The notes under the pieces are model-generated. The model had not been told where the DNA came from. It was given only the letters and a program-made list of their open reading frames with translations, and searched no databases. This document shows positions 1-30,104 of a stretch of 30,104 nucleotides of DNA, one piece after another; the stretch's first letter is position 1, and the number at the start of each line of letters is the position of its first letter. Where the stretch lies: contig JAKSVJ010000001.1 of assembly GCA_024408015.1 (NCBI GenBank), positions 1 through 30,104 on the forward strand, given 5' to 3'. This stretch comes from Clostridia bacterium. GTDB taxonomy: Bacteria; Bacillota; Clostridia; Oscillospirales; CAG-272. Position numbers and translations under genes: made by a program.

Positions 1-583
1 CTGATGTAGATACATTGGTTTCTACAACATGGGAAGTATATAAATAAATTGTGGGATTTATTTGTAAGAAAAATGGAACACAGATCAAAGGGAGTATTGG
101 TATTAAAAGGTGGAACAAAGCTATTGTAGGACTTCCAAATATCATTACTTGGATGCCATTATACATTCCATTCCAAAGCATTACAACTGTCCAAATGATA
201 ACTCTTGCAGCACCAAGACCAGGGCCTGCAGGGTATGCTTGGTAATATGTATATAGCATTGAGATGACAGCATAGATAATACCCAACACTATTGTTGGAA
301 TTTCTGCTATTAGAGCAATAAGTATGCCTTTTGCAGCAAATTTCTTTTCTCTTCCAGCATCAACTTTGAGTCTATGCTCGGCACCCAAATACCACATATC
401 TACATCAATCAAAAATAGGTAGAGTAGTACAGCAAGAACGCCACATGCATACATAACAATTCTCAATGTGACATTATCACTTGAGAATGGGATGTATACC
501 ATTACACCGAATATTGCCATAACAATATGTGTACGTAGTAATTTTCCAATTATTGATTTGTTATCTTGTAATAATTGTTTCAA
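1..583 (-). CDS. Polytopic membrane protein of unknown function, 3' end runs off the window
   Basis: Not in the ORF track; I translated it by hand. TTG start at 583 with AGGAG RBS at 594-590. The frame stays open to position 1 (MKQLLQDNKSIIGKLLRTHIVMAIFGVMVYIPF...), with several long hydrophobic segments. It starts 35 nt after the xer stop. Confidence 0.75.
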   Translation of the reverse strand, partial: MKQLLQDNKSIIGKLLRTHIVMAIFGVMVYIPFSSDNVTLRIVMYACGVLAVLLYLFLIDVDMWYLGAEHRLKVDAGREKKFAAKGILIALIAEIPTIVLGIIYAVISMLYTYYQAYPAGPGLGAARVIIWTVVMLWNGMYNGIQVMIFGSPTIALFHLLIPILPLICVPFFLQINPTIYLYTSHVVETNVSTS

Positions 584-618
584 TTTTTACTCCTATAGTT
601 TTTATCACTATTTGCGAA

Positions 619-1641
619 TTAGCCATCGTCGTTTTCTTTAACATCATCTAATGTCAAATTAGCAAGAGGGTGATGTTTTGCCGCTTCTTCAACGGTTTTA
701 TTGCTTATGTGAGTGTATATTTGTGTGGTTGACAATTGTTCGTGGCCAAGAATTTCTTTGAGCGTTTGAACGTCAACTCCGCCTTTTTGATACATAAGAG
801 TTGCAGCTGTGTGTCTTAACTTATGTGTTGATAATTTTCTATTTCCAAGACCAGCTAGCTTCAAATATTTCTCGACTGTTTTTTGAACCATTTGATTGCT
901 TATTCTAGTTCCTCTATTTGAGATGAATAGGGCATTTTTATCAACAATGTTTTTACCAAGCGATGTTTTGTAGTTTAAATATGATTTCAATGCATTTTGA
1001 CAAGCATCATTTAAATATACCATTCGCTCTTTGTTGCCTTTACCTGTTACTCTTAAAGAAGATAGGTCTTTTGTAATATCAGAAGTATTAATTCCAACAA
1101 GTTCTGACAAACGCATTCCACAACTTAAAAACAAAGTAATCATGCAAAAATCTCGTTTAACTGTTTTTGATGATTTATCATTTGCTATTGCTTTTAATAG
1201 TTCAAGACTTTCTTCCTCTGTAAGGTACTTAGGAAGTGATTTCTTGAGTTTTGGACTTTCTATGTCTGCGGCAATGTTTGTTTCAACGATGTGCTCACGA
1301 ACTGTTAAGTATTTGTAGAAAGATTTTATAGCGGAAAGTTTTCTAGCTCTTGCCCCTGCCATGTTACCTCTCTCGTTTCTTTCGAACGCGAGAAATTCAA
1401 GTATATCAACAGAGGTTATCCCTCTAACAAAATCTTCATCAACCTCTTCGATTGATAGGCTTTCAAGAGTTTCTTCATCCAAGGAATACCCGTGTCTTTT
1501 TGCGACAAGATATCTAAAAAATGTTCTCAAATCAAGTCTATATTCATCAACTGTCTTTTGTGAACGTTCTTGGATTACTAACTTATATTGAAGATATTTT
1601 TCAACCAAAGGACAGGTTTCTATTGTATGTGTTTTTGTCAT
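619..1641 (-). CDS. xerC: Xer-family tyrosine recombinase
   Basis: All catalytic residues present: GMRLSEL (R), GKGNKER (K), HKLRH (HxxR), LGH, TTQIY (Y). N-terminal core-binding domain with ARARKLSAIKSFYKYL. The XerC/XerD/XerS subtype cannot be resolved by eye. Confidence 0.85.
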   Translation of the reverse strand: MTKTHTIETCPLVEKYLQYKLVIQERSQKTVDEYRLDLRTFFRYLVAKRHGYSLDEETLESLSIEEVDEDFVRGITSVDILEFLAFERNERGNMAGARARKLSAIKSFYKYLTVREHIVETNIAADIESPKLKKSLPKYLTEEESLELLKAIANDKSSKTVKRDFCMITLFLSCGMRLSELVGINTSDITKDLSSLRVTGKGNKERMVYLNDACQNALKSYLNYKTSLGKNIVDKNALFISNRGTRISNQMVQKTVEKYLKLAGLGNRKLSTHKLRHTAATLMYQKGGVDVQTLKEILGHEQLSTTQIYTHISNKTVEEAAKHHPLANLTLDDVKENDDG

Positions 1642-1674
1642 TACATCCTCTAAGTTCTAAATCATTATTGATTA

Positions 1675-1703
1675 ATTATAACCCATCTCCGTTCAAATCT
1701 CAA
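1675..1703 (-). promoter_or_regulatory. sigma70/SigA-type promoter for xer
   Basis: On the minus strand, TTGAGA (1703-1698), a 17-nt spacer, then TATAAT (1680-1675); RBS-like AGAGGA just upstream of the ATG. Confidence 0.65.
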
Positions 1704-1733
1704 TACTTATTATATATTAATATATAAGTTTTA

Positions 1734-1762
1734 TTGCAAAAATCAAAATTATAATGTATAAT
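1734..1762 (+). promoter_or_regulatory. SigA-type promoter for the trmL-secA operon
   Basis: TTGCAA (1734-1739), 17-nt spacer, TATAAT (1757-1762). Confidence 0.7.
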
Positions 1763-1788
1763 TACAATGAGAAAAGAGGGGCATTTTT

Positions 1789-2307
1789 ATGGCGGAAATT
1801 AATATAGTTTTGGTTGAACCAGAAATACCACAAAATACTGGTAATATTGCTAGAACATGCGACTGTACTGGCGCTGCTTTGCATATTGTTAAACCTATGG
1901 GTTTTGAAATAGATGATAGAAAATTAAAGAGAGCTGGACTTGATTATTGGTGGGATCTTGAAATCCACTATTATGAGTCACTCGATGAGTTTTTAAGCTT
2001 ACATGGTGATAAGCCTTTGTGCTTCTTTACAACGAAATCAGATAACATATATACAAACAGAGATTTTTCACAAGAAGAAGCATGGCTTGTGTTTGGTAAG
2101 GAGACAAAGGGATTACCTGAAACGTTGTTATGTAATAATGAAAGCAAGACTGTAAGGATTCCAATGATAGGTGATAAGCGTAGCCTTAATCTATCAAACA
2201 GTGTTGCTATAGCAGTATATGAAGTTTTAAGACAGAGAAACTACAAACAATTGAAAACTGAGGGTGAAAGAATACGTATGTTGAATTCACTTTTGAACGA
2301 AAATTAA
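1789..2307 (+). CDS. trmL: tRNA (cytidine/uridine(34)-2'-O)-methyltransferase, SPOUT family
   Basis: LVEPEIPQNTGNIARTC, RAGLDYW, LVFGKETKGLP, RIPM...RSLNLSNSVAIAVYE motifs. Confidence 0.95.
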   Translation: MAEINIVLVEPEIPQNTGNIARTCDCTGAALHIVKPMGFEIDDRKLKRAGLDYWWDLEIHYYESLDEFLSLHGDKPLCFFTTKSDNIYTNRDFSQEEAWLVFGKETKGLPETLLCNNESKTVRIPMIGDKRSLNLSNSVAIAVYEVLRQRNYKQLKTEGERIRMLNSLLNEN

Positions 2308-2322
2308 TTTAGGAGACTACGG

Positions 2323-5040
2323 ATGAGCTTATTTGAAAAAATGTTTGGAACATATAGCGAAAGACAAGTTAAGAAATTGACTGAAACTGTTGATTTGATT
2401 GAATCTTTGGCTGACAAGTATAAAGCTATGAGCAATGAAGAACTTGCCAATATGACAAGTGTTCTTAAGGGAAGATTAGCTTCTGGTGAAAGCCTTGATG
2501 ATATTCTCCCAGACGCATTTGCTACTGCACGTGAAGCTGCAGATAGAGTTCTTGGAAAGCGCCCATTTAGAGTTCAGATTATAGGTGGTATTATTCTTCA
2601 CCAAGGAAGAATCGCGGAAATGAAAACGGGTGAAGGAAAAACACTTGTTGCTACAATGCCAGCATACCTTAACGCATTGACAGAAAAGGGCGTTCATATT
2701 GTTACAGTAAACGACTACCTTGCACGTCGTGACAGTGAAGAAATGGGCAAAATATATGCATTTTTAGGACTAACTACAGGCCTTATTGTGCATGGTCAAG
2801 ATAACGATGAAAAACGTGCAGCATATAATTGCGACATTACATATGGTACAAATAATGAGCTCGGTTTCGACTACTTGCGTGATAATATGGTCACAGTTAA
2901 AGAACAACTTGTACAAAGACCATTTAACTTTGCTATTGTCGATGAAGTTGACTCAATTTTGATTGATGAAGCGAGAACTCCTCTTATCATTTCAGGTCAT
3001 GGTGCTAAGAGTGATGAACTATATAAAAAAGCCGATGCATTGGTTAGAGCTATGCGTCCATTGGTTATCAAAGAGATGGACAAAAAAGCAGACTACACAG
3101 ATGCAAGTGAAGACTATGTTGTTGATGAAAAAGGTAAGCATTGTACATTGACAGCGCGTGGTATTGCTAAAGCCGAAAGATTCTTCGGAGTGGACAACAT
3201 CAGTGATATTGAAAACAGCACGATCATGCATCACATAGAGCAGGCTCTTCATGCATACGGAATTATGAAGAGAGACATAGATTATCTTGTTTCACCTGAC
3301 AATAAAGTATTGATTATTGATTCATTTACTGGACGTGTAATGCCAGGCAGAAGATATTCAAACGGCTTGCATCAAGCTATTGAAGCAAAAGAAAGAGTTA
3401 AAGTTGAAAATGAAAACCAAACTTTAGCTACTATTACTTTCCAGAACTTCTTTAGACTATATAAAAAGCTATCAGGTATGACTGGTACAGCTCTTACTGA
3501 AGACGCAGAATTCAGAGAGATTTACGACTTGGATGTAGTTGAAGTCCCAACTAATAAGCCAATGATTCGTATTGATTCAACTGATGCTGTATATAAGAGC
3601 ATTAAAGGAAAAACTCAGGCTATTGTTGATCAAATCAAGGCTTGCTATGAAAAAGGACAGCCTGTACTTGTTGGTACAATCTCTGTTGAAAAATCGGAAG
3701 CTCTTTCTGCAATATTAAAAAAAGAAGGAATTCCACATAACGTGTTGAACGCAAAACAACACGAAAGAGAAGCTGAAATTGTAGCTCAGGCTGGTAAGTT
3801 CAAAGCCGTTACCATTTCAACAAACATGGCTGGACGTGGTACAGATATTATGCTTGGCGGTAATGCAGAATTTATGGCCAAGAACGATTTGAAAAAACTA
3901 GGTTACAACGAAGAAGAAATCTACGCTATAACAGGTGTTTCTGATACAAAAGATGAGAGAATTCTTGAGGGAAGAGAGATTTATTCTGAAAATCTAGCTA
4001 AGCACAAAGAAGAGATTGCTCCAGAAGCAGAAAAGGTACGTCAAGCTGGCGGTTTGTTTATTTTAGGTACTGAAAGACATGAAAGCAGACGTATCGATAA
4101 CCAGTTAAGAGGACGTTCCGGAAGACAAGGCGACCCAGGACAAAGTAGATTCTATCTTTCACTAGAAGATGACCTTATGCGTCTTTTTGGTAGTGATAGA
4201 GTTTTGGGATTAGTTAACTCAATTGGACTTGATGATTCACAAGAAATAAATGCAAAAATATTGTCAAACTCAATAGAAAATGCGCAAAGACATCTTGAGG
4301 GTGAAAACTTTAATAGACGTAAAACTGTTCTTGAATTCGACGATGTAATGAACCAGCAAAGAAACATAATCTACGGTCAGCGTCGTGATGTTATTGATGG
4401 AAAAGACATCACTGAAACAATCGATAGTATGTTTGACGATATCATAACATATGCATTCGAAGAGGCAACAGAGAGTGACGGATCAGTGAATTTTGTAACA
4501 GTAAAAGAAAGATTGCCATGGCTTGTTTCTAATGACGAGGCTAACAATGCAACTGACGCAAAAGAATTTGAAGAACTTCTCAAAAAGAAGATTAGCCTTG
4601 GAAAAGAAATGTCAAAAGCTGCTTTTGGTGACAACTACGATGAACTAAAGAGATTTGCTTTGCTCAAGGCAGTTGACGTTAACTGGATGCAACATCTTGA
4701 TGCCATGGACGATTTGAGAGATGGTGTTGGACTTCACTCATATGCTTCAAGAAAGCCTATTGATGAATATAGAATTACAGGCGGAGATATGTTCAATGAT
4801 ATGATTGAGCAAATCCGTATAGATACAGTAAGATTAATTTTGACTGCAAGACCAGCAGAACAAGTTAAAAGAGAAGCAGTTGCAAACGCTCAGCGTGCAC
4901 AAGCAGCAAATGCCGGCGCACCTGAAAAACAAAAACCTATCGTTAAAAAGCTCAGTGACAAGGTTGGTAGAAATGATCCTTGTCCATGCGGTAGTGGCTT
5001 AAAATATAAAAAGTGTTGCGGTAGAAACACAGATAATTAG
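2323..5040 (+). CDS. secA: Preprotein translocase ATPase SecA
   Basis: EMKTGEGKT Walker [45 protein letters not shown], and the C-terminal SEC-C motif [19 protein letters not shown]. Confidence 0.99.
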
Positions 5041-5049
5041 GAGTAAATT

Positions 5050-5778
5050 ATGGGATTCGGATGGATGTTCCTTGGAACGATATTTTTCTGGACTGCAAAA
5101 ATTGAATACTTCGACCTTCTTCCGGATTTCCTTGGTTATTTGCTTATCATTCACGGAATTGAAGTCGCACTTAGACATTGTAATAACTTTAAGAATGCGA
5201 GAATTGCTTCGTATGTAGGATGTGGAACATCAGCTGTTGTTCTTCTTATGCAAGCTATTCAACTTATTGATTATGATGATGTAATTCCGGATACAATTTT
5301 GTCGATTATTAATGCTGTTAATGTTGCTGTTAGAGTAGCATTTATAATCATTTTGTTGTTGGCAATTCATGCATTGTCTAAAGAAATCAAGGCAACAAGA
5401 ACATCAAAACGTTCACTTCAAGCATTGTTTGTTGTTCCACTTTTTGTGTTATTCAATGTTGCCCTTGAAGCTATTGCATATCTTGGTCTCATTGAAGATA
5501 CTGAGAAAATAATAGCAGGCGCTTTGTTGTGTGAAATAGTATATGTTGCTATGACTTTTGTTACAGTTTTCTCATCATACATGTGGATTTGTCTTGAAGG
5601 TGATGAGAAAATGGAAAAGAAAAACAAAACAAAGTCACCAATGGATTATTTTGACGACCGAAAAGCCAAAGATCAGGCCGAAAATGCTCAATATCAAAAA
5701 GAGCAAAATGCAGCAAAAGCCGGAAAAACTATGGCTCAAATGTATGGCGTTAAAAAGAAAAAGAAGGGTAAAAAATGA
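5050..5778 (+). CDS. Unknown polytopic membrane protein A (about 5-6 hydrophobic segments, basic C-terminal tail)
   Basis: 242-aa ORF; its AGGAG RBS overlaps the secA stop. N-terminal motif DLLPDFLGYLLI; ends in KKKKKGKK. Confidence 0.85.
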   Translation: MGFGWMFLGTIFFWTAKIEYFDLLPDFLGYLLIIHGIEVALRHCNNFKNARIASYVGCGTSAVVLLMQAIQLIDYDDVIPDTILSIINAVNVAVRVAFIIILLLAIHALSKEIKATRTSKRSLQALFVVPLFVLFNVALEAIAYLGLIEDTEKIIAGALLCEIVYVAMTFVTVFSSYMWICLEGDEKMEKKNKTKSPMDYFDDRKAKDQAENAQYQKEQNAAKAGKTMAQMYGVKKKKKGKK

Positions 5779-7097
5779 GTTATTGGTACATATTTGTAGG
5801 TAGTTTATTTCTATTTAACCCTTCAATCAATTTAATTGATTTTCTCCCTGATTTTATAGGAATAATACTGATATTGATAGGGATGCGCAAAATAGCTGAT
5901 TTGAACAACTATATTGGTGACGCATTCATAAAGATGAGATGGTCATTGTGGGTGGCCTTTGGAAAACTTGTTTGTTTATTACTTGTTAGATCTCTTGATG
6001 CCACAATGATTTTGGTGTTCTCATTTGCGACTGCAATACTTGAATGTGCATTTTTAATACCAGCATTTATTGGGCTATTGGAAGGTATGGAATATCTTTC
6101 AATTCGAGAGATTGATAATGGGTTATATGACACATCTAAACTAAAAATGACAACTTTGGTATTCATTGTTGTTAGAGCAGTTGGCTCATTTTTGCCAGGT
6201 GTTGCAGCAATGCTTATTAGCACATCAACTGGTACTGTAAACTCAGGAATAGGAATATCTGCTGACGCAATGAATTTCTACCTTAACCTATTGTTTGCTA
6301 GCATAGTAATGGCTATAGGCATTGTATGGGTTGTTGGCGTATTCAAACTAATCAAAGCATATGCTTCAAGTGAAGAACTCAACAAAGTTCTAATTCAAAG
6401 ATATCAGCACGAAATTCTAGATAACAAAGAGATAATGATTAGGCGAAGAATAAGGATGATGACATTATTAGCATTCCTTGCAACTTTGCCACTTATAACT
6501 GTGAAAATTGATTATCATTATGTAATGCCAGAATTGGCATTTGGTATTTTGTATATGGCTTCAACTTATGTTTGTGGCAAATATACTAATGATAAAAAAT
6601 TAAGAGTTATGAGTATTGTTTCAACAATAATATGCCTAATTCAGTTTGTGATTTTATGGATATTCGAAGATTTATTTGGAGAATATACATTTGACTCATT
6701 TGAAATAGCATTCAAGAACGATTATTACCCAGAATTGTTTATTTCAATTGTCGCATTAGCATTGATTTCCTATGCAATTATGTATGTATGCCATTTGTCG
6801 ATGTCAAAGCTATTTTGCAAAGCAATTGACGAAAGCGTTGGACTTAAGGGCGAGTACACTGATCTTAGAAGATTTGACCTTGACAACGAAAAGAAAAAAC
6901 TCATGAAAAAGAGAGTGGTAATGACAAACATAATCATGGGTGTTTATTGTTTGGTTTCATTTATCACGACTATAACAAGTCAGTTATATGATTTGAGAGA
7001 AACATGGCTATTAAGATTAACTTTTGGCCTTGTTTTGATGGTAACAACATATTTTGTGAACAAGCAAATTTCAGACGAAGCAGAAAATGCTCTATAA
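5775..7097 (+). CDS. Unknown polytopic membrane protein B (about 10-12 hydrophobic segments), paralogous to A
   Basis: 440-aa ORF with an ATGA overlap with gene A. N-terminal DFLPDFIGIILI is in the same register as in A. Confidence 0.85.
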   Translation: MSYWYIFVGSLFLFNPSINLIDFLPDFIGIILILIGMRKIADLNNYIGDAFIKMRWSLWVAFGKLVCLLLVRSLDATMILVFSFATAILECAFLIPAFIGLLEGMEYLSIREIDNGLYDTSKLKMTTLVFIVVRAVGSFLPGVAAMLISTSTGTVNSGIGISADAMNFYLNLLFASIVMAIGIVWVVGVFKLIKAYASSEELNKVLIQRYQHEILDNKEIMIRRRIRMMTLLAFLATLPLITVKIDYHYVMPELAFGILYMASTYVCGKYTNDKKLRVMSIVSTIICLIQFVILWIFEDLFGEYTFDSFEIAFKNDYYPELFISIVALALISYAIMYVCHLSMSKLFCKAIDESVGLKGEYTDLRRFDLDNEKKKLMKKRVVMTNIIMGVYCLVSFITTITSQLYDLRETWLLRLTFGLVLMVTTYFVNKQISDEAENAL

Positions 7098-7106
7098 GGA
7101 GTTATT

Positions 7107-7685
7107 ATGAATAAGAATAGAAAAATAGTAACATCTATTTTGGAATTAATAGAGATAATGTCCATGTCTATTGTGGTAGTAATATTGGTTTTCACTTTCA
7201 TAGGAAGATTGTCAACAGTAGATGGTTCATCTATGAACAATACGCTAACTGATGGTGATAGAGTAATAATTACAAATCTCTTTTATACACCACAAAATGG
7301 AGACATAATTGTTTTCCAACAAGCTGATGGATATTATAAAATTCCGCTAGTAAAAAGAGTCATTGCAAAAGGCGGAGACACTTTGAGAATCGATTTTTCT
7401 TCTTGGAAAGTTTACGTTAATGGTGAACTTGTTGATGAGCCTTACGTGAATAAGGATATGTTTAATTCAATGAAATCAGAAGACTATTTTTCGGTATACA
7501 AACAGTATTTAGATGTAACAGGAACAATGACAATTCCTGAAGGATATGTATTTGCTATGGGTGATAATAGAAATCATTCAAGTGATAGTAGATACGAGGG
7601 TGTAAAATTGGTAAGCGTTAACGATATTATGGGCAAATTAATTTTGCGTATAGCTCCGATTAGCGAATTTGGAAAGGTTGATTAA
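7107..7685 (+). CDS. lepB: Signal peptidase I
   Basis: N-terminal transmembrane segment, GSSM (catalytic Ser), VKRVI (catalytic Lys), MGDNRNHSSDSR. Confidence 0.96.
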   Translation: MNKNRKIVTSILELIEIMSMSIVVVILVFTFIGRLSTVDGSSMNNTLTDGDRVIITNLFYTPQNGDIIVFQQADGYYKIPLVKRVIAKGGDTLRIDFSSWKVYVNGELVDEPYVNKDMFNSMKSEDYFSVYKQYLDVTGTMTIPEGYVFAMGDNRNHSSDSRYEGVKLVSVNDIMGKLILRIAPISEFGKVD

Positions 7686-7687
7686 AA

Positions 7688-8560
7688 ATGCCGACGGATA
7701 TTATTCAATGGTTTCCTGGACATATGGCGAAAACTCGCCGTATGATTACAGAAAACTTAAAACTTGTTGATGTTGTTTTTGAATTATTGGATGCTAGAAT
7801 TCCATATTCATCACAAAACCCAGAAATACCGAAATTAACTTCAGGAAAACCTAGACTCACTTTGTTGTCTAAAACATCATTAGCAGATCCAAAAGTAACT
7901 GCAAGATGGCAAGAGTATTACCAGAGTGTTGGAAGAAAATGCATATTCTATGATGTAAGAACAGGCGAAGGTCTAGATAAAATTGGTCCTGCGGTTAATG
8001 AATTGTGTGCGGATAAATTGGCCAAATACAAGGAGAAGGGCATGATAAGACCTCTTAAGGCTATGATTGTTGGTATTCCTAATGTTGGCAAGAGCTCATT
8101 GATTAACAAAATAGCAACTGACAAAAAAGCTAAAGTTGAAGATAGACCTGGTGTCACAAAAGATATGCAATGGGTTAAGACTTCATATGGAATTGACCTT
8201 ATGGATATGCCAGGTGTTTTATGGCCAAAATTCGAAGAGAGAAGAGTTGGCGAAAACCTAGCAATGACTGGCGCTGTTAAGGATGAAATTACTGAACTTG
8301 AGTCATTGGCTGGTGCACTATGCAAGAGACTTTACGAGATATATCCAGAACTTCTTTGTCAAAGATACAAGCTTGAAATGTCTGAACTTGAAGACCTTGA
8401 AATATGGCAAATTTTCGAGTTGATTGGCAAAAAAAGAGGCTTCTTAATTTCTGGCGGCGAAATTAATTACGACAGAACTGCAAGAATGCTTCTTGATGAG
8501 TTTAGATCAGGAAAAATAGGTAGAATCACACTTGAAGTTCCTGGAGGCAAACATGCTTGA
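7688..8560 (+). CDS. rbgA: Ribosome biogenesis circularly permuted GTPase RbgA/YlqF
   Basis: IQWFPGHMAK, LDARIPYSS, GIPNVGKSSLIN (G1), PGVT (G2), DMPG (G3), EFRSGKIGRITLE. Confidence 0.96.
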   Translation: MPTDIIQWFPGHMAKTRRMITENLKLVDVVFELLDARIPYSSQNPEIPKLTSGKPRLTLLSKTSLADPKVTARWQEYYQSVGRKCIFYDVRTGEGLDKIGPAVNELCADKLAKYKEKGMIRPLKAMIVGIPNVGKSSLINKIATDKKAKVEDRPGVTKDMQWVKTSYGIDLMDMPGVLWPKFEERRVGENLAMTGAVKDEITELESLAGALCKRLYEIYPELLCQRYKLEMSELEDLEIWQIFELIGKKRGFLISGGEINYDRTARMLLDEFRSGKIGRITLEVPGGKHA

Positions 8561-9149
8561 TTTTTCATTTGAAAATGAATGTAAAGAGCAAGGATATGTT
8601 TCAATTTGTGGTATTGACGAAGCAGGAAGAGGACCTTTAGCTGGAAATGTAGTTGCAGCCGCAGTAATTATGCCTGAAGGATTTTTACCAGAGGGTTTAA
8701 ATGATTCAAAAAAGATAAGCCCTAAAAAAAGAGAAAAATTGTACGATATAATTACAGCCAATTGTATATGGTCAGTTGGAGAAGCAACACCAGCGGAAAT
8801 AGATGAGTACAATATACTCAATGCAACTATGCTTGCTATGAATAGAGCGGTCGAAGGTCTATCTCAGAAAGCGGACTTTGCTTTGATTGATGGCAATTGC
8901 TCTCGTGGTTTTAAAATACCGACAAAGACGGTTGTAAGTGGAGATGCAAAAGTACCGTCTATTGCAGCCGCTTCAATTATTGCAAAAGTTACAAGGGATA
9001 GAGAGTGTCTTGAACTTGATGCTAAATATCCAGAATATGGATTTGCAAAGCATAAAGGTTACCCTACTGCAGAACATATGAACAAGGTTAGGGAACTTGG
9101 TCCTTGTAGTGAATATAGAATGAGTTTTCTCTCATTCTTAAAAAAATAG
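8553..9149 (+). CDS. rnhB: Ribonuclease HII
   Basis: GIDEAGRGPLAG, DSKK, LIDG, SIAAASIIAKVTRD. Start moved to ATG 8553, which follows GGAGG at 8543-8547. Confidence 0.96.
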   Translation: MLDFSFENECKEQGYVSICGIDEAGRGPLAGNVVAAAVIMPEGFLPEGLNDSKKISPKKREKLYDIITANCIWSVGEATPAEIDEYNILNATMLAMNRAVEGLSQKADFALIDGNCSRGFKIPTKTVVSGDAKVPSIAAASIIAKVTRDRECLELDAKYPEYGFAKHKGYPTAEHMNKVRELGPCSEYRMSFLSFLKK

Positions 9150-9182
9150 AAATAACAAAGAAAACTAAGAAAAGGAGGAGAA

Positions 9183-9917
9183 ATGGCACTATACGTTATT
9201 GGTGATCTTCATCTATCATTTTCAACCGAAAAGCCGATGGATATATTCGGTAGTAGATGGGATAACTACATGGTAAAAATAGAGACCGAGTGGAAAAAAG
9301 TAGTTAAACCAGAGGATACAGTGGTGATAGCTGGTGATGTATCATGGGCTATGACAAACGAGGAATTAAAACCTGATTTTGATTTCATCGAATCTCTTCC
9401 TGGTACTAAGATTATATTAAAAGGCAACCATGATTATTGGTGGCAAACAATGACTAAGCTTCAAGCTTTCGTAAAAGAGAATGAATATAAAACAATAAAC
9501 TTTTTGCACAATAATGCTTATGAAGTTGAAGATTTCATCATCTGCGGAACAAGAGGGTGGTACAACGATGACAAAGCGACTCCAATAAGAGGAGCTGATA
9601 GCATGAAGATTGTTGCAAGAGAAGTTGAAAGAATAAAGCATAGCGTGGCTTGTGGAAAACAACTTATAGAAGAATCCGGAAAGCAAAAAGAAATGCTTAT
9701 GTTCTTGCATTTTCCGGCAATCTTCAAGGGGTATATGTGTGACGAGATTATTGCAGAGATATATAAAGCTGGAATAGAGCGTTGTTACTATGGTCACATA
9801 CATGGGAACTATGAAGCTAGGGATACAATTAATTATGCGGATATTGATTTCAAGTTGATTTCTGCTGACTACCTATTGTTTAAACCAGAGCTCATTGAAC
9901 CCAAATTGCAAAACTAG
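9183..9917 (+). CDS. Calcineurin-like metallophosphoesterase
   Basis: GDLH, GDVSW, GNHD, HFP and GHIH metal-binding motifs in the expected order; strong AGGAGG RBS. Confidence 0.9.
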   Translation: MALYVIGDLHLSFSTEKPMDIFGSRWDNYMVKIETEWKKVVKPEDTVVIAGDVSWAMTNEELKPDFDFIESLPGTKIILKGNHDYWWQTMTKLQAFVKENEYKTINFLHNNAYEVEDFIICGTRGWYNDDKATPIRGADSMKIVAREVERIKHSVACGKQLIEESGKQKEMLMFLHFPAIFKGYMCDEIIAEIYKAGIERCYYGHIHGNYEARDTINYADIDFKLISADYLLFKPELIEPKLQN

Positions 9918-9980
9918 TTTAACAAAGACACAAAAAGCCCAAAATACTAGAAAACAAGCACGAAAATGAGCATTTTTCGT

Positions 9981-10009
9981 TTGACATTATTGATTTCTAG
10001 TGTTATAAT
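9981..10009 (+). promoter_or_regulatory. Consensus SigA promoter with extended -10 for tig-clpP-clpX
   Basis: TTGACA (9981-9986), 17-nt spacer ending in TGT, TATAAT (10004-10009). Confidence 0.9.
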
Positions 10010-10044
10010 TACATTCGCGTAAAAATATCTATTCGGAGGATACG

Positions 10045-11478
10045 ATGGAACTATTAAATGTAAAAGATATCGCAACAAACAAAAAAGAACTGGAAATAAA
10101 GATTGACAAAGCTGCTTTTGACGTAGAAGTTAATAAAGCATACAAAAAGAATGTTGGTAGTATCAATATTCCAGGATTCAGAAAAGGTAAAGCTCCAAAG
10201 AGCGTTATCGAAAAAATCTATGGTAAGGGTGTATTCTACGAAGATGCAATCAATGCTCTCCTTCCAGAAGCTTATGATGCTGCTGTTAAAGAAGCAAAAT
10301 TGGATGTTGTATCTCGTCCAGAAATCGATATTAAGAATATTGATGATGCAGGCGTAGTTGTAACAGCTCAGGTTTTCGTTAAACCTACAGTAACAGTTAC
10401 AGAATACAAAGGTCTCAAAGCAACAAGAGACAATGTTGAAATCACAGATGAAGCAGTTGATGCTGAAATTCAGAAGGTTATCAAACGTAATGCTAGAGTT
10501 ATCGATGTAGTCGATCGTGCTGCTAAGACAGGCGACGAAGTTGTATTTGACTTCGATGGTTATGTTGATGGCAAACAGTTCAATGGTGGTAAGGCTGAAA
10601 AGTACAACCTTAAATTAGGTTCAGGTCAGTTCATCCCTGGTTTTGAGGATCAGATGGTTGGCAAAAACATCGGTGAAAACTTTGATGTTAATGTTACATT
10701 CCCAGCTGACTATCAGGAAGCTACATTGGCTGGTAAAGAAGCTACATTCAAATGCTTAATTCACGAAATCAAGGAAGAAGAACTTCCTGAATTCAATGAA
10801 GATTTCGTTAAAGATGTTTCCGAATTCGACACAGTTGAAGATTATAAAGCTGACACAAAGAAGAAACTCGAAGCTGATGCAAACAAAGCTGCAGATGCTA
10901 AACTTGACGAAGCACTTATGGATATGCTCGTTGAAAAACTCGAAGGCGAAATTCCAGAATGCATGTACGAAAACGAAGTTGAAAATCAGATTTCTGATTA
11001 CGAAAATCGTCTACGTTACCAGGGTCTCAAACTTGAAGACTTCATGAAATATACAGGTCAAACAATTGACACTCTCAAGACACAGTTCCGTCCACAGGCT
11101 GAAAAACAGGTTAAGACAAGACTTGCTCTTGAATATGTAGTTGCTACAGAATCAATCGTTCCAACAGCTGATGAAGTTGAAGAAGAATATAAGAAGATTG
11201 CTGAAGCTTACGGCATGGAAGTTGAAAAAGTTAAAGAAGCTATCGACGTTGAAGCTATCACAAAAGATGTTGCAGTAGGAAAAGCTGTTGCATTTGTTCG
11301 TGAAAATGCTACAGTTTCTGGCGCTAAGAAAGCTGCAAAAAAGACAACAAAGAAAAAAGCAGCTGAACCAGCTGAAGCTCCTGCAGAAGCTACTGAAGCA
11401 ACAGAAGAAAAGCCAGCTCCAAAGAAGACTACAAGAAAGTCAACAAAGAAAGCTGCTGACACAGAAGAAAGCAAATAA
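10045..11478 (+). CDS. tig: Trigger factor with a low-complexity C-terminal tail
   Basis: Ribosome-binding IPGFRKGKAP, FKBP domain (FDGYVDGKQF...GSGQFIPGFEDQ), codon usage typical of highly expressed genes. Confidence 0.97.
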   Translation: MELLNVKDIATNKKELEIKIDKAAFDVEVNKAYKKNVGSINIPGFRKGKAPKSVIEKIYGKGVFYEDAINALLPEAYDAAVKEAKLDVVSRPEIDIKNIDDAGVVVTAQVFVKPTVTVTEYKGLKATRDNVEITDEAVDAEIQKVIKRNARVIDVVDRAAKTGDEVVFDFDGYVDGKQFNGGKAEKYNLKLGSGQFIPGFEDQMVGKNIGENFDVNVTFPADYQEATLAGKEATFKCLIHEIKEEELPEFNEDFVKDVSEFDTVEDYKADTKKKLEADANKAADAKLDEALMDMLVEKLEGEIPECMYENEVENQISDYENRLRYQGLKLEDFMKYTGQTIDTLKTQFRPQAEKQVKTRLALEYVVATESIVPTADEVEEEYKKIAEAYGMEVEKVKEAIDVEAITKDVAVGKAVAFVRENATVSGAKKAAKKTTKKKAAEPAEAPAEATEATEEKPAPKKTTRKSTKKAADTEESK

Positions 11479-11483
11479 TATTG

Positions 11484-11516
11484 TTGGGGTTCGCAGACGA
11501 GAGTCTGCGAATTCAA
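11484..11516 (+). other. Intergenic GNRA-capped stem-loop without a U-tract (putative mRNA processing/stabilising element)
   Basis: TTCGCAGAC-GAGA-GTCTGCGAA (11490-11511), extendable by G-U pairs and TTG/CAA. Confidence 0.65.
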
Positions 11517-11546
11517 TTAATTGGGAAACTAATAGGAGGTTAGTAT

Positions 11547-12131
11547 ATGCCACTAGTACCATATGTAATTGATAAGACAGGAATGGGTGAACGTTCATAC
11601 GATATCTATTCCAGATTGTTGAATGATAGAATTGTGTTCTTGGCTGACGAGGTTAATGACACAACAGCTTCATTAGTAGTAGCTCAGTTACTCTATCTTG
11701 AGGCTCAAGATCCAGACAAGGATATTAGCTTGTATATTAATAGTCCAGGTGGTTCAATATCAGCCGGAATGGCAATATATGATACAATGAACTTCATCAA
11801 GTGTGATGTTTCAACAATTTGTATTGGCATGGCTGCTTCAATGGGAGCATTCCTTCTTGCAGCTGGTCAAAAAGGCAAGAGATATGCACTTCCTAATAGT
11901 GAAATCATGATTCACCAGCCTTTGGGTGGTACACAGGGTCAAGCTAGCGACATTAAGATTCAAGCTGAACATATCTTGAAAATCCGTAATAGAATGAACA
12001 CTATACTCGCAGAAAAGACAGGTAAGAGTATTGAAGAGATTGAAGTTGCAACAGATAGAGACAATTGGCTTGATGCTAATGCAGCAGTTGAATATGGATT
12101 GATTGATAAGGTTATAGATAAGAGAATTTAA
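11547..12131 (+). CDS. clpP: ATP-dependent Clp protease proteolytic subunit
   Basis: [21 protein letters not shown] (Ser), MIHQP (His), TDRD (Asp). Confidence 0.99.
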
Positions 12132-12140
12132 GGAAGTTTT

Positions 12141-13358
12141 ATGGCCACAAAAAAGAATGACACATCAAAGTTTTGTGCTTTTTGCGGTATGACCGAAAAA
12201 GAAGTACCATTACTTATTCCGTCACCAATGAATGTATATATATGTAGTAATTGTATTGATACATACAATACACTCATAAATGATTATGTTGATAAAAGCA
12301 ACGAGGAACCTGACAGTGAACCTGCTGATTTGCCAAAACCAAATGAGATCAAAAAGACTCTCGATGAGTATGTAATCGGACAGAATGATGCAAAGATCGC
12401 TCTTGCTGTTGAAGTGTATAACCATTACAAGAGAATCTCACAGAAGAAGAACAAGAAAAAAAGTGATAACGATGTTGAAATTCAAAAGAGCAATGTTTTG
12501 CTTTTAGGACCAACTGGTGTTGGTAAGACCTATCTTGCTCAAGTTTTGGCTAAATCTCTTCAAGTTCCATTTGCTATCGCAGATGCTACAACATTAACAG
12601 AGGCTGGATATGTCGGAGAAGACGTAGAGAATATTCTTCTAAGACTTATTCAAGCTGCTGATTTTGATGTTGATAAGGCGGAACATGGTATTATATATAT
12701 TGATGAAATCGACAAAATTTCAAGAAAGAGCGAAAACCGCTCGATAACAAGAGACGTTTCAGGTGAAGGTGTACAACAGGCATTGCTTAAAATACTTGAA
12801 GGTACAGTTGCCAATGTTCCTCCTCAGGGTGGACGTAAGCATCCAAATCAAGACTTTATACAGATAAACACTGAGAACATCTTGTTTATTTGTGGAGGCG
12901 CTTTCGACGGTCTTTCTGAAATAATTGAAAAACGTAATGGTAATCAAACAATCGGCTTTGGTGGGGAAGTTAAAACTAAAGCTGAAAAGACAAAGACAGG
13001 TATTTATGAGGGTGTAACAGCTCATGATATTGTTAAATACGGTATCATACCTGAACTTGTTGGTAGATTGCCAGCGATTGTTGCTCTTGAACAATTAGAT
13101 GAAGAAGCTTTGAGAAGAATCCTTCTTGAACCAAAGAATTCACTCATTAAACAATACAAGAAATTGTTTGAAATGGATGGAATTAAGCTTGAGTTTACTG
13201 ATGCAGCGTTATCAAAGATTGCAAAACTTGCTCTTGATAGAGGTACTGGTGCTAGAGGCTTAAGGTCAATAATGGAGAATTTTATGATTCCTATTATGTA
13301 TGAAGCTCCATCATCTGGCAAAACAGAGATAACAATTGACGAAAAAGATGTAATTTAA
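12141..13358 (+). CDS. clpX: Clp protease ATP-binding subunit ClpX
   Basis: N-terminal C4 zinc finger (CAFC...CSNC), [32 protein letters not shown] loop, TGARGLR. Confidence 0.98.
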
Positions 13359-13360
13359 GA

Positions 13361-13391
13361 AAAAAGCTCGAGATATATTCTCGGGCTTTTT
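13361..13391 (+). terminator. Intrinsic terminator after clpX
   Basis: AAAAAGCTCGAGA-TATAT-TCTCGGGCTTTTT hairpin followed by a T-run. Confidence 0.85.
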
Positions 13392-13426
13392 AAAAATAGA
13401 AGCACAAATAGAAATACGAGGCCAAT

Positions 13427-14425
13427 ATGTTAGTAAAGGACATTGATTTTAAAATTCCAAGTGTGGCAAATTCCACAGGTGCAGTCTTTCAAAATCCTAT
13501 GACTCAACTTAATACAGCTGATCCAACAATTATTTATGATGATGTTCGTCAAGTATGGTATGCTGTAACCACAGGAGACAAAACTATCCTACTTCATAGA
13601 GCTAAGACTTTTGAAAAACTATTTCATGAGGAAGAAAAGATTATCTACGAAGCAAGAGATGAGGATGGTGTATATGGATATATTTGGGCACCTGAATTAC
13701 ATTTTGTTGATGGTCATTGGTATATCTACACTAGCACTCATGAAAAAGATAACAACAATAGAAAGCATTTGACCGTATATAGCGCCAAAACTGATGACCC
13801 GTGGGATGGGTTTGACTTTGCTGCTCATATAAATCCGAGTGTTTTTGCAATTGACCCAACTGTGGCAAGATTGAGCATAAATGGAAAACTATATATTTGT
13901 TTTTCATACGTTAGAGGACAGCAATTAATTGCAATTCAAGAAATGAAATCGCCAACAGAAGTTGTAGGCGAATTTTCTGTTATTGCTCAAGCTACATATC
14001 CTTGGGAGTTGGTGCCTCCGAATGACACAAACAAAATAAATGAAGGTGCATTTTTTGTTGAAAACCAGGGAAGAACATTCATAGTATATTGTGGTAATGG
14101 ATGTTGGAACAACGATTATGTTTTTGGCATATTGGAGCTTGTTGGTGATGATCCACTTAATCCAGATCATTGGGTAAAAGACGAGGTACCACTATTTACA
14201 AAAGGTAATGGATGTTATGGTCCAGGACATGGAACGTTCTTCTATTCTCCGGATAAGTCAGAACTCTGGATAGCATATCATTGCTTGCACGAATTTAATC
14301 CTGATAACTCTCCAATGGTGCGCCATTGCAACGCACAAAGAGTATATTTCGATTCTACTGGTTTCCCGCATATAGGACTTCCAACAGAACGCAACGTAAA
14401 TATACCAGTTCCGTCAAATAAATAA
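13427..14425 (+). CDS. Glycoside hydrolase family 43 (probable alpha-L-arabinofuranosidase/xylosidase), no signal peptide
   Basis: Five-bladed propeller motifs ADP (base Asp), WAPE, AIDPT (pKa-modulator Asp), INEG (acid Glu), GPGH. Confidence 0.9.
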   Translation: MLVKDIDFKIPSVANSTGAVFQNPMTQLNTADPTIIYDDVRQVWYAVTTGDKTILLHRAKTFEKLFHEEEKIIYEARDEDGVYGYIWAPELHFVDGHWYIYTSTHEKDNNNRKHLTVYSAKTDDPWDGFDFAAHINPSVFAIDPTVARLSINGKLYICFSYVRGQQLIAIQEMKSPTEVVGEFSVIAQATYPWELVPPNDTNKINEGAFFVENQGRTFIVYCGNGCWNNDYVFGILELVGDDPLNPDHWVKDEVPLFTKGNGCYGPGHGTFFYSPDKSELWIAYHCLHEFNPDNSPMVRHCNAQRVYFDSTGFPHIGLPTERNVNIPVPSNK

Positions 14426-14430
14426 AAACG

Positions 14431-14477
14431 AAATAAAAGCAGCTATAAGCCTATAGAACTCATAGCTGCTTTTATTT
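14431..14477. terminator. Bidirectional intrinsic terminator shared by GH43 (+) and the 65-aa ORF (-)
   Basis: Perfect 16-bp inverted repeat AAATAAAAGCAGCTAT (14431-14446) / ATAGCTGCTTTTATTT (14462-14477), giving T-runs on both strands. Confidence 0.85.
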
Positions 14478-14507
14478 ATGTTGATTTGAGAAGAATAGAA
14501 AACTAAA

Positions 14508-14705
14508 TTAAACTCTTGCTGTTGCTTTAGATTGTTTTAAAGCTCTATAAGCAAGAGGAGAGTATAAATCACACTTTTGATCGAGTTTGACAGCACGATG
14601 TCTTCTATCGAGCATCATTTCATTGATGTTGCTTCCGTAGATATCATCATTCTTTAATTCATATGTGCGTACGATGCATCCTGCAATATATTCGATCTGT
14701 TCCAT
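14508..14705 (-). CDS. 65-aa orphan small protein divergent from the XRE/S24 repressor
   Basis: ATG preceded by a GAGAGGT RBS, a consensus promoter about 35 nt upstream and a terminator about 30 nt downstream. No family recognised. Confidence 0.75.
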   Translation of the reverse strand: MEQIEYIAGCIVRTYELKNDDIYGSNINEMMLDRRHRAVKLDQKCDLYSPLAYRALKQSKATARV

Positions 14706-14740
14706 GTTATTTTACCTCTCGCGGTTGATTTTGTGAGTGC

Positions 14741-14769
14741 ATTATAACACTGCAAGGTAAAACTGTCAA
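14741..14769 (-). promoter_or_regulatory. Perfect-consensus SigA promoter with extended -10 for the 65-aa ORF
   Basis: On the minus strand, TTGACA (14769-14764), a 17-nt spacer ending in TGT, then TATAAT (14746-14741). Confidence 0.88.
14745..14760. promoter_or_regulatory. Putative operator O-L inside the -35/-10 spacer of the leftward promoter
   Basis: TAACACTGCAAGGTAA matches the palindrome TTACCTTGCAAGGTAA at 13/16; its last 10 nt are identical to O-R. Confidence 0.65.
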
Positions 14770-14773
14770 TAGC

Positions 14774-14809
14774 ATTTTATAAAAAAATATAAAATTTTAT
14801 AAAAAAATA
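14774..14809. repeat. A-tract direct repeat, 2 x 16 nt, 20-nt period
   Basis: ATTTTATAAAAAAATA at 14774-14789 and again at 14794-14809. Confidence 0.8.
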
Positions 14810-14818
14810 GAAAAACAC

Positions 14819-14847
14819 TTTACAATAGTATAAACTTGTGGTAATAT
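14819..14847 (+). promoter_or_regulatory. SigA-type promoter with extended -10 for the repressor gene
   Basis: TTTACA (14819-14824), a 17-nt spacer ending in TGG, then TAATAT (14842-14847). Confidence 0.65.
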
Positions 14848-14863
14848 TTACCATGCAAGGTAA
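14848..14863. promoter_or_regulatory. Putative operator O-R over the predicted +1 of the repressor promoter
   Basis: TTACCATGCAAGGTAA is 15/16 to a perfect palindrome. Confidence 0.7.
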
Positions 14864-14884
14864 TAATTTTAAGGTGGACTCATT

Positions 14885-15607
14885 ATGACATGGTTAGAAA
14901 ACATCAAAAGAATTAAAAAAATGAAGGGTTGGACAAACGATGACCTTTGTACAAAGTCAGAATTATCTCTTGGTACAATAAACAAGTTGTTTGCTGGACA
15001 AAGTGAAGATCCAAAACTCTCAACATTGATGCAGTTAGCAAAAGCTTTTGATATGCCTTTAGATGAGATGCTCGGACTAAGAGAGAATGATCCTTCTAAC
15101 ATGATGGATCCTGATCTTCTTAAAAAATATGTCGAACTCGATAAGGCAGGTAGAGAAACTGTCGATTATATAATAAATAAGGAATATAAAAGAATCTTAG
15201 ATGAAAAAAGAGCTCAGCCATATTCACTTGATGCAAGAAATATAAAGAAAATTAAGTTGTTTGAAATTTCTGCATCTGCGGGTACTGGCATATACTTGTC
15301 AGATTGTAAGAGCGAAGATATACCTGTGTTCCTTAATCCGATTACCGAGGCTGCTGATTTCGCTGTTAGAGTTAGAGGCGATAGTATGATGCCAAAATAC
15401 AAAGACGGTGATATTATTCTTGCAGAACAAGCTGACCAAGTTGATGAAGGTGAACTTGGACTATTCTCACTAAATGGAGAAGGCTACTTCAAGAAGTTTG
15501 GTGGAGATTGTCTTATCTCTTTAAATCCTCAATACGAAGATATAGACATAACCCCTTATGATGATTTGCACTGCTTTGGTAGAGTAGTTGGTAGATTGAA
15601 AAAATGA
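14885..15607 (+). CDS. XRE/cI-type HTH plus S24 peptidase self-cleaving repressor (HdiR/cI-like, not winged-helix LexA)
   Basis: N-terminal HTH (TNDDLCTKSELSLGTINKL...DPKLSTLMQLAKAF). Ala132-Gly133 in ASAGTG, Ser167 in VRGDSM, Lys204 in YFKK. The A-to-S (35) and S-to-K (37) spacings equal those of E. coli LexA (A84/S119/K156). Confidence 0.92.
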   Translation: MTWLENIKRIKKMKGWTNDDLCTKSELSLGTINKLFAGQSEDPKLSTLMQLAKAFDMPLDEMLGLRENDPSNMMDPDLLKKYVELDKAGRETVDYIINKEYKRILDEKRAQPYSLDARNIKKIKLFEISASAGTGIYLSDCKSEDIPVFLNPITEAADFAVRVRGDSMMPKYKDGDIILAEQADQVDEGELGLFSLNGEGYFKKFGGDCLISLNPQYEDIDITPYDDLHCFGRVVGRLKK

Positions 15608-15612
15608 TTTTT

Positions 15613-15641
15613 AGAGTGGTGTGAGAGCACCACTCTTTTTT
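15613..15641 (+). terminator. Intrinsic terminator after the repressor
   Basis: AGAGTGGTG-TGAGAG-CACCACTCT followed by a T-run. Confidence 0.85.
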
Positions 15642-15695
15642 GGCACTCACGACATGGCAAATGAAAAAAATAGATTATTTTTTTGCAAAAAGATA

Positions 15696-15724
15696 TTGAT
15701 TTTTTATTTTGTTTAGTGTAAAAT
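15696..15724 (+). promoter_or_regulatory. SigA promoter for groESL
   Basis: TTGATT (15696-15701), 17-nt spacer, TAAAAT (15719-15724), directly upstream of CIRCE. Confidence 0.65.
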
Positions 15725-15734
15725 AAGCACAAAG

Positions 15735-15761
15735 TTAGCACTTGGGAACACTGAGTGCTAA
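15735..15761. promoter_or_regulatory. CIRCE element (HrcA operator)
   Basis: TTAGCACTT-N9-GAGTGCTAA, one mismatch to the consensus TTAGCACTC-N9-GAGTGCTAA, upstream of groES. Confidence 0.95.
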
Positions 15762-15809
15762 AAAATAAATAAGTAAATTTTTAATGTATATATACATGGA
15801 GGTACAAAA

Positions 15810-16097
15810 ATGAAACTTACACCTTTATATGACAGAGTAGTAGTTAAAATGGTAGAAGTTGAAGAAACAACAAAGAGTGGTATCATTCTCACCGCTTCTG
15901 CTAAAGAGAAACCACAGGTAGCTGAAGTTATCGCTGTTGGCGATGGTTCTGCTCACGACGGTGGTGATAACGTTAAAGTTTTTGTTAAACCAGGCGACAA
16001 AGTAATTGTATCAAAATATGCTGGAACAGAAGTTAAACTTGACGGAGAAGAATTTATCGTTGTAAATATGGGCGATATTCTCGCAATCGTTGGTTAA
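15810..16097 (+). CDS. groES: Co-chaperonin GroES
   Basis: MKLTPLYDRVVVK, mobile loop TKSGIILT, VIAVG, DILAIV. Confidence 0.99.
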   Translation: MKLTPLYDRVVVKMVEVEETTKSGIILTASAKEKPQVAEVIAVGDGSAHDGGDNVKVFVKPGDKVIVSKYAGTEVKLDGEEFIVVNMGDILAIVG

Positions 16098-16108
16098 TAA
16101 ATAATTAG

Positions 16109-17755
<1,647 letters not shown>

Positions 17756-17797
17756 TCAACAAGCTCATCAACTAAGTATTAAAAATTATTAAGATTT

Positions 17798-17834
17798 AAG
17801 GGTATTTCATCAAAAAAATACCCTTTTCTTTTTT
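17798..17834 (+). terminator. Intrinsic terminator after groEL
   Basis: AAGGGTATTT...AAATACCCTT hairpin followed by TTCTTTTTT. Confidence 0.8.
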
Positions 17835-17865
17835 GATTTTTGCTCATTTGAGAAAACTAAGAATC

Positions 17866-17894
17866 TTGCAATTGAATTGATATTGTTGTATAAT
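17866..17894 (+). promoter_or_regulatory. SigA promoter upstream of uxaC
   Basis: TTGCAA (17866-17871), 17-nt spacer, TATAAT (17889-17894). Confidence 0.75.
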
Positions 17895-17932
17895 GAAAAA
17901 TAATGGATATTTATGCAAAGAAGGGTATTAAT

Positions 17933-19378
17933 ATGAAGAAATTTCTTGATGACAATTTTTTAATTGATAATGAAATTGGAGAGCTTTTGTACGAGAATTA
18001 TGCAAAAGATATGCCAATTATCGACTATCACTGTCATGTAAACCCAGCAGAGATCGCTGATAACAAAAAGTATAAAAATATTACAGAGGTGTGGCTCGGC
18101 GGTGATCACTACAAATGGCGTGCTATGCGTTCTTGTGGCATTCCTGAAAGAGTTATTACAGGCAATTCAACAGATGAAGAAAAATTCAAAGCGTTCTGTT
18201 CTGCAATGCCTTATCTCATAGGAAATCCAATGTACCATTGGTCACATTTGGAATTGAAGAGATACTTTGATTATGATGGCATCATTTGCCCTGAAAACAG
18301 TGATGAAATTTGGAAATTAACACAAGAAAAATTAGCTGAAGATAGCATGAGCGTTCGTGGCATCATTTCAAGATCAAATGTTGCACTTTTGTGTACAACT
18401 GATGATCCTGCTGACGATTTGGCTAACCATATTAAAATTGCAGAGGACAAATCCTTCACAACAAAAGTATTGCCTGCATTCAGACCAGACAATGCGATGA
18501 AAATTCAAAAACCAGGTTTCAAAGCATATATTGAAAAGCTTTCAGCTGTAGTTGGTGTTGAAATCAAGGATTTCAAGACACTTGGTGATGTATTAGCTAG
18601 TAGAATTCAATACTTTAATGTTCTTGGCTGTAAAACAGCTGACCATGGTATGGATGACTATTATCTCTATGATGGAAGTGTACCTAGTGGACAAGCTCTT
18701 TCTATTGCCGATGCTGCTTTCAAGAAAGCAATGAGAGGTGAAGACGTTCCTAATGACCTTGCATTGGTATATAGAAGCGCAATGATTAAGGTTCTTGCTT
18801 CTGAGTACACAAAGTACGGTTGGGTTATGCAACTTCACATGGGAGTTCTCCGTAATACAAACTCTATTATGTTTGCAAATCATGGAGCAGACTTTGGCTA
18901 CGATACAATAGGTTCATTCTCAATTAAGTCATTGGCAGAATTGCTTGATGCTTTGGATAGAGAAGGTATTCTTCCTAAGACTGTTCTTTATTCAATTAAT
19001 CCTAATGACAATGCTGCTCTTGCAACATTGATTGGCTGCTTCCAACACACAAGTGAAGAGAGTGAAGGCCTTAACAATATGATGAAGATCCAACATGGTT
19101 CAGCATGGTGGTTCAATGATAATAAGAATGGTATGACAGCACAACTTGAGAATCTCGGTAACTTGTCAGCTCTTGGCAAATTTATCGGTATGCTCACAGA
19201 CTCAAGAAGCTTCTTATCATACACAAGACACGAATATTTCCGTAGAGTTCTTTGTAATGTTTTGGGTGGATACGTTGAACGTGGAGAATATCCATGTGAT
19301 ATCGAAACACTCGCTCAAATGGTATGTGATATTTGTTACAACAATACAAAAGATTATTTTGGATTTAACAATATCTAA
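17933..19378 (+). CDS. uxaC: Uronate (glucuronate/galacturonate) isomerase
   Basis: PIIDYHCH, WLGGDHYKWRAMR, NPMYHWSHLELKR, CTTDDP, WWFND, MLTDSRSFLSY. Start moved to ATG 17933 (MKKFLDDNFL), which follows AAGGGT. Confidence 0.96.
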   Translation: MKKFLDDNFLIDNEIGELLYENYAKDMPIIDYHCHVNPAEIADNKKYKNITEVWLGGDHYKWRAMRSCGIPERVITGNSTDEEKFKAFCSAMPYLIGNPMYHWSHLELKRYFDYDGIICPENSDEIWKLTQEKLAEDSMSVRGIISRSNVALLCTTDDPADDLANHIKIAEDKSFTTKVLPAFRPDNAMKIQKPGFKAYIEKLSAVVGVEIKDFKTLGDVLASRIQYFNVLGCKTADHGMDDYYLYDGSVPSGQALSIADAAFKKAMRGEDVPNDLALVYRSAMIKVLASEYTKYGWVMQLHMGVLRNTNSIMFANHGADFGYDTIGSFSIKSLAELLDALDREGILPKTVLYSINPNDNAALATLIGCFQHTSEESEGLNNMMKIQHGSAWWFNDNKNGMTAQLENLGNLSALGKFIGMLTDSRSFLSYTRHEYFRRVLCNVLGGYVERGEYPCDIETLAQMVCDICYNNTKDYFGFNNI

Positions 19379-19390
19379 GAGGTAATTAAA

Positions 19391-20245
19391 ATGGCAAATG
19401 AAGAAAAAGTAAATTCTAGTGAATGTACTCATAACTGTTCAACTTGTTCACAAAGTTGTTCATCAAAGCCACAATTCGCAGAATTAAATAAAATGAGTAA
19501 AGTTGGCAAAGTTATTGCAGTTGTAAGTGGTAAGGGTGGCGTTGGTAAGTCAATGGTATCATCTTTGCTTTCTGCAGAGCTTGCACGTCGTAATCATAAG
19601 GTAGCTATCATGGATGCTGATATTACAGGTCCATCAATTCCAAAGGCCTTCGGACTTCATGATTTATGCATGACTGCTCCTCTTGGTGGTATTCTTCCAC
19701 AGACAACAAGCACAGGAATTGAAGTAATGAGTATCAATCTTCTCATCGAAGATGAAACAGCTCCAGTTGTATGGAGAGGACCAGTTATTGCTGGAACAGT
19801 TAAGCAGTTCTGGACAGATGTAGTTTGGGGTGGAGTAGATACAATGGTTATCGACTGTCCTCCAGGAACAGGTGACGTTCCACTAACAGTATTCCAGTCA
19901 ATTCCAGTTGATGGCATCATCATAGTAACATCTCCACAGGATCTTGTTTCAATGATTGTAACAAAAGCTGTTAATATGGCTAACTTGATGAAGATACCAG
20001 TAATTGGTCTTGTAGAAAACATGAGCTACATTAAGTGTCCTGATTGCGGAAAAGAAATCAAGGTGTTTGGTGAGAGTGGAGTTGATGCTATCGCTGAAAA
20101 ATATGGTATTCCTGTACTTGCTAGAATGCCTATTGATCCAAATCTCACAGCTCTTTGTGACAAAGGTATGATTGAATCTGCTGATGTTGATTATATTACA
20201 CCTGTAGCAGAAGCAGTAGAAAACGTAGTTCCAAGAGTAAAATAG
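19391..20245 (+). CDS. mrp: Mrp/NBP35 (ApbC) Fe-S cluster carrier ATPase
   Basis: GKGGVGKS, DADITGPS, PVVWRGP, DCPPGTGD, GLVENMS..CPDC; N-terminal CTHNCSTCSQSC. Confidence 0.94.
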   Translation: MANEEKVNSSECTHNCSTCSQSCSSKPQFAELNKMSKVGKVIAVVSGKGGVGKSMVSSLLSAELARRNHKVAIMDADITGPSIPKAFGLHDLCMTAPLGGILPQTTSTGIEVMSINLLIEDETAPVVWRGPVIAGTVKQFWTDVVWGGVDTMVIDCPPGTGDVPLTVFQSIPVDGIIIVTSPQDLVSMIVTKAVNMANLMKIPVIGLVENMSYIKCPDCGKEIKVFGESGVDAIAEKYGIPVLARMPIDPNLTALCDKGMIESADVDYITPVAEAVENVVPRVK

Positions 20246-20700
20246 TGAAAAAAGTATTATATGTTTGTTCATCTAATATTCAAAGAAGCGCGATGGCAAG
20301 CATTATAACCAACGAGGTATATGGCAAGGATTATATTGCAGATTCAGCAGGATTATATGCTGAAAAAGGAAAACCGATTTGCTATGATTCTAGAGTCATA
20401 TTACTTAAGTCTGGATATAGTCAGGATGTTTTGAATGCTCATAGTTCAAAACATATCACAGATGAGATGGTTATGGATGCTGATTTGGTGGTCGGTGTTA
20501 CTGAGGGTATTAAGAATACATTAATCGGAATGTATAAGGAATATGAAAGCAAAATAACTTCATTCAGTGAAGATATAGTATCACCGTGCGAAGGCAATGC
20601 AATTGCTTTTGAGGAATGCTTTTATAAGCTTTGTAATCAAATAGAAAAATTATTATATCCGGATGGTTATTCAAGATGGAAATCAAAATCAGAAGAATGA
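20245..20700 (+). CDS. Low-molecular-weight protein Tyr/Arg phosphatase-fold protein (YwlE-like) with a degenerate acid loop
   Basis: GTG start overlapping the mrp stop. P-loop CSSNIQRS (Cx5R), SAGLYA, HSSKHIT, ADLVVG; the DP loop reads DIVSPCEG. Confidence 0.85.
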   Translation: MKKVLYVCSSNIQRSAMASIITNEVYGKDYIADSAGLYAEKGKPICYDSRVILLKSGYSQDVLNAHSSKHITDEMVMDADLVVGVTEGIKNTLIGMYKEYESKITSFSEDIVSPCEGNAIAFEECFYKLCNQIEKLLYPDGYSRWKSKSEE

Positions 20701-21125
20701 CTGTGGATGATGCCAAGAAAGTAAACAAGTTAGAGAATATTTGCTTTGCTGATCCGTGGACTGTAGACGGAATTGTTTCAATGCTAGTTAAGGATTGTTC
20801 TTACTTTTTCGTTGCTGAATGTGATGGCGTTTTTGCTGGATATTCAGAAATGTATATAGTTCTTGATGAGGGTAATGTTTGTAATATTGCAGTACAACCT
20901 GATTATAGAAAGCTTGGCATAGGGCAAAAATTAGTAGAAGCTTTGATTAATGCCGGAAAAGAATTGAATCTCAGCGTTATGATGCTAGAGGTTAGAAAAG
21001 GCAATGAAAAAGCGATTAGATTATATGAAAAATGTGGTTTTGAGCACGTTGGAACGCGAAAAAACTACTATGATCATCCTATTGAGGATGGTTTAATGTA
21101 CAATTATTATTATCGGAAGAATTAG
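20676..21125 (+). CDS. rimI: GNAT N-acetyltransferase, RimI family
   Basis: NIAVQPDYRKLGIG, LEVRKGNEKAIRLYEKCGF, RKNYY. Confidence 0.92.
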   Translation: MEIKIRRMTVDDAKKVNKLENICFADPWTVDGIVSMLVKDCSYFFVAECDGVFAGYSEMYIVLDEGNVCNIAVQPDYRKLGIGQKLVEALINAGKELNLSVMMLEVRKGNEKAIRLYEKCGFEHVGTRKNYYDHPIEDGLMYNYYYRKN

Positions 21126-21127
21126 AA

Positions 21128-22141
21128 ATGTTAATTTTAAGTTTTGAAAGTTCATGTGACGAAACATCCACAGCGGTACTAAAATTTGATGACAATGGAT
21201 TTGTAGCTGTTTTGTCAAACATTGTTGCTTCTCAAATAGAGATACATGCTCGTTATGGTGGTGTCGTACCAGAAATTGCGAGCAGAGCTCATGCTGAGGC
21301 GATTTCAAAAATTACATATGAAGCATTGGAAGTTGCAAATGTAACGATAGATGATATCGATGCTATCGCTGTTACGGCTGAACCTGGACTTATTGGTGCA
21401 TTGCTTGTTGGTGTGAATTTTGCTAAATCTCTTGCATATTCACAAAAAAAGCCATTGATACCAGTAAATCATATGAGAGGTCATATTGCTGCAAACTATA
21501 TCTCAAACCCTGGATTGAAACCACCATATATAGCTATGATTGCTTCAGGTGGTCACACATCAATTGTTAGAGTTGATGATTATAGAGATATGACTGTAAT
21601 TGGAAGTACTAGAGATGACGCGATTGGGGAAGCATTTGATAAAGTAGCACGTGTTATGGGTATGCCATATCCAGGAGGTGCGGCACTTGATAAGCTTGCT
21701 TACCAAGGAAAACCTGTGATTAAGTTCCCATCAGCGGCAATTAAAGATGATACATTAGATTTCTCTTTTTCCGGTATTAAAACAGCAGTGCTCAATTATT
21801 TGAACATAGAAAAACAGAAAGAAAATGAAATTAATGAAGCTGATGTTGCAGCTAGTTTTACAGAAGCGGTTGTAAGTTCAGTTTTAGTGAAATTAAAGGA
21901 AGCATTTGCAAGAAACAAACAAATAAAGAAACTTGTTCTTGCTGGTGGTGTTGCGGCTAATTCACATCTTAGGGATGCTTTGAATCAGTTTTGCATGAAA
22001 AACAAATTGGAATTGTATATGCCAGAGAAGTGTTATTGTGGCGACAATGCTGCGATGATAGGAAGTGCTGCATATTTTGAGTATAAAGCAGGAAATTTTG
22101 CCGATACATCACTCAATGCAAATGCTGTTAGTGAAATATAA
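21128..22141 (+). CDS. tsaD: tRNA t6A37 threonylcarbamoyltransferase
   Basis: ESSCDET, YGGVVPEIASRAH, NHMRGH, SGGHT, TRDDAIGEAFDK, GGVAAN, DNAAMI. Confidence 0.97.
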   Translation: MLILSFESSCDETSTAVLKFDDNGFVAVLSNIVASQIEIHARYGGVVPEIASRAHAEAISKITYEALEVANVTIDDIDAIAVTAEPGLIGALLVGVNFAKSLAYSQKKPLIPVNHMRGHIAANYISNPGLKPPYIAMIASGGHTSIVRVDDYRDMTVIGSTRDDAIGEAFDKVARVMGMPYPGGAALDKLAYQGKPVIKFPSAAIKDDTLDFSFSGIKTAVLNYLNIEKQKENEINEADVAASFTEAVVSSVLVKLKEAFARNKQIKKLVLAGGVAANSHLRDALNQFCMKNKLELYMPEKCYCGDNAAMIGSAAYFEYKAGNFADTSLNANAVSEI

Positions 22142-22158
22142 GTATTATAGGTTGATTT

Positions 22159-23079
22159 ATGAAAATTGATTATGGTTATTCAGTAATTAGTTTACCAGGA
22201 GCAGTAATTGATAAACTTGGTAATGCTAGTGAAAGTGATTTAAAAGTAATAATTGCTATTTGCTCTGGTAGAAGCGAAGAGCATGAAATTTCCGAAACAA
22301 CCGGACTTACAATTGATGAAATTAAGAATTCAATTTCATTTTGGAGAGGAGCCGGTGTTATATCCGGTGATACTGCCACAAAACGCAAACGTATTACACC
22401 CACAGATGGCGCATCAAGAACATATACTGGAGAGGAAATTGAAAAAATTGTTGAGACTGACAATGAAATTGCTTCTTTAAAGGTTAGATGTGGGGAAATT
22501 CTTGGAATTCAAACATTCACTTTTAGTGAAGTAAGTTCCATTATTTATATGAGAAGAGAACTAGCTCTTGGAGCAGATTATATCTTGTTGTTATGTGCTC
22601 ATTTTGCAAATTATAACAAGGTTTCAATGAGATTCATTGAGAAAACAGCTTTGAACTTACATGATAAAGGTATAACAACAATAGACTCTCTTGAGGCATA
22701 TCTAGAAAAAGATAATAAGTCTCATGATATGGAATATTTGGTAAAAAAATTGTTTGGCTTTGGTGAACGTGAACTAACAAATAAAGAAAAACAGTTTATT
22801 TCTACTTGGTCAAACGACTGGAATATATCAGACGATTTAATCAAAAAAGCATTCGATGAGATGATTGCAAATACTCAAAAACCAAACATGGCATATATGA
22901 ATGCAATTTTGAACAATTGGATTATGTCTAGTATTGAAACACCGGAGCAGGTTGAAGAATCTAAAGCTAAATATAAAACGAGTACATCAAAAGCAAAAGG
23001 CGGTGCAAAAACACCAGGATTTGATCTTGATGAATTCTTTAATGATGCCGTTGCTAGAGGCAAAAATAGCGAGAATTAA
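22159..23079 (+). CDS. dnaD: DnaD/DnaB-like primosomal protein (winged helix plus two DnaB_2-like domains)
   Basis: N-terminal ...EIKNSISFWRGAGVI; C-terminal AYMNAILNNW (YxxxIxxxW); directly upstream of the loader ATPase. Confidence 0.8.
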   Translation: MKIDYGYSVISLPGAVIDKLGNASESDLKVIIAICSGRSEEHEISETTGLTIDEIKNSISFWRGAGVISGDTATKRKRITPTDGASRTYTGEEIEKIVETDNEIASLKVRCGEILGIQTFTFSEVSSIIYMRRELALGADYILLLCAHFANYNKVSMRFIEKTALNLHDKGITTIDSLEAYLEKDNKSHDMEYLVKKLFGFGERELTNKEKQFISTWSNDWNISDDLIKKAFDEMIANTQKPNMAYMNAILNNWIMSSIETPEQVEESKAKYKTSTSKAKGGAKTPGFDLDEFFNDAVARGKNSEN

Positions 23080-23099
23080 TTACAAAGGGGATAAAATCT

Positions 23100-24065
23100 A
23101 TGTCACTAAATGGTTCTAATGTTAGCCGTGTTATGAATGAATTCGGTGAAAAAAGAAGACATGCTGAATCAGTTGCTGATGAACGCAAGGAATCATTATA
23201 TTTGATATTTCCAGAGCTCAAAGCAATAGATGGCGAACTCAAATCTACCGCATTTAAGATTTTTTCAGAATCAGTCAAAGGTAGAGAAGGTTTGGACAAA
23301 AGAATCAATGACCTAAAAGAGGAAACACAAGCCCTTGTTAGGAAAAGACAAGAAATTTTGATTACTGCAGGACTCCCAAAAGATTTTGATTCACCTCATT
23401 ATGAATGCAAACGTTGTTCAGATATTGGATATTTAAAAGATGGAACAATGTGTGATTGTTTTAAGAATGCTTTGAAGTTGATTGGATACGAAACTAGTGG
23501 TATGGGAAAACTCATTTCAAAACAAAGTTTTGATAATTTCTCATTGGATTTCTATCATGGTGACGATTTGGCGATTATGAAAGATAATCTTCAAAGAGCA
23601 AAGTCATATGCTGAATCTTTTGATCTTGAAAACACACACAATATGTTGTTTATGGGAACAACAGGCCTTGGAAAAACACATTTGTCTAGCTCAATTGCAA
23701 AATCAGTAATTGATAAGGGATATAACGTGGTTTACGAAAGCTCACAAAATATTTTCTCTGCATTTGAGAAAGAGCAGTTTAATAAAGGCGAAGCTGTTGA
23801 CACCAAGAAATATTTCGAGTGTGATTTGCTAATTATTGATGACTTGGGCACAGAAGTAACAAATCAATTCACAGTTTCTTGGTTATACAATCTTATCAAC
23901 ACAAGAATAATTAACGATAAGAGTATGCTCATTTCAACAAATGTAAAAAAAGAAGAATTGCTTGAAAGATATTCCGATAGAATAGTATCTAGATTGTTTG
24001 GCGAATTTGAGATTTGCTTATTCAATGGAACTGATGTAAGAAAGCAAAAATTACAAAGAAGATAA
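23100..24065 (+). CDS. dnaC: DnaC/DnaI-like helicase-loader AAA+ ATPase
   Basis: Zn-binding CKRC...CDC, Walker A GTTGLGKT, Walker B LLIIDDLGTE, STN, RIVSRL. Confidence 0.87.
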   Translation: MSLNGSNVSRVMNEFGEKRRHAESVADERKESLYLIFPELKAIDGELKSTAFKIFSESVKGREGLDKRINDLKEETQALVRKRQEILITAGLPKDFDSPHYECKRCSDIGYLKDGTMCDCFKNALKLIGYETSGMGKLISKQSFDNFSLDFYHGDDLAIMKDNLQRAKSYAESFDLENTHNMLFMGTTGLGKTHLSSSIAKSVIDKGYNVVYESSQNIFSAFEKEQFNKGEAVDTKKYFECDLLIIDDLGTEVTNQFTVSWLYNLINTRIINDKSMLISTNVKKEELLERYSDRIVSRLFGEFEICLFNGTDVRKQKLQRR

Positions 24066-24070
24066 AATTC

Positions 24071-24090
24071 AGTCGGCAGCAATGCCGACT
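24071..24090 (+). other. GNRA-capped hairpin between dnaC and birA (weak terminator or processing element)
   Basis: AGTCGGCA-GCAA-TGCCGACT followed only by TTGTACATGTTTT. Confidence 0.55.
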
Positions 24091-24117
24091 TTGTACATGT
24101 TTTGGGACGATAATTTA

Positions 24118-24855
24118 ATGATAGATAAATACAATATTATTAGATATGACACTATAGGTTCAACTAATACCGAACTATATAAAATGGCTATAGATGGTGC
24201 TAAAGAATGGACAGTCGTTATAGCCAATGAACAAACAGCCGGCAAGGGAAGAATGGGTAGATCGTTTGAATCACCGATGAACACTGGCGTATATATGTCA
24301 ATCCTGTTGAGACCAACAATGCCATCAAATGAAGCAATATATATTACGGTAGCATCAGCTTGTGCTGCAGCTAAAGCTATAGAAGACATTTCTAATAAAA
24401 AGGCCGAAATAAAATGGGTCAATGATATTTTTGTGAATGACAAAAAAGTTTGCGGAATATTGGCTGAATCACAATTCACACGCGAAGGAAATATGGATTT
24501 CGTTATACTTGGAATAGGTGTTAATATATTTGAACCAATTAATGATTTTTCAAGTGATGTTAAAAAAATAGCAGGCGGCATTCTTGAAAGTGGAGACCCC
24601 AAAAAGAAAGATGAATTTGTCGAACAATTTTTGAAGTATTTTTCAAATTATTATGAGACCGGTTTAAAGAGTTCATTTGAAGAATATAAAAACCGTTCGT
24701 ATTTAATTGGACATGATGTTGAAATCATTGATGATGAAAATAAATATTTCGCCCATGTAGTAGATATTGATGATAAGTGTGGACTTGTCATAAAAGACGA
24801 AACAGGAAAAACAACCACTCATTACTGGGGTAGCATGAGAATAAGGAGAATATAA
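24118..24855 (+). CDS. birA: Biotin-protein ligase without an N-terminal HTH (group I BirA)
   Basis: STN, QTAGKGRMGR, KWVNDI, KKVCGIL, GIGVN. Start moved to 24118 because ATG 24082 lies inside the hairpin. Confidence 0.92.
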   Translation: MIDKYNIIRYDTIGSTNTELYKMAIDGAKEWTVVIANEQTAGKGRMGRSFESPMNTGVYMSILLRPTMPSNEAIYITVASACAAAKAIEDISNKKAEIKWVNDIFVNDKKVCGILAESQFTREGNMDFVILGIGVNIFEPINDFSSDVKKIAGGILESGDPKKKDEFVEQFLKYFSNYYETGLKSSFEEYKNRSYLIGHDVEIIDDENKYFAHVVDIDDKCGLVIKDETGKTTTHYWGSMRIRRI

Positions 24856-24856
24856 A

Positions 24857-25933
24857 TTGATTAAGAATGATTTAAAACCGACTGATTTAAAAACGTCAGA
24901 TTTTAATTTTGATTTGCCACAAGAACTAATTGCGCAGCATCCATATCAAAAAAGAGATAGCGCAAGACTTATGGTTTTAGATAGAAGCAATCAGTCAATT
25001 GAACATAAAGTTTTCTCTGATGTTATTGATTATTTAAACCCAGGAGATACATTGGTCATCAATGATTCGAAAGTTATTCCTGCGAGAATTTACGGAAGAA
25101 AAATTGTTGATGGCGAAGAGAGTGCAAATTGTGAATTCGTCTTATTAAGACAAAAATCGCTCGATACATGGGAAACTTTGGTAAAGCCGGGAAGAAGACT
25201 AAAAGAACGCGCCGTTGTGTCATTTGGTGATGGCATTTTAACTGCAACAGTAAAAGAAATAGTTGATGATGGCAATCGTATAGTTGAATTTAGTTATGAT
25301 CGTTCAAATGGAAAAACTCTATACTCCATTCTTGACGAAATCGGTAAAATGCCACTTCCACCATATATAGTTGAAGAGTTACAAAACAATGATGATTATC
25401 AAACTGTATATGCAAGAGAACTTGGTAGTGCAGCTGCCCCAACAGCGGGACTTCATTTTACTCCGGAATTACTTGAAAAAATAAAGGAAAAGGGCATTAA
25501 TGTCGTGCCTGTAATGTTACATGTTGGTCTCGGAACTTTTAGACCGGTCAAAGTTGACAGTATAACTGAACATGTAATGCACAGTGAGTTTTTCTCAGTG
25601 AGTGAGGAAAGCGCTAAGATAATAAATGAAACAAAGAAAAACGGCAAAAGAGTAATTGCCGTTGGAACAACATCATGTAGAACTCTCGAGAGTGCTACTG
25701 ATGAAAATGGTATTATTAAAGCAATGGAAGATGACACTGGAATATTCATTTATCCTGGATATAAATTTAAAATGGTTGATGCTCTTATCACTAACTTCCA
25801 TTTGCCTGAAAGCACATTGATTATGCTTGTTTCTGCTTTGGCAGGAAAAGAGTATGTAGCTAAAGCATATGCTGAAGCTATTGATAACAAATATAAGTTT
25901 TTCTCATTTGGAGATGCAATGCTCATTAAGTAA
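24857..25933 (+). CDS. queA: S-adenosylmethionine:tRNA ribosyltransferase-isomerase
   Basis: TTG start after AGGAG. LPQELIAQHP, MPLPPYI, YQTVYA, SAAAPTAGLHF, HVGLGTF, VGTT, TNFHLP, FFSFGDAM. Confidence 0.97.
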   Translation: MIKNDLKPTDLKTSDFNFDLPQELIAQHPYQKRDSARLMVLDRSNQSIEHKVFSDVIDYLNPGDTLVINDSKVIPARIYGRKIVDGEESANCEFVLLRQKSLDTWETLVKPGRRLKERAVVSFGDGILTATVKEIVDDGNRIVEFSYDRSNGKTLYSILDEIGKMPLPPYIVEELQNNDDYQTVYARELGSAAAPTAGLHFTPELLEKIKEKGINVVPVMLHVGLGTFRPVKVDSITEHVMHSEFFSVSEESAKIINETKKNGKRVIAVGTTSCRTLESATDENGIIKAMEDDTGIFIYPGYKFKMVDALITNFHLPESTLIMLVSALAGKEYVAKAYAEAIDNKYKFFSFGDAMLIK

Positions 25934-25942
25934 GAGGTAATT

Positions 25943-26887
25943 ATGTCATTCGTTGTTGCTGTAACCGGACCTACCGCTTCGGGAAAAAGTTCTTTAACTT
26001 TAAAACTATGCAAAAAGTATAATGGCGAACTTGTGTCATTTGACTCTATGCAAATATATAAAGACATGAATATTGGAACAGCTAAGCCATCTATTGAAGA
26101 ACAACAAGAAGTTGTTCATCACATGATTGATATATGTGATCCTGATGAAAAATATTCCACAGCAGATTTTGTTAATAGAGCAGCTTTAGAAATTGATGGA
26201 ATATTAAAAGATAATAAGAATGCATTCATTTGTGGTGGAACTGGATTATATTTAGACAGCTATATAAATGATAGAGATTTCTCAAATAATGGAGCTGATA
26301 CAGAGCTTAGAGACTCACTTCAAAAAATTGCTGATGAGAATGGAAATGAAACTCTTCATAAGATGCTAGAAGAATTAGATCCTATAGCTGCAGAAAACAT
26401 TCATGCAAACAATGTAAAGCGTGTTATACGAGCAATTGAGATTTGCAAAACTAGTGGCATGACTAAAACTGAATGGGATAGAAAAGCAGACTCTAATCCA
26501 AAGAGAAAAGTAACAAAAATCATCTTGGATTTTCATGATAGAGATGTTTTATACAATCGTATAAATGCCCGAGTTGACCAGATGATTACTGAAGGTTTGG
26601 TATCTGAGACAAGTTCATTAAATGAAAGACATGTTTTTGAAAATAATAGCACAGCATCACAGGCAATTGGATATAAAGAAATACTTCCATTCATATATGG
26701 AGAAGCTTCTCTTGAAGATTCTGTAGAGACTTTAAAAACAGCTACAAGAAGATATGCTAAGAGACAGCTAACTTGGCTTAACAAAGATACTGGAATAAGG
26801 TTTTATGTGGACGATTACAAAAACGGGGAAGACTTGTTTGTTGACGTTTGTAAAGTAATCGACGAGATTGTTGCAGGTGAACAATGA
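25943..26887 (+). CDS. miaA: tRNA dimethylallyltransferase
   Basis: GPTASGKS, DSMQIYK.MNIGTAKP, GGTGLY, QAIGYKE, TRRYAKRQLTW. Confidence 0.97.
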   Translation: MSFVVAVTGPTASGKSSLTLKLCKKYNGELVSFDSMQIYKDMNIGTAKPSIEEQQEVVHHMIDICDPDEKYSTADFVNRAALEIDGILKDNKNAFICGGTGLYLDSYINDRDFSNNGADTELRDSLQKIADENGNETLHKMLEELDPIAAENIHANNVKRVIRAIEICKTSGMTKTEWDRKADSNPKRKVTKIILDFHDRDVLYNRINARVDQMITEGLVSETSSLNERHVFENNSTASQAIGYKEILPFIYGEASLEDSVETLKTATRRYAKRQLTWLNKDTGIRFYVDDYKNGEDLFVDVCKVIDEIVAGEQ

Positions 26888-27570
26888 TTGAATTTGAATC
26901 TATAAAGGCTAATATTGAGAAGTTTAACAAACTTGCAAGCGACAGCAATTCTAAATTATGTGCAGTTATAAAACTTCGCTCTCTTGAAGAAATTAATTAT
27001 GCTATCAATGATTGTGGTGTGAAACTTGTGGGGGAAAATCACGTTCAAGAATTGCTAGAACACTATGATTTGTTGAGAAATAGTAATTGTGAGATCCATT
27101 TTATTGGTCATCTACAGACAAACAAGGTTAAATATATTATTGACAAAGTTGATTTGATTGAATCGCTGGATAGTTTGCATTTGGCTGACGAAATTGAGAA
27201 GCAAGCGACCAAAAAAGACATTTGTATAAAATCACTTATCGAGATAAATATAGCTGAAGAAGAGCAAAAAAGTGGCGTCTTGCCATCTGAAGCAAAAAAG
27301 GTGTTTGAGGAACTGAAAAAATATAAACACATAAAGCCTATTGGACTTATGACCGTGGGTCCAGTTCTTGAGAATACAAAAGAATACATACCATTTTTCA
27401 TGAAAACACGAGAGTTGCTCGAAGAATTTTCAAGAGTTTATCCTGACGTCGATAAACCGATGATTTCAATGGGTATGAGTAATAGCTATCTTGAGGCACT
27501 TGAGTGTGGAACGTCAGAGATTAGAATTGGTAGTGGTATATTTGGTCCACGAGATTACTCAAAAAAATGA
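26884..27570 (+). CDS. yggS: PLP homeostasis protein YggS/YlmE (PLPBP)
   Basis: AVIK (PLP Lys), GENHVQE, HFIGHLQTNKVK, GLMT, SMGMS, RIGSGIFG. Confidence 0.93.
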   Translation: MIEFESIKANIEKFNKLASDSNSKLCAVIKLRSLEEINYAINDCGVKLVGENHVQELLEHYDLLRNSNCEIHFIGHLQTNKVKYIIDKVDLIESLDSLHLADEIEKQATKKDICIKSLIEINIAEEEQKSGVLPSEAKKVFEELKKYKHIKPIGLMTVGPVLENTKEYIPFFMKTRELLEEFSRVYPDVDKPMISMGMSNSYLEALECGTSEIRIGSGIFGPRDYSKK

Positions 27571-27591
27571 AAAAAATACATAAAAAATAGT

Positions 27592-27620
27592 TTGCATTAT
27601 TTAGATGCATATGATATACT
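27592..27620 (+). promoter_or_regulatory. SigA promoter with extended -10 for sepF
   Basis: TTGCAT (27592-27597), a 17-nt spacer ending in TGA, then TATACT (27615-27620). Confidence 0.7.
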
Positions 27621-27659
27621 AAATTTGTATCTAAGTATATGTTAATTTGGAGGAATATT

Positions 27660-28136
27660 ATGGGACTTTTTAATCGCCTAAAAGATCTTGTTACAACAGA
27701 GGTTGAAGACGAATCACTTCAGACAGAAGAATATGCATTGGACGACGAAGAAGAGATTGCCGATGAAATCTCAGAGTCTAAAATAAATACAAATTCTGGA
27801 ATTGCTATTTCTTCACCATCAATTGAACTTAAAGTAGTTAAGCCAGAACGTTATGACAACGTTACACAGATTGCAGATCACCTTATCGCACATAGAACAG
27901 TAGTTCTTAATTTGGAAGCTACTAACAAGGAAACAGCTAGAAGAATTATTGACTTCTTGTCAGGTGTTGCTTATTCAATCGGCGGACAACTCAAGAGAGT
28001 TGCTGCTAATACATTTGTTATCACTCCACAAAACGTTGATGTATCTGGCGATCAGATGAGACTCAGCGAGCAGAAACAGAATGTTATCCATCCTGAAACT
28101 GTTGTTGAAATGCCAAGCACAGACACAATTAGCTAA
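27660..28136 (+). CDS. sepF: Cell division protein SepF
   Basis: VVKP, VVLNLE, RIIDFLSG, VAANTFVITPQNV; follows yggS. Start moved to ATG 27660 after GGAGG. Confidence 0.93.
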   Translation: MGLFNRLKDLVTTEVEDESLQTEEYALDDEEEIADEISESKINTNSGIAISSPSIELKVVKPERYDNVTQIADHLIAHRTVVLNLEATNKETARRIIDFLSGVAYSIGGQLKRVAANTFVITPQNVDVSGDQMRLSEQKQNVIHPETVVEMPSTDTIS

Positions 28137-28181
28137 TTAAGTAATAACAAATCTTACATTCACCAAACAGTGAAACTTTGG

Positions 28182-28213
28182 CGGATCGACGTTTTACCGT
28201 CGATCCGTTTTTT
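28182..28213 (+). terminator. Intrinsic terminator-like hairpin between sepF and the divIVA-like gene
   Basis: CGGATCGACG-TTTTAC-CGTCGATCCG followed by a T-run. Confidence 0.75.
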
Positions 28214-28226
28214 GAAGGAATAAATT

Positions 28227-29018
28227 ATGAGCACAAAAAATCGAAAATTTATAAGTGTGCCATTTGGCTATTCAAAGATTCAAGTTAATTCAGAAGTGAA
28301 GAAACTTGAAGAAAAAATAGAAGCTATAAAGGCAGAAAAAGATGATGTTGAGAGAAAGCTCGCTGATACAGAGGAAACTTTGACAGAGCTTTTAAAAATG
28401 AACCTTAACATTGAAGATACAAAAAAGCAAGCTAACGAAATTATTCAAACTGCATATGAAAATGCAGATAAGATTTTGTTTACAACAAAGTCAAACTGTG
28501 ATGCTATTCTTAAGAACTTCAAACAAAAGGTTAATGAACAAAAAGCGCTTCTTGAAGAGATGAAAAAACAGGTAGTTTTGTTCAAGAGTGAATTGTTTGA
28601 AAAATATAGAGTTCACATAGAGATGATAGAAAAATTGCAAGTTGATAATCCAGACGACACAATGACTGCGGATGCTTATGTGGATGAAGTTGTTTCTTCA
28701 CTTAAGAAAACAATTGTTGTTGAATACGGTATCAATGTTTCTGAAGTTGAGCCAACTACTGCTCCAAAAGCTGAAGTAAAAGTTGAGCCTAGTGTTGATA
28801 CTCAAAAAGAGGCTGAACTTGTTGTTGAAGATGGCAATGAGAAATTTGTTCAGTTGGATGAAAAGATTAGTTCAACTCAAGAAAATAAAGCAATCAGTGT
28901 AATTGAGATGCTTCAAGAATACGAAAAGAAGGATGCAAAAGAATTTGCTGCCGAAGATGGAATTCAGTTGGTATTAGATATTGACGCAGGAATTCCAACC
29001 GAAAAGCCAGTTAAGTAA
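28227..29018 (+). CDS. Divergent DivIVA/GpsB-like coiled-coil protein
   Basis: KFISVPFGYSKIQVNSEV resembles the DivIVA F...GY...V start, followed by a long coiled coil. Its position after yggS-sepF matches the ylm cluster. Confidence 0.65.
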   Translation: MSTKNRKFISVPFGYSKIQVNSEVKKLEEKIEAIKAEKDDVERKLADTEETLTELLKMNLNIEDTKKQANEIIQTAYENADKILFTTKSNCDAILKNFKQKVNEQKALLEEMKKQVVLFKSELFEKYRVHIEMIEKLQVDNPDDTMTADAYVDEVVSSLKKTIVVEYGINVSEVEPTTAPKAEVKVEPSVDTQKEAELVVEDGNEKFVQLDEKISSTQENKAISVIEMLQEYEKKDAKEFAAEDGIQLVLDIDAGIPTEKPVK

Positions 29019-29023
29019 AAGTT

Positions 29024-29551
29024 ATGGTTTTATTTATTGTAATTATTATTGCTAGCATTATTTTGGATCAGGCATCCAAAATAATTGTTATGAATACATT
29101 TAGTCTTAATGAAACTAGGGATTTTATTAAAGGCATAATCAATTTTCGATATATTCGAAATGAGGGTGCAGCATGGGGAATGCTAAGTGAACAACGTTGG
29201 ATTTTTATTGTTATTACAATAATTGCTTGTTGTATTATCCCATATTTCATATACAAATATCGTAAATCACAGCGCATGTTCGGTATTGCCTTATCATTGG
29301 TTTTGGGCGGTGCATTGGGAAATTTGATTGATAGAGTTTTACTTGGTTCTGTAACAGACTTCATTGAATTCTCTTTCTTTGATTTTCCAATTTTCAACAT
29401 AGCTGATAGTTGCGTTACAGTTGGTGCTGCGCTATTGATAGTGTATATTATTTTCTTTGATAAGACTATTTTTGTTGATACAAAGAAAAAAGAAAAAAAT
29501 GAAAAGGTAAAAGAAGAATCGGAAAATGACAATAACAGTTCAGTCGGATAA
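29024..29551 (+). CDS. lspA: Lipoprotein signal peptidase II
   Basis: DQASK, NEGAAWG, GGALGNLIDR, VTDFI, FNIAD. Confidence 0.96.
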   Translation: MVLFIVIIIASIILDQASKIIVMNTFSLNETRDFIKGIINFRYIRNEGAAWGMLSEQRWIFIVITIIACCIIPYFIYKYRKSQRMFGIALSLVLGGALGNLIDRVLLGSVTDFIEFSFFDFPIFNIADSCVTVGAALLIVYIIFFDKTIFVDTKKKEKNEKVKEESENDNNSSVG

Positions 29552-30104
29552 TGTTGGTCTAAGAATAGATGCTTTAATATCAGAAAACTCGGAATATACA
29601 AGATCATTTTTACAAAAGTTGATTGAGGATGGCTCTGTATTAGTAAACGATAAGACTGTTTCAAAGAGCTATAAGGTTTGTTTGGGCGACATTATAACAG
29701 TCATTGAACCGGAGCCAGAACCATTGGAGGTAAAGCCTGAGAATATACCTCTTGACATTGTTTATGAGGATGATGATTTGATCGTTATAAACAAGTCTAA
29801 GGGAATGGTTGTTCATCCTGCTGCTGGAAACTATGATGGAACTTTAGTTAATGCGTTACTATACCATTGCAAAGATTCATTATCGGGAATTGGCGGTGTA
29901 ATGCGTCCTGGAATTGTTCATCGTATTGACAAATTGACGAGTGGCTTATTAGTTGTTGCCAAAAATGATTTTGCTCATGTAGCTTTATCGGAACAAATAA
30001 AAAGCCATGATGTTTCTAGAGTGTATCACGCTATAGCTTTGGGTAACATAAAAGAGAATTTAACTTTAGATTACCCTATAGGAAGAAGCACAAACGATAG
30101 AAAA
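29526..30104 (+). CDS. rluD: RluA/RluD-family 23S rRNA pseudouridine synthase, 3' end off the window
   Basis: Translated by hand from ATG 29526: S4 domain (LRIDALISE...SRSF-like LQKLIEDGSVLVN), then IVYEDDDLIVINKSKGMVVHP, GTLVNALL, PGIVHRIDKLTSGLLVVAK (catalytic Asp). Confidence 0.93.
   Translation, partial: MTITVQSDNVGLRIDALISENSEYTRSFLQKLIEDGSVLVNDKTVSKSYKVCLGDIITVIEPEPEPLEVKPENIPLDIVYEDDDLIVINKSKGMVVHPAAGNYDGTLVNALLYHCKDSLSGIGGVMRPGIVHRIDKLTSGLLVVAKNDFAHVALSEQIKSHDVSRVYHAIALGNIKENLTLDYPIGRSTNDRK

Follow-up and report, generated by a model that had tools for sequence, protein, structure and literature searches.

The pair of genes at positions 14431-15641 of the window (the whole stretch of DNA that was analysed, 30,104 nucleotides of the contig JAKSVJ010000001.1 from a Clostridia bacterium) raises the question of whether a phage-type repressor and a single small gene can constitute a stress switch of their own and, if they do, which signal would operate it and what the small protein would do. 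The gene of the repressor, which carries an XRE-HTH and an S24 domain, is divergent from an ORF for a protein of 65 aa, and the initial annotation described them as two back-to-back units with their own terminators, which is how the locus reads here (Table 1). The reading favored by the analysis, with a probability of roughly 60%, is that the two genes form a switch of the LexA-like (S24) superfamily, self-contained and passed on by vertical inheritance, including the mechanism proposed below.

Table 1. Features of the repressor/small-gene locus, in positions of the window.
Feature	Position	Strand	Description
Hairpin terminator, small gene	14431-14477	-	20-pair stem, T tail on the - strand; also 3' of the GH43 gene (+)
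Small ORF	14508-14705	-	65 aa
Candidate operator O1	14712-14727		TTACCTCTCGCGGTTG; 5' leader of the small gene, about +8 to +23
Ribosome-binding site, small gene	14714-14720	-	GAGAGGT, inside O1; read from sequence
Small-gene promoter	14741-14769	-	-35 TTGACA (14764-14769), 17-nt spacer, -10 TATAAT (14741-14746), extended -10 TG
Candidate operator O2	14745-14760		TAACACTGCAAGGTAA; covers spacer and edge of -10 of the small-gene promoter
O3 position	14769-14808		AT-rich 20-nt tandem duplication where relatives carry O3
Repressor promoter	14819-14847	+	TTTACA-17-TAATAT, with TG
Candidate operator O4	14848-14863		TTACCATGCAAGGTAA; perfect TTACC-N6-GGTAA directly after -10, over the predicted repressor transcript start
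Repressor ORF	14885-15607	+	240 aa
Intrinsic terminator, repressor gene	15613-15636	+	hairpin

The identification of the product as an XRE-HTH/S24 repressor agrees with its domains, an HTH_3 (residues 7-61, 32.4 bits) and a Peptidase_S24 (PF00717, residues 129-235, 70.7 bits against a cut-off of 23.3). Across 24 homologues there is no variation in the stretch S131-A132-G133-T134-G135, nor at S167 and K203, the two residues that align to the catalytic ones of UmuD. The cleavage site A132-G133 and the serine S167 had been assigned correctly, but the catalytic lysine had been placed at K204, a position that varies to Q among homologues; with K203 in this role, the Ser-Lys spacing is 36 and not 37. 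The S24 domain, the Ala-Gly site and Ser/Lys dyad, the N-terminal DNA-binding domain, and the palindromic candidate operator in its own promoter are together the features of an S24 self-cleaving repressor. It is not a canonical LexA, as its TIGR00498 score (24.3-24.7 bits against a cut-off of 110.95) covers the S24 part only, and its N-terminal domain is an XRE HTH instead of the LexA winged helix. The label 'HdiR-like' holds for the domain architecture only. A Y-family (umuC-type) error-prone polymerase cassette is absent from the locus, where the neighbors are the small ORF, GH43, and groES or a Na:Ala symporter gene.

The promoter of the small gene matches the consensus at 12 of 12 positions and has the TG of an extended -10, just as the initial annotation had it. 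This perfect promoter is also conserved in orthologues, as is the position of the TTTACA of the repressor promoter. With about 20 orthologous loci from Acutalibacteraceae MAGs compared, the candidate operator model now comprises O1, O2, and O4, all of them good sites whose positions are fixed, as well as O3, a degenerate position that lies between the two promoters. The proposed operator consensus TTACC-N6-GGTAA is borne out by this positional conservation and by locus L013, which holds three near-perfect copies. In 14 orthologous upstream regions there are 44 TTACC/GGTAA pentamers, against 5.9 +/- 2.4 in shuffles (maximum 16). The layout in which the repressor faces one small gene across operator-bearing promoters, described from the window, is also seen in the orthologous loci.

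The individual sites follow the same pattern. O4, which is the 16-mer first noticed over the predicted +1 of the rightward promoter, is the sole exact TTACC-N6-GGTAA in the 1.45-Mb assembly to which the window belongs, and has equivalents in the loci L011 and L038. The second 16-mer, O2, had been placed inside the spacer of the leftward promoter, where most of it does lie, but it also takes in the last two bases of the -10; its equivalent in orthologues, (C)TACC-N6-GGTA(A/T), occupies the same spacer. Both 16-mers contain the 10-mer TGCAAGGTAA, found twice in the window against 0.09 occurrences expected, and with up to two mismatches the motif has three matches within 152 bp. In 12 of 14 orthologues, the TTACC of O1 keeps a constant distance from the -35, and O1 and O2 are spaced 33 bp apart wherever both sites are readable; in the window both are displaced by 2 nt, together. 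Where relatives carry O3 as TTACCG-N4-ATATAA, the window has a degenerate TTATA-N6-TATAA at 14777-14792.

The location between clpPX and groESL is as first described, with clpP, clpX, and a GH43 gene upstream and groES-groEL downstream, and no integrase or phage genes were seen among the flanking genes scanned (7107-20245). The groES gene has its own CIRCE element and no TTACC-type site. The sequencing runs that contain the locus are DNA runs only. Six further lineages preserve the arrangement small gene, repressor, (Na:Ala symporter), groES-groEL, so that the pair is syntenic across relatives; neither in these lineages nor in the window's locus were phage or ICE genes found near it, the neighbors being housekeeping genes. 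A decayed prophage immunity region devoid of present function would account for the architecture shared with phage repressors, the best of which are up to 33% identical to the repressor. However, orthologues are 42-66% identical to one another, and across this range the catalytic residues are invariant, the partner and operators are conserved, and the synteny is that of a core genome, while the integrase and lytic genes of a cI/Cro immunity region are not found around the pair in the window or the six lineages. On synteny and conservation, the decayed prophage was rejected and a chromosomal, non-phage unit upheld.

At the opposite extreme, the repressor would govern a wider SOS-like regulon as its master, possibly replacing LexA. 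TTACC-N6-GGTAA (exact or with 1-2 mismatches) and TACC-N6-GGTA were searched in the own assembly (G000, 63.8% complete) and in the related genomes G001, G003, and G028, and showed no enrichment over a reversed-pattern control in any of the four. The remaining good matches in the own genome, including those to TACC-N6-GGTA, are all in coding sequence, and the motif forms a cluster at this locus alone. In G001 and G003, neither recA nor lexA has a site upstream. Two further candidates were rejected: a 2-mismatch site 135 bp from uvrB, which is the spacer of a neighboring gene's promoter, and a site pair in G028:C24, which lacks a promoter context. Because the own assembly is 63.8% complete, further targets could be missed.

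Separateness from LexA, which the initial annotation had put forward, is consistent with the finding of a canonical LexA (195-210 bits) in all five relatives tested and of a candidate box upstream of their lexA that differs from the TTACC-type motif. In the own MAG, a canonical lexA was not recovered. The LexA match on C275 (158 bits) was not accepted as such: it is 32-42% identical to the LexA of the relatives and adjoins a PriCT_2 primase gene, for which reasons this copy probably comes from a mobile element. The unrecovered lexA and this divergent copy would favor a regulon in place of LexA, but the motif counts of the four genomes, the LexA of the five relatives, and the lack of recA or lexA sites in G001 and G003 argue against it. 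The regulon master is accordingly not retained, and, even taken together with the decayed immunity region, it is considered highly improbable.

The small ORF is conserved as a protein alongside the repressor, with 14 invariant residues in seven orthologues. Its product (class A, soluble) has a predicted beta-hairpin at residues 3-14, a conserved KNDDIYGSNINE stretch, and two basic helices, and its AF2 model shows the hairpin plus helices at low confidence (pLDDT 68). It has no match in Pfam, NCBIfam, PHROG, or PADLOC, and nothing usable was returned by fold searches (Foldseek against the PDB, and the ESM Atlas by features and by shape). A profile search of 1.8 billion representatives found about four clusters of relatives; a fifth match, a repeat protein of 3711 aa, was discarded as spurious (29 weak repeats). 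In sister genera, the partners of the repressor are two-TM proteins of 100-120 aa, whose N-terminal hairpin is homologous to that of the window's protein (hhalign 94%, E 1.2e-7), and more distant repressor homologues (35-44%) face membrane proteins of 89-128 aa with the same promoter/operator layout. The maximum 19-residue hydropathy is 0.04 in the window's protein against 2.2-2.6 in its relatives' partners, and no TM segment is detected in it by this measure. Compared with its relatives, the small protein encoded here, which is undescribed, has lost its membrane anchor.

A tentative and rather unlikely extension would be that the beta-hairpin, E-I-x-G-C-x-V-Y-x-Y, marks a new Oscillospirales family of stress-induced small effectors that bind a core machine, such as a component of the divisome or of cell-wall synthesis. 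If this were true, the soluble form of 60-68 aa in this genus would show the hairpin, and not the membrane anchor, to be the active part, and the system would place a minimal peptide inhibitor under a second, LexA-independent self-cleaving repressor.

The nature of the partner also bears on two other explanations. In the first, the small protein would act back on the repressor or on its operators, in the manner of Cro or of an antirepressor, and the resulting bistable switch would have its real output elsewhere; several operators between divergent promoters recall cI/Cro, and in Acinetobacter the small co-regulator DdrR is encoded divergently from UmuDAb (PMC7273328). The small protein showed neither an HTH nor any other DNA-binding domain, its homologous counterparts in sister genera are integral membrane proteins, and other operator-bearing promoters were not found in the own or related genomes, all of which makes such a partner quite improbable. 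An abortive-infection module, in which the repressor is removed through DNA damage caused by a phage or through a phage antirepressor, and infected cells are then arrested or killed by the small protein (a membrane-active one in relatives), is likewise improbable. The phage-type repressor (phrog_4, E 4e-36 in a PHROG search), with its weak match to the CapH HTH, an effector tightly repressed behind a consensus promoter, and the small two-TM partner of the relatives would fit phage defense, but the small proteins have no PADLOC matches, the window's effector is soluble, and the locus holds a stable, syntenic place in the core genome, unlike a variable defense island.

A mechanism can be proposed for the favored two-gene switch. 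Computation shows its domains, catalytic residues, promoters, operator conservation, synteny, and lack of a regulon, whereas binding, cleavage, the signal, and the function of the effector are inferred. Dimers of the XRE-HTH/S24 repressor would bind operators of the TTACC-N6-GGTAA type. O2, which covers the promoter spacer and -10, and O1 in the leader, at a distance of 33 bp on the same face of the DNA, would jointly shut the consensus-strength sigma-70 promoter from which the 65-aa protein is expressed, and O4, at the start of the repressor's own transcript, would provide negative autoregulation. Upon a stress signal, the repressor would cleave itself at A132-G133 by means of the S167/K203 dyad, and housekeeping proteases would clear the DNA-binding fragment, allowing strong expression of the small gene as the only local output. 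The working part of its product may be the conserved cytoplasmic N-terminal beta-hairpin, which would be tethered by two transmembrane helices in sister genera and is followed by basic helices here. The protein would most likely bind a cellular target and pause growth or division, as do YneA, SosA, and SidA. The absent TM segment in the window's protein, its pLDDT 68 model lacking a fold match, and the degenerate O3 were counted against this mechanism.

The most likely signal would be RecA-ssDNA filaments formed after DNA damage. DNA damage need not be the signal, and RecA-driven induction is accordingly proposed with reserve, because IrvR autocleaves independently of RecA (PMC7101444) and, in S. 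suis, PrlP is responsive to four kinds of stress (acid, oxidative, osmotic, and heat; PMC12273997). The same architecture could therefore operate with constitutive cleavage, or with cleavage under non-genotoxic stress (heat, acid, oxidative, or proteotoxic), the level of the repressor being set by proteolysis as in these two cases. The AGTG at the cleavage site, common to IrvR, HdiR, and the window's repressor, would suit this alternative, as would the conserved linkage to groESL (here also to clpPX) and the separate canonical LexA that already covers the SOS response in relatives. Most characterized S24 repressors, however, depend on RecA, the chaperone-gene linkage may be merely inherited gene order, and groES, with a CIRCE element of its own, lacks a TTACC-type site, so that a RecA-independent switch is seen as possible, if on balance unlikely.

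With its phage-type repressor of the self-cleaving kind on the chromosome and one small gene under tight repression, the pair would be a local stress switch of a known kind, represented by LexA/YneA, IrvR/IrvA, and FddR, and here it is vertically inherited in uncultured gut Clostridia. Self-contained units of S24 repressors are thought to be building blocks of SOS-like networks (PMC13148647). While current concepts are unchanged by it, the window's pair is a clean and deeply conserved unit of this type in abundant but uncultured bacteria, coexisting with LexA and having a well-defined multi-operator promoter and a single effector. It offers a testable operator model and cleavage mutants, and the soluble and membrane-anchored effectors make a natural comparison that could reveal the role of these widespread small proteins.

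Among the known systems, the lambda-type cI/Cro, PrtR/PrtN, and UmuDAb/DdrR pairs resemble the locus in that a self-cleaving repressor with several phased operators at divergent promoters represses its own gene and has one primary target, which lies next to it; here, by contrast, a prophage, a Cro-like HTH partner, and pyocin or polymerase genes are all lacking. HdiR from Lactococcus and Streptococcus is alike in architecture only (XRE-HTH and S24, AGTG cleavage motif). It is RecA- and ClpP-dependent and inducible by heat and damage, and the small regulon under its control consists of error-prone polymerases, in a family without LexA (PMC9578287, and Savijoki 2003 as cited there), whereas the window's locus has no polymerase gene and its relatives have LexA. 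In lexA-yneA (Bacillus, Listeria) and lexA-sosA (Staphylococcus), an S24 repressor is likewise paired with a divergent small gene under strong repression, and the product of that gene halts division after damage (PMC9578287). YneA, SosA, and SidA are membrane-anchored SOS division inhibitors of Gram-positive bacteria and Caulobacter (PMC9578287), and the partners in the sister genera are small membrane proteins too; the window's own protein has neither a TM segment nor a LysM domain, and its repressor has an XRE HTH and no regulon.

A likeness in the cleavage region is that of IrvR/IrvA from Streptococcus mutans, a core-genome XRE-HTH/S24 repressor whose adjacent gene is its primary target (PMC7101444, PMC5742171). 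IrvR has the same A|GTG cleavage site, its post-cleavage sequence starting with GTG as that of HdiR does, and the same Ser-Lys spacing of 36 (S224/K260, against S167/K203 here). IrvR cleavage is RecA-independent and irvA acts partly as a regulatory mRNA (PMC7101444, PMC5742171), and the partner proteins of the two systems are unrelated. In the organization of the unit, the pair is likened to FddR from Francisella, a chromosomal phage-type S24 repressor autoregulated via a palindromic operator, with a divergent gene of unknown function and a very small network (PMC13148647). The genus of FddR has no functional canonical LexA, and the sequence that FddR binds is GTG-N11-CAC (PMC13148647), whereas here LexA coexists in the lineage, the operator is of the TTACC-N6-GGTAA type, and the partner is a 65-aa hairpin protein. 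What both have in common is a self-contained divergent unit with a chromosomal phage-type repressor, a shared promoter region that bears the operators, conservation within the lineage, and a minimal network.

The best-supported model for the locus is a self-contained S24 switch. All the elements described in the initial annotation, namely the two genes, their promoters and terminators, the paired 16-mers, and the clpPX and groESL neighbours, are present as stated. The module is flanked by the genes for trigger factor, clpP, clpX and a GH43 protein upstream and by groES-groEL, uxaC and others downstream, in a region of unremarkable base composition. The source assembly is a metagenome-assembled genome (MAG) of 1.45 Mb, 63.8% complete, of which the window is one entire contig, and the lineage falls within the Acutalibacteraceae, among uncultured Clostridia from gut and rumen that include Candidatus Apopatosoma.

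Features of the repressor/small-gene module (window coordinates)
Feature	Position	Strand	Description
Hairpin terminator	14431-14477		
Small ORF	14508-14705	-	65 aa
O1	14712-14727		Candidate operator; overlaps the small gene's GAGAGGT ribosome-binding site on the DNA
Small-gene promoter	14769..14741	-	TTGACA-17-TATAAT with TG; 12/12 sigma-70 match
O2	14745-14760		Candidate operator; one of two related 16-mers
O3 position	14769-14808		Degenerate tandem duplication of an AT-rich 20-mer, copies 90% identical, between the promoters
Repressor promoter	14819..14847	+	TTTACA-17-TAATAT with TG
O4	14848-14863		Candidate operator; other of the two related 16-mers
Repressor ORF	14885-15607	+	240 aa; HTH_3 residues 7-61; Peptidase_S24 residues 129-235
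Hairpin terminator	15613-15636		

The repressor joins an N-terminal XRE-type HTH to a Peptidase_S24 domain (70.7 bits), and its homologues number in the hundreds, the nearest (42-66% identity, 236-250 aa) being nearly all metagenomic. S131-A132-G133-T134-G135, G-(D/N)-S167-M and K203 are invariant among 24 aligned homologues and, in a HMMER alignment to UmuD, S167 and K203 fall on its catalytic pair of Ser and Lys. This identifies K203 as the catalytic lysine, at a Ser-Lys distance of 36, and the earlier assignment to Lys204 was off by one; K204 becomes Q in several of the homologues. The same distance is reported for Streptococcus mutans IrvR (S224/K260), and in IrvR and HdiR, as here, GTG starts the residues past the scissile bond. 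The repressor is not itself a LexA, scoring 24 bits with TIGR00498, whose cut-off is 111.

Around 20 orthologous upstream regions, oriented on the repressor start, were compared, and the operator/promoter layout is strikingly conserved over them, with a perfect or near-perfect TTGACA-17-TATAAT as the divergent small-gene promoter. O1 lies in the small gene's 5' leader, its TTACC keeping a constant distance to the -35 in 12 of 14 loci; O2 occupies the promoter spacer as (C)TACC-N6-GGTA(A/T); O3, commonly TTACCG-N4-ATATAA, sits between both promoters; and O4 comes directly past the -10 of the repressor promoter in several loci. One homologous locus (L013) carries three near-perfect copies of TTACC(G/A)TTTTCGGTAA, spaced 33 and 31 bp, and more distant relatives keep the layout with sites changed to the TTCCG...CGGAA type. 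TTACC/GGTAA pentamers occur 44 times in 14 upstream regions versus 5.9 +/- 2.4 in shuffles, and the 10-mer common to both 16-mers twice in the window versus 0.09 expected. The operator consensus first proposed, TTACC-N6-GGTAA, is thus supported and extended by the conserved positions. In the window, both O1 and O2 sit 2 nt away from their usual place with respect to the promoter and retain the 33-bp spacing seen elsewhere, which fits cooperative binding of the repressor to one helix face. The duplication at the O3 position could be either O3 in decayed form or a tract resembling an UP element.

Repressor binding and cleavage are inferred steps of the model. The repressor would bind O1 and O2 cooperatively, silencing the consensus-strength small-gene promoter, and O4 would serve autoregulation; self-cleavage at A132-G133 would then inactivate the repressor, allowing the small protein to be made at a high level.

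A canonical LexA (195-210 bits) is encoded alongside the repressor in five of five relatives tested, and three same-genus genomes, G001, G002 and G003 (loci L044, L042 and L043), have a conserved palindrome, CAAACAAATGTTTG, immediately before the lexA promoter. It is a likely LexA box of the genus and differs from the TTACC-type operators. Both observations agree with the proposal that the repressor acts separately from LexA; a role as LexA substitute is not supported for this lineage. The sole LexA-like gene recovered in the source assembly (contig C275, L002 52-2118; 158 bits) encodes a protein 32-42% identical to the canonical LexAs of the same-genus relatives, adjoins a PriCT_2 primase-type gene and is probably part of a mobile element (plasmid or prophage); the MAG, incomplete at 63.8%, yielded no chromosomal lexA.

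The further suggestion that the repressor might be a regulon master finds no backing in motif scans of the source assembly and three related genomes. The exact TTACC-N6-GGTAA has a single copy in the source assembly, O4, the other TACC-N6-GGTA sites (7) and other 10-mer copies (4) all lie within ORFs, and non-coding sites with up to two mismatches are not associated with repair genes. One such site near uvrB is part of a neighbouring gene's promoter. The motif is not commoner than its reversed control in G001 (10 vs 22), G003 (29 vs 26) or the further relative G028 (24 vs 28), and neither recA nor lexA is preceded by a TTACC-type site in G001 and G003. By these scans, with the source genome 64% complete, the module is a local switch rather than a regulon master.

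G001, G002 and G003 share the order small gene (-), repressor (+), Na:Ala symporter (-), groES, groEL, and the same symporter-groESL order recurs in three further lineages with repressors 55-63% identical, so that the pair is syntenic across relatives. In a more distant group (repressors of 48-51% identity) the pair is kept in a different housekeeping context. No integrase or phage genes occur in any module context examined (window, same-genus, other lineages, distant group), and in a set of 50,697 phage records identity to the repressor reaches no more than 33%. A phage origin is suggested by the repressor's match to phrog_4, and the unit may well descend from an ancient co-opted phage repressor; judged by its gene neighbourhood, it is now, as first claimed, a core-genome, chromosomal unit and not a phage remnant.

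Window positions 15607-15810 lack the symporter gene (-) seen in relatives (comparison with L030, L038, L049 and L052), which this genome has simply lost. In the window clpX and the module are separated by the GH43 gene, and in the one relative contig that also includes clpX (that of P0012), clpX is found on groEL's other side. In an Apopatosoma-like group (L051 9001-10634) the repressor gene overlaps a downstream AAA_21/AAA_15 ATPase gene by 4 nt, apparently forming an operon. A near-consensus CIRCE element, the HrcA operator, precedes groES at 15735-15761 (TTAGCACTT-N9-GAGTGCTAA), placing groESL under its own heat-shock control; no TTACC-type site was found at groESL.

The 65-aa ORF is, by its conservation, a real gene: 14 residues are invariant among seven orthologues (40-56% identity), including C10, D20, Y23, S25, I27-N28-E29, L32, R34 and S49. 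Its product has no match among the Pfam, NCBIfam, PHROG and PADLOC families. Only four true relatives came out of a profile search covering 1.84 billion representatives, which confines the family to the genus and its neighbours; a fifth match was a repeat-protein artefact. An AF2 model (pLDDT 68) predicts a beta-hairpin (3-14), a loop and helices (27-48 and 50-64), and fold searches with it were uninformative. At the same gene position, sister genera encode a 97-119-aa protein in which the same hairpin motif, E-I-I-x-G-C-x-V-Y-x-Y, stands at the N-terminus and two TM helices come after it, and one lineage a 64-aa partner with a single TM; homology of the hairpin to the two-TM partners is supported (profile-profile probability 94%, E 1.2e-7). 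Still more distant repressor homologues face membrane proteins of 89-128 aa. Those facing the 35-44%-identical repressors (L012-L017) have a common G-G-(M/I)-E-x-G immediately preceding their final hydrophobic segment and may be a small-protein family of their own. Given the hairpin homology and the membrane-protein partners, the window's protein is best read as an anchor-less member of a small-effector family whose common part would be a cytoplasmic hairpin. A Cro-like role, in which it would bind DNA, is argued against by these membrane-anchored relatives with the common hairpin.

What induces the switch and what the effector acts on are likewise inferred. The default trigger of the S24 superfamily is RecA-ssDNA. 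Because IrvR is cleaved without RecA (PMC7101444) and several stresses elicit a response from PrlP (PMC12273997), a RecA-independent version of the switch is rated at roughly one chance in four. The favoured role for the effector, drawn from the analogy to YneA, SosA and SidA (PMC9578287), would be arrest of growth or division, a weakly supported assignment weakened further by the lack of a TM segment in the window's protein.

Systems of this kind are already known. The pairs lexA-yneA, lexA-sosA, PrtR/PrtN and UmuDAb/DdrR belong here, as do IrvR/IrvA and FddR, an S24 regulator with a divergent gene of unknown function, in whose description 'self-contained divergently transcribed units' of S24 regulators are explicitly named (PMC13148647). 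Particular to this module are an effector variant that is soluble, a very clear operator map with four positions, the coexistence with LexA and the conserved linkage to groESL.

Follow-up and report, generated by a model that had tools for sequence, protein, structure and literature searches.

A soluble 65-residue orphan protein in the predicted effector position of an XRE–S24 repressor switch in Clostridia

The window analysed here (30,104 nt of Clostridia bacterium, GTDB order Oscillospirales, CAG-272; GenBank assembly GCA_024408015.1, contig JAKSVJ010000001.1, positions 1–30,104) contains a divergent gene pair in which a 65-residue soluble protein is encoded opposite a repressor that combines an HTH of the XRE type with a Peptidase_S24 domain. 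The small gene is real, protein-coding and under purifying selection and, as judged from our searches, the protein belongs to an undescribed family without detectable relatives. In other genera of the same bacterial family, an orthologous repressor faces an unrelated membrane protein. We tentatively propose that the small protein is a damage- or stress-induced cytosolic inhibitor and the only output of a self-contained CI/LexA-like switch on the chromosome, a reading that we place a little short of evenly balanced.

Many bacteria arrest the cell cycle after DNA damage through small effectors whose genes face those of LexA-like repressors. These effectors lack homology from one lineage to the next, and most of them await discovery. 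The present locus offers a clean comparison, with the same repressor, promoter and operators in neighbouring genera and an effector that is a membrane protein there and soluble here, and could show what such a switch must achieve and how new small proteins get recruited. The organisms are uncultured rumen bacteria, which keeps the practical impact modest for as long as the protein has not been produced in a model host.

The small gene, its transcription unit and its family

The features of the locus are as follows, with positions counted in the window.

14431–14477, both strands: bidirectional intrinsic terminator of the small gene and the convergent GH43 gene (hairpin and T-runs)
14508–14705, minus strand, stop codon included: gene for the 65-residue soluble orphan protein (ORF, homologues, codon-position and dN/dS signature)
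14713–14725: operator-like site A, TACC-N6-GGT, at about +9 to +21 of the small-gene transcript (intergenic alignment)
14714–14720, minus strand: small-gene RBS, GAGAGGT, 8 nt from the ATG and, in this genome, inside site A (sequence, intergenic alignment)
14741–14769, minus strand: small-gene promoter, TTGACA, 17-nt spacer, TGnTATAAT, 12 of 12 consensus positions (–35 and –10 conserved across genera)
14747–14760: operator-like site B, in the spacer of the small-gene promoter (intergenic alignment)
14819–14847, plus strand: repressor promoter, TTTACA, 17-nt spacer, TAATAT, with TG before the –10 (sequence, intergenic alignment)
14848–14863: operator-like site C, the palindrome TTACC-N6-GGTAA, perfect over 16 bp and abutting the –10 of the repressor promoter
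14885–15607, plus strand: gene for the XRE-HTH and Peptidase_S24 repressor, 240 residues (Pfam, PHROG, alignment)
15613–15636, plus strand: repressor-gene terminator, separating the switch from groES/groEL (sequence)
15735–15761: CIRCE element upstream of groES, one mismatch to consensus

An earlier, sequence-only reading had described a complete transcription unit here, with consensus promoter, GAGAGGT RBS, ORF and terminator, and each of these parts could be located at the gene on the minus strand. The promoter is the best-scoring site of the region, with a TG preceding the –10. The transcript is short (about 300 nt) and has its own terminator, a 19–20-bp hairpin with a T-run on each side that begins 30 nt 3′ of the stop codon. 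The gap to the facing repressor gene is 179 bp. Between the divergent promoters lie two tandem 20-bp AT-rich repeats (ATAGCATTTTATAAAAAAAT-like; 14769–14808), which could be UP elements or bending sites; their sequence is not conserved in the other species.

The flanking genes are all housekeeping genes, with tig, clpP, clpX and GH43 on one side of the switch and groES and groEL on the other. The CIRCE element indicates that the chaperone operon is under HrcA-type control, independent of the switch. A functional link of the repressor to groESL was considered and rejected: the repressor gene has its own terminator and groES its own CIRCE element, and the adjacency is positional only.

Homologues of the small protein, 60–68 codons in length, are present in all three other species of the genus in the genome collection, with identities of 47–52% by tblastn and 47–63% overall. 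Their reading frame is kept open, and both alternative frames contain stops. Over the 52 ungapped codons of the four-species alignment, 24 invariant columns fall at the first codon position, 24 at the second and 5 at the third. Pairs of species share 22–33 identical residues, 11–15 of which are encoded by different codons, and dN/dS is 0.16–0.29 where dS is computable and elsewhere saturated. The nucleotide identity of the gene between this genome and the others is just 49–58%, and an Rfam search returned only sub-threshold noise. The codon-position pattern, the synonymous codon differences and the dN/dS values place the selection on the protein and not on the RNA, so that the coding status assumed in the sequence-only reading is borne out by the conserved frame (3 of 3 other species) as well as by dN/dS.

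The family is very small and narrowly distributed. An exhaustive HMMER pass over 1.84 billion representatives gave four real relatives, only from Clostridia MAGs; a fifth match (P0004, 1750 residues) was rejected as spurious. A profile search of 5.8 billion clusters recovered 11 clusters of 60–77 residues, named only as hypothetical proteins of Clostridia MAGs, and genome records place family members in goat reticulum and reindeer. Within a 251-genome sample of the bacterial family, the protein is found in four of four genomes of its genus and in none of the 247 genomes of 96 other genera, and a metagenome scan added one locus only, identical to that of another species of the genus (G001). Phage origin was rejected: tblastn against 50,697 phage records and a search of IMG/VR gave no relatives. 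In all four genomes of the genus the small gene is divergent from an orthologous XRE–S24 repressor gene and lies near groESL, which extends the pairing seen in the window to the whole genus as sampled.

Two of the other species differ in detail. In G001, the small gene is found at the ends of two contigs, C8 and C19 (end of L009, start of L010), with a difference of one residue (Gly24/Asp24), and the assembly break inside the locus is probably due to strain heterogeneity. In G002, the small gene is followed on its own strand, after 112 bp, by a 363-residue ORF (L011:212–1303, minus strand) for which NCBIfam gave no match; the arrangement is absent from the other three species.

Residues E5, I7, C10, V12, Y23, S25, I27, N28, E29, L32 and R34 of the small protein are invariant and R37 is mostly conserved. 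The conserved loop motif is KNDDIYGSxINE, and the last 15 or so residues vary. Two AlphaFold (AF2) runs, with 6 and 12 sequences, agree on a predicted β-hairpin (residues 3–14), a loop, a basic helix (27–48) and a second helix (50–63), with low tertiary confidence (pLDDT 71 and 65, pTM 0.43 and 0.31). Small proteins that oligomerise, or that take up their fold on a partner, often give values in this range, and the present protein may be of this kind. No transmembrane (TM) segment was detected by hydropathy, the maximal Kyte–Doolittle mean over 19 residues being 0.04 here and at most 0.68 across 12 family members, and no membrane-type amphipathic helix was found. Pfam searches with the single sequence and with all 12 members gave no match at E values up to 5, including none to LysM, HTH or RHH families; PHROGs, NCBIfam, PADLOC and a PDB sequence profile likewise gave no match, and the ESM Atlas no usable one. 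Fold searches with the low-confidence model found no match in Foldseek (PDB and BFVD, E > 1) or VIA (Z ≤ 4.1). The lack of a TM segment, LysM domain and recognisable HTH noted from the sequence is thus upheld, and the HTH, RHH, Pfam, PHROG and fold searches give no sign of a Cro-type HTH, the last of these from a weak model.

The suggestion that the C-terminus might be a ClpX degron finds weak support. Among 11 distinct sequences, the C-terminal residue is Ala in seven, Val in two and Ile in one, usually after Arg or Lys, and the tails (-RRIA, -GRIA and -SKIA, for example) usually end in basic residues followed by I-A, R-V, S-A or T-A. The tail is otherwise variable, and endings of this kind would fit a C-terminal degron.

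The repressor, its candidate operators and its partner in sister genera

The repressor has the layout of LexA-like repressors of the CI/HdiR type, an XRE HTH at the N-terminus (PF01381, 9e-8) and a Peptidase_S24 domain at the C-terminus (PF00717, 1e-19), and also matches phrog_4 (4e-36). In eight orthologues from four genera, the S131-A132-G133 cleavage site, G165-x-S167-M168 and K203 are invariant. The protein thus has the Ala-Gly site and the catalytic Ser and Lys that LexA/CI-type self-cleavage requires and, judged by its sequence, is cleavage-competent.

The sequence-only reading had taken this protein for an SOS repressor, and here our analysis departs from it. The repressor scores 24 bits against the canonical LexA model TIGR00498, for which the cut-off is 111, and canonical LexA proteins (158–204 bits) are encoded elsewhere in all four genomes of the genus. 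By these matches it is not LexA or the SOS master regulator; because a canonical LexA exists elsewhere, it is best described as a second, CI-like regulator. Control of the switch by canonical LexA was also considered and rejected, as the intergenic region contains no Cheo box. A recA gene is present in the near-complete genomes of the genus (G001–G003) and was not found in the present assembly, which is 64% complete.

Some observations on the canonical lexA genes are recorded here. The only LexA-model match of the present assembly (G000) is on contig C275 (L015:1438–2100, minus strand; 158 bits) and is followed by ORFs of 63 and 319 residues. Its score lies below the 196–204 bits of LexA in the other three species, and it may be a second, element-borne paralogue, with the main lexA gene unassembled; G001 also has a second LexA, at 115 bits. 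The canonical lexA of G001 (L047:1489–2094) is divergent from a 293-residue ORF and not from a small membrane protein, and no YneA-like gene is visible beside lexA in the genus.

Three operator-like sites lie between the divergent genes. In site A, TTACC and GGT are invariant in eight species of three genera. Site B is degenerate in this genome, with TGCAAGGTAA in common with site C; the other species have TACC-N6-GGTA there. Site C is a perfect palindrome in this genome only, and its 16-bp sequence occurs as a single copy in the 1.45-Mb assembly. Looser versions of the operator fall mostly within long open frames in this assembly, and in the other three genomes of the genus they are no more frequent than a reversed-pattern control. 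The searches covered four genomes of the genus, MAGs of 64–94% completeness in which other regulon members could be missed; within these limits, the small gene and the repressor gene itself appear to be the only visible targets. The view of the small protein as sole apparent effector, taken originally from this locus, is therefore consistent with the lack of further operator copies above background in all four genomes. The candidate operators overlap the strong promoter and the leader of the small gene, and the repressor is predicted to regulate itself negatively as well.

The same regulatory region is found with a different partner in sister genera. Repressor orthologues in other genera are 38–47% identical over their full length and have the same N-terminal signature, and they are divergent from a protein of 89–121 residues that has two TM segments and bears the motif GGME[CS]G. 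This 2-TM family occurs in 52 of 250 genomes and 26 of 97 genera of the family sampled. It has no Pfam match and is named hypothetical in every source. The repressor gene is adjacent and divergent at each of the ten best 2-TM loci, and four more diverged loci also have a small 2-TM partner, giving at least 14 sister-genus loci altogether (L056, L062 and L064 in genus g17, L055 in g20, and L057–L061, L063 and L029–L032). Six-frame searches did not find the 2-TM family in the genus of the small protein, nor the small soluble family in other genera. The 2-TM module has the same TACC-N6-GGT operator layout, and the intergenic regions of three genera align in register through TTACC-N6-GGT, TGTG, the –10, the spacer site, the –35 and the repressor promoter.

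The two partners themselves show no kinship. A comparison of the soluble protein with the 2-TM protein by hhalign gave probabilities of 0.1–0.2%, with no relationship in any frame, and hhalign found no similarity of the small protein to any part of the repressor. Derivation from either the membrane effector or the repressor was rejected on this basis. The alignments suggest that the regulatory chassis is orthologous across genera and that its cargo has been exchanged, a 2-TM membrane protein giving way to a soluble orphan in one genus; the two would be equivalent by position only. Because the sister-genus membrane protein cannot be a Cro, the left arm of the switch is probably an effector slot.

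Proposed mechanism and rival explanations

A working model for the switch can be drawn from these features. In unstressed cells, the XRE–S24 repressor would occupy TACC-N6-GGT(A) sites in the promoter spacer, just 3′ of the start of the near-perfect sigma-A promoter and at its own promoter, and thereby keep the small gene off. A trigger, most likely RecA filaments formed after DNA damage, would induce self-cleavage at Ala132–Gly133 and remove the repressor; by analogy with the RecA-independent repressor IrvR, discussed below, cleavage without RecA is also possible. Loss of the repressor would release the strong promoter and produce a burst of the small protein. This would bind a cellular machine and block it for a time, most probably that of cell division or growth, and so take the role that the 2-TM membrane protein may have at the sister-genus switch. 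The system could then be reset as the repressor is re-made from its own derepressed promoter, possibly with proteolysis of the small protein through its basic Ala- or Val-ended C-terminus.

The division or growth machinery is the likeliest class of target, because a gene divergent from that of an S24 repressor typically encodes a small division inhibitor, non-homologous from case to case, and because DdrR of Acinetobacter offers a cytosolic example. A broader historical claim is possible, though in our judgement doubtful: that in one rumen genus of this Clostridia family the ancestral membrane effector of a conserved damage-inducible switch gave way to a cytosolic protein of 65 residues that is unrelated to it and may have arisen de novo. 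Bacillota would then possess a previously undescribed family of soluble proteins that inhibit growth or act at a checkpoint. If true, the locus would show in nature how effectors can turn over while the regulatory chassis stays fixed, with the soluble replacement of a membrane effector as its new element.

The small protein could instead feed back on the switch, as an anti-repressor, a co-repressor or a non-HTH Cro analogue acting on the operators, and determine how long induction lasts or whether it is bistable, with no action on another cell process. Its gene faces that of a CI-like repressor, where a Cro would classically be encoded, and its basic helix carries the invariant R34 and the mostly conserved R37. 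The closest precedent, DdrR, binds its repressor and co-represses (PMC13689564), and IrvA, which has the same position in Streptococcus mutans, is a Cro homologue (PMC7101444). On the other hand, the protein has no HTH or RHH family match, no Cro-like fold match, no PHROG match and no similarity to any part of the repressor; the same slot in sister genera holds a membrane protein that is unable to bind DNA; and a switch with no other visible target would be left without an output. We consider a feedback role unlikely for these reasons. It is also conceivable that the product is a toxic or suicide effector, either a growth-arresting toxin like those induced by SOS or a defence module triggered by phage-induced DNA damage, rather than a reversible checkpoint. 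Very tight control would suit such a product (a consensus promoter and two overlapping operator-like sites, one of them covering the RBS region), as would a gene that is lineage-restricted and fast-evolving and a repressor whose HTH weakly resembles CapH-type defence regulators (E 1e-4). We nevertheless judge this quite unlikely: PADLOC gives no match for the small protein, there are no relatives in phages or viral contigs, and the housekeeping neighbours (clpX, GH43 and groESL) and a position that is stable across the genus imply that the locus is not a defence island or mobile element.

Least probable by far is that the transcript and not the peptide is active, as a regulatory RNA in the manner of irvA mRNA, which stabilises gbpC mRNA. 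An mRNA that acts in trans from exactly such a locus does have a precedent (PMC7101444), and the present transcript is short and has its own terminator. The scarcity of invariant third positions (5 of 52, against 24 at each of the first and second), the low nucleotide identity and the Rfam result make this highly improbable. A modest share of the probability falls to roles other than these. The reading that we carry forward is that of a cytosolic inhibitor under control of the repressor.

Comparison with known systems

The system that most resembles this one is DdrR/UmuDAb of Acinetobacter. DdrR is a cytosolic, genus-restricted, domain-less protein of 76–78 residues, encoded divergently from UmuDAb, the self-cleaving S24 repressor that controls it; it is a division inhibitor whose derepression leads to filamentous cells and arrested growth, and it also acts as a co-repressor by binding its repressor (PMC13689564). 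By its description there, it resembles the present family (60–77 residues) in small size, predicted cytosolic location, lack of known domains, restriction to one genus and divergence from an S24 repressor gene. The sequence-only reading had regarded a soluble effector opposite such a repressor as a new kind, a claim that gives way to this precedent. The two systems differ in that Acinetobacter lacks LexA, whereas this genus also has a canonical LexA; in that the umuDC operons are further targets of UmuDAb, while the present repressor has no other visible one; and in phylum, the present hosts being Bacillota of the class Clostridia. Homology of the small protein to DdrR is unlikely, because the search of 1.84 billion representatives gave only family members from Clostridia MAGs. 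The locus would add a Gram-positive counterpart to the recently described DdrR.

Among the membrane-anchored effectors, yneA (Bacillus and Listeria), sosA (Staphylococcus), chiZ, divS and sidA resemble the small gene in being small, fast-evolving, lineage-specific and divergent from an S24 repressor gene under its operator, binding to which is presumed in our case. They are proteolytically controlled, as the small protein may be. Unlike these membrane-anchored proteins, the small protein has no TM segment, and the LysM domain of YneA and ChiZ has no counterpart in it. The regulator also differs from that of the lexA–yneA and lexA–sosA pairs, being a CI-like repressor with an XRE HTH in place of LexA.

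IrvR/IrvA of S. mutans combines a core-genome, phage-derived LexA-like repressor, which cleaves without RecA, with one adjacent small gene as its primary target (PMC7101444). The plan of a LexA-like repressor with one adjacent small gene is the same, but IrvA is a Cro homologue with its mRNA as effector, whereas the small protein has no Cro similarity and selection acts on the protein. In Francisella, an S24 repressor co-opted from phage, FddR, controls its own gene and divergent genes as a self-contained unit (PMC13148647). Its operator (GTG-N11-CAC) and cargo genes differ from those described here, and the Francisella lineage has no functional canonical SOS response. The XRE–S24/2-TM module of the sister genera shares with the present locus an orthologous repressor, the promoter and operator region and the layout of sites; it differs in its effector, an unrelated membrane protein of 89–121 residues with the GGME[CS]G motif.

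Systems in which a small effector is encoded divergently from an S24 repressor are thus known, as in the YneA, SosA, ChiZ, SidA, DdrR, IrvA and FddR units. What is unusual is that the effector of a Bacillota lineage is soluble when that of its neighbouring genera is a membrane protein, and that this switch coexists with a canonical LexA.
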